A program made the translations under genes and the position numbers. This document shows, in pieces, positions 1 through 64,000 of a DNA stretch of 64,000 bases. This DNA is from Candidatus Lustribacter sp. (GTDB lineage Bacteria; Vulcanimicrobiota; Vulcanimicrobiia; Vulcanimicrobiales; Vulcanimicrobiaceae). Positions within the stretch are counted from its first letter, which is position 1. Each line of letters starts with the position of its first letter. The notes beneath the pieces were generated by a model. It was not told where the DNA came from. It ran no database searches and worked only from the letters and a program-made list of their open reading frames with translations. Location of the stretch: the NCBI GenBank assembly GCA_965277805.1, contig OZ255842.1, forward strand, positions 3,808,001 through 3,872,000, read 5' to 3'.

Positions 1-181
1 CAACGTTGCCGGCATTCGCGCTCTCGAGAACGAGGAAAAGCACTTCGGTCTGTCGCTTCGTCAGCTCATAGCGACTCGCAGCGCGCGCAATGTGCACGCA
101 TCGTTTCAATGCGCTTCTGCAGCGGGTGGCGAACGACGCGTTGCCCCAGAGCATACGTTGGGCCGCTGACGAGGACCGCAT
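1..181 (-). pseudogene. Partial or decayed LuxR-type HTH regulator running off the left edge
   Basis: Minus-strand translation ...AASRYELTKRQTEVLFLVLESANAGNV resembles the LuxR HTH start (LTxRExEVLxL). An in-frame stop lies upstream at 212-214. Not in the ORF track. Confidence 0.4.
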
Positions 182-315
182 TTGCCCGAGCTGCCGGGCG
201 TCTCTACTGCCTCAGGCGAGGCCTCGTCTGAAGCGTGCTCGTTTTGCGGCTACGGCGGTACAGTTCGCTCTTTATAGTCGGACCGGCAGACTCGACCGCG
301 ACAGTCGCATTGCGA

Positions 316-1197
316 TTACGCGGCGGGGCGCAATCGCTTAACCTTCTTAAACCAATCCTTGGCTATCTTTTTGCCGTAACGGACAAAGCACGCCAAACAA
401 AAACGCAGCGTTGGCTCCATGTATTGACGGATCTTACCAGCATACTGTTCCGGATGCACCATATCGATAATGGGCGGCTTCCCTGCCAGATATCGAAAAG
501 GAACGCTTTCTGCGGATCGATTAACGAAAATGAAAGCGTTTTGTCTATACCACACTTCGACAGCTGTATTTTCCCAAAACTGGCTGCGCAGAACATCCAA
601 GCACTCGTAGCCATAACTCTCAAAAAGGGCGATCCAGTAGGACTGCCACCGTTCATTCAAATGATTGGTGCCGCCTTGCTGTTCAATCGCGGCGCTGAAA
701 AGCACGATATCCGACGCTGCGCATAGAGTCCCCACGAATTCCCTCGCACGAGATTCGGTGAGATGCTCGGCAACTTCCAACGAGATGCATAAGTCGTATC
801 TGTCCAGGATGTTCAGTTTCTGTTCGAAGTTCACCGGCGTAAATTTGATGTTCGAACTAACTAACTCTCCTCTCTGAACCCAACTACCGTCCAAACCCTC
901 AAGAAGGGTGCTACCGAGCTCCTCAGCAGCCAAGAGCCAACAACCCCGACCGCACCCGACGTCGAGCACGGATCGTGGCTGATAAAGTTGAAACACTCTT
1001 TCTAGCACTATGCGCGCCGAACGTAAAGAACCGTCTACTTGTTCCCTATAGAACGACCGATCATACGGTGTACGGATCTCCGCGTTTGTCACCTCTAATA
1101 CCAAACTCCCGTTAAACTCAGACTGCGAGAATGTCCATTGTTTCGCCACTTCGTCGTTTCGGCACTTCGTCGGCGAACATGCCGACCTTGGAACCAC
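316..1197 (-). CDS. Class I SAM-dependent methyltransferase (polysaccharide-cluster type)
   Basis: VLDVGCGRG motif I, SLEVAEHL, QGGTNHLNE. True start is probably downstream of 1197. Confidence 0.85.
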   Translation of the reverse strand: MVPRSACSPTKCRNDEVAKQWTFSQSEFNGSLVLEVTNAEIRTPYDRSFYREQVDGSLRSARIVLERVFQLYQPRSVLDVGCGRGCWLLAAEELGSTLLEGLDGSWVQRGELVSSNIKFTPVNFEQKLNILDRYDLCISLEVAEHLTESRAREFVGTLCAASDIVLFSAAIEQQGGTNHLNERWQSYWIALFESYGYECLDVLRSQFWENTAVEVWYRQNAFIFVNRSAESVPFRYLAGKPPIIDMVHPEQYAGKIRQYMEPTLRFCLACFVRYGKKIAKDWFKKVKRLRPAA

Positions 1198-1405
1198 AAG
1201 CCTGATAGCAAACCATTAAATTAGGCTGTTACTTGCTTGATTCGACGCCGTTTCTTTTAGTTGCGCGCCGCGGGAGTTAGAATGGTAGATTTTATCCGAT
1301 TATCGGACGGCTCTGCGAGCAAGCGCCTTGTCGAGTTCGGCGGAATCGTTACTATGCGGCAGCAATACTTGTGCCCTGCCCGCTTACTACCGGCCAAAGA
1401 GGGTC

Positions 1406-2023
1406 ATGGAAGTTATGCCTCCTGAGCGCTTCACGTTCAGCGATAAGCCAGCGCGACGAAGCACTCGTCGTCTATTCGATATAATAGTCGCGTTAATGTT
1501 GACGCTTCCGACAGCAATCGTACTCGTGGCAGCGTCCATCGCCATCAAACTAGAGGATGGCGGCCCGGTATTATTTACTCAACGACGGGTCGGTCGCTTT
1601 GAGCGCCTTTTTACTATTTATAAGCTGAGAACAATGAAACTCGGTCGAAACGCTGACGCGGTTTCACCCAGCTCTGGCAACGACGCGCGAATTACTCGTG
1701 TCGGATTTTGGTTGCGCAAGCTATCGATCGACGAATTGCCCCAGCTCATTAATGTTTTAAAGGGCGATATGACGCTTATCGGTCCACGCCCTGAGATGCC
1801 ATTCCTCGTGCGCCGATATGAGCCATGGCAACACCTGCGTCATCTTGCAACTCCCGGCATCACAGGCTTGTGGCAGGTCCGCGCGCGGTCCAAAATTCCC
1901 CTGCACCATCCTGAAGCAACGGCGTACGACATTGCCTACATTGCGACGGCATCTCCGGCAACCGATTCTGCCATCCTGATTGCCACCATTCGTGGAATTT
2001 TTTCGACGCAGGGGGCGTATTAG
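1406..2023 (+). CDS. Priming sugar transferase (polyprenyl-phosphate phosphoglycosyl transferase, Bac_transf)
   Basis: RRLFDI, FTQRRVG, YKLRTM, SIDELPQLINVLKGDMTLIGPRP, PGITGLWQV. Start is uncertain. Confidence 0.93.
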   Translation: MEVMPPERFTFSDKPARRSTRRLFDIIVALMLTLPTAIVLVAASIAIKLEDGGPVLFTQRRVGRFERLFTIYKLRTMKLGRNADAVSPSSGNDARITRVGFWLRKLSIDELPQLINVLKGDMTLIGPRPEMPFLVRRYEPWQHLRHLATPGITGLWQVRARSKIPLHHPEATAYDIAYIATASPATDSAILIATIRGIFSTQGAY

Positions 2024-2122
2024 TCGCAACGTAGCCGGCAGATCAACAAACCATTGCGCACGCGCAGCTACTAATCGGTTTGTGCGTGAACGTTCGGGAT
2101 GAGTTCTGCGAACAATCACATC

Positions 2123-2150
2123 TAACAGGATCCAAGTAACAGGATCTAAG
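2123..2150. repeat. 14-bp tandem direct repeat, 2 copies, 1 mismatch
   Basis: TAACAGGATCCAAG TAACAGGATCTAAG, intergenic. Confidence 0.8.
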
Positions 2151-2505
2151 CCGCTACCGAAAGCTAAGCCCACGGCCTCCGTTCGGCGTTCGTCGGCGCC
2201 TCGATAGTCTTGAACTAACTAGTCCCAATTATCTACGCTCCAGCGATTGTCGTGATCAAATCCGCTTCAAACGAAGCCTAGGGCGGGAAATACTGCGCAA
2301 GGCGTCCGATACCCTGAAACGAAGCGTAAACGCGTAACCTCCATCTTGTTCAAGTTCTCCGGAAAACGCGAAACTGGTCCTCCGCATCGACCGCCGGTGT
2401 CAGGTCAACGCGTCACATGCCCCAGGGCTGTGTCGCAAACACGACACCCGCAAGCGGTAAAGGCTCCCTCTATGACATGCATCTGCTGAACAACGAAGTA
2501 CCAGT

Positions 2506-3639
2506 TTGATAAAAGTCGCATTCGCAAATCGATCTGGCGGCGAAACAGGCGGCGCGGAGGAGAGCCTGGCGCTTTTGATTTCCCACATGCCACAAGATTT
2601 TGAACTTCATTCTATACTCTTTGGAGACGGAGACTATGCTCAACGCCTCCGAGACATGGGAGTGATTGTGCACGTGCTAACTATGCCTGATGCTCTGCTC
2701 GAAAGCGTGCGCGAGCGGCCTAGTATTCGCGGCATGTTCGAGACACCAGCCGCCGTCGTCCGTGTTGCGAATCTTTTGAGAAGAGAACAAATCGACGTCG
2801 TTCATACGAACACCGTTAAATCGCATCTTATTGTTGCGCCTGCGGCTCGTCTCTCCGGAGTGGGAAGCGTGATCCATCTCCGCGACATGGTAGCAGGACC
2901 GGGCAAGGCTCTTCTTCAGGGAGTTGGAAGCCTCGCCTGCGACGCGCGCATTGCGATTTCAACTGCGGTGGCGCGATGGTACGATATTCCGAAAACCACA
3001 GTGATTCCAAATCCTGTTAACCTTGAAGCATACGCGGCGTTGCCATCACGCATGGTGGCCCGTGCTCAACTCGATATTCCCAATGACGGACTGCCCCTTG
3101 TATCCATCGTGGGTCGGATCAACCGCTGGAAACAACACGATGTCTTCTTACGTATAATAAAAACCGTCGCCGAAACAAAACCGGTCCGATGCGCTATCGT
3201 TGGCGAGGCGCGGTTTCGAGATGCTGATTTCATTCCTGAGCTGCGTGAACTTGCCAAACATCTGCGGATCGAGCATCTCGTTCACTTCGTGCCGTGGCAG
3301 CAAGATCTCACTACGACCTATGCCGCGACCGATATCCTTTGTAACTGCTCGATACGCGAGCCCTTTGGCAGAACGATGATTGAAGCCGCTGCAGCCGGGG
3401 TGCCATGCATAGCCTTCGACGACGGCGGTGCAACAGATATTATCGAAAGCGGAAAAAACGGATACATTGTGACAGCAGGGGATGAAGCCGCCTTCGCCGA
3501 TGCGCTTTCTCTTCTCCTAATCGACGAGCGTCGTCAGGTTTTTGGATTAGCTGCCAAAGAAGCCTCAATTCGCTTTGCCGCTCCGGCACATGGAGATGCA
3601 GTCGCAAGCATATTGCGGAAACACGTACGCATTAGATGA
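2506..3639 (+). CDS. GT4 family glycosyltransferase
   Basis: GGAEESL, VGRINRWK, EPFGRTMIEAAAAG (EX7E). Confidence 0.93.
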   Translation: MIKVAFANRSGGETGGAEESLALLISHMPQDFELHSILFGDGDYAQRLRDMGVIVHVLTMPDALLESVRERPSIRGMFETPAAVVRVANLLRREQIDVVHTNTVKSHLIVAPAARLSGVGSVIHLRDMVAGPGKALLQGVGSLACDARIAISTAVARWYDIPKTTVIPNPVNLEAYAALPSRMVARAQLDIPNDGLPLVSIVGRINRWKQHDVFLRIIKTVAETKPVRCAIVGEARFRDADFIPELRELAKHLRIEHLVHFVPWQQDLTTTYAATDILCNCSIREPFGRTMIEAAAAGVPCIAFDDGGATDIIESGKNGYIVTAGDEAAFADALSLLLIDERRQVFGLAAKEASIRFAAPAHGDAVASILRKHVRIR

Positions 3640-3772
3640 CGTTGTCCCTTCTGCAGGCAGCCACAGTCGAATCCGGCGATCGTCGCCAGTTTACCACTTG
3701 TTTTTCACGAGGTTATCTCATTGTGACCGAGGTGAGATACCTCGACATCGGCCGTCCCCAAGTCGAAGACTT

Positions 3773-5101
3773 ATGATGGCTTCTTTTGCCTCCAGCGTTT
3801 TGCAGCGGTTCAAATGGATTTTTTCTGCGCGCTCGTCCATGGCTGCAGTCGCTCACACGTTTGCAGCCCGCGGACTCGTCACGCTCATTAATGTTATTAA
3901 TGGCGTCCTGGTAGCGCGCGCCCTTGCGCCGGCAGGGCGAGGGGAACAAACCGCCCTCATCCTTTGGCCGGAAGTTCTTTGCGGCCTCTGCACGCTCGGA
4001 ATCCCGGCCGCGCTTCGCTACAGTATCCGGCGCAGCGTCAAAGACACGGCTCCGCTATTCACAGTCGCACTAGTTTATGGCGTCGCACTTGGATGTGTTG
4101 CCACGGCCATAGGCGTTGCATTTATCCCCCTTTGGCTGCACGGGTATTCAGAAGGAACCGTGAGATTCGCTCAGATGCTCATGATCTTCGCGCCGGCGAT
4201 CATGGTGGGCGTCGTATATCAAGCTTTTCTTGAAGCGCGGGCTGACTTTCGGACCTCGAATTTCATTCTCTACGCAGGGCCGTGTTTGACGTTAATGATT
4301 TTAATCGCGCTATTGATTTCGCGGCAGGCGACACCGCGCTTGACGTCACTCGCTTACCTATTGCCGACTGTCGTCCTCACGGCCTTTCGCGCGCACAGCT
4401 TTCGACGTTTCATTGTGTTGCGATTTGCGTTTCTGAGGTTTAGTAAACGTCTCTTGTCCTATGGAATCCCGGCATTTGGCATCGATGTCCTTAGGACGTT
4501 GTCGACTCAGGTTGACCAGGCGCTAGTAATAAGATTACTTACAGCCTCTGAATTAGGACTTTATACCGTAGCACTGAGTGCATCGCGGTTACTGAGTATC
4601 GTCCAAGCTTCGCTCAGCACAGTTTTGCTACCGCGTGCGTCGGGGCTCGCACTAGAGGAAGCGCTTCCCCTTATCGGGCGTGCCGCGAGACTCACGTTCG
4701 CCATTACTGGCTGTTGTGCCGTGCTCGCTGCTATTACGTTCCCCTTCCTAATTCCTAGACTCTATGGTGCCGCCTTTTTGCCGGCCGTTCCGATTGCACA
4801 AGTACTCACGGCTGAAGTCACCATAGCCGATCTGACGTACATCCTCGCTCAAGCGTTTCTTACTAGCGGCCGACCTGGTATCGTTTCAATCTTGCAGGGC
4901 GTGGGCCTCGCCGCAGCCCTCCCGTTAATGCTGATGTTGATCCCCCGTTTTGGGCTACTAGGCGCCGCTCTTTCATTGCTCGCTTCAACGATTCTTCGGT
5001 TAGTATTCGTGATGATATGTTATCCGTTGGTATTGGCTCGCAAAGCACCCAATCTAATTCTTTGTCGCCGCGACATCTTATTTTTGGTGTCTAAATTCTA
5101 G
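3773..5101 (+). CDS. Wzx-type oligosaccharide flippase
   Basis: ARALAPAGRG, ELGLYTVA, IPRFGLLGAA; about 12 hydrophobic segments. Confidence 0.9.
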   Translation: MMASFASSVLQRFKWIFSARSSMAAVAHTFAARGLVTLINVINGVLVARALAPAGRGEQTALILWPEVLCGLCTLGIPAALRYSIRRSVKDTAPLFTVALVYGVALGCVATAIGVAFIPLWLHGYSEGTVRFAQMLMIFAPAIMVGVVYQAFLEARADFRTSNFILYAGPCLTLMILIALLISRQATPRLTSLAYLLPTVVLTAFRAHSFRRFIVLRFAFLRFSKRLLSYGIPAFGIDVLRTLSTQVDQALVIRLLTASELGLYTVALSASRLLSIVQASLSTVLLPRASGLALEEALPLIGRAARLTFAITGCCAVLAAITFPFLIPRLYGAAFLPAVPIAQVLTAEVTIADLTYILAQAFLTSGRPGIVSILQGVGLAAALPLMLMLIPRFGLLGAALSLLASTILRLVFVMICYPLVLARKAPNLILCRRDILFLVSKF

Positions 5102-5297
5102 CGGTGTAAGGCGCTTGCCAACTCTACGCACCGAGTAAATAAAATGACATGATGCCGTACGCATTGCGAAGAGAAATTGCGCGCCTGACTCCATCCGCGG
5201 ATAAAACTGTCGTCACCTTTGTTCATGTCCTTGCACCCGTCTGCCGATACCTCAAGAAGAGTCTTCACTTTCACCTTCGGGAATCCACGAGGATAAA

Positions 5298-6644
5298 ATG
5301 CGTCACCGCAGCGCCGTAGCGCTCTTGGCTCTGCTACTGGAAACGTCTTGCGGTGGTGCCACATCGAACCAGGCGCCCGCAAGCACGCTCCCACCTCAGA
5401 GTGTGTCCGCTACAATTGCACCTTCGATCAGCTCTAACGCGCCAAACGCCATCTGGTCCGACAAAATTGTCGACGCTATTGGTGTCAACACCAGTTTCAA
5501 TAATTCAGGTACGCCGTACGTGACCGATTGGTCTGCGATTTCAGCGTTGCTTATCGCGTCCGGGATCCGGCACATCCGGGACGGTGCAACTGGATCACCA
5601 CCTTGGTATTACGGCGATATCAACATGCTCGCAACACGCGGCATACGTAGTCTGACAGGTTTCTGCACAAGCGATACCGATTCTACGATCGCGTCTTACA
5701 TAACTCTTGTGCCAGCCGTTGAAGGCGTTGAATATTGCAACGAATACGATACCAGTCATCCTTCGAGCGACACGAACTGGGCAGCAACTGACATTGCCGG
5801 TCAACAAAAACTTTTCGCTGATATTAAGAGTAATCCGGCTTATTCCGGTGTACTCGTAGAGGGTCCCTCACTTGCGCAGATCGACACGGCAGTAGACGTT
5901 GGCAATTTGAGTCAGTTTATGGATGTAGGGACTGAGCATGACTACACAATGTGCAACTTGAATCCGGGAAACACTGTCGGCTCCGGCAATAATCATCCAC
6001 CGTATGGAATATACGGCACTATTGCATTTACCCTAAGCCAAGAAAAGCTGATATCCGGCGATAGACCTGTCTGGACGACGGAAACGGGCTACGATGATAA
6101 TCCGGCGAGCAGTTGCTACCTGCCGGATGCGATAATAGCGCGCTACTATCCGCGGCAGGTTCTAGAACGGTGGTTAAGCGGGATAAGTCGCACGTACTTC
6201 TTCCAATTCGCGAACGTCCCAAGCGATGTCACGATGGGCACCTTGGGAATGCTCGACAATAACCAGAACGCGAAACCTCAATTCGCTGCGATTAAGAACT
6301 TTATCGCACTGCTGGCAGACCCTGGCGGAGCTTTCGTACCTGGTTCGCTCACTTTTCAGCTCGCGGGCGTACCTGCGAGTGTGCATCAGTTGCTGATGGA
6401 AAAGCAAAATGGAACATTCTACCTTGCACTGTGGAATGAGGTCGCAGGCTATAATCCGAGCACTGAGCAGATGACGAGTTCAACAGTTGTCAGTGGAACG
6501 CTGTTGCTATCCAAGACTCCTCGAAGCATCAGTCAAACAACATTTGCAGACGATGGATCAGTCGCTTCGACGAATCTCACCACGGGGTCCACAGTGCCGC
6601 TCGCGATCACTGACCACCTTACGGTCCTGGCGATACAACCGTAG
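5298..6644 (+). CDS. Secreted (possibly lipo-) clan-A glycoside hydrolase-like protein
   Basis: Signal peptide ending TSC; GIRHIRDG; NEYD acid/base; VWTTETGY nucleophile-like motif; paralog of 19828-21144. Confidence 0.7.
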   Translation: MRHRSAVALLALLLETSCGGATSNQAPASTLPPQSVSATIAPSISSNAPNAIWSDKIVDAIGVNTSFNNSGTPYVTDWSAISALLIASGIRHIRDGATGSPPWYYGDINMLATRGIRSLTGFCTSDTDSTIASYITLVPAVEGVEYCNEYDTSHPSSDTNWAATDIAGQQKLFADIKSNPAYSGVLVEGPSLAQIDTAVDVGNLSQFMDVGTEHDYTMCNLNPGNTVGSGNNHPPYGIYGTIAFTLSQEKLISGDRPVWTTETGYDDNPASSCYLPDAIIARYYPRQVLERWLSGISRTYFFQFANVPSDVTMGTLGMLDNNQNAKPQFAAIKNFIALLADPGGAFVPGSLTFQLAGVPASVHQLLMEKQNGTFYLALWNEVAGYNPSTEQMTSSTVVSGTLLLSKTPRSISQTTFADDGSVASTNLTTGSTVPLAITDHLTVLAIQP

Positions 6645-7749
6645 GGATCCGCGGCGTGTTAGAAATCGCGTTACGGCCTAGTAAAGACCGGTAGAGCTGA
6701 AAGGTTTCTTCCGCCATTCTGTGCACCTGGAACGCAGCTAGTCCGTGCATCGCGCGTTCACGGTAGGTGGCGAGAAGGTCAGGATCACCAAGCAGGGCCA
6801 TAATCGCATCGCTAATCGCGTTCGCGTCACCGACTGGGACCAGAATTCCGGCATCTCCGAAGTCCAAAGCCTCGGGAATACCACCGGTCGCGCTGGCAAT
6901 TACTGCGCACCCTGCTGCACGCGCCTCGAGGATCGCCAGAGCTAGCGACTCGTGACGTGAGGGGAGCACGAAAATATCACTTGCGATCAAATACCGCTCA
7001 GGCTCGGGCGTGAAACCAACAAAGTGTATGCGTGAAGAGGCGACCGTAGCCGCAGCCTGTTTGGTAAACGTTTCGCGGTCTGGCCCGTCACCGACAATAT
7101 ACAGATGAGGTGGGACGTCCGACTCGGCAAGTTTCGCGAACGCCTCGATAGCTACATCAATTCCCTTATGCATGTAGAGCCCTGCAACCGTAACGATCGC
7201 TGGACGTTGAAGTTCGGCCGGAACCGCGTTCGCAGCTGATGGGCGCCTCAACGTACCGATCGGTGCGTTGCGAATCACGTGCAATTTCCTTCGGGGTATG
7301 CCTCTGGAAGCTAAAAGCTCGATATTCGCTGCACTCACTGCAATGACGGCATCGGCCAGTCCCATTAGCGCAGAATCTCGGCGAAAGGCAACGTGTACTG
7401 TGCCGACGATCCGGTATCGGTCGCGCCAACGTAGCATTCGGGCCAGAACAATTGCAGCCAGCACGTGTACATGCACGATGTCAGGTTTAAGCTGCCGGAT
7501 AAGACGTCGAAAACGCCACGCAAGCATTATTAGCGTTAGCGGATTTCGGCTCACCGGCAAATCAACAACTTGGACGCCGGAAGACTCAAGGAGCCCGCGA
7601 AAACTCCCGTCCGCAGCTGCGACCGTTACCGAATGTCCGGCTTCCGCTTGTGAGCATGCAAGATCGACCACCACATTTGCAATTCCGTTTCCTCTATCGC
7701 GAATAGCGTGCAAAACGTGCACGATTGTCATCTGGTTTTCGTCATACAT
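6619..7749 (-). CDS. GT4 family glycosyltransferase
   Basis: PDIVHVH, HKGIDV, FVLPSRHESLALAILEA. Confidence 0.93.
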   Translation of the reverse strand: MYDENQMTIVHVLHAIRDRGNGIANVVVDLACSQAEAGHSVTVAAADGSFRGLLESSGVQVVDLPVSRNPLTLIMLAWRFRRLIRQLKPDIVHVHVLAAIVLARMLRWRDRYRIVGTVHVAFRRDSALMGLADAVIAVSAANIELLASRGIPRRKLHVIRNAPIGTLRRPSAANAVPAELQRPAIVTVAGLYMHKGIDVAIEAFAKLAESDVPPHLYIVGDGPDRETFTKQAAATVASSRIHFVGFTPEPERYLIASDIFVLPSRHESLALAILEARAAGCAVIASATGGIPEALDFGDAGILVPVGDANAISDAIMALLGDPDLLATYRERAMHGLAAFQVHRMAEETFQLYRSLLGRNAISNTPRIPTVVSPGP

Positions 7750-9262
7750 AGCGCATCTTCCGTCCTCGCCAAATCGCGCTTAGAGGTCGTAAATGCGGAA
7801 AGCAGTGCACCTTGTCTTGCCTCAAATCAATGGCAGTCCGCGAACCATCTGACGCAATTGTATGCAGGCCTGTCCAGTTTCCAAAGCGAGAAGGCAGCAC
7901 CTGACATACAGATCTCTCGACGTAACGATCCGGCTCCAACGTCAACACTTCATTTACCGTTATGCCACCACCATAGCTCAGCGAGCAGTCCTGCGACGGT
8001 CGGTATAGAATCTTCCCGACACAATAAAGCGGTCCGGCGGGGCGGCTCGCGCTGATATCACTTCGCACCGGATTCTGAGAGTGCGGTATCCATGGGCCAT
8101 GTATGTCTTCAGCCCAATAGATGAAGAGATTCAATAGCGGGTCAGCCGACTGAAGCGTGCAAAAGAGCCACCAACGCTCGCCGTCATAATGGAACGTGCC
8201 GTCGGTAACGTCAAGATCTCGTACGAATGGAACGTCAGGCCGCCAGCTGTACGGGAAAGAGGTACATCTATATGAATTAACAGCGCGAGCTGCGCCACTT
8301 TCTGGCGCGATGTAGAGTTCATCGCCGGCTTCGACTATGAAGGGATACGAGAGGTGATGGGGCTCCTCGATGATTACGCGTTCATCGGTGAGCGAACCGT
8401 CCGTAAGGACGGTGGAGGCGGCGATGACGCCGCGACCTCGTGCTTCTTCGTAAAGTTCATAGAATACGGCCGTTGTACCGTTCCGGTTCCAAAGGAACGG
8501 ATCGGCGATGAAGGCGCGTCCTTTGCGAATAGGCGACCAAGCAATGGCAGTGCCGGCGGTGTCTGCAATTTCATGTGCTGATCCGTCCATAATTCCGATC
8601 GTCCACGCATCGCTAACGAAAAGACGAGCCAATACCTTCTTTACCGGCGCCCGAATAATCCGAGTGCCAAAGGCTATTGGGTCGGGGTGCTTGTATGGGA
8701 CGGGCTGCGTGCATGCATCGGCCCCCGGGAGCGGCATACGCCCCTTTAACCAGCGTACTGGCCACGAAGCGCAACTACGAAGAGCGCGATCAATGGTTGC
8801 GGTGTAGGACCAGCCGACTGGAAATCGCCCGAACGCCACAGTTGACGTTTCCCCTCCTTTCAGGCAGGTAAGCGTAATCTCGAAGCTTCCAGAGCCTTCG
8901 CCGACATCTCTCATAAAGGGAAACGTTTGCAAAGAGCCACCTTGGCCAAAGTGAAACCGAACATATGTCTCCGTTCCGACAGCGTCGAGTTCGTCTGGAA
9001 AACGCCGAAGGTCGAGCACGTCGAGACCTGCCAGAGACGAAGACGACGACCTCGAAACCGCTATTTCAGCTTCTTGTAACACCCCTGCTCGGCATCGTGA
9101 CATTGTCTGCAGAGCAAACCGATCGAAGACCGCGTTCCTCGTTCGCGCCACACTAGAACGAACCTCAGTATTGACGCCCGCGGAAATGAATGCATCAATA
9201 CAGGCCCGGTGCCAATCTAGATGAGGAGAGTCTATCAAGACGATCCACGACGGTCGGCTCAC
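7742..9262 (-). CDS. GINT1-N-like five-bladed beta-propeller protein (glucosamine inositolphosphorylceramide transferase-like family)
   Basis: FIADPF, HLSYPF, APES, SRPAG, LYRPSQDC..YG, GLHT motifs in the C-terminal two-thirds. Confidence 0.7.
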   Translation of the reverse strand: MSRPSWIVLIDSPHLDWHRACIDAFISAGVNTEVRSSVARTRNAVFDRFALQTMSRCRAGVLQEAEIAVSRSSSSSLAGLDVLDLRRFPDELDAVGTETYVRFHFGQGGSLQTFPFMRDVGEGSGSFEITLTCLKGGETSTVAFGRFPVGWSYTATIDRALRSCASWPVRWLKGRMPLPGADACTQPVPYKHPDPIAFGTRIIRAPVKKVLARLFVSDAWTIGIMDGSAHEIADTAGTAIAWSPIRKGRAFIADPFLWNRNGTTAVFYELYEEARGRGVIAASTVLTDGSLTDERVIIEEPHHLSYPFIVEAGDELYIAPESGAARAVNSYRCTSFPYSWRPDVPFVRDLDVTDGTFHYDGERWWLFCTLQSADPLLNLFIYWAEDIHGPWIPHSQNPVRSDISASRPAGPLYCVGKILYRPSQDCSLSYGGGITVNEVLTLEPDRYVERSVCQVLPSRFGNWTGLHTIASDGSRTAIDLRQDKVHCFPHLRPLSAIWRGRKMRYV

Positions 9263-10614
9263 TCTCGCGTTAAAGGCCCGAAAGCGGCAGCTTCCAGCTC
9301 TGCGTGCTCGCCGATGGATCGCTTGTTACTGACCATTGGCAACGTGGTGGCGACAGCCAGCCAAAAGAAAATTCCCATAAACCCATCGTGGTGATCCGCG
9401 GAGACGTCAAGCCAGACCAAAGCGAGTTGAATCGCGCAGCCAGCAATCGCGGGCCATGACCTTTGAAGCATGGTCCTGCGCACTGCTATGACGAGCGCTA
9501 AGATGATGGTACCTAGATACCCAAATAACCCGGGATAACCCAATTCGAGGAAACGCCCGACATAGCCGTTATCAAGTGTAGTCGTTTGCCCGGTGGAACC
9601 TACTTGGGTGGACGTCCCGAGGACACCAAGGCCGGCTCCAGTCGGACGTGACAGAGCATCGAATAGCGTTTCTTCGGTCTGATATATTCTGCTGGCAGTT
9701 GAGACATCGTTAGAAATGTCATTCAAAGAGTCGAAGCGTTGCTGTAGTATTTGTCCGGTGCGATCCGTTCCGATTAAAGCGGGTAAGGCGCCACTCAGCA
9801 ATACGGAAACAGCGATGACAGCCCCGACGTTCTGTAAAACGCTGCCGCGACGTTGCGTGCAACAAACGTAGTACAAAAGACCGACGCCTAGCGCGATCCA
9901 ATCCGCACGAACTTGTGTTAAAAGTAGGGCGAAAGTACAGCACGTATACTGCGCAAGTGGTAGAGGCGAAATGCGCAAACGCGGAAGATTCATTAGCAGC
10001 GCGATCACCAAAAAGTCGGCGAAGGGGGCTGCCGAGCTCATAACGCTAAAAATACGAAGTCCAAATGGTTCTGGCGAACCTATGCTTGTCAAACCCGAGG
10101 CGATTACCCATGCGGCGTCCCAAGGCGTAGGGGAAACGTACTGGGCTATGCCATACACGCTCGCGAGAGCGGCGCACCACAAAACGAACTCCGCCACACG
10201 GTCGTAGGTCTTCGGCGTGGCAATTTGATTGCTGGCTAGCCACAGGCCAAAAATGAGGGGCGCCATGAACTGGACGAAACTTGCAACGGTTGGTAACCCG
10301 TTGCCGGACACAATACCGATTGCGAATCCATATCCGTTAGTTCCAATCCAGCACCAGCCTAGTACCCTCATTGCCGGATTTATGTGGCGCCAGTCGCCCC
10401 GCAGCAGCGCGACACCCGGTGCGATGGACAGCAGCAGTGGCACCGCGTCAATCACAAGCGCAAAGCCACCGCTAGTGCGCCATTCAATGATCCGACGGAA
10501 GAAAGCGTAAAAGACCCAGGCGGCAAAAACAAAAAGTGCGTAGTACTGTCCCGCACGAGAGGCAGGCTTCTCTAAGAGAGAATTCGCAGCGTCACGCCGA
10601 ATCGCAGCAGTCAT
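9259..10614 (-). CDS. Wzy-like polymerase / O-antigen ligase family membrane protein
   Basis: Multi-TM protein; LRIFS, LLTQVRADW, PTGAGLG, DNGY..ELG. Confidence 0.8.
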   Translation of the reverse strand: MTAAIRRDAANSLLEKPASRAGQYYALFVFAAWVFYAFFRRIIEWRTSGGFALVIDAVPLLLSIAPGVALLRGDWRHINPAMRVLGWCWIGTNGYGFAIGIVSGNGLPTVASFVQFMAPLIFGLWLASNQIATPKTYDRVAEFVLWCAALASVYGIAQYVSPTPWDAAWVIASGLTSIGSPEPFGLRIFSVMSSAAPFADFLVIALLMNLPRLRISPLPLAQYTCCTFALLLTQVRADWIALGVGLLYYVCCTQRRGSVLQNVGAVIAVSVLLSGALPALIGTDRTGQILQQRFDSLNDISNDVSTASRIYQTEETLFDALSRPTGAGLGVLGTSTQVGSTGQTTTLDNGYVGRFLELGYPGLFGYLGTIILALVIAVRRTMLQRSWPAIAGCAIQLALVWLDVSADHHDGFMGIFFWLAVATTLPMVSNKRSIGEHAELEAAAFGPLTRE

Positions 10615-10706
10615 TACGACTCCGATCCGTTACGGAAAAACTTCAACTAGCCTGCGGTTGGGCGCCCCACGTCGAAGCAGCCAACTTCGTGCGCACATCG
10701 AATCCT

Positions 10707-11390
10707 TCACAAGCCGCCGGCAGATTTAACGAGCGGCGCTTTCCCGACCTCGAACGATCGAATTCCAGACGTGCGCGCGATTTCAGCTTCCAATTCCGCA
10801 TTGCTATTTACGTGAAGGCCTTTTGTTTTCATCGCCACCATGCTTACGTTCTTATTGTCAATGCGCGATAGCAGTCGTTTGGTCTTCACGTCAGCCGAGG
10901 AGAGCCGCCGACCAAGTTGCGTAGCGATTAGCACCGCGTCCACTTGATGCGCCAAATTGAAAGCGAGATTCGATGTAGGGAGCGCATCCGCCGCAATCAC
11001 TGTAATCTCGTAAAGTGAGCGCAATTCTGATACGGTCTGCGCTAAGGCTCGGCTATTACGGCTAGCTCGCGCGGAGAATGCAATCGTCTCAAAGTTCCTT
11101 TGTTGCGCCCTAAAAACTCTGGCATTCGCTAGGCCTCGATTCGCGGGATCACCCTCGCTAATGTCAACTCCAAGTTGGTCGCCGATGGCAGGGTTACGAA
11201 AGCTGAAGTCCGCAAGGGCACTGCGATAACCAAGCTCTGCATAGGCGCGGGCCACTCCGCACGCGAGAAACTTCGCGCCATCGTTCTCACAGGCCGAACT
11301 CACCAGTATGACAATGGAGTCGCCCTCACCGGGATCGATCGAAGCACAGATCGCCTGAAATTCTTCGTCAAGTCCGCGAACTACGCGCAT
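10707..11390 (-). CDS. CpsD/CapB (BY-kinase) homolog with degenerate catalytic motifs
   Basis: ILVSSACENDGAK, LADFSFRNP, VDAVLIA; TAATG overlap with the upstream co-polymerase. Confidence 0.7.
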   Translation of the reverse strand: MRVVRGLDEEFQAICASIDPGEGDSIVILVSSACENDGAKFLACGVARAYAELGYRSALADFSFRNPAIGDQLGVDISEGDPANRGLANARVFRAQQRNFETIAFSARASRNSRALAQTVSELRSLYEITVIAADALPTSNLAFNLAHQVDAVLIATQLGRRLSSADVKTKRLLSRIDNKNVSMVAMKTKGLHVNSNAELEAEIARTSGIRSFEVGKAPLVKSAGGL

Positions 11391-12754
11391 TAGTGTGCCC
11401 CCACGGTAGCAATAACAGGTCTCCCGTAGAACGTTTCTACATCGTCTACACTGTCTAAGCGCTTATCCAGCCGATCGATTAGGACAGCCAGCGAGACTGC
11501 GAGCCACAAGCCAAGTGCCAAAAACGCAACGCTGAGTACCCGGGGTGTCGTCCATATAACTGAACTAGCGCTAACGGCTGGGTCGATAACGGTCACGATT
11601 CCCGTTGAACCGGCTCGACTCTGGTCCGCAATGGTCTCTGCGAGCCGTTGGGATAGCGATGACATCGTTTGCTCATCCGATTGGCGATTTCTTCGCAACT
11701 CCGCCACGGACACGCCGTCACTCGCACTCGTTGCAAGATGTTGCTGGACGGTATTGATCTGGTCGTCTATGGCGGCGACGCGAGCTCGGTCAGCATCATA
11801 AATCGCGCTAGCTTGGTTGACTTCAGTAATAGCGTGCGAATAGTCCAGACTTGCCGCCGGCGAACTCCGCGACAAAATCTCGGACGAGCGGTTTGCAAGC
11901 GAAACGGCATCGCGATCTATAATGGCCTTGAGCTGGCCGGCACCTGGGTAGTTTTGGGAATACTTTGCCCTGATATCCGCCAAGTGGGCAGCATCGGTCG
12001 AATATTGCTCATTGAGCTTGCCGTAGGTTGGGTCGTCCTTAAGAAGTTCGCCGTCGGCGAGAGGGCGGAGACTAGAAAGTCTTTGATTCGTGATCGCACT
12101 CTGCGCCTTGTCCGCCATCATCGATGCCTGCGCCTGATTGCGACTCAATTCAAGTTGCTGAAGCTCCGAGCTTATGGGCGCCGTACCATTTGCAATGTCT
12201 AGAAATGGGTCAGCGTTCAGTTTAGATTGCAACTTTCTATCAATAACGCTCAATTTTGCATTCGTATCTTGGAGCTGTTTGGTCAACTCTAGGATAAGTG
12301 AATCATATCGTCCTCTGACAATTTCTCGGCTGTAGCGCGATAGCTCCATAGCAGCCATATTCGCACCGCGCACCGCTAGGTCCGCGTCAGACGCTGTGAA
12401 TGAAACCGGCAAAATATTCGTATCGAAGGATACACGCGCATGCAAGGTACTGAGCATTCCTATATGGGTCGGTGGCAGCCCGAGATCGCGGGCTGTCCGC
12501 TCCAGCACTATATTCGTAGTGAGCACTCTAGGAACGTCGTTTGAGGACAGGGCAACGGACGTTCTTGTGGACTCGTTGGTTCCATTCTGCAATCCGGCCG
12601 CTGTATCGTTGAGCAATAGTACCGTGGTGGTTGCGGTATACTGATGCACATACCGCAAGACTAAGGCATACGATAAGAGCATCACAACCGCTACCGCTGC
12701 GATGATCCACCAGCGGCGCGTACATGCCTGAAGAACTTTGGTCACGTCAGTCAT
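11390..12754 (-). CDS. Polysaccharide co-polymerase (Wzz/GumC; Wzc membrane/periplasmic part)
   Basis: RRWWII TM, YTATTTV, coiled coils, VIDPA, C-terminal TM and LDSVDDVETFYGRPVIATV. Confidence 0.85.
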   Translation of the reverse strand: MTDVTKVLQACTRRWWIIAAVAVVMLLSYALVLRYVHQYTATTTVLLLNDTAAGLQNGTNESTRTSVALSSNDVPRVLTTNIVLERTARDLGLPPTHIGMLSTLHARVSFDTNILPVSFTASDADLAVRGANMAAMELSRYSREIVRGRYDSLILELTKQLQDTNAKLSVIDRKLQSKLNADPFLDIANGTAPISSELQQLELSRNQAQASMMADKAQSAITNQRLSSLRPLADGELLKDDPTYGKLNEQYSTDAAHLADIRAKYSQNYPGAGQLKAIIDRDAVSLANRSSEILSRSSPAASLDYSHAITEVNQASAIYDADRARVAAIDDQINTVQQHLATSASDGVSVAELRRNRQSDEQTMSSLSQRLAETIADQSRAGSTGIVTVIDPAVSASSVIWTTPRVLSVAFLALGLWLAVSLAVLIDRLDKRLDSVDDVETFYGRPVIATVGAH

Positions 12755-13395
12755 ACAATAATCCCAATATGAGCGAGATGAGTGCAGATTCACGAGCGGT
12801 TGTAAGACGAGCCAATCCCGACACCGAGCTCGGTCCATGGGGAGAAGATTGCTGGGTCTGTTGCATGACGTAACTTGGACGTTTTACCCAATTTGATTGG
12901 TCGGTCGCGCACGGTCTAAGATGTCTGGAATGCATTTTATTCCTTTGGCGCCCGTCGGACGCGGAGAACACATCCCTGAAAATCGCCACCCGGGACCGTG
13001 ATACGCTGCGATTACCCCCGGCACGGCGCTTCGATTCGGCAACGGAAACATCCAGACCTATGTTGACTCCGAGTCATATCACAGTATGGGTGTTTGCGCA
13101 TACCCCTCATTTCAGGGGGTTATCGAATGCGTGCGACAGCAGCAACACTGATGCAGGCTATGACAGCTTGGCTCCATTTGCGAACCTTCGCACGCCTAGC
13201 CCTTGTTTGGTAGCGCTCACTTCGAAATGCCGGGACGCACTCGCATGGCGAGGAAGTCAGCCACAGACCACGTTCTACGCTGACTGAGTGTGTGAGTTTC
13301 CATACCGACAATGATTAAGCTCGGAAACGGACCGAAGCACGGCGAAAGAAGATGCGAAGGTATTGATCGAGTAAAGTAAAAGGGCGCTACGCCTC

Positions 13396-14556
13396 ATGCA
13401 TGGCAGGACACATTCTAGACGCAACCTACTGCTTACGTTCGATTTTCCCCCATCAGTTGGCGGCGTGCAGCAGTACTACAGTCAACTTTTCGGGCAGGGT
13501 GGAATCGGAGACGTAACCGTTCTCACGCAGCGCCTGAATACTAACGACGCCGCATTCGATGAAACATTTCCCGGAGAGATCCGGCGCCTACGAGGCGGCA
13601 CGAGTGTCAGGGCCACGCTGACCTTTTTTCTATCTATTATCTTCGAATTACCGCGGCGGTTATCGAAGCCCTATGTGTTACATGTCGGTCATGTTGCACT
13701 GGCGCCGGCGCTCATACCATTTTTCCCGTTTTTAAGAGGACCGATTGTCGTTTGGTGTCATGCGCTTGAATTGACACATCCTGCTTTTCGCTTGAGTACA
13801 AAGGTGCTTCTTGGACGCGCGGATCGGGTGGTTGTTGTTAGCGAGTACACGCGCAGATTGGCCATCGAGGCCGGCGCGCGACCTGAAAAACTAGTCAAGA
13901 TATCGCCGGGCGGTGACAATCTAGCGCACCAGTTCCAAGCTAGCTCGACGGGCTTTCGTCAGAGCCATGCCATAGGACAGGACGAGTTCTTCATACTTTC
14001 CGTCTCACGAGTATCGTCTCATCATCGGTATAAGGGGTTCGACCGTGTTGTCGAGGTAGCGCAGATCCTCATCGCAGAAAATTTGCCAATTCGATGGGTC
14101 GTGGTCGGCGACGGAAATGAGCTGGATCGTTTTCGCGATATCGCAAACCAGCCAACCCTGGACGGACGAATAAACTTTCTAGGTCGCCTAGATGATGAAT
14201 CCTTAGCTCAGGCCTATGCAGAATGCGACTTATTTTGCCTGCTAAGTAGAGATGAGCACACCTCTAGAGGCGTACTTTCGGACGGTTTCGGGATTGTATA
14301 CGTACAGGCTGGGAGTTTCGGAAAGCCCGTGGTCGGGCTTCGAAGAGGCGGGGTACCCGACGCAGTATTGCACGAAATGACCGGCGTTTTAGTTGACAAC
14401 GATGACGCCGCCGATATCGCTGCGGCGATTCGCGATCTTGTTTCGGATCCGGTTCGACGCCATCGATTAGGCGAAAACGGTCGCGCTAGAGCGCTTGGTG
14501 CCGCAAGTTGGGCCACGGCGCGCGACCGGCTCCGCCAATTGCTTGCTTCTCTCTGA
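13396..14556 (+). CDS. GT4 glycosyltransferase (PimB-like)
   Basis: DFPPSVGGVQ, YKGFD, DGFGIVYVQAGSFGKPVVG; the usual EX7E appears as DX7Q. Confidence 0.9.
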   Translation: MHGRTHSRRNLLLTFDFPPSVGGVQQYYSQLFGQGGIGDVTVLTQRLNTNDAAFDETFPGEIRRLRGGTSVRATLTFFLSIIFELPRRLSKPYVLHVGHVALAPALIPFFPFLRGPIVVWCHALELTHPAFRLSTKVLLGRADRVVVVSEYTRRLAIEAGARPEKLVKISPGGDNLAHQFQASSTGFRQSHAIGQDEFFILSVSRVSSHHRYKGFDRVVEVAQILIAENLPIRWVVVGDGNELDRFRDIANQPTLDGRINFLGRLDDESLAQAYAECDLFCLLSRDEHTSRGVLSDGFGIVYVQAGSFGKPVVGLRRGGVPDAVLHEMTGVLVDNDDAADIAAAIRDLVSDPVRRHRLGENGRARALGAASWATARDRLRQLLASL

Positions 14557-15341
14557 ACCCCGTCTGGCACGCTCCGGCACGCTTGACTGTAGACTTCATT
14601 GGCAGTCCGGCTGGTGTGTTTTCTCGCATGTGATTTGGGCAGGCTGCGCTGACGCATCTAGCACATTCGTCCGATCGTCCGATGTTTTTGCGATCGACGT
14701 TTCTGCGCTGACACCCGCTAGTTGTGGTTATTTTAAAAGGGAATGAGCAAGCGGTTAGCCGGTCGATTATAAGCGTGCAATCACACGTACGCTTGAGTCC
14801 ATACTCTTAATCGTTCGTTCAACGAAACACATTTCAACTAGGGACATTTGGCCCGTTACAGCGTGCCCGAAATCCCTTATAAACTTGTCACAGCGATTCA
14901 CCGCAAAGCACGTCGGCGACGAGCAAGTTCGATGAATCCAAATAAAGTTCGCATTCCATAGGCCAACGGCAATCCGTAACTTTCATGTGGTCAGCGGGAG
15001 CAATTCAGCACTGGCAAGTTCTTCAGCGTGCCAGGAAACGTGGAGCGGTCAGCGTGCTTCGTTTTACCGGACCGACGTCGGGAAAGGCCGGCACATCAAG
15101 CTTTTCACACCCGCCTGCAAGTCCAATTTAAAATCTTGAGGGCTCAATGTGGGAGCTATGACGCAGGAGGCGCTTGCCGCCTGACAGCGGCTTCGATAAA
15201 CATTGCTTGCCTTTATCCAACTTTTTTCGAGCGCCCTCCGCTATTTATTCAAGGTCGTTTGAGTGATAACTCTGATTCTTTTAAATTTTGCCCGCTCTTC
15301 CGTACCAACGCCCGACTCTTCGATGGAGCCAGCTGATCATT

Positions 15342-16658
15342 ATGGCTCATGACATTTGCGTCATCGGCACCGGGTACGTCGGAATGGCGTCGATGATCGG
15401 CCTCGCGGAACTCGGTTGGGGCGTAAACGGCTACGATATCATGCCCGATCGCATTCGAAAGCTACAAGAAGGCGTCGCGCCTTACCGCGAGGCTGGTCTC
15501 GAGGATGCGTTGAGGAAGCACGTTGCTGTTGGCCGTCTCGCATTTTTTGAGTCTCTTGAAGAGGCCACGATCGAATGTTCGCTCGTAATCATTGCAGTCG
15601 GCACGCCAACACGAGATGACGGTTCGGCCGACTTGTCGTCATTGTTCGCTGCTATTGAGGCACTTTCCAAGATTCGATTCGCCGAAAGGCCGACAGTGGT
15701 CGTTCGCTCGACTGTGCCCCCTGGAACCTGCGATAGCCTAGCAGCACTGACCCTGGGATGGGCGGATCTTGTACATGCGCCGGAATTTCTGCGCGAGGGC
15801 TCAGCCGTCTACGACTTCCTTCATCCTGACCGCATCGTCGTTGGGGCAGAAACAACGGCAGCCGCCATTCCCTACGTCACGTTGCTTGCATCGCTGCAGG
15901 TTCCAGTCGTGTTTACGTCACCGTGCAATGCGGAACTAATTAAGTGCTGTTCGAACGCGTTCCTCGCGATCAAAATAAGCTTTGCAAATGAGGTCGCCAA
16001 TCTTTGTGAAGCACTCGGTGGCACGTCCGAAGACGTACTTCGTACAATTGGCTACGACCATCGAATCGGTTCTGATTTCTTAAAGCCTGGAATCGGCTTT
16101 GGAGGCCCATGCCTCGAAAAGGACGTCAAGAGCATTCGCTATGTGGCTGGTGTCCACAATGTTGGTCGTGAGCTATTCACCGCAACGCTACGAGTCAACG
16201 AAACACAGCAGCTTCGAATCGTCAAACTAATAGAAGATGAGGTCTCGACGCTCGTTGGCCTGACGATCGGCGTTTGGGGTCTTACATTCAAAGCCGGTAC
16301 GGACGACGTTCGCGATTCACTCGCGCTGCGTATCATTGAGATGATGGTGAGGCGAGGGGCAACCGTCGTTGCATACGATCCTGCGGTTCACGTGACTACT
16401 CTCCCAAATGGGAGTCGCCTTGCCTCATCTGCACTCGAAGCCGCTAATGCTGACGTCCTGGTCGTGCTCACCGATTGGCCCGAATTTCATGCGATAGCGC
16501 CAATTGACTACGCCTCATCGATTCGCCGCGGAATCGTGATAGATGGCCGAAATATCCTCGACGCGCAGCGAGTAAGTGCAGCGGGACTGACTTACCGTGG
16601 CGTCGGCCGTCCACGAGACGCTGTTCTACAAGCGTTACCAGTCGCGGCGGGCAGCTGA
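15342..16658 (+). CDS. ugd: UDP-glucose 6-dehydrogenase
   Basis: GTGYVG, AVGTP, STVPPG, PEFLREG, GFGGPCLEKD, FKAGTDDVRDS. Confidence 0.93.
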   Translation: MAHDICVIGTGYVGMASMIGLAELGWGVNGYDIMPDRIRKLQEGVAPYREAGLEDALRKHVAVGRLAFFESLEEATIECSLVIIAVGTPTRDDGSADLSSLFAAIEALSKIRFAERPTVVVRSTVPPGTCDSLAALTLGWADLVHAPEFLREGSAVYDFLHPDRIVVGAETTAAAIPYVTLLASLQVPVVFTSPCNAELIKCCSNAFLAIKISFANEVANLCEALGGTSEDVLRTIGYDHRIGSDFLKPGIGFGGPCLEKDVKSIRYVAGVHNVGRELFTATLRVNETQQLRIVKLIEDEVSTLVGLTIGVWGLTFKAGTDDVRDSLALRIIEMMVRRGATVVAYDPAVHVTTLPNGSRLASSALEAANADVLVVLTDWPEFHAIAPIDYASSIRRGIVIDGRNILDAQRVSAAGLTYRGVGRPRDAVLQALPVAAGS

Positions 16659-16761
16659 GAGTAATGCTGCTCAAAATGGCTTTCGAAAAGGGTGCCACCA
16701 GCCAGACGTCAAGTGCACTCGACGGACCAGCGTACGCGTTCAGCTTTCTGCGCATAATTCG

Positions 16762-17736
16762 ATGCTGAACATCATCACCGGAGGCGCCGGCTTCCTCGGT
16801 AGCCACTTAGCAAACGCGCTTGTTAACGACGGCGAACAAGTTGTCATCGTCGACAATCTCTCGTCCGGGCAAGTCCGTAATCTATCGCACTCTATTACAT
16901 CAGGGCGGGCTACGTACGTCTTTGGCGACGTAGCAGTTTCGGCAGATCGCATTACCTCACTCCTAAATGACGCAGTCCTCGGCGCCCGCGTAGACCGAAT
17001 TTGGCACCTCGCATCGCCTGCGAGTCCCGAAGCGTACAGCAGCCATCCATGGGAAACCCTTGCAGTCAATAGCTTAGGCACGATGTCGTTAATTGAGTAC
17101 GGACTGGCGCACGGCGCCAGGTTTTTGTTCGCGTCAACTTCAGAGATATACGGGGATCCACTGATCCATCCGCAGCCAGAATCGTACTACGGCAACGTGG
17201 ATCCTATAGGGCCACGCAGTTGCTACGACGAGGGTAAACGCTTTGGAGAGGCCGCCGTTGCCACCGCCGTCCGCTCCCGTGGCCTCGATGGCCGCATAGT
17301 TCGTCTGTTCAATTGCTATGGCCCAATGATGAATCAGCTCGACGGTCGTCTCATTCCTGGACTCATTGATGCGATCCTCAATGCTGCTCCGTTTCCGATT
17401 CAGGGAAACGGCAAGCAAACTCGGTCGATGACTTATGTCGACGACGCGATCGCACTCCTACGTCTCGTAATGGAAAGACCACAGAAGACGCTTCAGCCCG
17501 TGAATGTCGGCAATGATGATGAACGGACGGTCGAGGATATCGCTCGAATTTTGGCAAGTGTCTCAGGGTGCGAATACAAGGCAACGTATCTACCTGGGCG
17601 AGAGGCCGATCCGCAGCGCAGGAATCCAGACCTGACCCTAGCCCGCGGCTACGATTGGCATCCGTCCGTTTCACTTGAGGATGGACTGCGCGTAACGTAT
17701 CGCTGGTTCATGGAGAAACGGCTTGCCTTTGCGTAG
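16762..17736 (+). CDS. UDP-glucuronate decarboxylase (UDP-xylose synthase)-like SDR
   Basis: TGGAGFLGSHL, HLASPASP, STSEIYGDP, RSCYDEGKR. Confidence 0.88.
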   Translation: MLNIITGGAGFLGSHLANALVNDGEQVVIVDNLSSGQVRNLSHSITSGRATYVFGDVAVSADRITSLLNDAVLGARVDRIWHLASPASPEAYSSHPWETLAVNSLGTMSLIEYGLAHGARFLFASTSEIYGDPLIHPQPESYYGNVDPIGPRSCYDEGKRFGEAAVATAVRSRGLDGRIVRLFNCYGPMMNQLDGRLIPGLIDAILNAAPFPIQGNGKQTRSMTYVDDAIALLRLVMERPQKTLQPVNVGNDDERTVEDIARILASVSGCEYKATYLPGREADPQRRNPDLTLARGYDWHPSVSLEDGLRVTYRWFMEKRLAFA

Positions 17737-18559
17737 CTCACCGCGTGAACAGGATCAGTTCATTGACCTAAGAATCGCCGACGTAGACGTTAGGGTTACG
17801 GCACCTATTGAGCTAGTCGAGGTTCTAAACGCCACTCTCACACACGTTCCTCGACATCAAGACTCTCCGAAGTTGACCGTTTCGGTTGTTCGATCGGACG
17901 ACGATAGCTGGGCAATTAGGAGCGCGAGCCGTGCCCAAAGTATCTTGGGACCCGAAAGCGCGCCGCCACGAGTTGCGGGAGCGACCGTTTCGACCTTACT
18001 TAGCGACGTGGCTACTTTACGAAAGTACGTCATCCTTCGCGCAGTAGTGGTATCTCGAGGCGCCAAAGCCGTAGCGCTCGTAGGCACCGATTGGGAACCG
18101 TCGCTCTCAATTGCGGGACATCTGCACGTTCGCGGCTGGAAATACCTGGCAAGCGATAATGTTCTCGTTGATCCAAATAGCCTTGAGGTCATTCCTTTCC
18201 AGAAATCCCTCTACGTTAACTCCACATCGCTTTCACACGTTCCAGAAGCCTATCGCGGCGCCGTCGAAAGATCTCCATGGTACGTCACATCAAAGGGAAT
18301 CTCTTTTTATGCGGTCGACCCGACACGTGTGGGTCGCGGTGAAACGTGGGCATCGGTCGCAACGCTTCGCGGGATCTTATCTGTTCAGAGCGTTACTGAA
18401 CGGCGAACGGTACTCGAGAATCTACGCAATGAAACCCATGGGCTCGGTGACTATGTGCCCAGGGATCTCGCGCTAAGCCAATTGGCGACGGCGCGCCTGA
18501 AGCTCGGCAGCTACATTGACGCCTGCGATCTCATCGAGGCATGGCTTGCAGAAATCTAA
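17723..18559 (+). CDS. HprK-related kinase-fold protein with degenerate P-loop
   Basis: LRAVVVSRGAKAVALVGTDWEPSLSIAGHLHVRGWKYLASDNVLVD aligns by eye to LHAAAV..G.AV.L.G.SG.GKST...RGW.YLSDD. Confidence 0.55.
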   Translation: MPLRSSPREQDQFIDLRIADVDVRVTAPIELVEVLNATLTHVPRHQDSPKLTVSVVRSDDDSWAIRSASRAQSILGPESAPPRVAGATVSTLLSDVATLRKYVILRAVVVSRGAKAVALVGTDWEPSLSIAGHLHVRGWKYLASDNVLVDPNSLEVIPFQKSLYVNSTSLSHVPEAYRGAVERSPWYVTSKGISFYAVDPTRVGRGETWASVATLRGILSVQSVTERRTVLENLRNETHGLGDYVPRDLALSQLATARLKLGSYIDACDLIEAWLAEI

Positions 18560-18636
18560 GGTCCATCACCAAATGGTTCACCTCCTTATACAATTACTAA
18601 CGGCAGAATGATCGTAAACTGAGGACTACGAACGTT

Positions 18637-19791
18637 TTGGAACGACCGAGGTCGGACAAGCGTATATGGGACCGGCCGCGTGTTGCAATTGTTTCGGACG
18701 CCTTGGTACAGCGCGGCGGGGCGGAACGCTGTGTCGAGGTTATGGCCGGCATGTTCCCCGACGCACCTGTATTTGCGCTGCTCTATTCGGACAAGCTAGC
18801 GCCGGCATCACTGGCGAAGCGAGTCGTCGTGTCGCCGCTTCAGAAGGTCCCTGGCGCAGTTCGAAAGCATCGCCTGTTTCTTCCACTGTATCCGGCTGCA
18901 ATCGAATCCTTTGATCTGTCGCCGTATGACGTCATCCTCTCCTCCCATCATACAGTAGCGAAGGGACTTCTTCGAAACGCCGATCAGTACCATCTTTGCT
19001 ATTGTCACACGCCAATGCGAGCGCTATGGGAAAGGCCAGCAGCCGAACTCAAAGAACTTCCTGGGGTCTTGCGACCCTTAGGGCAACAGATTTTCGGTCA
19101 GCTGCGTCTCTGGGACCTTGCAGCGACATCTCGTGTCGATCGTTTCATCGCAAACAGCGAGACAACACGACGTCGAATTGCCAAGCACTATCAGCGGGAA
19201 AGTAGCGTGCTGAATCCACCCATAGACGTCGAGCATTTCACTCCCGGCCCGACTCAGGAACCTGAAGATTATTATCTCGTTGTTTCACGGCTGGTTCCTT
19301 ATAAGCGCGTGGACCTCGCTGTCGCAGCAACCGGGTCCGCTGATAGAAAGTTAATCGTCGTCGGCGCCGGCCCGAATCATAAAAGCATGAGGGGAGCGAG
19401 GCACGTTGAGTATCGTGGCCACGTGTCAGACGCGGAACTCTTAACTTTAATGCGAAATGCACGAGCCCTGATTTTCCCAGCGCTCGAAGATTTTGGGATG
19501 GCACCAATTGAAATGATGGCTTGCGGACGCCCTGTGATTGCGTACAGGGCTGGCGGGCTATCCGAAACAATTATCGACGGAGTTACCGGCGTTTTCGCCG
19601 ATCATCAGACAGAACAGTCTTTTGCGGAAGCCCTTCATCGCTTCGAGGGAACCGGATTCGATCGCTTCCGCATCCGTAATCATGCCGAAGGCTTCTCTAA
19701 GAAGCGCTTTGTGTCAGCGCTTCATGGCTTCGTTAATACCGCATTTAGTGAGCTTCAGGAATCACTTCTGCGAACAAGCGCAAAGCTCTGA
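18637..19791 (+). CDS. GT4 glycosyltransferase (WbaZ-like)
   Basis: GGAERC, YCHTPMR, SRLVPYKRVD, EDFGMAPIEMMACG. Confidence 0.92.
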   Translation: MERPRSDKRIWDRPRVAIVSDALVQRGGAERCVEVMAGMFPDAPVFALLYSDKLAPASLAKRVVVSPLQKVPGAVRKHRLFLPLYPAAIESFDLSPYDVILSSHHTVAKGLLRNADQYHLCYCHTPMRALWERPAAELKELPGVLRPLGQQIFGQLRLWDLAATSRVDRFIANSETTRRRIAKHYQRESSVLNPPIDVEHFTPGPTQEPEDYYLVVSRLVPYKRVDLAVAATGSADRKLIVVGAGPNHKSMRGARHVEYRGHVSDAELLTLMRNARALIFPALEDFGMAPIEMMACGRPVIAYRAGGLSETIIDGVTGVFADHQTEQSFAEALHRFEGTGFDRFRIRNHAEGFSKKRFVSALHGFVNTAFSELQESLLRTSAKL

Positions 19792-19827
19792 CAATATCAG
19801 CACGTCGATATTGTTCCGACCTCGGTA

Positions 19828-21144
19828 TTACTGCTCCTTAGGAAAGAGCTGGAGCACTCTGAGATTATCCGAGACGTTCATCGTTACTGTCGATCCTCGT
19901 GGAAGATATGTTCTGACAACGCTGCCGCTAGTCTCAAAGATGAGAGATAAAATCTTCGACAGCGGTCGCGCAAATTCAAGACGAATGAGAACTCTGGACG
20001 CGCCGTCGCTTTGCTCGCCTGAGGGATTAAGAGCCGGGACTTCGTTCCATAGCGCTAGTAGAAATGACCCATCGCGCTTCTCAAATAGCGCGTGATGCAC
20101 CGTCGACACCGTTGAGCTTATTTTGTACATTAGCGGTCTGGGCGCGAAACTGGGACCGCGATCCGAGAACAGGTCTATGAGGTTCTTCAGCGCGTAGTAT
20201 TGCGGCTTCGGGCGCTGCTCCGAGTCCAGCATCCCTAAGCTTCCGAACTGCTTATCTCCGCTGACATTCGCAAACTGAAAAAAGTACACGCGCGTGATCC
20301 CGGCATTCCAACGCTCCAGGAGCGCTCGTGGATAGTATTTGGCAATTACAGAGTCCGGAGTATAGCACTCGCTGCCGCGATTGTCATCGTATCCAACCTC
20401 GGTTGTCCAAATCGGCTTTGCGCCTGAGATCGTTTTCTCAACGTTGATGGTGAACGCAATGCTCCCATAGGCCCCAAAGGGCGGATACGCGTTCCCAAAT
20501 CCGCCGTTCCCGGGATAGTGATCGCACGGATAATCGTGAATATTACCGACATCAATATAGTGCGAAAGATCTCCGAGCAGCGCCGCATTTACAACATTGG
20601 ATGTCGAAGGTCCGAGCACGACGATCTTTGCAAAACGAGAATTGCCTTTAATCTGGCCGGAAAGACGCTTTGTTATCTCGACGTCACTAGCGGCCCAGTC
20701 GGAAATGCTCGCACCGTGCGAGCTGTCGTATTCATTCGGGGGCTCGATTGCTTCGACGCTAGGAACAATCTCGAGCCATTGAGCAATCTGCGCCGCACTA
20801 CTATCTTCAAAGACCCCTCCCGAACTTCGGATTCCTTCTGCAGCGAGAGTGTTTATACGTTTGTAGTACCACATTGGGGCGCCGGGCTCGCCATCTCGAA
20901 TGTGGCGGATCCCAGATGCGAGTAACGCCGCGTGGACTGCCGTCCAAGCAGACTCGTATGGTGTCCCGACGTACCTGAAACTCGTGTTGACGCCGACTGC
21001 GTCAGCGAGTGAATCCGCTGGAGCTGCACGCTCACTGACAAAGGCATCGTTCCCTTGAGACAATGAATTGGCAAACATGAAAGCGGCAACGATCGCAAGT
21101 ACTGCAGCGATCAATTTGATCACGTTTTGTCTTAGTCGGTTCAC
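19828..21144 (-). CDS. Secreted/membrane-anchored clan-A glycoside hydrolase-like protein, paralog 2
   Basis: N-terminal hydrophobic segment; DAVGVNTSF, GIRHIRDG, PNEYD, IWTTEVGY. Confidence 0.7.
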   Translation of the reverse strand: MNRLRQNVIKLIAAVLAIVAAFMFANSLSQGNDAFVSERAAPADSLADAVGVNTSFRYVGTPYESAWTAVHAALLASGIRHIRDGEPGAPMWYYKRINTLAAEGIRSSGGVFEDSSAAQIAQWLEIVPSVEAIEPPNEYDSSHGASISDWAASDVEITKRLSGQIKGNSRFAKIVVLGPSTSNVVNAALLGDLSHYIDVGNIHDYPCDHYPGNGGFGNAYPPFGAYGSIAFTINVEKTISGAKPIWTTEVGYDDNRGSECYTPDSVIAKYYPRALLERWNAGITRVYFFQFANVSGDKQFGSLGMLDSEQRPKPQYYALKNLIDLFSDRGPSFAPRPLMYKISSTVSTVHHALFEKRDGSFLLALWNEVPALNPSGEQSDGASRVLIRLEFARPLSKILSLIFETSGSVVRTYLPRGSTVTMNVSDNLRVLQLFPKEQ

Positions 21145-21153
21145 GGTTGCCGA

Positions 21154-22266
21154 CTAGGGAAAAATAATGTATCGCACAGATGCGAGGAGACCCGCCCACG
21201 CGTCAACGCTCCCCTTATGCGTGTAGGGAACATACACCTCATCGCCGTTTGATAGTTGCGGATTCTGCGAGAAGTCTCCATTTCGGACCAGCGTAACATC
21301 ATATTTCGTAGTAACGCCGTCGTGCACGAGTCGGACCTGGCCAATGTCACCTGTTTTGTCCGGCCCACCAGCATTGTAGATCGCCGAAAGCAGAGAAAAG
21401 TCACTTTTTAGAGTAACCGTACCCGGCTTCGTAACGTCGCCCGAAACCGTAACTAGCGGCGCAGTCTGAACAAAGAGACTGTCGCCAGGATGCGCCGGAC
21501 TTGAAAATGTCGCGTCAGCTACTGATACCTTTGACTGCCGGCCATCTCGAGTGAGAATCATACTGCCTGACGCGGCGTTGTCTTGAAGCCCTCCTGTTTG
21601 GTCGATCGCCTGCAATAAGGGTTCCGCAACATCCAAATATGCGACACCGGGTTGTTTGACGTCGCCGCTTACGCTTACCGCTACCGGCTTGTCGATAAAG
21701 GCAATTGCGTCACCCGGCCTCAAGGACGGGCCGGTCTGACCTGCCGCAGACAATGCGGTCATGTCGTAGGTTCCCAAGGGCTGACTATCCCGCATCACCA
21801 TTACCTGCCGCATATTTATTCGCGAACGATAAGGATCGAAGCGCACTGGATTTGAGTTGTTGACGGTTACCTCAAGCGCCGAAATGGCTCCAGCTAGTGT
21901 CTCTCCGGGAGCGTATTTGATAGCGCCGTCAGGCACGGGCAATGGCCAACCCGACACGGTAATAGTCGTCAGTTCCGAACGCAGTTGTACCTCAACAGAC
22001 GGCCGACTAATATAGCGATCAAGTGCCCGTTCAATACTCAGGGCCACCTCTTGCGGCTCCTTACCCTGTATTACGATTGTGCCGGCGAGGGGCATTTGAA
22101 TGGTGCCTGCACTCGTGACTGTATAATCGGCTGATAGCTCCGGATAGTTGAACACGTGAACGGTAACTTGATCACCAATCCGGAGTTGCGCTGCGTCCAC
22201 GGGAGCGATCATAAAGCCTGTAAGAGCGGTCATTAAGACCGCGGTCAACGTTCGAACTAACTTCAT
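21154..22266 (-). CDS. OPX/Wza polysaccharide export protein with SLBB repeats
   Basis: Signal peptide; LRIGDQVTVHV..PELS..TV...GTIQMPLAG; repeated VSGDVxxPG; amphipathic C-terminal helix. Confidence 0.9.
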   Translation of the reverse strand: MKLVRTLTAVLMTALTGFMIAPVDAAQLRIGDQVTVHVFNYPELSADYTVTSAGTIQMPLAGTIVIQGKEPQEVALSIERALDRYISRPSVEVQLRSELTTITVSGWPLPVPDGAIKYAPGETLAGAISALEVTVNNSNPVRFDPYRSRINMRQVMVMRDSQPLGTYDMTALSAAGQTGPSLRPGDAIAFIDKPVAVSVSGDVKQPGVAYLDVAEPLLQAIDQTGGLQDNAASGSMILTRDGRQSKVSVADATFSSPAHPGDSLFVQTAPLVTVSGDVTKPGTVTLKSDFSLLSAIYNAGGPDKTGDIGQVRLVHDGVTTKYDVTLVRNGDFSQNPQLSNGDEVYVPYTHKGSVDAWAGLLASVRYIIFP

Positions 22267-22602
22267 TTCAAACCGAAGTGTTTTGATCATGGACATTTCT
22301 CGTAGCGTATCAAAGCGAAGATGGCTGGCAGTTCCTTCGTGAGGAGGGCAACAGATCGGATAATAGTATTTTCATGTTCGCCGCTTCGACGATTCCATCC
22401 CGTATCGGGGAACATAAAGCCCCATCCAATACAGTATTGCCCCTTGTTAAACAGCATTGCCCGAATGGGGTAACTCAGCGCTTGCTCTTGTGATGCAAAA
22501 AAGATCGAGCCTTCCGGGAATGGGATAGGCCAGGGGCAAGAAAGAAGCTACGAGCCGCACAATTGGAAAGTTCTCTTACCGCTCAGTGACGAAGATCCCA
22601 TA

Positions 22603-23280
22603 ATGTTCGCTGACCGAGGCCGTCCAGAAAACGGCGGTCCACAGAATACATTCCGTTTTTTGAAGGCCTGTGCCCGCCATCTTCGATCGCGGACGAACTC
22701 CGTTGCCAAGAGCTTGCTTCCCAAGCGGGTATATTACTGGATTTTGTTGCGTTTTGCTCACTGCACGCGCTATGCAAATCTCCCAGACCGACGATACATG
22801 GAAGACACACTTCTACCAGCGTTCGTGCTTCTGGATCAGCCGCACATCCTAGATGTCGGTACCCGGTGGTTTTGTGCGCACTATAAATCGTATTTCGCGG
22901 CCAACGGTAGCGAATATTGGACGATGGACATTGACCCGAATGTAGCGCATAAGTATGGATCGCCAGGCAGGCACGTGACGGGTAGCGTCATCAACGTTGA
23001 TCAGCATTTCGAACCCGCATATTTCGACGTCATCTTATTGAATGGAATCTTTGGATATGGTGTTAATGAAGAGCACGAACAAAGCAAGACTTTGGAAAGC
23101 CTCCGCAGAGTCATCCGACCGAATGGTATATTGCTGATCGGATGGGACGATGACCGTACCGATGATTTGGTTTCAATGGTGGAGGCGCAAGGATTCCGGC
23201 ATGGTAACCGGCTCGGATTACCAAGTCGCAAGCAGTTCAAGGATAACCCGCACGTCTACGATCTATTCACTGCGGGTTGA
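22603..23280 (+). CDS. Class I SAM-dependent methyltransferase
   Basis: ILDVG, TMDIDP, FDVILLNGIFGYG, VIRPNGILLIGW. Start is uncertain. Confidence 0.8.
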   Translation: MFADRGRPENGGPQNTFRFLKACARHLRSRTNSVAKSLLPKRVYYWILLRFAHCTRYANLPDRRYMEDTLLPAFVLLDQPHILDVGTRWFCAHYKSYFAANGSEYWTMDIDPNVAHKYGSPGRHVTGSVINVDQHFEPAYFDVILLNGIFGYGVNEEHEQSKTLESLRRVIRPNGILLIGWDDDRTDDLVSMVEAQGFRHGNRLGLPSRKQFKDNPHVYDLFTAG

Positions 23281-23322
23281 TGTATTTTAGCGATGCTAAT
23301 TAAACGGAGCCAATAACCGGCA

Positions 23323-24327
23323 TCACATCTCTTGCAATCGGATTATCCTGCTCGCGATGCTCATAGAGATCGCTGTCGGCGAGAGCCGTATCGCAAGTAC
23401 TGCAAGAAAAACTGCTATTGCCTTGATGGGATTCCGGCAGCCGAATGCAGCCGCGAGGTGATCTATTAAGCGCGGCCCGTCCGAACTGTCGAGAAGTTTA
23501 CTGCGAAGGTAGAGAAGCGTTGCGAAGCGCCAATTGCGGGCTCGCCACCGCGCATCGACCTTATAGCCCAAAGATTCAGCAATTGTTCGTACACGTCTTG
23601 CACGAAATTCGTGTCCGTCCACGATCGCAGAAATGTTCCGGGCGCTAAAGACAGCCTTCTCGTCACCCATACTCGCACCGTGAAAGCGGTATGACGCAAC
23701 AACGGTTTCCGTTGTCACGGTTCGGCCATACATCGGAGCAATATCAAATAGAAGTGCGTCACCGCCGACCGTTCTGCTTTCCGGTAGAGGAAAGACCTGC
23801 TCAAAGAAGGTTCTCGACCAGGCATTTCCGGATGTGGCTGTGGCAATGTAGCCCCCCGGACCGAACCTAAGAACAATTTCGAGCAATCCACTGTCCTGTG
23901 GGCGACGATCTGGATACTTGCGACCGTTCGGCTGTCCATTCTCGTCTACAATCATTTGGTACCCTTGAGAATGAACTACGGCTTTATCGCTTAGTGCACG
24001 TGCATGAACGGCGAGTGCACCGGGAACGAGAAAGTCGTCGGCATCAAGAATCAAAATCATGTCTCCACGGGCCTGCATCCAGCCACTGTTCCAGCTCGAA
24101 AGCATCCCGCCGTTTATTTTGCGCACAACTTTCAAAGCTGGCCCAAAAGACTCAATTGTAGTCAACGAATCATCTTGCGAACCATCATCGACCACAATAA
24201 CTTCAAAGTTCGGGTAATCTTGAGATAGGACGCTCCGGATGCACTGACCTAAATATCGTGCATAATTATAATTTGTAATTATGACGCTGAACAGCGGCAG
24301 CTCTCCGCCGCAAATAGTATTTGTCAC
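23323..24327 (-). CDS. GT2 family glycosyltransferase
   Basis: SVIITNYNY, VVDDGSQD, LDADD. Confidence 0.93.
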   Translation of the reverse strand: MTNTICGGELPLFSVIITNYNYARYLGQCIRSVLSQDYPNFEVIVVDDGSQDDSLTTIESFGPALKVVRKINGGMLSSWNSGWMQARGDMILILDADDFLVPGALAVHARALSDKAVVHSQGYQMIVDENGQPNGRKYPDRRPQDSGLLEIVLRFGPGGYIATATSGNAWSRTFFEQVFPLPESRTVGGDALLFDIAPMYGRTVTTETVVASYRFHGASMGDEKAVFSARNISAIVDGHEFRARRVRTIAESLGYKVDARWRARNWRFATLLYLRSKLLDSSDGPRLIDHLAAAFGCRNPIKAIAVFLAVLAIRLSPTAISMSIASRIIRLQEM

Positions 24328-24724
24328 TGGCTCCCTCCGGCGCGAGAAGTTGGTTGGCTAAGTCAGTGGCGACCATTTTCTAGATTGCGTAGCCAATCTC
24401 CAAAACACTCATAATTTCTTTAGATCGGTTGAAGATTCATCTGGAAGGGTCGACTTCAAACAGTGTTCTCAGAGTTTGGGGCTCGCAGATGTCCAGCGCA
24501 TTACAACTGGCGAAACTCCAAGCTACCAGCTCATCGCGGTCGCGTAACCGCGTGTCTGGATCGCGGTGAAGATATGGGCTAACAGTACCCCATTTTTAGC
24601 AGCGGGACGCATAGTATTTACAATCGTATCTGCCTTATAGTGCCCAACGCTTGAACTGTCGACGTACCGGCGGTAGAAGTACTTCGATTCGGCCACGGTT
24701 GGTCAACATCGCCGCTTTGCGCGG

Positions 24725-25290
24725 TCACCATCCCCGCAGCATCGACGCGCCCGGATTCGAGCGCTTTAAAGTCGCTTTGCGCTGCGCCGCCTCGCATGAT
24801 CTGTACGCAGCGCGGGGATCGAGCCTCCTTCCGCAAGTCGTAGCGTCAACGCATCGGTCAACGAACCGAACGTCGCGACGCCGATCTTCTTGTTCTTCAG
24901 CTGCGCCCACGTCTTGATCGAGGGCGCCGCGAGCCACGAGAAATCCGCCTGATCGAAGCCGGCGTAAAAACCCATAACGGGCTGACCCGACGTGATCAGG
25001 TTGATCAGGCCGTTCATCGACGCCAAGCTGATGTCGATCGAGTTTCCCGCCAGCGCTTCCGAGATCTCGGCGTCGCCGCGGAACGGAATGAGTGTCACGT
25101 CGAGGCCTTGCGCTTTGAACGTGCGCGCGGCAGCAACGTACACCGGCAGAAAGTTCGAGCCATACGAGGCGAGGCCTAGTGTGAGCGCGGTTTTTTCGGG
25201 CGTCCCCGGTGCTGCGCCCGCAACGGCAGGAAGGGCACGTGCGACTGTGGTCGCGGCGCACGCCACAACGAAATCGCGCCGGGACCACAT
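24725..25290 (-). pseudogene. Frameshifted, truncated NMT1/SsuA-type ABC substrate-binding protein with Tat signal
   Basis: SRRDFV Tat motif, FKAQGLDV, LKNKKIGV. Homology shifts frame near 24840 (VQIMRGG..FKALESGRVDAA) and is then lost at the GC transition. Confidence 0.75.
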
Positions 25291-25387
25291 TATCCGCGCC
25301 CGCCCATCTGCTCGGTGTGCTGGAGACGCAACATGCACGCCTCTTCGCAACACCGCGCAAACGGGGCCTTCTCAGCGTACGATCGAG

Positions 25388-25963
25388 CTAGGCCGGCTCC
25401 ACGCGACTGGGCTCCACGCGACTGGGCTTGATCACGGCCTCGTCAGGCGTCACGACCTTGCGGCCTTTTTTCGCAAAGCCGACGAGTCCGAGAAGCCCGA
25501 GCAACCCGAGCCACCCAAGGTTGCCGTTGCCGTTCGACGTCGTTGTAGTCGTCGTCGTTTCGGCCGGACCGGTACCGTCGCCGTTGTTCGCGGAATTCGT
25601 CGTCGCATCACCGCCGCCCACGCCCGAACCGTTGGTATTGTTCGTCGTGCCGTTCGAATTCATCGTGCCGCTCGTGCCGTTCGAGTTCGTCGCGCTATTA
25701 TTGCCGGTCGCGTCAGTGTTCGCGCTGGTTCCGCTCTGCCCGGTGGTTGCGCTCGAGTTGTCGCTCGTGCCCGGCATCGTCACGGTTTGGCTGCTGCCCG
25801 CCCCACCATTGCCGGCCGTGGTGCCAGCCGTGGTGCCCGAAGCACTCGTTCCCGCTGTGCCCGTGCCGCCGCCGGCCGCGCCGGCGCTCTGCGCGAACGC
25901 CGTTCCGGACGTCGCCGCGAGCATAGCCCCGAGCGCGATGGCCGCCATCGTCTGTTTCCGCAT
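25388..25963 (-). CDS. Secreted Gly/Thr/Asn-rich protein with WGxxGxxG-type C-terminal sorting signal
   Basis: Signal peptide ending AFA-Q; low-complexity body; NLGWLGLLGLLGLVGFAKKGRK; GAGGAG SD upstream. Confidence 0.8.
   Translation of the reverse strand: MRKQTMAAIALGAMLAATSGTAFAQSAGAAGGGTGTAGTSASGTTAGTTAGNGGAGSSQTVTMPGTSDNSSATTGQSGTSANTDATGNNSATNSNGTSGTMNSNGTTNNTNGSGVGGGDATTNSANNGDGTGPAETTTTTTTSNGNGNLGWLGLLGLLGLVGFAKKGRKVVTPDEAVIKPSRVEPSRVEPA
25395..25424. repeat. 15-bp in-frame tandem duplication (encodes PSRVE x2)
   Basis: GGCTCCACGCGACTG twice. Confidence 0.9.
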
Positions 25964-26048
25964 GTCCGCTCTCCTCGATAGGTCGCTGTCGAGAGCAGAT
26001 ACCACAATGGAGAGAAACCGAAAACGCGAGCGAGCGGCGGAAAGCTCA

Positions 26049-26124
26049 TGGTGGGCGATGACGGGCTCGAACCGCCGACCTTGTCCGTGTAAAGGACCTG
26101 CTCTCCCAGCTGAGCTAATCGCCC
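26049..26124 (-). tRNA. tRNA-Val(TAC)
   Basis: GGGCGAT acceptor, anticodon loop TTTACAC, GGTTCGAGCCC T-arm, encoded CCA. Confidence 0.97.
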
Positions 26125-26181
26125 GGGCCGTCACGTTTCGCCGGAGCGGGCGTCACGTCTTTGCGCGCGAAGGCTGACCGG

Positions 26182-27597
26182 ATGCGCCGTGGACCCGCCA
26201 TAGACGATTCGAAGCCGATTTGGCGCACGATGCTCGTCTTTCTCATCCCGCTGATGCTCTCGAACGTGCTGCAGTCGGCCTCGCAGACGTTCACCAGTAT
26301 CTTCCTCGGCCGTCTGATCGGCGTCGGCGCGCTCGCCGCCGCGTCCTCGATTTTCCCGGTGCTCTTCTTCTTGATCTCGTTCTTCTTCGGGATATCGAGC
26401 GCGAGCACGGTTCTCATCGGGCAAGCCTATGGGGCGCACGATCAGCCGCGTCTCAGCCGGTCGGCCGGCACGACCCTTTCGTTCGCCGTCGTGTTCGGCG
26501 TCGTCATCGGCATCGTCGGTCTGATCTACGATCGCAACATCATGGAGCTGATCAAGACGCCGCCCGACGTGATCGAGGACGCCGTCGCCTATGCGCGCAT
26601 CATCTTCTGCACGCTGCCGATCACCTTCATCTACCTCGGCTATACGACGTTTCTGCGCGGCATCGGCGACTCGCGCTCGCCGCTGATCGTGTTGATCGGA
26701 AGCGCGCTCGTCGGCGTCGTGCTCACGCCGGTCCTGATCCTCGGGCCGTGGGGTTTACCCAAACTGGGCATTCTCGGCGCACCGCTGGCAAACGTGATCT
26801 CAACGGCGCTCGGACTACTCGCGCTCTTGATCTATCTCGAGAAGAGCGACAACCCGCTGGCTTTCGGCAAACTGCGCCACTATCTCGGAATCGACGTCCC
26901 GCTTCTGCTCACGCTGATCCGTCTCGGCGTGCCGACCGGCATTCAATTCGTGATGATCTCGCTATCAGAAATTGCCGTCATCTCGTTTGTTAACCGCTTC
27001 GGATCATCGGCCACGGCGGCGTACGGCGCAGTCAACCAGATCGCGAGCTACGTGCAATTTCCCGCCGTCAGCATCGGGATCACGGCCTCGATCTTCGGTG
27101 CGCAATCGATCGGAGCGCAGCGCACCGACCGGCTGCGCAAGATCGTCCGCGCGGGCGTCGTGATGAACTACATCATCGGCGGCATTCTGATTGGGATCGT
27201 CTACCTGCTCGCACACGAAATTCTCTCGCTCTTCATCACCGATCCCCCGACGCTCGAGATGGCGCGCGGCCTGCTCTCGATCACGCTCTGGAGCTATGTG
27301 ATCTTCGGCAACACCAGCGTGCTCTCGGGCATGATGCGCTCGAGCGGCAGCGTGCTCTGGCCGACGACCATCTCGATTCTCTCGATCTGGTGCGTCGAAG
27401 TCCCGACGGCGTACGTACTCTCGCACGGTCCGCTTGGGCTCAGCGGCGTGTGGTACGCCTATCCGATCACGTTCGCCGTTTCGCTTTGCGCGCAATCCGC
27501 GTATTACTTCGGCGTGTGGCGGCGCAAGCCGATCCGCGCCCTGCACGCCTCACCCATCGCCGATGCCGAGGGCATCGACGAACCGCAAACCGCTTAG
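26182..27597 (+). CDS. MATE family efflux transporter
   Basis: FLIPLMLSNVLQ, LIGQAYGA, LRGIGDSRSPL; two-fold 6-TM organisation. Confidence 0.93.
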   Translation: MRRGPAIDDSKPIWRTMLVFLIPLMLSNVLQSASQTFTSIFLGRLIGVGALAAASSIFPVLFFLISFFFGISSASTVLIGQAYGAHDQPRLSRSAGTTLSFAVVFGVVIGIVGLIYDRNIMELIKTPPDVIEDAVAYARIIFCTLPITFIYLGYTTFLRGIGDSRSPLIVLIGSALVGVVLTPVLILGPWGLPKLGILGAPLANVISTALGLLALLIYLEKSDNPLAFGKLRHYLGIDVPLLLTLIRLGVPTGIQFVMISLSEIAVISFVNRFGSSATAAYGAVNQIASYVQFPAVSIGITASIFGAQSIGAQRTDRLRKIVRAGVVMNYIIGGILIGIVYLLAHEILSLFITDPPTLEMARGLLSITLWSYVIFGNTSVLSGMMRSSGSVLWPTTISILSIWCVEVPTAYVLSHGPLGLSGVWYAYPITFAVSLCAQSAYYFGVWRRKPIRALHASPIADAEGIDEPQTA

Positions 27598-28925
27598 ACT
27601 TTCGCCTTCGGGCGTTCGACCGTGGCGGCGGCTGAGGCGAGTTGCGCGAGCACCGAGTCGACCGGCGGCGGCGGGTCGTTGAAGCCCATCGCTTCTTCGT
27701 ATGCGCGACGCACCTCATCGGGTTGCCCGGCTTGGAACGGATAGAGCCGGAAGCCCGCAAACGGATGGGCGTCGAGTTCGGCGCGCGTCAATCCCTCGAC
27801 GAGCGAGCGGCGGTTCGCAACCGGCAGCGGGATGCATTCGTTGGCTTTCGGATCGCGCACGATCGCTTTCGGATCTTCGCCGCGTGCGACGCGTTCGAGA
27901 TCCTCGAGAAAGCGCTTGCGAACCATGATCACGCCGCGATCGCTCGAGCCCAGATGCTCGTTCCAGCGATCGGAGATCTTGCCCTGACCGAGCCAGGCCA
28001 CGAAGTCCTGGTTCATCACATGCGTGGTGATCCACTTACCGGTCAACTCGTCCTTGACCGGTCCGTGCCACGTCGGAATCATTCCCTGAACGTAGGGTTC
28101 TCGTTCTTTGGGAACACGCGCGAAGTGCCAGGTGACGCTGAGCATGTTCTCATCGTCGATCGGCACGCGCCACTCGAAATGGTCGCCGGTGTAAAGCGCA
28201 TTCGGCCACAAGCACGTGCGGCCGATGGTCCACAGCAAGTCACTCTCGTCGGTGTCTTCGGTCACGCGCCGGTACACGAACCCATGGTCGAACTCATCGA
28301 ACGCGAGCTTCAGGTGCCGCGGCGCATACGGCCCGGTGTCGCCGCGCAAACGCACGCTCCAGTTGCGGTGCATCCACTCGAAGTGCACGGGGTCGATAGA
28401 ATTTTCCTGACCTTGCAGCCAGTTGCACGGCACTTCGGAAATTACGATCTGCTTGAAGCCGTGCTGCCACGTGAACGGTTCGTAGTTGGGCACGAGCGGC
28501 GCGGGCTGTGGGCCGAGGTACGCCCACAAGAGACCGGCTTTGGCCTCGACGGGATACGCCGTTATGCGCACCTTGTCGCGATAGCGCGCGTCGGGATTGG
28601 CCACGTCCTCAAACGGCTGCTCGATGCACTTGCCGCTCGCATCGAATTCCCAACCGTGATAATTGCAGCGCAGTCCGCAATTCTCGACGAACCCGTATGA
28701 CAGATCCGCGCGGCGGTGCGGGCAATGCCGGTCCACGAGGCCGTAGGATCCCGAGAGATCGCGATAAAGCACGAGGTCTTCGCCCATGAGGCGCACGGCC
28801 TTGATCGGGTTCTTCTCGAGCTCGCTGACGCCGGCAATCGGCATCCAATACCGGCGCAGCAAGTCGCCCATCGGCGTTCCCGGTCCGACGCGGGTGACGA
28901 GTTCGTTCTTCGCTTGCTCGAGCAT
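27594..28925 (-). CDS. ligXa: Rieske oxygenase alpha subunit, LigXa-like (5,5'-dehydrodivanillate O-demethylase family)
   Basis: RVGPGTPMG.LLRRYW; Rieske CPHR...CNYHGW; ENSIDPVHFEWMH iron motif; HVMNQDFVAW. Resemblance to LigXa is from recall, not a computed alignment. Confidence 0.8.
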   Translation of the reverse strand: MLEQAKNELVTRVGPGTPMGDLLRRYWMPIAGVSELEKNPIKAVRLMGEDLVLYRDLSGSYGLVDRHCPHRRADLSYGFVENCGLRCNYHGWEFDASGKCIEQPFEDVANPDARYRDKVRITAYPVEAKAGLLWAYLGPQPAPLVPNYEPFTWQHGFKQIVISEVPCNWLQGQENSIDPVHFEWMHRNWSVRLRGDTGPYAPRHLKLAFDEFDHGFVYRRVTEDTDESDLLWTIGRTCLWPNALYTGDHFEWRVPIDDENMLSVTWHFARVPKEREPYVQGMIPTWHGPVKDELTGKWITTHVMNQDFVAWLGQGKISDRWNEHLGSSDRGVIMVRKRFLEDLERVARGEDPKAIVRDPKANECIPLPVANRRSLVEGLTRAELDAHPFAGFRLYPFQAGQPDEVRRAYEEAMGFNDPPPPVDSVLAQLASAAATVERPKAKV

Positions 28926-29021
28926 CGTTGAATCCTCCGCGGAGGCCTCCGCCACGGATGCTCCGCCGGGACTGGCCGGGACTCATTCCGGCCGCCGCAA
29001 AATTGCGGCCGGTGTTTCATC

Positions 29022-29783
29022 CTACGGAATCGCGGCCTCGTCTTGGGCGAGCTCCTTGGCCGTTTCGTGCAGCTTGCGCATCCCGATGACCCGGTCGAGC
29101 AGCACCTCATCGGCAGCCAGCGCCGCCGAGGTGCCCTTGTGCACGATGCGGCCGCGTTCGAGCACGATCGCCTCCGCCGTCATCTCGAGCGCGAACGCCG
29201 CCCGCTGCTCGACCAAGATCAGCGTCGTGCCTTCTTCCGCCACCAGGCGTCGCAGGCAGTTGGAGACCTCGGCGATGATGACCGGCGCCAGCCCTTCGAG
29301 CGGTTCGTCGAGAATCAGCACGGCGGGATTCGTCATCAGCGCGCGGCCGATCGCGAGCATCTGCTGCTCGCCGCCCGAGAGCTGATTGCCCATGTTCTTG
29401 ATGCGTTCGCGCAACCGCGGAAACAGCTCGTACACGCGCTCGCGATTCCACGGCCCCTTGCGCGCTGCGATCACCAAGTGCTCGTCGACGGTCAGCGACG
29501 GAAAGCATTCGCGTCCTTGCGGCACCCAGCCGAGCCCGGCCGACACGCGCTCGTGCGGCAGCTTGTCGGAGATGTCCACGCCGTGCATCACGATCTTGCC
29601 GCTGCGCAACGGCAGATGGCCGAGCAGCGCGAGCATCAACGTCGACTTGCCGACGCCGTTGCGCCCGAGCACGGCGAGCGAACTGCCGGTGTTGAGCGTG
29701 AAGCCGACGTCGTGCAGGACGATGCCCTCGCCGTATCCGGCGGTGATCGATTCGGCGTGGAGGAGCGGGCCGTTGTCAGACAT
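29022..29783 (-). CDS. LivF-type ABC ATPase
   Basis: GRNGVGKST, LSGGEQQ, LDEP. Confidence 0.93.
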   Translation of the reverse strand: MSDNGPLLHAESITAGYGEGIVLHDVGFTLNTGSSLAVLGRNGVGKSTLMLALLGHLPLRSGKIVMHGVDISDKLPHERVSAGLGWVPQGRECFPSLTVDEHLVIAARKGPWNRERVYELFPRLRERIKNMGNQLSGGEQQMLAIGRALMTNPAVLILDEPLEGLAPVIIAEVSNCLRRLVAEEGTTLILVEQRAAFALEMTAEAIVLERGRIVHKGTSAALAADEVLLDRVIGMRKLHETAKELAQDEAAIP

Positions 29784-30537
29784 GGACTTCATCACCTAAG
29801 TAGATGCGGCGAACTTCAGGATCGGCAGCGATTTCGGCCGGCGTGCCTTCGCACAAAATACGGCCGGCGACGAGCACCGTGATGCGTTCGGCGAAGCGGA
29901 AAACGAGATCGATGTCGTGCTCGATGAAGAGCACCGCGATGTCGTCGGGCAGCGATGAGATCACGTGCAAGATCTCGCCGCTCTGCTGCTGCGGCACCCC
30001 GGCCGCCGGTTCGTCGAGCAGCAGCACCTTCGGCCGGGCCGCTAGCGCGAGCGCGATCTCGAGCAAACGCTGACGGCCGTACGCGAGTTGCGCGGTCGGC
30101 CGGTCGCAGTCCTCATCGAGATGGAGCTGCTCGAGAATCGTATACGCTTCGTCGATCGCGTCGTGCGAGCGTTTGAGGCTGCGCCAGAGCGAGGCGCCGA
30201 TCCCGCGCCGTTGACAGACGACCATCGTCACGGCTTCGATCGGCGTCAGCCGCGGGAAGAGCGTGTTGATCTGGAACGTGCGCGTCAGCCCACGCAGCAC
30301 GCGCTTGTCGGCGGTTAGGCCGGTCACGTCCTCGCCTTCGAGCACGATCTTGCCCGAGGTCGGCGCGAGCGCACCGCCGATCACGTTGATCAGGGTCGTC
30401 TTGCCCGAACCGTTGGGGCCGATCAGCGCATGGCGGCAGCCGCGCGGCAGCGTAAAGTTGACCTCGCGCAGTACCCGCAGGGCGCCGAAGTTCTTGCATA
30501 GCTCGATCGTCGCGAGCGCATCGCCGGACGGGTTCAC
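29776..30537 (-). CDS. LivG-type ABC ATPase
   Basis: GPNGSGKTT, RTFQ, LAYGRQR, LLDEPAAG. Confidence 0.93.
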   Translation of the reverse strand: MNPSGDALATIELCKNFGALRVLREVNFTLPRGCRHALIGPNGSGKTTLINVIGGALAPTSGKIVLEGEDVTGLTADKRVLRGLTRTFQINTLFPRLTPIEAVTMVVCQRRGIGASLWRSLKRSHDAIDEAYTILEQLHLDEDCDRPTAQLAYGRQRLLEIALALAARPKVLLLDEPAAGVPQQQSGEILHVISSLPDDIAVLFIEHDIDLVFRFAERITVLVAGRILCEGTPAEIAADPEVRRIYLGDEVHV

Positions 30538-31565
30538 GCTTTGTTCCGTTTCGAGCGGATCCACACGACCAGCCGGTCGACGCCGCCGATCAGACCGCCG
30601 CGCGCGAACAGCACGAACAGCACGAGCAACAGGCCGACCCAGAAGTTCCAATAGACGGGATTGAGATCGGAGAGGCGGTCTTGCGCGACCATGTAGGCCG
30701 CGGCGCCGACGAGCGCGCCGATCAGCGTGCCCATGCCGCCGATCATCACGATGATCAACGCCGCTGCCGAACGGTTGAAGTCGAGCGAGCTGAGCGCGAC
30801 GGTCTGCGTGATCTGGCCGAGCAGCGCGCCGGCGACGCCCGCGAGCGACGCCGAAACGGTGAACGCCACCATATAGCGGTTGCGCAGCGGAATGCCGATG
30901 GCCGGCACGCGCCGCACGTTCTCGCGAATGCCTTTGAGTTCGAGACCGAACGGCGAATTCACGATCCGGCGCGCGACCAGATAGAGCAAGAACACGACGA
31001 CGAACGTGTAGATCACCGCGGTCTTACCGTAGAAGTCGAACGGAAAGATGCCGAAGATCGGCGCGATGTTGATCCCCGAGAGGCCGTCGTCGCCGCCGGT
31101 AATGTTGCGCGCGCTATGCGCGGCTTCGTAGAAGAACTGTCCGACGCCGAGCGTGATCATGATCAGCGCGATGCCGGTCAGGCGCGACACGACGACGCTT
31201 AGGATGAGTCCCGCGATACCCGCCACGATTGCGGCCAAGACCAGGCCGCTGAGCGGTTCGGTCCAACCCGAGCGCGCGAGCAGCCCGGCCGTATAGGCAC
31301 CGATGCCGAAGAATGCGGCGTGCCCGAGCGACGGTATGCCCGCGTAGCCCACCAGTAAGTCGAACGACAGCGCGAACAGTCCGGTGATCAGGACCTGTGC
31401 GATCAGCACGAGATGCGTTGGGAAGACGACGATCGCGACCGCCGCGGCAATCCAAAACGCGATCTCTTCCCAGCGCCAGCGGCTGGTAAACGCGAAGACC
31501 TTGTGCGCCCGGTCTTGGGAGGTCGTGGCCGGCGCGGGCGGCGCCGGAATTTCTATAGCGGTCAT
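30534..31565 (-). CDS. LivM-type ABC permease
   Basis: SLGHAAFFGIGAY, TGGDDG, SPFG...IREN. Confidence 0.93.
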   Translation of the reverse strand: MTAIEIPAPPAPATTSQDRAHKVFAFTSRWRWEEIAFWIAAAVAIVVFPTHLVLIAQVLITGLFALSFDLLVGYAGIPSLGHAAFFGIGAYTAGLLARSGWTEPLSGLVLAAIVAGIAGLILSVVVSRLTGIALIMITLGVGQFFYEAAHSARNITGGDDGLSGINIAPIFGIFPFDFYGKTAVIYTFVVVFLLYLVARRIVNSPFGLELKGIRENVRRVPAIGIPLRNRYMVAFTVSASLAGVAGALLGQITQTVALSSLDFNRSAAALIIVMIGGMGTLIGALVGAAAYMVAQDRLSDLNPVYWNFWVGLLLVLFVLFARGGLIGGVDRLVVWIRSKRNKA

Positions 31566-32431
31566 GCTTTAGCAAACAATCCGTGCGGACGCCAGAAGAG
31601 AACGATGATGGTCAGCGCGTAGATGATGAACGGGCCGGTCTGCGGGATGTAATACTTGCCCGCAACGTCGACGATGCCCAGCAGCAATGCGGCGCCGAGC
31701 GCGCCCTTCATCGAGCCGTGACCGCCGAGCGTCACCACGATCAGAACGTACACCAAGAAATCGGTTGCGAACGTCGGGCTGAGGCCGACGAGGTTGACGC
31801 TGAGCGCGCCACCGAGCCCGGCTAGCGCGCTGCCGATGAAGAACGCCAGCATGAACAGCCGGTCGACGTTGATGCCGCAGCTCGCGGTCACGCGCCGGTT
31901 GTCGACCGCCGCGCGCACTTTCGCGCCGAAGCTCGTGCTGTCGATGCCCCAGATCAGCGCCCACACGACGAGGCCGCCGGCAACGATCAGGAACAAGCGG
32001 TACACGTCGATGTCGAAGCTGCCGACTTGAATGCTGCCGCTCAGATAGGGCGGCATCCGTACCGGCTGGTTGACGGAACCCCAGATGAACGTTACCGCCG
32101 CCACCGACATCGACACGATGCCGACCGTCAGCATGATCTGATACAGTTGCGAGACGTTGTAGAAACGCCGGAACAGCACCCGTTCGAGCACCCCCGCGAA
32201 GAGCGCGGTCACGAGCGCGGCCACCGGCAGCGTGACCAGGAACGGCCAGCCGTAGCTGTTCATCAGCGTCACCGCAACGTAGCCACCGAGCATCGCAAAC
32301 GCGGCGTGCGCGAGGTTCGCAAACCGCATCAAACCTTGCGTTACCGCAAGGCCGGCCGACATCAGGAACAGCAGCACGCCGTACGCGACGCCGGAGAAAA
32401 CGATGTAGAGAAGGTTGCCGACGTAGTTCAT
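31562..32431 (-). CDS. LivH-type ABC permease
   Basis: NLAHAAFAMLGGY, FGAKVRA, LGGHGS. Confidence 0.93.
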   Translation of the reverse strand: MNYVGNLLYIVFSGVAYGVLLFLMSAGLAVTQGLMRFANLAHAAFAMLGGYVAVTLMNSYGWPFLVTLPVAALVTALFAGVLERVLFRRFYNVSQLYQIMLTVGIVSMSVAAVTFIWGSVNQPVRMPPYLSGSIQVGSFDIDVYRLFLIVAGGLVVWALIWGIDSTSFGAKVRAAVDNRRVTASCGINVDRLFMLAFFIGSALAGLGGALSVNLVGLSPTFATDFLVYVLIVVTLGGHGSMKGALGAALLLGIVDVAGKYYIPQTGPFIIYALTIIVLFWRPHGLFAKA

Positions 32432-33606
32432 GGATGCTCGCTCGGATCCTTAACCATCGGGTAGGTGTCGATCTCGGTGTTCACGAGCTGACCGCCTTTG
32501 AGTTCGGTTTTTCGGATGTACACGTTCTGCACGATATCGCGCGTGTCGGGATCGATCGCGATCGGACCGCGCGGGCTCTCGAATTTGAGCTGCTTCACGA
32601 GCTCCATCGTCTTATCCGGATCGATCTGACCCTTCTGCGCGGCGAGCACCTTGTACATCGCTTGGAACGCGTCGTACGTCCCGACCCCGCCGAACGTCGG
32701 CGGCAAGCCGCCGGACTGCGCTTTGAACGCCGCGACGAAATCGCGATTCATTTTCGAATCATGCGCGCCGGAGTAGTTCATCGTGCTGATCACGCCGATC
32801 GCCGCATCGCCGATCGCCGGCAGCACTTGTTCGGTGAGCAGATCGCCCGAGCAAAAAATCTTGATCCCGGCTTTATCGAAGCCGGCGGCCTTCGCTTGTT
32901 TGAGGAACGCCGTGCCGGAACCGCTGGCGTTGAGGAAGATGTACACGCCGTCGGGATGCGCGTCTTTCATGCGCTGCAGGTAGGCCGAAAAATCTTCGGC
33001 GTTCACCGGCACGCGGATTTCGCCGGCCACTTTGCCGCCGGCCGCCGTGAACGTGTTCTCGAACGTTTGTCCCGAGTCGATCCCCGGACCGTAGTCCATG
33101 AAGATGACGTACATGTTGCGCATGCCGATCTTGTAGGCATATTGCGCCAACGGCACCGTGACTTGTGTGGCGGTCATGCTGTAGCGGCTCATGTAGGGGT
33201 TCTTGGCCATGATGCCCGAGGTCGTGGCGTTGACGACGAACACCGGCATCTTGGCTTGCGTCGAAACGCCGCCGACCGCAATGGCATTGGGCGTGAAGAT
33301 CAAGCCGGCGAGAAGGTCGACGTGCTGCTGCACGATCAGTTCTTGCGCGAGCCGCTTCGCGTTGTCGGGCGCGATGCCGCCGTCGTCGCGTTCGATGATC
33401 TCGACTTTGCGGCCGTTGATCGTATCGCCGTGCTGCTTCTGGAAGAGCGCGACCACGTCGTTGAATTCTTTGCCTGCCGTGCCGCCGGCGCCGGAGAACG
33501 AATAGACGACGCCGATTCTGATCGGCGCTTGCTGTCCGAGGACCGCATCGCCGCCGAGCAGCAGCATCGCGAACGCCAAAATAACGGCAAAGCGACATCG
33601 ATTCAT
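32428..33606 (-). CDS. Liv-type ABC substrate-binding protein (aromatic-acid-binding subgroup)
   Basis: Signal peptide; IRIGV, RKVEIIERDD, FTPNA, DYGPG, ESPRGP. Confidence 0.9.
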   Translation of the reverse strand: MNRCRFAVILAFAMLLLGGDAVLGQQAPIRIGVVYSFSGAGGTAGKEFNDVVALFQKQHGDTINGRKVEIIERDDGGIAPDNAKRLAQELIVQQHVDLLAGLIFTPNAIAVGGVSTQAKMPVFVVNATTSGIMAKNPYMSRYSMTATQVTVPLAQYAYKIGMRNMYVIFMDYGPGIDSGQTFENTFTAAGGKVAGEIRVPVNAEDFSAYLQRMKDAHPDGVYIFLNASGSGTAFLKQAKAAGFDKAGIKIFCSGDLLTEQVLPAIGDAAIGVISTMNYSGAHDSKMNRDFVAAFKAQSGGLPPTFGGVGTYDAFQAMYKVLAAQKGQIDPDKTMELVKQLKFESPRGPIAIDPDTRDIVQNVYIRKTELKGGQLVNTEIDTYPMVKDPSEHP

Positions 33607-34577
33607 TACGCCGATCCTCCGGGAACCGCGGCCGTGGTGGCCCGTGTGATTGGGGAGACGGAAATTTTCTTCCTGTCCGCGGGCGGACGCCGGTCGCGAT
33701 GTTGCAGCGTCTCGACCAGGAAGTCGCGGAACCTCGCCGTCGCCTGCGGCAGGTAGCGCCCGCGCGCCCACGAGATGCCGAAGGTTCGGAAGCAGCGCGG
33801 CGTGCGAACGGCGAGCGAGGCGGCGTTGACGTCGGCGCTCGGTCCGAGCTTCGGTACGAGCGCAACGCCGAAGCCCGCGCCGACGAGACCCCGCAGCGTC
33901 GCGACCTCTTCGCCTTCGAACGCGATCTCGGGCGCGAAGCCCGCTTCGCGGCACAGGTCGTCGACCGTCTGGCGCAGTCCGTAGCCGGGCTTGAGCGCGA
34001 TGAACGGGTCGCCGGCCAATTCGATCAGGTCGGCCATTTCGCGGCCGGCCAGCCGATGGGTATCGGGAACGAGCGCGACCAGCTCCTCGTCCCAGAGCGG
34101 CAGCCATTCGATCGCCGCATCGGCGAAACGCGGCGATGAGAGGCAGAGGTCGATCTCGCCGCTCATCAGGCGCTGCTGCAAGAGCGGACCGGGACCTTGA
34201 AGCAGCCGGAACTCGGCATCGGGATCGCCGGCGCGAAAGCGCCGGATCGCATCGGGCACCGTGCGGACGCCGAGCGTTGCGTAAAAGCCGAGCGCGATCG
34301 GCCGCGTGCGCCGCGTCTCCGAGAGATCGTGCAGTTCGCGCCGGGCGTCTTCCAGCTCGGCGATCACCCGTTCGACGCGCCGCGCCAGCGCGCGACCGCT
34401 CGCCGTGATGCGGATGCCGCGGCCGTCACGCTCGAAGAGCGCCACCCCGTAATACTGCTCGAGACGCGCGATGCTCCGGCTCAAGGCCGGCTGCGAAATC
34501 GCGAGCACGTCCGCGGCCCGGCCGAAGTGCTCTTCCTTTGCAGCGGCGGCAAAGTAGCGCAACGCGTCGATATCCAT
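33606..34577 (-). CDS. LysR family regulator
   Basis: LRYF...EHFGRAA..L.ISQPALSRSI..LE; GFAPEIAFE. Confidence 0.95.
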   Translation of the reverse strand: MDIDALRYFAAAAKEEHFGRAADVLAISQPALSRSIARLEQYYGVALFERDGRGIRITASGRALARRVERVIAELEDARRELHDLSETRRTRPIALGFYATLGVRTVPDAIRRFRAGDPDAEFRLLQGPGPLLQQRLMSGEIDLCLSSPRFADAAIEWLPLWDEELVALVPDTHRLAGREMADLIELAGDPFIALKPGYGLRQTVDDLCREAGFAPEIAFEGEEVATLRGLVGAGFGVALVPKLGPSADVNAASLAVRTPRCFRTFGISWARGRYLPQATARFRDFLVETLQHRDRRPPADRKKISVSPITRATTAAVPGGSA

Positions 34578-34588
34578 GTTGAACTCTC

Positions 34589-34603
34589 ATGTGCCTAGCG
34601 CAT
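34589..34603. promoter_or_regulatory. Putative LysR recognition box (T-N11-A dyad)
   Basis: ATGTGCCTAGCGCAT between the divergent lysR and amidohydrolase genes. Confidence 0.55.
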
Positions 34604-34683
34604 AAGGACCGCCACGAATCATAACCGCTGCGCACCGATATTGCAAGAAGGTTCCACCACGGCGGCACGCGCATCGAGGGGCG

Positions 34684-35631
34684 ATGCGACTCGACGTGCA
34701 CGCGCACTATTTTTCCAAAGAATACGTAGCGCTCTTGGAGAGCTACGGCTTCGGCGCCGACCGGCTCGAACCGGGATACCGGCTGCTGCACCAAACGCGT
34801 GAGGCCGATTTCGCGGAACGTTTCGCCGCGATGGACCGGGCCCACGTCGACAAGCAGATCCTCTCCGTGTCCGGCGTCTCGCCCTACACGCTCGAAGAGA
34901 AGCACGCGGTCGAGGGTTCGCGTTTCGCAAACGACCTCTACACCGCGCTCGCGCGCGAAATGCCGGCGCGCTTCGCCGCGTTCGCCATCCTGCCGATGCC
35001 CCACGTGAAAGCGGCGCTCGCGGAACTCGCCCGCGCGCTCGACGAACTCGACATGTGGGGCGTCACAATGAACACGTCCATTTTGGGCACGAGCCTTGCC
35101 GATCCGTCGTTCGATCCGATTTACGCGGAACTCGACAAACGCAGCGCCGTGCTGTTCATCCATCCGGCGGGACTCGCGTGCGGCTCGGCCGAGCTCGTTA
35201 CCACCGGCCTCGCCTGGCCGCTCGGCGCGCCGTTCGAGGACTCGATGGCGATCCTCGAACTCTTGCAGGGCGGCTTCACCCAGCGCTTTCCGCGCGTGCG
35301 CGTGATCGTGCCGCATCTCGGCGGAACGTTGCCGTTCCTCATTCAGCGGCTCGATCACATGGCCGGACGCTTCATGGCCGGCAAGGGCGTGCCGCGCGAA
35401 GAGCTGAGCAAATTCTGGTACGACACCGTCAACGGCTACCCGCCGTCGTTACGGCTCGCCATCGAAACGTTCGGGCTCAAGAAGATCGTATTCGGCACCG
35501 ACTGGCCGTTCTGGAAAGGCGAAGCGCATCAGCTCGCGGCCGACTTCGTCACGCAGTCGGGACTCAGCGACGCGGATACCGACGCGATCTTTTCCGGCAA
35601 CGCCCGCGCGCTCTTCGGCGACCGGATCTAG
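34684..35631 (+). CDS. Amidohydrolase_2 family decarboxylase/hydrolase
   Basis: DVHAH, FIHP, PHLGGTLPF, YDT, FGTDWPF. Confidence 0.9.
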   Translation: MRLDVHAHYFSKEYVALLESYGFGADRLEPGYRLLHQTREADFAERFAAMDRAHVDKQILSVSGVSPYTLEEKHAVEGSRFANDLYTALAREMPARFAAFAILPMPHVKAALAELARALDELDMWGVTMNTSILGTSLADPSFDPIYAELDKRSAVLFIHPAGLACGSAELVTTGLAWPLGAPFEDSMAILELLQGGFTQRFPRVRVIVPHLGGTLPFLIQRLDHMAGRFMAGKGVPREELSKFWYDTVNGYPPSLRLAIETFGLKKIVFGTDWPFWKGEAHQLAADFVTQSGLSDADTDAIFSGNARALFGDRI

Positions 35632-37148
35632 CGGGCGACTCCGGCGACGTAGCCGCCGCGCGCGGCGGTGTCGAGGACGAGCCCCCGAATCGCGGCGATG
35701 ACGCGCTCGAACGTCGGCCGGCGATAGGCGAAGTGTTCGTCCGGTGCCGGCGGAAAGACCGCCATCGTGGCGTTCGATTCGTAGAGCAGAATGTTGCCGG
35801 CGGTGTCGCGTCCGAAGTCGATGCCGCCATAATCGAGCGCCATCGTTGCGGCGATCGCTTCGAGCGACGCCATACCGCGCGCGCCGAGCACCGCCGGCAT
35901 ATCGGCCAGAAAAGCCGCTTCTTCCGCGCGATGATCTGCGCGGTCCGCCATATCGGCGGAAAAGTAGTGCACTTTCCAGTGCGGTGAGATCGCCAAGTGC
36001 AGCGGATAGAGTTTGCCGCCGATGAACAGCACGCGATACTTGCGGTACATCTCGTCGGCGCCGCGGCCATCCACGTATGCGATCACGAGCAGTTCGAGAC
36101 CAGGCAGCGTATCGCGCACCGCATCCAGCGCGAGCGGCGTCTGCACCCAGGAAAAATGATTGCCGGTATGATGACCGGGCGAACGCAGCAAGAGCGGAAA
36201 CGTGAAGCCGCGCTTGATCAATTCGTCAGACGTTACGGCGTGGCGCGGCAGCACGAGCGTGCGCGGCGTGATGACGCCCGGGATTTCGGCCAGGCGTTGC
36301 GTAACACTCGCACGGCTCGTGGCGAGCACCGCGTCGGGCTGATTGATCACCGGCGCGCCCGAACGTGCCACGATTTCGCGCGCGACCCGCAACGGTTCGA
36401 GCGACCGGTCGACATCGCCGATGCCGTTGAACACGACGTGATGCGGCGGCAGCTCGAGCCACGGCTGATAGCCTTCGGCGACGAGGGTGTACAGCCGCAC
36501 GACGTTGTTATCGAAGAACGGGTGCGTCACCATGTTGCCGCCGTGTGCGGCCAGGAGCAGCAGGACGTCGACCGGTTCCGTCTTCCCGAAATACGGCGAC
36601 ACCAGCACGATCGGTTTCACGAATGCCAACTGGCGGTGCTTGAGCGCCGAATCGTGATCGCCGGTGTGCCGGTAGAACTCGGAGAGCGCGAAGTGCAGGT
36701 TCGAGTGATCGGAACGTACGCGCAGGCCGGCGCGATACGTCGACTCGGCCGCGGCGTTCTCGCCGTCTTCGAATAAAATATTGCCGAGGTTGACGTAGCC
36801 CATCGGCTCCTCGGGATGTTCGACCACGGCCTTGGTGTAGAGCGCGCGCGCGACGACGTATTGCTGGTGCATGTGCAGCAGCGAACCGAGGTTGGTCAAC
36901 GCGCCGAAATTCACCGGGTCGCGCTTGAGGACGTCGGCGTAGGCGTACTTGGCGGCATCGTAGCGCGCGAGATCTTCTAAGCAACAGGCGCGGGCAAAGC
37001 GCAGCTTGACGTCGTCGGGGTGGGCTTCGATCAGCGCATCGATGCGCGTCAGCGCTTCTTCCCCGGCGAAGGGCTGCGCGCTGACACGCATCGACTGCGT
37101 GACGTGACGCGGCACCGGTTCTGGCGATCCGGCGGTCTCGGGTTCCAT
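35628..37148 (-). CDS. TPR protein with C-terminal ATP-grasp (RimK/GshB-like) domain
   Basis: N-terminal TPRs (ALTNLG, YVNLG); FPLLLRSPGHHTG, YRKYRV, LDYGGIDF, ESNATM. Confidence 0.8.
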   Translation of the reverse strand: MEPETAGSPEPVPRHVTQSMRVSAQPFAGEEALTRIDALIEAHPDDVKLRFARACCLEDLARYDAAKYAYADVLKRDPVNFGALTNLGSLLHMHQQYVVARALYTKAVVEHPEEPMGYVNLGNILFEDGENAAAESTYRAGLRVRSDHSNLHFALSEFYRHTGDHDSALKHRQLAFVKPIVLVSPYFGKTEPVDVLLLLAAHGGNMVTHPFFDNNVVRLYTLVAEGYQPWLELPPHHVVFNGIGDVDRSLEPLRVAREIVARSGAPVINQPDAVLATSRASVTQRLAEIPGVITPRTLVLPRHAVTSDELIKRGFTFPLLLRSPGHHTGNHFSWVQTPLALDAVRDTLPGLELLVIAYVDGRGADEMYRKYRVLFIGGKLYPLHLAISPHWKVHYFSADMADRADHRAEEAAFLADMPAVLGARGMASLEAIAATMALDYGGIDFGRDTAGNILLYESNATMAVFPPAPDEHFAYRRPTFERVIAAIRGLVLDTAARGGYVAGVAR

Positions 37149-37180
37149 CAATTGATCATCGGCGCCCGGAGGCGCCGGGA

Positions 37181-37540
37181 TTACGCGTCGAGCGAGCGGG
37201 CGCCCGTAAAGGTGAAGATCGGTTCGCGTTCACCGGAGAAGAACGCCATCATGTCCGAGACCATCGCCCGGCAGCTGTCCACCGTCATCTGGTAGCGGCG
37301 TTCGGCCGTGCGGCGGTAGATCGCGGAAACCTGCTCACCGCTGACGCCGTCGAGCGTGGGCGCATCGACGAACGTTGCCATGGCGGCGCCGTCCGCTTGC
37401 TGAGCCACGATGATCGTTTGCCCTTCGTAGGACCAGTGCACCACGTTGCCGTCACGCCAGAGCGTGAGGTTGTCGCCGAAACTGGAAAAGAGCGGCGCGG
37501 CCGCAGCGGCAAGACTTGAGGAGGACGAGGCACTGATCAC
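37181..37540 (-). CDS. Hypothetical protein (Ser/Ala-rich N-terminus)
   Basis: GTG preceded by AGGA; host-like codon usage; no family recognised. Confidence 0.6.
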   Translation of the reverse strand: MISASSSSSLAAAAAPLFSSFGDNLTLWRDGNVVHWSYEGQTIIVAQQADGAAMATFVDAPTLDGVSGEQVSAIYRRTAERRYQMTVDSCRAMVSDMMAFFSGEREPIFTFTGARSLDA

Positions 37541-37674
37541 GTTCCTAAGCTTACGGCCTGGGAACGGCCGGAGCACCGGCCACGTGGTTAGCCTAAAGGC
37601 CCAAAAACTAGAAAACGGTCGCATCCGCCCGATAGGGTGGAGACGGCCGTTCTTCTATTTACCGGGGGCGGCGC

Positions 37675-37932
37675 TCAGCGAAGGTGCTGGGCGATCGTCT
37701 CGCCGACGATTTCGGGCGCGCCGGCCGGTTGCTGAAAGGCAACCGACATTTTCTCGCCGTTATCGAAGGTGATCGTGGCAGCCGATTCGCTGCTGTCCAG
37801 CGAGGCGACGACGTCGCCGGCATTGCTGACCCAGTGCGCGGAGTCCCACGACAGTTCTTGCGTGCGGACTTGGCGGCCGAGGCGGGCGTGGACCTGATCG
37901 TTAACCGAGTCGATCCATTGATCGAAATTCAT
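37675..37932 (-). CDS. Hypothetical protein, 85 aa
   Basis: AGGAG SD before ATG; host-like codon usage. Confidence 0.65.
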   Translation of the reverse strand: MNFDQWIDSVNDQVHARLGRQVRTQELSWDSAHWVSNAGDVVASLDSSESAATITFDNGEKMSVAFQQPAGAPEIVGETIAQHLR

Positions 37933-38173
37933 CTCTACTCCTGAGATCGTTGTCCCTTTGGACAAGACCATCGCAAGCATACAACCGCTCCTGGCCAATT
38001 GCAAGACCCAAGTGGGTCTTTTTCGTGTATTTGCTATCCAGATGGATAACACGTGAGGCGCGTCACCGGGAGCGAGCGACATTGGTCGGATGCAAAGCCT
38101 CATTTAGATAACGTTTTGCCCCTTGCGAACGTTGCTGCCCGTCGTGAAGGGCCGGCGCTATGGAAGCCATCCC

Positions 38174-38911
38174 GTGATCCAGGCGGTCGGGACCCGCTCT
38201 CCGGTGCCGTCCACTCAAGCCACCTTGACTGTGCGTTTGGCCGATTGGCCATCCGTACAGTTGCCGGCGGACGCCATCGCGCCGGCGCGACCCCAGCCGG
38301 CCGTCGGGCCGCTCGCGCCGGCCGCCCCGGTCGTGCGGCACGTCCCGGCCGGGCCCGCGGTGGCTTTACGGACGAGCCCGGCGGCAGCGGCCCGGATCGC
38401 CGCCGGCCTCCACCAGATCCGCACCGTCGACGGCCGGCCGCTAGCGTACCCGAGCCAGGATCTGCGGGCGATCGAATCGGCCGACCCGCACGAGCACGGC
38501 CAGACGCACGGCCTGACCGAGCACGTCGGCAACGACCTGGCGGCCGACATCCGGCGCCTGCAAGACGAGCCGCAGATCCGGGCCGCCGGCGGCTATACAG
38601 ATGAAGCATGTGCGCAGCTGGCCACCGATCGCACGATCGCGAACCCGGCGAACCAGCGCGCCATCGCCGCCTTCCTCGCCGATCCCGAGCGCTTGAGGAC
38701 GGCGCTCGAGCGGGTCGATGCCGGCCGGACGGTCGGCACGACGGCCACCCGCGCCGATCTGGAAGCTGGACGACCGGTGCTCATCCCGGGACGAACCGCG
38801 ACGGTCGTCCTCATCAAAGACCGCACCTTTCCCGAAGGCTACCGCGTGCTCACCACCTATCCGGATACCCGGCCCGCCGAGGTCGATGCCCGAGGGAGTC
38901 GCCAACAATGA
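38174..38911 (+). CDS. CdiA-CT RNase A-like toxin domain protein without a recognisable delivery domain
   Basis: HGLTEHVG...RRL, GGYTD...AQ, VVL...GYRVLTTYP. Start is uncertain. Confidence 0.75.
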   Translation: MIQAVGTRSPVPSTQATLTVRLADWPSVQLPADAIAPARPQPAVGPLAPAAPVVRHVPAGPAVALRTSPAAAARIAAGLHQIRTVDGRPLAYPSQDLRAIESADPHEHGQTHGLTEHVGNDLAADIRRLQDEPQIRAAGGYTDEACAQLATDRTIANPANQRAIAAFLADPERLRTALERVDAGRTVGTTATRADLEAGRPVLIPGRTATVVLIKDRTFPEGYRVLTTYPDTRPAEVDARGSRQQ

Positions 38912-39204
38912 TCCACGTGGAAACCGCCGTCTATCCCGAACTGCGCCAGCTCTTCGGCGCCTACCTCAACGCCGAGTTCGCCGCGCAGTACGGCACCGTC
39001 GCCGCGGCGCTCGCGGCCTATGTGCGCGAAACGGGTCCGGGCCACCGCGCGGCGGCCTGCGCCGAACTGGATCGCCTTACCGCCGCGCCGGGCGCGCTCA
39101 CGCGGCTGGATGCCGCGCTGACGGCGCTCGGCTGCGAAGTTGCGCTGGCGAATGCCGGCGAGGCTTGGGGGTTAGCGGCGACGATTAGGCGCGCAATCAG
39201 TTGA
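38908..39204 (+). CDS. CdiI-type immunity protein
   Basis: YPELRQLFGAYLN..F, AYVRE, AELDRL; 98 aa; ATGA overlap with the toxin stop. Confidence 0.75.
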   Translation: MIHVETAVYPELRQLFGAYLNAEFAAQYGTVAAALAAYVRETGPGHRAAACAELDRLTAAPGALTRLDAALTALGCEVALANAGEAWGLAATIRRAIS

Positions 39205-39718
39205 TGTTTTGCGCCGCCAGCATCGACGTGTCGACGTAGCCGGTTTCGCCGTATTTGCCGACCAGCTCTTGGATGCGCGCCATGATCGCGTCGGGCGGCT
39301 GCGTGAGATCGAGCGCGTCGAGAAACGGTTGCCGCGCGGTCAGACCCGTCGGCCAGTACACTTCGCAACGGTTCCCTTCGGGATCGTAGAAGTAGATGCC
39401 GACGGCGTTGCCGTGCGTCACGACCATGTCGAACGGCACGCGATGCGCTTTGAAACGCGAGTAGAACTGCAGCACGTCGGCGAGTGTGTTGCAGCGGAAT
39501 GAGATCTGCTGCAACATCAGCGCGCCGTTCGGCACGTCGCGGCCGCGCATCAACACCAGTTCGTGGTGTTCGTGATCGGGCTGCGCGCTGAGAAACACCA
39601 TGCCCGCTTCGTGATCCTCGTCGGTGACGGTCAGCCCGAGAACGTCCCGGTAAAACGCCTGTTCGCCCTCGAGGTCGTGACAATGAATGCCCACGTGACC
39701 AAGCTTCGCTATTCCCAT
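39197..39718 (-). CDS. VOC/glyoxalase family protein (catechol dioxygenase-like)
   Basis: KLGHVG, FYRDVLGL, EHHELVL, HGNAVGIYFYDPEGNRCE. Confidence 0.88.
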   Translation of the reverse strand: MGIAKLGHVGIHCHDLEGEQAFYRDVLGLTVTDEDHEAGMVFLSAQPDHEHHELVLMRGRDVPNGALMLQQISFRCNTLADVLQFYSRFKAHRVPFDMVVTHGNAVGIYFYDPEGNRCEVYWPTGLTARQPFLDALDLTQPPDAIMARIQELVGKYGETGYVDTSMLAAQNIN

Positions 39719-39752
39719 GGACGGGGCTACGTCCAGTGCGGCGGAGCGACCT

Positions 39753-40439
39753 TCAGAGCAGCGCGGCCCCGAACGCAAGCTTGCACGCCTCGTAACATTC
39801 GCAGGCCGCCGCGTTGAGCAGCGCGCGGTCGAGCACGGCGACCGCGCCGCGCTGATACGAGATCGCGCCCAGCGCCTGCAACGCCTCGGCCGCCTCCGAA
39901 ACGCTCGCCCGGCGCACGCCGAGCATGATGGCCAGGAACTCGTGCGTGAGCACGAAGCCGGCACCGCCGACGCGGTCGTGCGTCATCGAGAACCAGCGCG
40001 CGCAGCGCTGCTGGATCGAATGCTTGACGTTGCACGCAGCGAACTGCTGCGCGCTGAACAACGTGGCGCGCACGTTGCGCCGAATGCCGCTCGCGAACGA
40101 CGTACTGGCGGCCATGCGCGCTTCGAACCGTCCGAGCGACATGCGCCGCACCGAACCGCGCACCTGACAGAACGACGTACGCTGCGCGAATTTCGAATCG
40201 AGCGCCGCGTCGGATTCGGCGAAGCTTTCGTTGCCGACCGTTCCCACTTCGACGTCATCGCCGTTCTCGAGCGTCGCGACCACCGAAAGCACGGCGTCGA
40301 TCGGAAAGTCGACGAAGCCGATCGGGGCCCCGGCGACGTGCGTGCTGTCATGCGCTTCGAGCACGACGATCGTAAGGTCGCCCTCGAGATCGACACGATC
40401 GCTCAACGGCAACGAGTCCAACAACCGGTTTCCTGACAC
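39753..40439 (-). CDS. Crp/Fnr family regulator
   Basis: NRLLDSLP, VGTVGNE, ACNVKH, LTHEFLAIMLGVRRASVS. Confidence 0.92.
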   Translation of the reverse strand: MSGNRLLDSLPLSDRVDLEGDLTIVVLEAHDSTHVAGAPIGFVDFPIDAVLSVVATLENGDDVEVGTVGNESFAESDAALDSKFAQRTSFCQVRGSVRRMSLGRFEARMAASTSFASGIRRNVRATLFSAQQFAACNVKHSIQQRCARWFSMTHDRVGGAGFVLTHEFLAIMLGVRRASVSEAAEALQALGAISYQRGAVAVLDRALLNAAACECYEACKLAFGAALL

Positions 40440-40613
40440 AAAGGACGGTGCGGGGGGCGCCTGGCCGTGTTGCACGGCATTCCGATCAGTAAAACGCGCA
40501 CGTGGCAAAGTGCCGAAATGCGGACGTCTTGGGTGACTCACTATAGCACACCCGATGCGCCCAGCGCGCATATGCCGCGTTTTGCGCTTGCGTTGGTCAG
40601 GCCGGCGACGGCC

Positions 40614-41411
40614 TCACGACCAAGACGGAATCAAGAACGCTTCCGGGCAACCGTCCTCATCGAGCGGGGTGTGCGTCAGGGCCGGCCCTGAGGGAAATGT
40701 GCTGATTGCGCTCGTGTGAAGCGTGATCCAGAACTGCGTGAGGATCGCTCGTCCCGTGCTATCGGTCGCACATTCCAATTGGAGCGCTCGGCCATCGGCT
40801 GTGGCGAACGCCTTTTGGAAAGCAGCGTGGGCGTCATCGCGCGCGATCGTCGCGCCGGCGTGGGCCAACAGATACCGGCCGAACGCGCTGTCGGCGACGG
40901 CTTGACGCATCTGCAATTCCGTCGTAAAAAACTGTTCCGGATCGAAGCCGAAACACTGCACGTGCTTATCGTATTCGTGGGTGAGCAAACTGGTACTCAG
41001 CTGCGGCATCACGGTCGCGAGCTGCGCTTCGAGATCGCGGGAGAGCGGCGGCGGCTCGTCGCTATGATGGAGCAAGTCGCAGCCGCGCGCAAACCATTGC
41101 TGCACGGGCACGTTGGCCTTGATCAGCGCTTGTGGCATTGACGGCCACAATCCGTGCACGCCGATCAGCGGCGTACGAGCCTGCCCGGCACTGCACCGGT
41201 CGTGAAGGCCGGGCCCGAGCAGCGGGCCGTCATCGACGCTGCAGATCCCCGGCTGCCACGTCAATGCAAAGGTGTAAACGTCGAAATCCGGGTACCGGGC
41301 CGGCACGAGTTGCAGCGGCGCCGCGCTCGCCAGCGCGGTAACGGTCACGATCCCGGCCGCGCACGCGAGAAGCGTCAACAAGCGCCGGCGGAGCTTTTCA
41401 AGCACGCCCAT
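40614..41411 (-). CDS. Secreted ribonuclease T2 family protein
   Basis: Signal peptide; FALTWQPGIC, CAS I VHGLWP, CAS II HEYDKH. Confidence 0.9.
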   Translation of the reverse strand: MGVLEKLRRRLLTLLACAAGIVTVTALASAAPLQLVPARYPDFDVYTFALTWQPGICSVDDGPLLGPGLHDRCSAGQARTPLIGVHGLWPSMPQALIKANVPVQQWFARGCDLLHHSDEPPPLSRDLEAQLATVMPQLSTSLLTHEYDKHVQCFGFDPEQFFTTELQMRQAVADSAFGRYLLAHAGATIARDDAHAAFQKAFATADGRALQLECATDSTGRAILTQFWITLHTSAISTFPSGPALTHTPLDEDGCPEAFLIPSWS

Positions 41412-41453
41412 GCCGATCACTTATGCGTTACGTCCTAAACAACTTCCAGGAAG

Positions 41454-41723
41454 CTACGCGCGATCGTCGGCTTCACCAAATGAAACGTTGATCACGTTGC
41501 TTCGGCGGGGCACTCCATGCGGCTCGTCCTCTGCGTGCGACAATCCGCATTCGTGACACGCATTAATTGCATCCTCAGTCCTCGACTCGAGAAGTAATTG
41601 CGCGTCGAGCAACGCATCGCGCGAGGTCGCGGTGCCTTCCCGATCGGCGGCGGTTTCGGCTTTTCCCTTTTGTTCGGCTGCTTCGCGAAGGGCATAGATG
41701 GCATCGATTTTGTTTTGCTGCAT
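41454..41723 (-). CDS. Hypothetical helical protein with CxxC..H motif
   Basis: GGAG SD; CHECGLSH. Confidence 0.65.
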   Translation of the reverse strand: MQQNKIDAIYALREAAEQKGKAETAADREGTATSRDALLDAQLLLESRTEDAINACHECGLSHAEDEPHGVPRRSNVINVSFGEADDRA

Positions 41724-41755
41724 GGTGCTCCGGAGATGCGTCAATCGGCGAAGCG

Positions 41756-41781
41756 TTACCGCAAAAGCTTGCCCGCAAAAC
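41756..41781 (-). promoter_or_regulatory. Possible sigmaB/SigF-type promoter
   Basis: GTTT-N16-CGGTAA upstream of the ATG at 41723. Confidence 0.35.
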
Positions 41782-41810
41782 GGGATAAAGAGGCGCTGAA
41801 TCGGCGGGGG

Positions 41811-42221
41811 TTAGGAGCCGATTTGCTTGGTAAGGTGTATATACCGACCGTCGGCCTGGACGTCAATCCGGCTAACCATTTTGCGGGCAATGAGGATTCC
41901 GAGGCCGGCCGGCGCTAGGGTGCCGGCCGGGTCCCAAACCACCGGACGATCACCGACACGGTAGTCGTCGCCTTCAATCCCAACCTCGATCCGATCGGGG
42001 AAGGTCTGAGCCGTCACCAAGAAGCCGGGGCGGCGGCCGGGTCGCCGTTGGACGATCCACACGAGGACCTCGCCAAGAGCTTGTTCGATGTCGTCGACAT
42101 CACCACGGCTGAGCCCACATTCGCGAGCGAACGACCGAAGATCTCGTCGTGCCGCCGCAACGAAGCTGGGGTGGCCGGGATACGATCGCCGAAACTCGCG
42201 GTTCGCGCGCTTGGGAACCAC
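41811..42221 (-). CDS. RsbW-like anti-sigma (HATPase_c_2) protein with degenerate ATP site
   Basis: YPGHPSFVAAARR, DDIEQALGE, GLGILIARKMV; N-box Asn absent. Confidence 0.75.
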   Translation of the reverse strand: MVPKRANREFRRSYPGHPSFVAAARRDLRSFARECGLSRGDVDDIEQALGEVLVWIVQRRPGRRPGFLVTAQTFPDRIEVGIEGDDYRVGDRPVVWDPAGTLAPAGLGILIARKMVSRIDVQADGRYIHLTKQIGS

Positions 42222-42229
42222 ACAGGCCG

Positions 42230-42255
42230 GTTCCCGGTTTATCGAGGGATTAAAC
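42230..42255 (-). promoter_or_regulatory. Putative sigmaB-type promoter, leaderless start
   Basis: GTTTAA-N14-GGGAAC, ending 8 nt before the GTG at 42221. Confidence 0.5.
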
Positions 42256-42270
42256 CGAGCGGAACGCCTG

Positions 42271-42296
42271 AAAAAAACCCCGCCGGAGCGGGGTTT
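42271..42296 (-). terminator. Rho-independent terminator after the tRNA pair
   Basis: AAACCCCGC-TCCG-GCGGGGTTT followed by more T. Confidence 0.9.
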
Positions 42297-42300
42297 GACT

Positions 42301-42375
42301 TGGTAGCGCCAACGAGAATCGAACTCGTCTCTCCGCCTTGAAAGGGCAGCGTCCTAACCGATAGACTATGGCGCC
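42301..42375 (-). tRNA. tRNA-Glu(TTC)
   Basis: GGCGCCA acceptor, loop CTTTCAA, GTTCGATTC, CCA. Confidence 0.97.
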
Positions 42376-42396
42376 ACGTGGATGGCTTGGGAACTC

Positions 42397-42468
42397 TGGG
42401 CCCGGCTGGATTCGAACCAGCGCGCGACCAGTTATGAGCCGGCTGCTCTACCGCTGAGCTACGGGCCC
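42397..42468 (-). tRNA. tRNA with CAT anticodon, probably tRNA-Ile2 (lysidine); CCA not encoded
   Basis: GGGCCCG acceptor with paired 1:72 and C4:G69/C5:G68; GCCGG-CTCATAA anticodon arm. Confidence 0.85.
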
Positions 42469-42487
42469 AAGCCCGGCCCAGTCTTTT

Positions 42488-43810
<1,323 letters not shown>

Positions 43811-44269
43811 TTAGTTGCTCACCAGCATCGATGCGAGCGGATGTTCGCGCGTGAAGAGTTCTTTGTCGGTGAACCAGATCGCGATCTCGCGGGCCGCGCT
43901 CTCAGGCGAGTCGCTGCCGTGCACCAGATTGCGGCCGATCGTCTGCGCGTAGTCACCGCGAATCGTACCGGGCGTCGCTTTGATCGGGTTCGTCGCGCCG
44001 ATCGTCGAACGGCAGCCCTCGATCGCGTCGTTGCCCTCGATCACCAGCGCCACGATCGGCGAGCCGGTGATGTATTCCACCAGGCCGTTGAAGAACGGCT
44101 TTCCCTCGTGTTCGGCGTAATGCTTTTTTGCACGCTCGGTTTCGGTCAGCAGCATTTTCATGCCGACGATCGTGTACCCGCGGCGCTCGAAGCGCGAAAG
44201 AATTTCCCCAACCAGGCCGCGCACGACGGCGTCGGCTTTTGCAAGAATGAGCGTACGTTCAATTGCCAT
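43811..44269 (-). CDS. ndk: Nucleoside diphosphate kinase
   Basis: [28 protein letters not shown]. Confidence 0.99.
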
Positions 44270-44287
44270 AGCAGAGGAGGGTGATAC

Positions 44288-45085
44288 GTGCCGGATGAGA
44301 CCGCACCTTTTCGGCCGCTCGACGTCGCGCACGTTCGCACGGCGCTGGCCGGTACGCTTTTCGGCGATGTCCGCTATGTGGTGAAGACGGGCTCCACAAA
44401 CGACGATGCAGCGGCGCTGCTGGCGCGCGGCGACGCGCTGGGCACGACCTTAGTCGCTGAAGAGCAGACCGCCGGCCGCGGCCGCAAGGCCGGGCGCAGT
44501 TGGATCGCCGCTCCGGGCAGCGGCCTTTTGTTCACCACGATCCTGCCCGCCACGATGCCCGCGAGCGACCTGTGGGCCGTACCATTTTGGGTCGCGCTGT
44601 GCGTTGCGGACGGAATCATGCGGGCTTGTGCCGTCCACGCCGACCCGCGCTGGCCCAACGATCTGTTCGTTAGAAACAGAAAGGTCGCGGGTATTCTTTG
44701 CATCTCGCGGGTTGCCGGCGACGTCGCGCACGTCGCCTGCGGCGTCGGGATCAACGTGATTCCGGCAGCGGGCGCGCATGTAGCGATCGAACCGCCCCCC
44801 GCGTTCCTTTCCGATGCGGCGCCCTCCGTGCGCCGCGAAGTCGTGCTGAGCGAGGTCTTAGCGGCCTTCGAGCGCCGCCTCGCGTCGCTCCACGCGCCGG
44901 CGGCGATCGCGCGCACGTATGAAGAACGCGCGGCGCTGGCCGGCGCGGCCTACCGCGTGCTGGTCGACGGCGAGTCGCTCGAGTTGGACGGCATCGCACG
45001 CGGCTTGGGGCCCGACGGCGCGCTCCGCCTCGATGTCGGCGGCGTCGAACAGGCGATCTCGCTCGCCGACGCGCGGCGTCTCTAG
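44288..45085 (+). CDS. birA: Biotin-protein ligase (no N-terminal HTH)
   Basis: GSTNDDA, QTAGRGR, WPND, KVAGIL, GVGINV. Confidence 0.95.
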
Positions 45086-45155
45086 GGCCGCCCGCCGGAG
45101 CTACCGCGAGTCGGCCGAAGGCCGAACGCAACAGATTCGCCGAAGGCGAATCCAC

Positions 45156-46196
45156 ATGGGCGAGATCTTGGGACTAGGCATTTCACACTGGCCGCGGTTG
45201 GGTCAGAAGAACGAGCAACTGTCGTATTGGCTGAAGCGGACGCTGCAAGATCCGGATCTCCCGGCGCACTTGAAAGATCCCAAAACGTGGCCGCCGCGCA
45301 TGCAAGAAGAATGGGGCACGGACGAAGGCCTCTCGCACGCGCAAGAGCATCGCGACTCGATGGCTTCGGGCTTACGCGAAGTGCGCAAAGCGCTCGACGC
45401 CTTCAAGCCGGACGCGATCGTGGTGTGGGGTGACGATCAGTACGAAAACTTCCGCGAAGATCTGATCCCGGCATTTTCCGTCCTCGCCTATCAAGACGAT
45501 CTCGTGTGTCAGCCGTGGGGCGGGATGCCCAACTACTGGGACGAGGACAAGGAGACGACGTTCACCGTCAAGAGCGCACCGGAGATCTCGAAGTACCTCG
45601 CCACCGGCATGATCGAAGCAGAATTCGACATCGCCTACGCCTATCGGCCGTTGCACTTTCCGCATCTGCCCCACGCGTTCATGAACACCGTGCTCTATCT
45701 CGATTACGACCGCGTCGGCTTTCCCTATCCGTTGATTCCGTTTCAGGTGAACTGCTACGGGCGCTACGTGATCAGCCACAAGGGCTTCGGGTTTCCGTAT
45801 GCCGAGGCCGACAAGCCGCTCGATCCGCCGTCGCCCTCACCCAAGCGCTGCTTCGATCTCGGCCGCGCGGCCGGACGTGTGCTGGCGAATAGCCCGTGGC
45901 GCATCGCGCTGGTCGCGTCCTCGAGCTGGTCGCACGCGTTCCTCTCCGAGAAGTCGAAACATCTCTGGCCCGACGTCGAGTCCGACCGCAACCTCTACGA
46001 TGCGATGCTGCGCGGCGATTCCGACGTGTGGCGCAACTTCAAGCTCGCCGACATCGAATTCTCAGGCCAGCACGAGCTGCTGAATTGGTTCTGTCTCGTC
46101 GGCGCGATGACCGAACTCAACAAGAAAGTCGTCTGGTCGCAGTTCACCGAGACGTTCGTTTACAACTCGGACAAAGTCGCCGCGATCTTCGGCTGA
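45156..46196 (+). CDS. Class III (LigB-type) extradiol dioxygenase family protein
   Basis: GISHWP, WGDDQYENF, PHAF, SSWSH, ELLNW. Confidence 0.85.
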   Translation: MGEILGLGISHWPRLGQKNEQLSYWLKRTLQDPDLPAHLKDPKTWPPRMQEEWGTDEGLSHAQEHRDSMASGLREVRKALDAFKPDAIVVWGDDQYENFREDLIPAFSVLAYQDDLVCQPWGGMPNYWDEDKETTFTVKSAPEISKYLATGMIEAEFDIAYAYRPLHFPHLPHAFMNTVLYLDYDRVGFPYPLIPFQVNCYGRYVISHKGFGFPYAEADKPLDPPSPSPKRCFDLGRAAGRVLANSPWRIALVASSSWSHAFLSEKSKHLWPDVESDRNLYDAMLRGDSDVWRNFKLADIEFSGQHELLNWFCLVGAMTELNKKVVWSQFTETFVYNSDKVAAIFG

Positions 46197-46199
46197 CGG

Positions 46200-46730
46200 C
46201 TAGCGGTTCGCCCGGCTCCGCTTCTCGCACGCTTCGCAGAAGTTCGAGAATTTGTTGTCGGTGTCGAACACGGAGTTCGAGTAGTACATCGGGCAGCGAG
46301 CGTTGTAGCAGTGCTTGAGGCCCATCGCGTGCCCGATCTCGTGCACCGACTCCTTGAGCAGCCGCTGGAAGAGCAAGTTATCGTCGGCCGGTTCGCCATA
46401 AAATTCGGGCCGCAGGCGATGGAGCGAAACGACGGCGCAGTGATGCGTCTCGGTCGAGCCGCCGAAGATGAAGTGATGCGAGGTCTTGTAGAGGTCGAAC
46501 TCGGTGATGCCGAGCACGGCCCCGTCGCGGCTCTCGTGCGCGGCCGCGAGTTTCGTTGCCAGCGAACCGAAGAACAGCTGCTTGCGTACGCTATTGAGTG
46601 CCGTTTTGGGAATCGGCAGCGACGCGCGCACGATGCAGGTGGAGAGGAATCGCTCCTCGAGGCACAATGCGAGTCGCGTCAGCACTTGGTGGTCGATCAC
46701 GTTGATCGGGACGACGCTGATCTCGCTCAT
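46200..46730 (-). CDS. Archaemetzincin-family Zn metalloprotease
   Basis: HEIGHAMGLKHCYNARCPM...FCEAC. Confidence 0.92.
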   Translation of the reverse strand: MSEISVVPINVIDHQVLTRLALCLEERFLSTCIVRASLPIPKTALNSVRKQLFFGSLATKLAAAHESRDGAVLGITEFDLYKTSHHFIFGGSTETHHCAVVSLHRLRPEFYGEPADDNLLFQRLLKESVHEIGHAMGLKHCYNARCPMYYSNSVFDTDNKFSNFCEACEKRSRANR

Positions 46731-46788
46731 CGGCGAATGTTGTTTTCGTGCTCGTGGGAAAGGCTGCCTGCGAACCGAACGGGCCTTA

Positions 46789-47151
46789 ATGATTATCGGG
46801 TTGGGGATCGATTTGGCCGAAGTCGAGCGCTACCAGTTCAGCGATGCCGAGCGCGAGCGCTTCGCCCGCAAAGTATACACGCCCGAAGAGATGCGCTACG
46901 CCATGCGGAAACGTCATTGGGCCGAGCGGCTGGCGGGGTTCTTCGCGGCGAAAGAGGCGACGCGCAAGGCGTTCGGGCACGCGATTCCGTGGCGCGACGT
47001 GGGCGTCACCCACGAACGCTCGGGAAAGCCGACCATTGCGCTCTACGGTAAAGCCGCCGAACTGATCGAGCGCCGCGGCGTCCGGTCGATCCACCTAACG
47101 ATCACGCACACGGCCACGACCGCCGCGGCCGTCGTGATCCTGGAGGGCTGA
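46789..47151 (+). CDS. acpS: Holo-ACP synthase
   Basis: GLGIDL, FAAKEA..KA, SGKP, LTITH. Confidence 0.96.
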   Translation: MIIGLGIDLAEVERYQFSDAERERFARKVYTPEEMRYAMRKRHWAERLAGFFAAKEATRKAFGHAIPWRDVGVTHERSGKPTIALYGKAAELIERRGVRSIHLTITHTATTAAAVVILEG

Positions 47152-48650
47152 TGCGCGCCGTCACCGCCGCACAAATGCGGGCCATCGATGCGGCCGCGGT
47201 CGCGCGCGACGGCGAGGTCGACCTGATGCGGCAGGCCGGCGCCGCCATCGCCCGCGTCGTCCCCCGCTACCGCCAAGACGGGCCGATCATCGCACTCGCC
47301 GGCAACGGCAACAACGGCGGCGACGCCTTTGCGGCGCTGGCGCGGCTCGAGGGCCGGCGCATCCTCTACTACGATCCCGGCGCCAGCTGGGGCGCGGCAC
47401 GCATGCACGCCTTCCAGCGCGCCCGTGCCAGCGGCGTCGAATTGCGGCGCTATCCGGTCAGCGCTGAGGACCTGCGCGACGCCGGCTTGCTGCTCGACGG
47501 ACTGCTCGGCGTGAACGCGCGTTTGCCGCTGGATGCGGCGACGGCGGAACGGGTCCGCGCGATGAACGATGCGCAGGTGCCGATCCTCGCGCTCGACCTC
47601 GCGACCGGCTGCGATCCGACGACGGGCGCACTCGGTGATCCCCACGTGCGCGCGGTCGCGACGGTGGCGCTAGGGCGGCCAAAACTCGGATCGTTCCTCG
47701 ATCCGGGACGCGATGCGACCGGCGACTTGTGGTGCGCGCCCATCGGCATGCACGACGGCGACGCGCGCGGCATCGATCTCGCATCGTACGTGCTGACGGC
47801 GGATGCGTTCGATGCGCTGCGCCCGAAGCGCCCGAACGAATCGGAGAAGCGCAGCGCGGGGGCGCCGCTCGTCATCGCAGGTTCGGAACAGTTTCCCGGC
47901 GCGGCAATTTTGTGCGCGCTCGGCGCCGCTCGCGCCGGCGCCGGCTACGTCACCGTCGCCGCACCGGCGGCGGCCGCCGCGGCGCTGCGCGCCCATCTCA
48001 TCGAACAAGTCGTGGTGACCTACGACGAGAACGACCCCAAAGCGGCGATCGCGGCGATTCTCGATTTGAGCAACCACTGCAACGCGATCGCGATCGGGCC
48101 CGGACTCGGCCTCTCGGACGAAATGGGCGAGATCGTGCGCGGCGTGATGAAGGCAACGCCGTTGCCGATGGTCGCGGACGCGAGCGCGCTCTTTCACATC
48201 GGTAAACACTTACCGGAGTTTGCAGAAAAGCCGCTCGTTCTCACACCGCATGCGGGCGAATTCGCACGGCTCTCCGGGAAAGGCACGGTCGAGCCGAGCG
48301 AACGGCTTCCCCGCCTGCGCGCGTTCGTGGCCGAGTACGGCATCGCAACGCTGTTGAAAGGGCGCACGACGCTGATCGCCGATCGTACGACCGTGCACGT
48401 CAACCCAACCGGCACGCCCGCGCTCGCAACCGCCGGCACCGGCGACGTTCTCACCGGCATCATCGCAACGCTGCTCTCGCAAGGCCTCGCACCGCTCGAT
48501 GCCGCGCGTGCCGGCGCGTTTTGGCACGGGCTTGCCGGCTCGTGCGCGGCGGCCGATCGTCCGGTCGGCGTTATCGCGCGGGACGTTGCCGACGCACTCG
48601 GCCGCGCATCCGACGTCGCGCCCGACGACGATCCAATCCGTATTTGGTAA
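47151..48650 (+). CDS. nnr: NAD(P)H-hydrate epimerase/dehydratase
   Basis: GNGNNGGD, IGPGLG, LTPHAGEF, ATAGTGDVL. Confidence 0.96.
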   Translation: MRAVTAAQMRAIDAAAVARDGEVDLMRQAGAAIARVVPRYRQDGPIIALAGNGNNGGDAFAALARLEGRRILYYDPGASWGAARMHAFQRARASGVELRRYPVSAEDLRDAGLLLDGLLGVNARLPLDAATAERVRAMNDAQVPILALDLATGCDPTTGALGDPHVRAVATVALGRPKLGSFLDPGRDATGDLWCAPIGMHDGDARGIDLASYVLTADAFDALRPKRPNESEKRSAGAPLVIAGSEQFPGAAILCALGAARAGAGYVTVAAPAAAAAALRAHLIEQVVVTYDENDPKAAIAAILDLSNHCNAIAIGPGLGLSDEMGEIVRGVMKATPLPMVADASALFHIGKHLPEFAEKPLVLTPHAGEFARLSGKGTVEPSERLPRLRAFVAEYGIATLLKGRTTLIADRTTVHVNPTGTPALATAGTGDVLTGIIATLLSQGLAPLDAARAGAFWHGLAGSCAAADRPVGVIARDVADALGRASDVAPDDDPIRIW

Positions 48651-48655
48651 CGCGA

Positions 48656-49819
48656 TCAGCGCGCGATGCCGAATCCGGCCGCCTTGACCTTCGGATCGTC
48701 GGAGGCCTCCAAGTAGTCGCGCAGTGTACGCAGAAACACTCCGAATGCGGTGGCACCGAGCAGCCAGAGTTGGCGATCGTCGCTGCTTTCGTCCGGCAGC
48801 GTTTGCATACGATCCCTAGCGTACATCACGCGCAAGTCTTCGACCGCTAAACGGATGAACGCCAACAACTCAAGCTCTGCCGGACGGCCCGGAAAATCGC
48901 TTACCTCGCCGGCGGCGTAACGCGCGAGCCAGCGGGCCAGCGCACCGTAGTCCTTGGGATCGACGCGGCTCACGCCGGTTCTCGGATGCACGCGATCGCG
49001 CGTTGCTTCGACTTCGGCGACGAAATCGATCGAACGCGCCTGCGCTTGTACCTCGACGCCCGAGGCTTGCATCGGCGCAGCCCGTTCCGTCCGCTCAGCC
49101 GCTACGAAATCCAGTAGCACCGGGCCTTCGGACGCGGCTAATGTCGAGAACGCGAGATCGAGAACGGCGCGCTGTTCGCGAGCGTCGTTACGGTGGCCGA
49201 CGGAGATGCCGAACGGAAACGGCACCCACACCGTGCGCGGCGGTTTGATGCGCAGCGAATGTTCGCGCACCAAACTGAGCGCCACCGTGCTCAATCCCCG
49301 TTCTTCCAAAACCCGTGCGATCACACCGACCGTGTGAGTGCACAGCGGTCAAGTCGGCGTGAGTAAGACGACGTCGACGCCGTCTTCGAGCAGGTGCGCC
49401 GCTACTTCGGGCGCCATCGCGTTCTTGATCGGCGCGACGTCGCGTTGCGCACCCATGAACGAGTAGAAGCGCGGGGCGAGTTCGCCGATCTTGCCCTCGG
49501 CCACCATCTCGCGCAGGCGGTCGATCGGATACACCACGTTGGGGTCGGCCATGATGCCGGTGCGGTCGAAACCGAGGCTGGTGTGGCTCTGCAAGAGATC
49601 CGCACCATCGGTCGCCGACGGAATCATCCGGTACGTCGGATCGCCGGCCACGAACGGTTTGTCGCCGGGCAGATGAACGCCGGCCGTCGTGACGATCGCG
49701 ACGCGCGATTGGGCGAGCGGTTTCGCCGGCCGATGGAACGGCGTCGACGTGACCTCCTCGATCGCGAGCGAGAGAATTCCTTGACGCGCGGTTTCCGAAA
49801 GGCGGTCGAGCGACGGCAT
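48656..49819 (-). CDS. PrdB/GrdB-family selenoprotein (387 aa, Sec157 in UxxC) with C-terminal extension
   Basis: ORFs 49349-49819 and 48656-49324 share a frame and join through TGA at 49349-49351: VLLTPT-U-PLCTHTVGVIAR; VTTAG, DPNVVYPIDRL, YSFMG. Confidence 0.88.
49313..49348 (-). other. Bacterial SECIS-like hairpin
   Basis: CUGUGC/GCACGG lower stem, UCACAC/GUGUGA upper stem, GGUCG loop beginning 17 nt after the UGA. Confidence 0.7.
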
Positions 49820-49939
49820 CTTGTTCCTTTCGTGAAGCGGGGAATAGTCTCCGGTTCACCGGTCGACTTTTGTCGTCTAAGAATTTGAAAGCACGAATCG
49901 GGTCGCGTTGCAGCGTTCGTTTCGGGCATAATAGACGGG

Positions 49940-51415
49940 ATGCGGATTTCGGCGACCCAGTTGTTCATCGGCGTGATTCTGGCCGGCCAGTTCATGGCCA
50001 ACATGGATACGGCAATCATCAACGTGGCCACACCCTCGATCGGCCACACGCTGCACGCCTCGGGCGCCGAGCTGCAACTGACCGTGTCGGTGTACGTGCT
50101 CGCCACGGCGATGCTGTTGATCACCGGCGCGCGACTGGGAACGCTTTACGGTTACCGTCGCATCTTCTTGATCGGGCTCGCCACGTTTACGCTCGCCTCG
50201 CTCGCCTGCGGGATCGCTCCCAACACGCTGACGCTGATCGTTGCGCGCATCGTGCAAGGTTTCGGCTCGGCGCTGCTCGTCGCTCAAGTGATCAGCGGCA
50301 TCCAGCGCACCTTGACCGGCCACGCGCGCACCAAAGCGATCGGCAGCTACACGCTGACGCTTTCGCTCGCGGCCGTCGTCGGGCAGATTCTCGGCGGCTG
50401 GCTTATCACGGTCGACCTCTTCGGACTTGCGTGGCGGCCGCTGTTCCTGATCAACGTGCCGATCGGTATTGCCTTGTTCGTGCCGGCGCTGATCGTCATG
50501 CCGCGCGACGAACCATTCGCCGGCCCGCGGCCGTCGCTAGACTGGCTCGGCGTCGCGCTCCTAGGCGGCTCGATGCTGTTGATGGTCTTCCCGCTGACCG
50601 TCGGCCGCGAGATGCAGTGGCCGCCGTGGACGTTCGCGTCGCTCGTCGCGAGCGTGGCGGGAACGGCCGCGTTCTTCCTCTGGCAGCGTCATCTCGCCGC
50701 GCTCAATCGCAGCCCACTGCTCAACCTCACGCTCTTTCGCGAACCCGGCGTCGTTCCGGGACTCGGCACGCAGATGCTCGCACGAGTCACCTACTTCACG
50801 CTTCTGTTCGTGCTTGCACTCTTCGTACAGAACGGTCTCGGGGAGAGCGCGCTCGTCTCGGGCCTCTCGCTGATCTTCTGGGTGCTGATGTATGGTATCG
50901 CCGGGCCGATCTACCCGCGTTTACCGCACCGCATCGCGATTCTCTGCGGCTCGGTGGGCGCGCTGATCACCGCAACGTCGTTCGGCGCTACCGCAGTCGC
51001 TGCAGCGTTCGATGCCGCCAACCCGTGGTTGATCACGTTTTTACTCGGCGCCGGCGGCTTCGGTTTCGGACTGCTGCAAACCGCAATCACCACGCAGCTA
51101 ACCTCGGCGATTCCCAAAGAGCGCGCGCCCGACTTGAGCGGCGTGATCGCTACGACCGTGCCGCTCTGTGCGGTCATCGGCATTGCGACTTACGGCAGCA
51201 TCTACATCGAGCTCGCCGCACCCGGCGGCCGGGTCGCAGCGATGCATGCGTTCGCGATCGTCAACGCATTCTTCGCGGTGACGGCGGCGGCCGCTGCGAT
51301 GACGGGCCGGAGAGCCGCGCTAGGAAGCGAACGAGTACGAGCGTTGCGGGAGCATGCGCAGCGTCTCGATCTCGTGGAGAACGTCGAGCGGAATCGTAAC
51401 GTCGGCGTAGCGTGA
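49940..51415 (+). CDS. MFS drug-efflux transporter (DHA2-like)
   Basis: DTAIINVA.P, GARLG..YGYRR, ARIVQG, LFLINVPIG. Confidence 0.92.
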   Translation: MRISATQLFIGVILAGQFMANMDTAIINVATPSIGHTLHASGAELQLTVSVYVLATAMLLITGARLGTLYGYRRIFLIGLATFTLASLACGIAPNTLTLIVARIVQGFGSALLVAQVISGIQRTLTGHARTKAIGSYTLTLSLAAVVGQILGGWLITVDLFGLAWRPLFLINVPIGIALFVPALIVMPRDEPFAGPRPSLDWLGVALLGGSMLLMVFPLTVGREMQWPPWTFASLVASVAGTAAFFLWQRHLAALNRSPLLNLTLFREPGVVPGLGTQMLARVTYFTLLFVLALFVQNGLGESALVSGLSLIFWVLMYGIAGPIYPRLPHRIAILCGSVGALITATSFGATAVAAAFDAANPWLITFLLGAGGFGFGLLQTAITTQLTSAIPKERAPDLSGVIATTVPLCAVIGIATYGSIYIELAAPGGRVAAMHAFAIVNAFFAVTAAAAAMTGRRAALGSERVRALREHAQRLDLVENVERNRNVGVA

Positions 51416-52216
51416 GTCGACCGGCCGCGCGCTGATGCGCCAGGTGGCCGGCGGCACGCCGTGCGCGCGGCGAAACGCGCGCGAGAAGTACGCCGGATCG
51501 TCGTAGCCGCACATCATGCCGATTTCCGCCACCGGCAAGTCGGTGTGTTCGAGCGCCCGGCGCGCTCGCGCCATGCGCATCTCGGCAATCCAGCCCCCGA
51601 GCGGACGGCCGGTATGCAAGCGCGTCAAGTCGTTGAGGTAGTTCGCCGTGTAACCCACATCGCCGGCCAAACGCTCGAGCGTCAACGGTTCGGCCATGTG
51701 CGACCAGATCGACGCGAAGACATGCTGCAGCGTCGTGCGCGTACCGTTGGCTTCTTGCTGCCACACGTACGGCGATACGGCGCGTTGCAAACTCCGGATA
51801 TCGTCGAAGCCGAAACGTCCGGCTTGAACGCGGTCCGCCTCTTCAGCCATGCGCTCGCGCCAGCGCCGGCCTTCCGACGGCGCGAGTTTGCGCTCGAACG
51901 ACGGGCGGTAACCGTGCGGATCGTCGGGCGACGCCACCGGTTGACGCGTCGCGAGCACGTACATCTCGCGCTCGTCGCCGAGCTGGCAGGCGAACGAACC
52001 CGCCGGTACCGTCAACAGCGTGTTTGGTCCCAGAACGCCGCTACGGCCGCTCGTGCGATACCAGCCTTCGCCGCGCGCCACGAACACGACGAGGTCGTGG
52101 CCCACGATCAGCTCGGTGCCAGTTTTCGAATGCTCAGTCACTTCGTCGGAAATTATTGCCGAAGCAGCGACCGCATCGGGACGCATGATCACGATCCGGC
52201 CGTCGGTCGAGTCCAT
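51320..52216 (-). CDS. AraC family regulator
   Basis: LTLERLA, RMARARRAL, CGYDDPAYFSRAFRR..G.PP. Confidence 0.93.
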   Translation of the reverse strand: MDSTDGRIVIMRPDAVAASAIISDEVTEHSKTGTELIVGHDLVVFVARGEGWYRTSGRSGVLGPNTLLTVPAGSFACQLGDEREMYVLATRQPVASPDDPHGYRPSFERKLAPSEGRRWRERMAEEADRVQAGRFGFDDIRSLQRAVSPYVWQQEANGTRTTLQHVFASIWSHMAEPLTLERLAGDVGYTANYLNDLTRLHTGRPLGGWIAEMRMARARRALEHTDLPVAEIGMMCGYDDPAYFSRAFRRAHGVPPATWRISARPVDSRYADVTIPLDVLHEIETLRMLPQRSYSFAS

Positions 52217-52354
52217 GCACCCTAGTACCGTCCAAGCGCACGAAAAGTGTCGCTCTCCCATAAGAAAATCCGTGGATTGTCCAAGCCTGGTGTGCGATGT
52301 CTCATCCGTGATCCGTCCTACCGCCTCCAAAACGCGCACCGTAGTATCTCTCTC

Positions 52355-53871
52355 ATGGATACGCGAACGGATGTCGTCGAATACGGATTGCGGCGCTGGA
52401 TCATCGTCCTCGGCGTGATGTTCGCGCCGTTGATGGAGACGATCGACTCATCGATCGTCAACGTCGCGCTGCCGACGATTCAGGGCAATCTCGGCGCGAC
52501 GCTCGACGAAGCGGCCTGGGTGATCACCGGCTATCTCGTGGCCAACGTGATCGTCATTCCGCTGACGCCGTGGCTGCAAACGCGCTTCGGGCGGCGGCAA
52601 TACTTCACCGCCACCGTCATCGGTTTCACGCTCGCCTCCGCGCTCTGCGGCATGTCCGGGTCGATCGAAATGCTGATCGTGCTGCGCATCGTGCAGGGAC
52701 TCTTCGGCGGCGGCTTGATCGCGACGGCGCAAGCGACGCTGCGCGACACGTTCACCGTTGCGGAAGTCGGTTTGAGCCAAGGCATTTTCGCCGTGATCAT
52801 CCTCGTCGGCCCGATCATCGCGCCGATGCTCGGCGGCTATCTCGTCGATGCTGCTTCGTGGCAGTGGATCTTCTTCATCAACATCGTGCCGGGCGCGATC
52901 TCGGCGCTCATCGTCGGCACGATGCTGCGCAATCCCACCGAACCCGAAGGCGCAAGCGTCGATACCGGCGGCATCGTGCTGCTCACGGTCGCCCTCGGCG
53001 GCTTGCAGTTCATGCTCGAAGAGGGCGAACGCCGCGATTGGTTCGATAGCGCGAGCATCGGCATCGCGGCGGCGATGGCGGCGATCGGTGGCGTCGCGTT
53101 CGTGCTCTGGGAGTTGTTCGGCACCCGCAACCCGATCGTCGACTTGCGCATTCTGCGCTACCGCACGGTCGCGGTCGGCGTAATGCTCGCGGCGGGCATT
53201 GCGGCCACGCTCTTCGCCACGACCTTCGTGCTGCCGCAATACGCGCAAGGCGTGCTCGGCTTCACGGCATTCGACAGCGGCGAACTCGTGCTGTTCCGGG
53301 CGCTGCCCATCATGCTGATCGCGCCGGTCGTGGCGGGGCTCGTCGGCGCCGGCCGCGTCGACGTCCGCGCCGCAATGGCCACCGGCTATCTGCTCACCGC
53401 GATCGGATCGTTCCTGATCGCCGGCATCACGACGAGCTCGACCTCGTTCACGCAACTGCTGCCGGGACTCGTCATCGGCGGCCTCGGCACGGCGATGCTC
53501 TTCATCCCGCTCTTGATCGCGGTCCAGACATCAACGTCGGCCGAAGATGCGCCGAAGGCGAGCTCGTTCATCACGCTGGCCTTCCAGCTCGGCGGCTCGG
53601 TCGCAAGCGCGATACTGGTGACGCTGATCGATCGCCGCACCGATTTCCACGCTGCTATCATCGATGGAAACCTCGGGCTGGATCACCCCGCGGTACGCAG
53701 CGCGATGCAGGCGATCTCGCCCTCGCAATTGGCCGCACTTGCGATGGCGCAAGCCCAAACGCTCGCCTTCGCCGACGTGGCTTACGCCGCCGCCGCCATC
53801 GCTGCGATCATGATCCCGATCGTCTTTTTCTTACAACGCTCACGCCATGCCATCACGGAAATATCGTTCGA

Positions 53872-53875
<4 letters not shown>
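52355..53875 (+). CDS. DHA2 (EmrB/QacA) MFS efflux permease
   Basis: DSSIVNVALP, WVITGYL, RFGRR, GP..GG, LEEGER.DWF.S. Confidence 0.94.
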
Positions 53876-56544
<2,669 letters not shown>

Positions 56545-56558
56545 TTGGGTTCTCTTCG

Positions 56559-59540
<2,982 letters not shown>

Positions 59541-59564
59541 ATCTCTGTTGAACCCGGACCGGGC

Positions 59565-60311
59565 TTAAATCGTTGCTGAGGGCGGCGGCGGGGGTACCCC
59601 GGGACGCAGGACGAGGTACTCGCCGACCACGACCAGGACGGCGTAGGCGACGACGAGCTGCGAGATGATCGCGGCGATGACCGGGCCGAGCAGCGGCGCG
59701 AACGAGAAGACGTGCGCGATCAACTTACCGATCAGCTGCAAGATGCCGAGCAAAATACCGATGATCAGCGTCGTGCCGAAACGCGAGCGAGCGATCGCAT
59801 ACGATTCGCGCAGGGCGTTCAGGCCGCGCCGGTTGCCGACGACGGCCGCCGCGATCGTGTACAGCGTGAACAGATAGAAGGCGAAGATCGACAGCAAGAA
59901 CGTGAACGGCGCGAGCAGCACCGCGACGATGCCGAACACGAACAGCCAGACCGCGGCAGTCAGCACATTCCCGGCATCTTCGTTCACCGCGCGGGTGCCG
60001 TCCGCCAGCGTGGTCACGCCGCGCTGCCACGCCGCGCCGGCCATCCCGGCCGTGTAACACTGCGTGACGATGTAGCCCGCAATCGCGATGACGGCTACGA
60101 AGACGCCCGACACGAAAGCGCCCAGCCCGTACGCGAAGGAGACGGCGGCGCCGCTCGGCTCGCCGTACGTATCGGGCGTGTTGAGCGCGTAGACCCCGGT
60201 GACGAGCCCGACCACCAGGCCCACGACGATGCCGGGGACGATGATCACCCAATTCCGCGTGAGCAGCTCCCAGGCGCGGGCAAAAACGTTCTCGACGGTC
60301 GGAACCTGCAC
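59565..60311 (-). CDS. Integral membrane hypothetical protein
   Basis: About 6 TM segments; GAGGAG SD before the GTG at 60311. Confidence 0.8.
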   Translation of the reverse strand: MQVPTVENVFARAWELLTRNWVIIVPGIVVGLVVGLVTGVYALNTPDTYGEPSGAAVSFAYGLGAFVSGVFVAVIAIAGYIVTQCYTAGMAGAAWQRGVTTLADGTRAVNEDAGNVLTAAVWLFVFGIVAVLLAPFTFLLSIFAFYLFTLYTIAAAVVGNRRGLNALRESYAIARSRFGTTLIIGILLGILQLIGKLIAHVFSFAPLLGPVIAAIISQLVVAYAVLVVVGEYLVLRPGVPPPPPSATI

Positions 60312-60335
60312 GGCGTTCTCCTCGTGAGCGACACT

Positions 60336-60362
60336 TGTCATCCCGAGCTTGTCGAGGGACCG
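60336..60362 (+). repeat. 27-bp REP-like element, copy 1 (intergenic)
   Basis: TGTCATCCCGAGCTTGTCGAGGGACCG, exact reverse complement of 63221-63247. Confidence 0.9.
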
Positions 60363-60377
60363 CCACAATCATTCCGA

Positions 60378-61127
60378 TTACGGAGAGGACACCCCTTGCG
60401 CGTCGCCCAGCGGCAGCACGTCGAGGACGCCGGCGATGTCGTTCACGACGGCGTCGGGCGGCCGGGCGCCCTCGGGGAGCGGGATCGCGTGGACGTCGAC
60501 CAGGACCGTGAACAGGCCGACCTCGGCGGCGCCGATGATGTCGCGATCGTAGCGGTCGCCCACCATCGCCGTGCGCGCCGGCTCGGTCCCGAGCGTGCGG
60601 CACGCGAGGCGAAAGATCTCCGGGTCCGGCTTGACCATCCCCATCTCGTCGGCCAGGAACAGCGCGTCGACGTGCAAGCGCAAACCAACGCGGTCGACCT
60701 TCTCGTTGTGCGTGGCGGCGAAGCCGTTGGTCACGATCCCGATCTTGCAGCCGTGCGCGCGCAGCGCGAGCACGAGGTCGAGGGCGCCGGGAAACAGTTC
60801 GAGGTTGCCCGCGCGATAACGCGTGTAGCGCTCGCCGCAACGTTCCGCAAGTTCCGCATCGAGCGGCACGCCGCTTGCGACCAGCGCATCGCTCCACAAC
60901 TGCGCGCGCGCATCGTGGATCGGCATCGTCAGATGTTCTTGCGAGAGCTTCTTCCAGAAACCGTTCGCTTGCAGAACGTACTCGCGAAAGAGCCGCTCGG
61001 CGTCGACGCCGCGTTCGGCCGCGACTTCCTCAGCAACGCGGCGCGCGGCGCGTTTGTACGCGTTCGAATCGTCGAGCAGCGTGTCGTCGAGGTCGAAGAG
61101 GACGGTGTCGATCGTGCGCTGGTGCAT
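60378..61127 (-). CDS. HAD-superfamily hydrolase (YjjG-like)
   Basis: FDLDDTL, VTNG, KPDP, VGDR..RD. Confidence 0.93.
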   Translation of the reverse strand: MHQRTIDTVLFDLDDTLLDDSNAYKRAARRVAEEVAAERGVDAERLFREYVLQANGFWKKLSQEHLTMPIHDARAQLWSDALVASGVPLDAELAERCGERYTRYRAGNLELFPGALDLVLALRAHGCKIGIVTNGFAATHNEKVDRVGLRLHVDALFLADEMGMVKPDPEIFRLACRTLGTEPARTAMVGDRYDRDIIGAAEVGLFTVLVDVHAIPLPEGARPPDAVVNDIAGVLDVLPLGDAQGVSSP

Positions 61128-61128
61128 C

Positions 61129-63582
61129 TTACGGATGGACGCGGAACGTGCGCAGGGCGAAGGCGGGTAACACGAAGCTCAGCAGTTCGCCGTCGACGCG
61201 CGCCTCGCCCGCGACCGGGCGTTCGCACGCATCGACCGGGCTCGCCGTGCGCATGCGCCCGCCGCAGCGCAGCTCGACGCGCCGTCCCTCGCCGTCGCAC
61301 TCGCGCACGCGCACGATGATGCCGTCGCCGTCGTCGGCCGGTTTCGTCGCGACGACGAGAACGGCTGGATCGTCGCAGGTGAACAAGCGCACGCGTTCCG
61401 GTTCGGCGTAGTCGCGCCACGCGGCCTCGAGAGCGCCGATCGTCGCACCCGCGGTCGGCGTGAGCGCGTAGGCGATGTGATGCTCGCCGCGATCGGCCTG
61501 CGGATCGGGCCACTGGGGCGAACGCAACAGCGAGGTGCCGATGCGCACGCCGCCGTGACGCAGTGCGAACGCACTCCACCCATAGGTGTCGGGCGCGAGG
61601 ATCGCCACGCCGGCCTCGCCGTCGGTGGCGTGCACCCAGCGCTGCGCCGGCACCTCGAAGCGCGCGCGCTCGGCCGGCGTGCGCGGCTTGGCCGTGCGCG
61701 CGAGCGAGCCGTGCGGCATGCCGAAGCGCACCTCGTCGGTGCGCACGGCGAAGCGGTGTTCCGCGCGCAGGATGCGGTGCTTTGCTTGCCAGCCCACGTT
61801 GAGCTCGATCCGCAAATACGGTTCGCCGGCGCCCAGCGCGATGCGCATCGCAATTGCGGTACCGTCGCCGTTCAGCTTCACGATCAGCGTGTCGTCTTCG
61901 ATCGACGCGCCGGCCGGTTTCAGCTTTTTGGGATGCCGCTCGTAGGACGCATCGAGGTTCCAAGCATCGTAGGTGCGCGGCTTGTCGACGTAAAGCATCA
62001 GCCCGTTCGCGATCGCGGCGAGGTTGCGGCCGTCGACGCCGGAGAGCTCGGTCACGGTGCCGTCGCGGCGCACGCGCGCGCGGACGTAATCGTTGGCGAA
62101 CACGTAGGTATCGCCGTCGGCGACCGGCGCGACCGGAGCCGCCGGCGCGAGCACGACGTCGGAGCGCGGCAGGATCGAACGTGCCGCGGCGGCGACGCGT
62201 TCGACGATCCGTTCAGCGCGCTCGTATTCGTGCAGCACCTCGGCGTAGGCCGCGCCGATCGCGCTGCCGGCCATCACGTCGTGGAACTGATTGCGCAGCA
62301 CGAGCGTCCAGGCGGTGCGCAGATCGTCGAGCAGCGGCGCGATCGCGCTCGCCGGCGCGCGCACGCCGATGCACCACGCGCACAGTTCTTCGGCTTCGCC
62401 CAGCGCCCGCTCCAGCGCGGCGTTGCGCGACTTGACGTCGCGGTGCGTCGTGTACGTGCCGCGATGGGTCTCGAGGTAGAGCTCGCCGCGGTACTGCGGC
62501 AGCGTGCGCCGGTCGACGGCGGCGAACCAGTCCGCCACGCTCTCCCACGGCCGCTCGTTCTGCGGCACGTCCGCGATCTCGCGGTCGGTCACGCCGCCGC
62601 CGCCGTCGCCGTAACCGTGCACGAGGATCTCGTTGCGATCGCGCGCGATGGCTTGCCGCGCCGGCGTCGCTTCGCCCTCGTATTTGTCGATCACGGCCGA
62701 GACCATATGCGAGCCGTCGTCGCCGTACCAGGCGAATTGCGGATACGGCCAGCGCGTTGTCTCATTCCATTGCAGTTTGGTCGTGGCGAAGAAGTGCAAG
62801 CCCGCGTGCGTTGCGAGCAGCGGCAACGTGTTCGGAAACCCGAACGTGTCGGGCAGCCACACGACATCCGGCACGGTGCCGAGCTTCGCAGTCGTGTAGC
62901 GCACGCCGTAAGCGAATTGGCGCAAGATCGATTCGCCCGACGGGGCGTGCAGATCCGGCTCGACCCACATCGTTGCCACGCTCGCATCCCAGCCACGCCC
63001 GACGCGCTCGCGCACCCGCGCGAACAAATCCGGATCGTCCGCTTCCACCCACGCATAGAGCTGCGGCTGGCTCTGCGCGTACACGTAGCGCTCGTCGATC
63101 GTCATCTGCCGCAGTGCGGTCGCAAAGGTGCGCAGCGCCTTTCGCCGCGCGTCCGCATACGTCCACAACCACGCGAGATCGAGATGCGCGTGGCCGACCA
63201 TCGGAACGCCACGATGCTCGCGGTCCCTCGACAAGCTCGGGATGACATGAGGGATCGACTCGACGTGCAGCGTTTCGTGCGGCTTCTGTTCGGCGCGGGC
63301 AAGCATCCAACGCCAGCGCAAGCCGTCGCCGGCGGGGAGGCCCGCGATCGGCAGCGACCGCCGCTCGACGGTCAGCGTTAGCTCGTGCGAACCGTCGATC
63401 GACGGCAGATCGATCGTGGTATGTTTCCCGTCGAACGCCCCCGCAATCGCACCGTCGATGCGCAACAAAGCGCCCGTGCGCGTGGGATAGCTCATCCGCA
63501 ACGCCCGGCCGTCGAACGCGAACGTGGCGCGCAGCGTGACGGTACGCTCGTCGGCAGCGCACCGCTCGAGGCGCACGCGCAT
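61129..63582 (-). CDS. GH38 alpha-mannosidase
   Basis: GHAHLDLAWLW, WLPDTFG, GDGGGG, ELYLETHRGTYT, NQFHD; start at the ATG 63582. Confidence 0.93.
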   Translation of the reverse strand: MRVRLERCAADERTVTLRATFAFDGRALRMSYPTRTGALLRIDGAIAGAFDGKHTTIDLPSIDGSHELTLTVERRSLPIAGLPAGDGLRWRWMLARAEQKPHETLHVESIPHVIPSLSRDREHRGVPMVGHAHLDLAWLWTYADARRKALRTFATALRQMTIDERYVYAQSQPQLYAWVEADDPDLFARVRERVGRGWDASVATMWVEPDLHAPSGESILRQFAYGVRYTTAKLGTVPDVVWLPDTFGFPNTLPLLATHAGLHFFATTKLQWNETTRWPYPQFAWYGDDGSHMVSAVIDKYEGEATPARQAIARDRNEILVHGYGDGGGGVTDREIADVPQNERPWESVADWFAAVDRRTLPQYRGELYLETHRGTYTTHRDVKSRNAALERALGEAEELCAWCIGVRAPASAIAPLLDDLRTAWTLVLRNQFHDVMAGSAIGAAYAEVLHEYERAERIVERVAAAARSILPRSDVVLAPAAPVAPVADGDTYVFANDYVRARVRRDGTVTELSGVDGRNLAAIANGLMLYVDKPRTYDAWNLDASYERHPKKLKPAGASIEDDTLIVKLNGDGTAIAMRIALGAGEPYLRIELNVGWQAKHRILRAEHRFAVRTDEVRFGMPHGSLARTAKPRTPAERARFEVPAQRWVHATDGEAGVAILAPDTYGWSAFALRHGGVRIGTSLLRSPQWPDPQADRGEHHIAYALTPTAGATIGALEAAWRDYAEPERVRLFTCDDPAVLVVATKPADDGDGIIVRVRECDGEGRRVELRCGGRMRTASPVDACERPVAGEARVDGELLSFVLPAFALRTFRVHP
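63221..63247 (-). repeat. 27-bp REP-like element, copy 2 (in-frame within GH38)
   Basis: Translated as VIPSLSRD just before the GH38 catalytic domain. Confidence 0.9.
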
Positions 63583-63584
63583 CG

Positions 63585-64000
63585 TTAGAACGTCTTTTGC
63601 AGGCTGTCGTTCGAGCGGGAGCAGTTGTTGCGTTTCGCGTGCTGCTTGTCGTCGAGGACATAGCGCACGAGCACCATCACCGGATCGGTCCGTTGCGAGG
63701 TGGCACGGAAGATACGGAACTGCAGCGGATACGCCACGCCCGCCGCGAGCGCCGGCAACGGCTGCTCCGCGACCACGTTGCCGTCGCGCAACAGTTCGGC
63801 ATGCTGGGCCGTGTGCGGCTGTTGCGACTCGACGCCGATGTTCGAGAACACGCCGGTGATCAGTAGGCGGTCGGCAGTTGCCGCGCGCACGGAACCTTTT
63901 ACCACCTTGATCTGCAGATCGGTGACGGAAATATCGCTGCCCGGGCACGGCGCCGGTGACGGGGTCGCCATGGCGAGCACACCGGCCAGAAAAACCGCGA
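63585..64000 (-). CDS. Secreted Ig-like/CARDB-like hypothetical protein (5' end outside the window)
   Basis: Frame is open to the window edge; hydrophobic signal, TPSPAPC linker, beta-rich body with two Cys. Confidence 0.65.
   Translation of the reverse strand, partial: AVFLAGVLAMATPSPAPCPGSDISVTDLQIKVVKGSVRAATADRLLITGVFSNIGVESQQPHTAQHAELLRDGNVVAEQPLPALAAGVAYPLQFRIFRATSQRTDPVMVLVRYVLDDKQHAKRNNCSRSNDSLQKTF

Follow-up and report, generated by a model that had tools for sequence, protein, structure and literature searches.

A long-form PrdB-like protein of Candidatus Lustribacter sp., probably a selenoprotein read through an in-frame UGA codon

The closest described relatives of the protein treated here are subunits of the anaerobic Stickland reductases that carry selenocysteine (Sec). 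PrdB, from the Prd systems of Clostridioides difficile and Clostridium sticklandii, is a single domain of ~240 residues with a U-G-T-C motif and a SECIS element directly after the UGA codon. According to the available part of PMC11229817, true PrdB works only with processed PrdA and needs both PrdA and PrdH. Among the selenoprotein B subunits of glycine, sarcosine and betaine reductases (GrdB, GrdF and GrdH), GrdB has the Sec and the Cys at the same positions, within a longer motif (U-G-T-C-T-R-C), and carries an extra N-terminal domain of ~200 residues. A further family is known from marine surveys. The Sargasso Sea survey of 2005 listed a "Proline reductase PrdB" family of 42 Sec sequences and one Cys sequence (PMC1088965, in the portion available), and Table 2 of the GOS survey of 2008, from the same kind of partial text, gives for pfam07355, with a UxxC motif, 235 Sec and 110 Cys sequences (PMC2398784). 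Both surveys file the family under D-proline reductase, and the accessible sections of the two papers discuss neither a missing PrdA nor a C-terminal domain.

The window, a stretch of 64,000 nucleotides from the genome of Candidatus Lustribacter sp., holds on its minus strand a gene at 48656..49819, with 387 codons followed by a terminal TGA (ATG at 49819-49817, stop at 48658-48656). In a conventional reading it appears as two ORFs in the same frame, 49819..49349 (156 aa) and 49324..48656 (222 aa, from an internal GTG start). The only thing that separates them is the TGA at 49349-49351, the codon that also serves as the terminator of the gene at 48656-48658. An earlier note on this DNA had described both this arrangement and the product of reading through the TGA, and the ORF coordinates and the translation agree with it on both points: read-through yields 387 residues with the sequence T-P-T-U157-P-L-C160. 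This reading aligns over its full length with 15 Cys-form homologues and also with a set of 38 homologues. Upstream of the UGA, dN/dS lies at 0.04-0.31, and downstream of it the values are 0.11 and 0.26; the region after the UGA is under purifying selection at the protein level. A probable ribosome-binding site, AAGGAA, read from the sequence at 49824..49829 on the minus strand, lies 4 nt before the ATG; scans of the locus for promoters and terminators found nothing. Our main reading is that the locus is one gene for a 387-residue selenoprotein, one of the "PrdB-like" proteins that make up an orphan branch, the long form, within the GrdB/PrdB family; to this reading we give a probability of about 85%.

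The genome has what is needed to make a selenoprotein. The earlier note had proposed a genome search for selA, selB, selD and tRNA-Sec, and all of them were found: the scores are 481.9 bits for selA, 303.5 for selB and 379.8 for selD, selA adjoins selB, and a tRNA-Sec with anticodon TCA scores 75.8 bits. The same genome also encodes an FdhA gene with an in-frame TGA. The TGA of the window gene (49349..49351, minus strand), which would be Sec157 of the motif U-P-L-C, is aligned throughout with either a Cys or a stop codon in the homologues, the pattern for which the earlier note had suggested looking. C157 and C160 are present in every one of the 15 full-length homologues from the database, and the Cys forms are single uninterrupted ORFs. 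Among the best 80 genome loci, codon 157 is TGA in 79 and TAG in one; over the 159 tallied loci, which come from many phyla, it is a stop codon in 154 and a Cys codon in five. The genome with the TAG locus has a tRNA-Sec with anticodon CTA, as does a second genome of the same family. Use of UAG for Sec has been published for Geodermatophilaceae, and the part of that paper available (PMC5330540) agrees with the CTA-anticodon genomes found here.

It could be argued that the TGA is a true stop and that the locus is a pseudogene or a pair of genes, with a 156-aa product and a 222-aa product starting from the GTG at 49324. Gene callers using translation table 11 do split the gene here, and the databases hold many entries of 222-230 aa. 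Such a stop would have to stand at the same codon, followed by the same hairpin, in 154 of 159 loci of many phyla, and it would have to change to TAG exactly where the anticodon of the tRNA-Sec is CTA. It would also sit between two halves that are both under purifying selection, that form a single ORF in the Cys forms and that AF2 folds as one unit (pTM 0.88). We regard this explanation as extremely improbable, and the apparent internal stop, on these comparisons, almost certainly encodes selenocysteine.

In bacteria, the SECIS element is a stem-loop placed directly 3' of the UGA at a set spacing, with a G in its apical loop. A SECIS-like hairpin is found at 49313..49345 on the minus strand, with a lower stem (49345-49340 paired with 49318-49313), an upper stem (49337-49332 with 49326-49321) and the loop GGUCG (49331-49327). 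The earlier note was right about the existence of this hairpin and misplaced its start: the distance of 17 nt separates the UGA from the loop, and the hairpin itself begins 3 nt after the UGA. Taken alone, the hairpin of the window is no better than chance, with a minimum free energy of -33.2 kcal/mol against -29.8 +/- 3.1 for shuffled sequences (z -1.1; 27 of 200 shuffles were as good), and its support comes from the comparison across homologues. The 5-bp stem and its 5-nt loop lie 15-29 nt from the U. This element is complete in 152 of the 154 stop-codon forms and in none of the five Cys-codon forms, which retain 1-4 of the 5 pairs and make up the whole Cys DNA control (n=5). These Cys forms of the long branch served as the control in place of the Cys paralogues of the own genome. 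The latter belong to another, short branch (C-P-A-C, ~295-311 aa), keep 3-4 of the 5 pairs and are GC-rich, and proved uninformative for this purpose.

The covariation score of the hairpin is 0.242, as compared with 0.143 +/- 0.008 for shuffles, and was reached by none of 500 shuffles. Over the 80 sequences, pair 25:33 is AU in 41, GC in 37, GU in two and broken in none, and pair 23:35 is AU in 64, GC in 11, GU in three and broken in two, with double changes at pair 22:36 (six) and pair 24:34 (two); all these pair counts are inflated, since the tested structure was taken from the window itself and falls in coding sequence that is conserved among these relatives, and a control with the structure slid by +2 still has 57% of its cells paired. 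The covariation acts at the RNA level, since the base in column 25 opens a Thr/Ala codon and the one in column 33 is a synonymous third base. The second base of the loop is a G in all 80 sequences. All that the family as a whole retains of this structure is the upper stem and the two pairs of the lower stem next to it (columns 17:41 and 18:40). The remainder of the lower stem is specific to the close relatives of the window: pairing is lost at 13:45 in 41, at 15:43 in 63 and at 16:42 in 42 of the 80 sequences. A search of Rfam gave no family match at the hairpin. The alignments strongly support two conclusions: that the position of the hairpin and its loop G fit a bacterial SECIS, and that the hairpin is kept by compensatory changes where codon 157 is a stop and decays where it is Cys.

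The core of the protein, residues 20-225 (49145..49762, minus strand), is a predicted Rossmann-like alpha/beta domain that contains U157 and C160. It is homologous to PrdB over nearly the whole PrdB length: residues 20-225 match positions 11-216 of the 238 in the PrdB model TIGR04483 (E 1.3e-40), the match spans the TGA, the Sec is equivalent and the Cys stands three residues on, as in PrdB. The core is also homologous to the C-terminal half of GrdB, whose N-terminal domain has no counterpart here. Residues 19-156 match positions 207-347 of PF07355 with a score of 60.2 (cut-off 22), and the family-level model TIGR01918 is likewise passed (68.1 against 65.45). In the alignment, H79, D85, D92, U157, C160 and R195 are common to the window protein, a bona fide PrdB and a bona fide GrdB, with further residues shared with PrdB, and U157 and C160 are invariant. 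These matches bear out the identification of a PrdB/GrdB-like UxxC protein made in the earlier note. The equivalog models tell the protein apart: it obtains 139.4 bits from TIGR04483, below the cut-off of 300, where a bona fide PrdB reaches 401.8, and 61.8 bits from the GrdB model TIGR01917, below the cut-off of 602.2, where a bona fide GrdB reaches 643. The motif is U-P-L-C here (U-P-x-C in the family) instead of U-G-T-C, and the bona fide subunits end ~150 residues earlier, PrdB near residue 240 of the 387.

One may ask whether the protein is nevertheless a true B subunit, belonging to a reductase for D-proline, glycine, sarcosine or betaine, with a pyruvoyl partner that is encoded elsewhere or has diverged too far. 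The closest curated model is that of PrdB, TIGR01918 is passed, the six residues named above are common with the true subunits, and databases give the Cys homologues a PrdB name; moreover, the genome is estimated to be 95% complete, so that a distant or unrecognisable partner is conceivable. Against this stand, besides the equivalog score, the U-P-x-C motif and the extra 150-residue domain, the results of the partner searches. PF09338 (PrdA/GrdE) has no match in the own genome, a single contig of 5.53 Mb, or in five other carrier genomes, whereas the identical search matches 7 of 61 Clostridia-class genomes. Neither a PrdA nor a PrdH partner was found, both of which true Prd needs beside PrdB (PMC11229817, available part). 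PF04723 (GrdA) also gave no match in the own genome, in a search that had no positive control. The earlier note's statement that no prdA, grdE or grdA lies nearby holds, and the genome searches found none of them either, with this qualification for grdA. The neighbourhoods do not offer a partner either: when the ORFs within ~4.5 kb of 81 loci were clustered, the best cluster was an opposite-strand MBL-fold gene at 15 loci, and in flanks of up to 3 kb around ~79 metagenome loci it was an enoyl-CoA hydratase at six. Such clusters support no functional inference. A B subunit in the strict sense is decidedly unlikely on this evidence. Because of the sub-threshold score for the PrdB equivalog, the absence of PrdA/GrdE in a search with a working control and the extra domain, the enzyme is most likely, as far as sequence can tell, neither a D-proline nor a glycine Stickland reductase, in line with what the earlier note had proposed.

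The extra residues, put at ~150 in the earlier note, are present and conserved across the family. They form, by prediction, an all-helical C-terminal domain, residues 250-387 (48659..49072, minus strand), which is absent from PrdB and GrdB and has E269, D328, Y333, W352 and T357 conserved in the long-form family. The structure prediction that the note had suggested was carried out with AF2, which folds both halves together (pLDDT 90.7 and pTM 0.88 for the whole protein) and places Sec157 at the start of a helix, residues 158-173; the C-terminal domain alone is modelled as seven helices with a pLDDT of 95.2. Foldseek against the PDB found nothing at E <= 0.001, and a VIA-wide search with the whole model gave generic Rossmann-like matches only, the best of them with a Z of 8.8 and an rmsd of 4.6 over 142 aligned residues, within residues 33-249. 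The best match of the C-terminal domain alone in the PDB has a Z of 5.2, an rmsd of 4.4 and 92 aligned residues, no Pfam family matches this domain, and a sequence-profile search of the PDB yielded nothing below E 0.15. As modelled, the domain has no known-fold match, which does not imply that its fold is new. The idea that it is a fused piece of PrdA or GrdE was rejected, since hhalign of the family profile returned probabilities of 0.1% for a bona fide PrdA and 0.5% for a GrdE.

How could such a protein be made and work? Sec-tRNA(UCA) and SelB would bind the hairpin just downstream of UGA-157. In the model, a beta-strand leads into a helix whose N-terminal end carries Sec157 and Cys160, and these two may act as a selenol/thiol redox pair. 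By analogy with the proposal for PrdB and GrdB, the selenolate would attack either a disulfide or a bound substrate, and Cys160 would then resolve the intermediate by forming a Se-S bond. The core retains H79, D85, D92 and R195, which the true reductases share, while the pyruvoyl-bearing partner subunit appears to be missing; the branch-specific helical domain is predicted to pack against the core into a single unit and may build the pocket for the substrate that otherwise comes from PrdA or GrdE. Re-reduction of the oxidised enzyme would fall to a dithiol of the cell, for instance thioredoxin; in some lineages lipoyl-GcvH may take this part. Mechanism, reductant and the part played by the helical domain are all inferred, and neither the fold searches nor the neighbourhood clusters lent them support. 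The earlier note had spoken of a "single-chain" enzyme, that is, one with no protein partner; this was deduced from missing neighbours and goes too far.

GcvH is found directly downstream in four genomes from three lineages: at the paralogue of the own genome, in Geodermatophilus chilensis, in a second genome of its family and in Pseudonocardia nigra. Beside the own-genome paralogue, it is an extra copy, apart from gcvT-gcvH. The protein at locus L081 is carried by one of 301 genomes of its class (the centre genome itself) and by 2 of 81 in its family, carriers too few for the GcvH linkage to be tested more widely. A literature search on PrdB together with GcvH or lipoyl showed no "PrdB" among the matches listed. 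The recurring neighbour is a weak functional lead. It would suit a thioredoxin- or glutaredoxin-like protein-disulfide oxidoreductase that acts on protein thiols, for example on lipoyl-GcvH, and not on a small molecule, and the layout of strand, U-P-x-C and helix does resemble the CPxC sites of glutaredoxins, with non-significant glutaredoxin profile matches on residues 147-178 (E 0.15-0.9). We consider this very improbable: GcvH adjoins 2 of the 80 genome loci and not the window gene itself, the locus set with 80 metagenome loci has no adjacent GcvH except at the locus of the own-genome paralogue, the predicted fold is Rossmann-like and not that of thioredoxin, and the residues common with the substrate-cleaving reductases are retained. 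A more daring version of our reading would make the long form a self-contained selenium reductase of aerobes, in which the helical domain replaces the pyruvoyl subunit and dihydrolipoate on the extra GcvH is the reductant, or GcvH the substrate; we hold it to be unlikely.

The family has matches in at least 595 species genomes and at least 587 metagenome stretches, contains predominantly Sec and occurs in aerobes; marine metagenome contigs, some of them from Tara, carry full-length homologues with 40-50% identity. In the databases, the Cys homologues are labelled "D-proline reductase (dithiol) PrdB", and many entries are "hypothetical proteins" of 222-230 aa that match the C-terminal 57% of the query only. 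The window family shows pfam07355, the UxxC motif, both Sec and Cys forms and oxic marine occurrence, like the family of the 2005 and 2008 surveys, for which the available text describes PF07355, UxxC, more Sec than Cys forms and aerobic, non-Stickland settings; the survey families are marine, and the window member comes from a soil-type lineage. From the accessible parts of these papers, we infer that the survey family is the long form described here. This is no new kind of system: by that same text, surveys have listed the family under the name "Proline reductase PrdB" from 2005 on, and the earlier note, in calling the selenoprotein "hidden", overstated its novelty. Our literature search found no paper on a "PrdB-like" selenoprotein, and one on a proline reductase selenoprotein in Dehalococcoidia, SAR202, Rokubacteria and Eremiobacterota returned nothing relevant as judged by titles and the beginnings of abstracts.

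Standard annotation makes two "hypothetical proteins" of the gene, one of 156 aa and one of 222 aa, and its recognition restores one real enzyme. For the organism, the PrdB-like gene is, besides FdhA, a second reason to keep the Sec machinery. The locus also supplies clean comparative evidence for the use of Sec: the codon covaries with the anticodon of the tRNA, and the SECIS decays in the Cys forms. At the level of the family, a widespread group from aerobes continues to bear the name of an anaerobic Stickland enzyme, yet its carriers do not have the partner subunit of that enzyme. If the notion of a self-contained reductase linked to GcvH were true, bacteria of soil and ocean would be using selenocysteine in a metabolic role that is new and compatible with oxygen.

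The gene begins with an ATG at 49819 on the minus strand, 4 nt downstream of an AAGGAA, and its frame stays open beyond the in-frame TGA at 49349-49351 as far as the terminal TGA at 48656-48658, which bears out the earlier note's observation of two same-frame ORFs split by a single TGA. ORF calling with table 11 yields a 156-aa ORF and a 222-aa ORF starting from an internal GTG; read-through gives a 387-residue protein containing the motif T-P-T-U157-P-L-C160. Since the flanking genes are respectively convergent (NAD(P)H-hydrate epimerase/dehydratase, 47151-48650) and divergent (MFS transporter, 49940-51415), the gene looks monocistronic. Upstream in the window lie genes for an archaemetzincin-like peptidase M54 (46200-46730, minus strand) and for a protein with a LigB-type extradiol dioxygenase domain (44919-46196, plus strand); both are unremarkable and show no obvious connection with the selenoprotein.

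The genome encodes the machinery for selenocysteine insertion: selA adjoining selB, selD and tRNA-Sec(TCA). It also carries a classical selenoprotein, a formate dehydrogenase alpha gene (FdhA, contig positions 3158410-3161439, minus strand) with one in-frame TGA and a summed TIGR01553 score of 983 bits. A protein-database search returned 137 proteins at E ≤ 0.001, some of them full-length (about 395 aa) and many of them fragments of 222-230 aa covering only the post-TGA part; all 15 aligned full-length homologues have Cys157 and Cys160. A scan of species-representative genomes gave at least 595 relatives among at least 601 pattern matches, and codon 157 is TGA in 79 and TAG in one of the best 80 of these relatives. 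The TAG locus belongs to Geodermatophilus chilensis, where the top tRNA-Sec match (65.1 bits) has the anticodon CTA, and a second Geodermatophilaceae genome likewise combines TAG at the Sec site with a CTA tRNA-Sec (66.9 bits); ARAGORN names both of these tRNAs tRNA-Pyl. The Sec codon thus tracks the tRNA-Sec anticodon, in line with the tRNA-Sec(CUA) and UAG-Sec genes published for Geodermatophilaceae (PMC5330540); in the available part of that paper the UAG-Sec proteins are given as FDH, UGSC and AhpC, the PrdB-like family not being among them. Against the two closest orthologues among the matches listed, dN/dS for the part preceding the UGA was 0.04 and 0.31; for the part following it the values were 0.11 and 0.26, which argue that this downstream part is translated in the same frame. 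On the sequence evidence, the locus is a genuine selenoprotein gene that standard annotation wrongly divides in two.

The hairpin following the UGA (49313..49345, minus strand) is not exceptional when folded alone (z -1.1; 27 of 200 shuffles as stable), and no Rfam model covers it. What supports it is the gap-free alignment of 80 sequences, where compensatory change maintains a stem of 5 bp (offsets 15-19 and 25-29, counted from the U of the UGA) around a 5-nt loop. Pair 25:33 is AU in 41 sequences, GC in 37, GU in 2 and broken in none; 23:35 is AU in 64, GC in 11, GU in 3 and broken in 2; 22:36 is CG in 74, UA in 4 and AU in 2; 24:34 is CG in 75, UG in 3 and UA in 2. Pair 26:32 is always CG, and G occupies the second loop position in 80/80. 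Column 25 opens a Thr/Ala codon and column 33 is a synonymous third position, which places their coupling at the RNA level. The full 12-pair structure, taken from the window sequence and scored on related sequences, gave a covariation score of 0.242 versus 0.143 ± 0.008 for shuffles (matched by 0/500); as a control, sliding the partner by +2 left 57% of cells still paired. Of the two-stem hairpin proposed earlier, the upper 5-bp stem is retained across the 80 sequences and most of the lower stem is not family-wide.

Among the genome loci, all five stem pairs are present at 77 TGA loci and at the TAG locus, and four of five at the two other TGA loci. A better control, with Cys codons at the site, came from querying metagenomes with Cys forms, which gave 80 loci: the 74 with TGA all have 5/5 pairs, and the five with TGC or TGT have 2, 4, 2, 3 and 1. 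The remaining locus, a U-L-L-C variant excluded from the tally, is the sole departure from Pro at +1 among 160 loci. Three same-phylum genomes hold shorter, more distant relatives with L-L-A-P-A-U-P-I-C-H-Q, whose hairpin is different and lies further downstream of the UGA; the SECIS has been remodelled from one branch to another.

PF07355 (GRDB) matches residues 19-156 (E 2.7e-16), and the top NCBIfam model is the PrdB equivalog TIGR04483 (residues 20-225, E 1.3e-40), whose alignment spans the TGA. The protein stays below the TIGR04483 cut-off (139.4 bits versus 300) and narrowly passes that of the family-level TIGR01918 (68.1 versus 65.45). The reference proteins, drawn from two of the Clostridia-class genomes matching PF09338 (GrdE/PrdA), are a PrdB (TIGR04483, 401.8 versus 300) adjoining a PrdA that scores 866.8 versus 700, and a GrdB (TIGR01917, 643.5 versus 602.2) adjoining GrdE. 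Aligned with both, our protein shares G47, H79, D85, D92, P98, G109, G123, A140, V148, D149, V151, T154, U157, C160, E172, G175, R195 and G204. The long-form family has U-P-x-C where PrdB and GrdB both have U-G-T-C, PrdB stops near residue 240 whereas our protein continues to 387, and the extra domain of GrdB is N-terminal rather than C-terminal. True PrdB is described as working only with PrdH-processed PrdA, its U151C variant being inactive (PMC11229817, consulted in part).

The absence of prdA/grdE, noted at first for the neighbourhood, extends to the whole genome, a single 5.53-Mb contig estimated as 95% complete: PF09338 has no match there, nor in five other carrier genomes. As the built-in control genomes gave no match, the model was run on 61 Clostridia-class genomes, and strong matches in 7 of them make the absence meaningful for the question of whether the protein is a Stickland reductase. 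PF04723 (GrdA), searched without a positive control, also had no match in the genome.

AlphaFold2, with a 39-sequence alignment, predicts a single compact unit (pLDDT 90.7, pTM 0.88) with Sec157 at the start of helix 158-173, which follows strand 150-154. Likeness of the core is limited to generic Rossmann-like folds (best Z 8.8, rmsd 4.6, 142 aligned), and Foldseek with the model found no match at E ≤ 0.001. The extra C-terminal domain claimed by the earlier note is present beyond the end of PrdB and carries family-wide conserved residues (E269, D328, Y333, W352, T357). Modelled alone, residues 250-387 form seven helices (pLDDT 95.2); their top PDB match has a Z of 5.2, and comparison with PrdA and GrdE gave no similarity. 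In the proposed mechanism Sec157 and Cys160 would act as a redox couple, and the C-terminal domain may take the place of the missing partner subunit.

In the window's phylum, 15 of 201 sampled genomes carry a relative at E ≤ 1e-20, and every long-form match in this sample has one TGA. The window's genome has five PF07355 genes: the window gene, one Sec long form (contig positions 2097574-2098764; 58% identical, T-P-T-U-P-L-C) and three short Cys forms with C-P-A-C (1531376-1531942, 2106667-2107233 and 2201998-2202567), near-identical, with open frames of 294-311 aa and devoid of the C-terminal domain. In a genome of the same genus, a short form with Sec occurs. A YCII-domain gene precedes the last two short forms and the Sec paralogue, those beside 2201998-2202567 and 2106667-2107233 being respectively 94% and 85% identical to that beside the Sec paralogue.

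Clustering of adjacent genes revealed no conserved neighbour, the best clusters covering just 15/81 and 6/~79 loci. At the Sec paralogue the order is MarR, YCII, paralogue, GcvH, unknown ORF and VOC dioxygenase; since the canonical gcvT-gcvH pair lies at ~5.219 Mb, this GcvH is an extra copy. GcvH is directly downstream also in G. chilensis, the second Geodermatophilaceae genome and Pseudonocardia nigra; it is not downstream at the remaining 78 of the 80 genome loci or, the paralogue's own locus excepted, at any of L109-L210, a set of fetched loci including the 80 metagenome loci. The reductant in the reaction of EC 1.21.4.1 is given as dihydrolipoate. Electron donation by a lipoyl protein is therefore an appealing possibility, and these few GcvH neighbours faintly hint that such a protein could pass electrons to the long-form enzyme. 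Because GcvH adjoins the paralogue, we also mention a biotin/lipoate A/B protein ligase family gene (44288-45085, plus strand) ~3.6 kb from the window gene; this proximity may be a coincidence.

Related sequences have been catalogued as "Proline reductase PrdB", according to the portions of the reports consulted: 42 Sec and one Cys sequence in the Sargasso Sea survey (PMC1088965), 235 Sec and 110 Cys sequences under pfam07355 with UxxC in the GOS survey (PMC2398784, Table 2), and entries for non-Stickland genomes such as Anaeromyxobacter (PMC1794560). A 2026 review handles D-proline reductase, in its accessible sections, only as a clostridial enzyme (PMC13188914). The window gene is thus a further member of an already known family.
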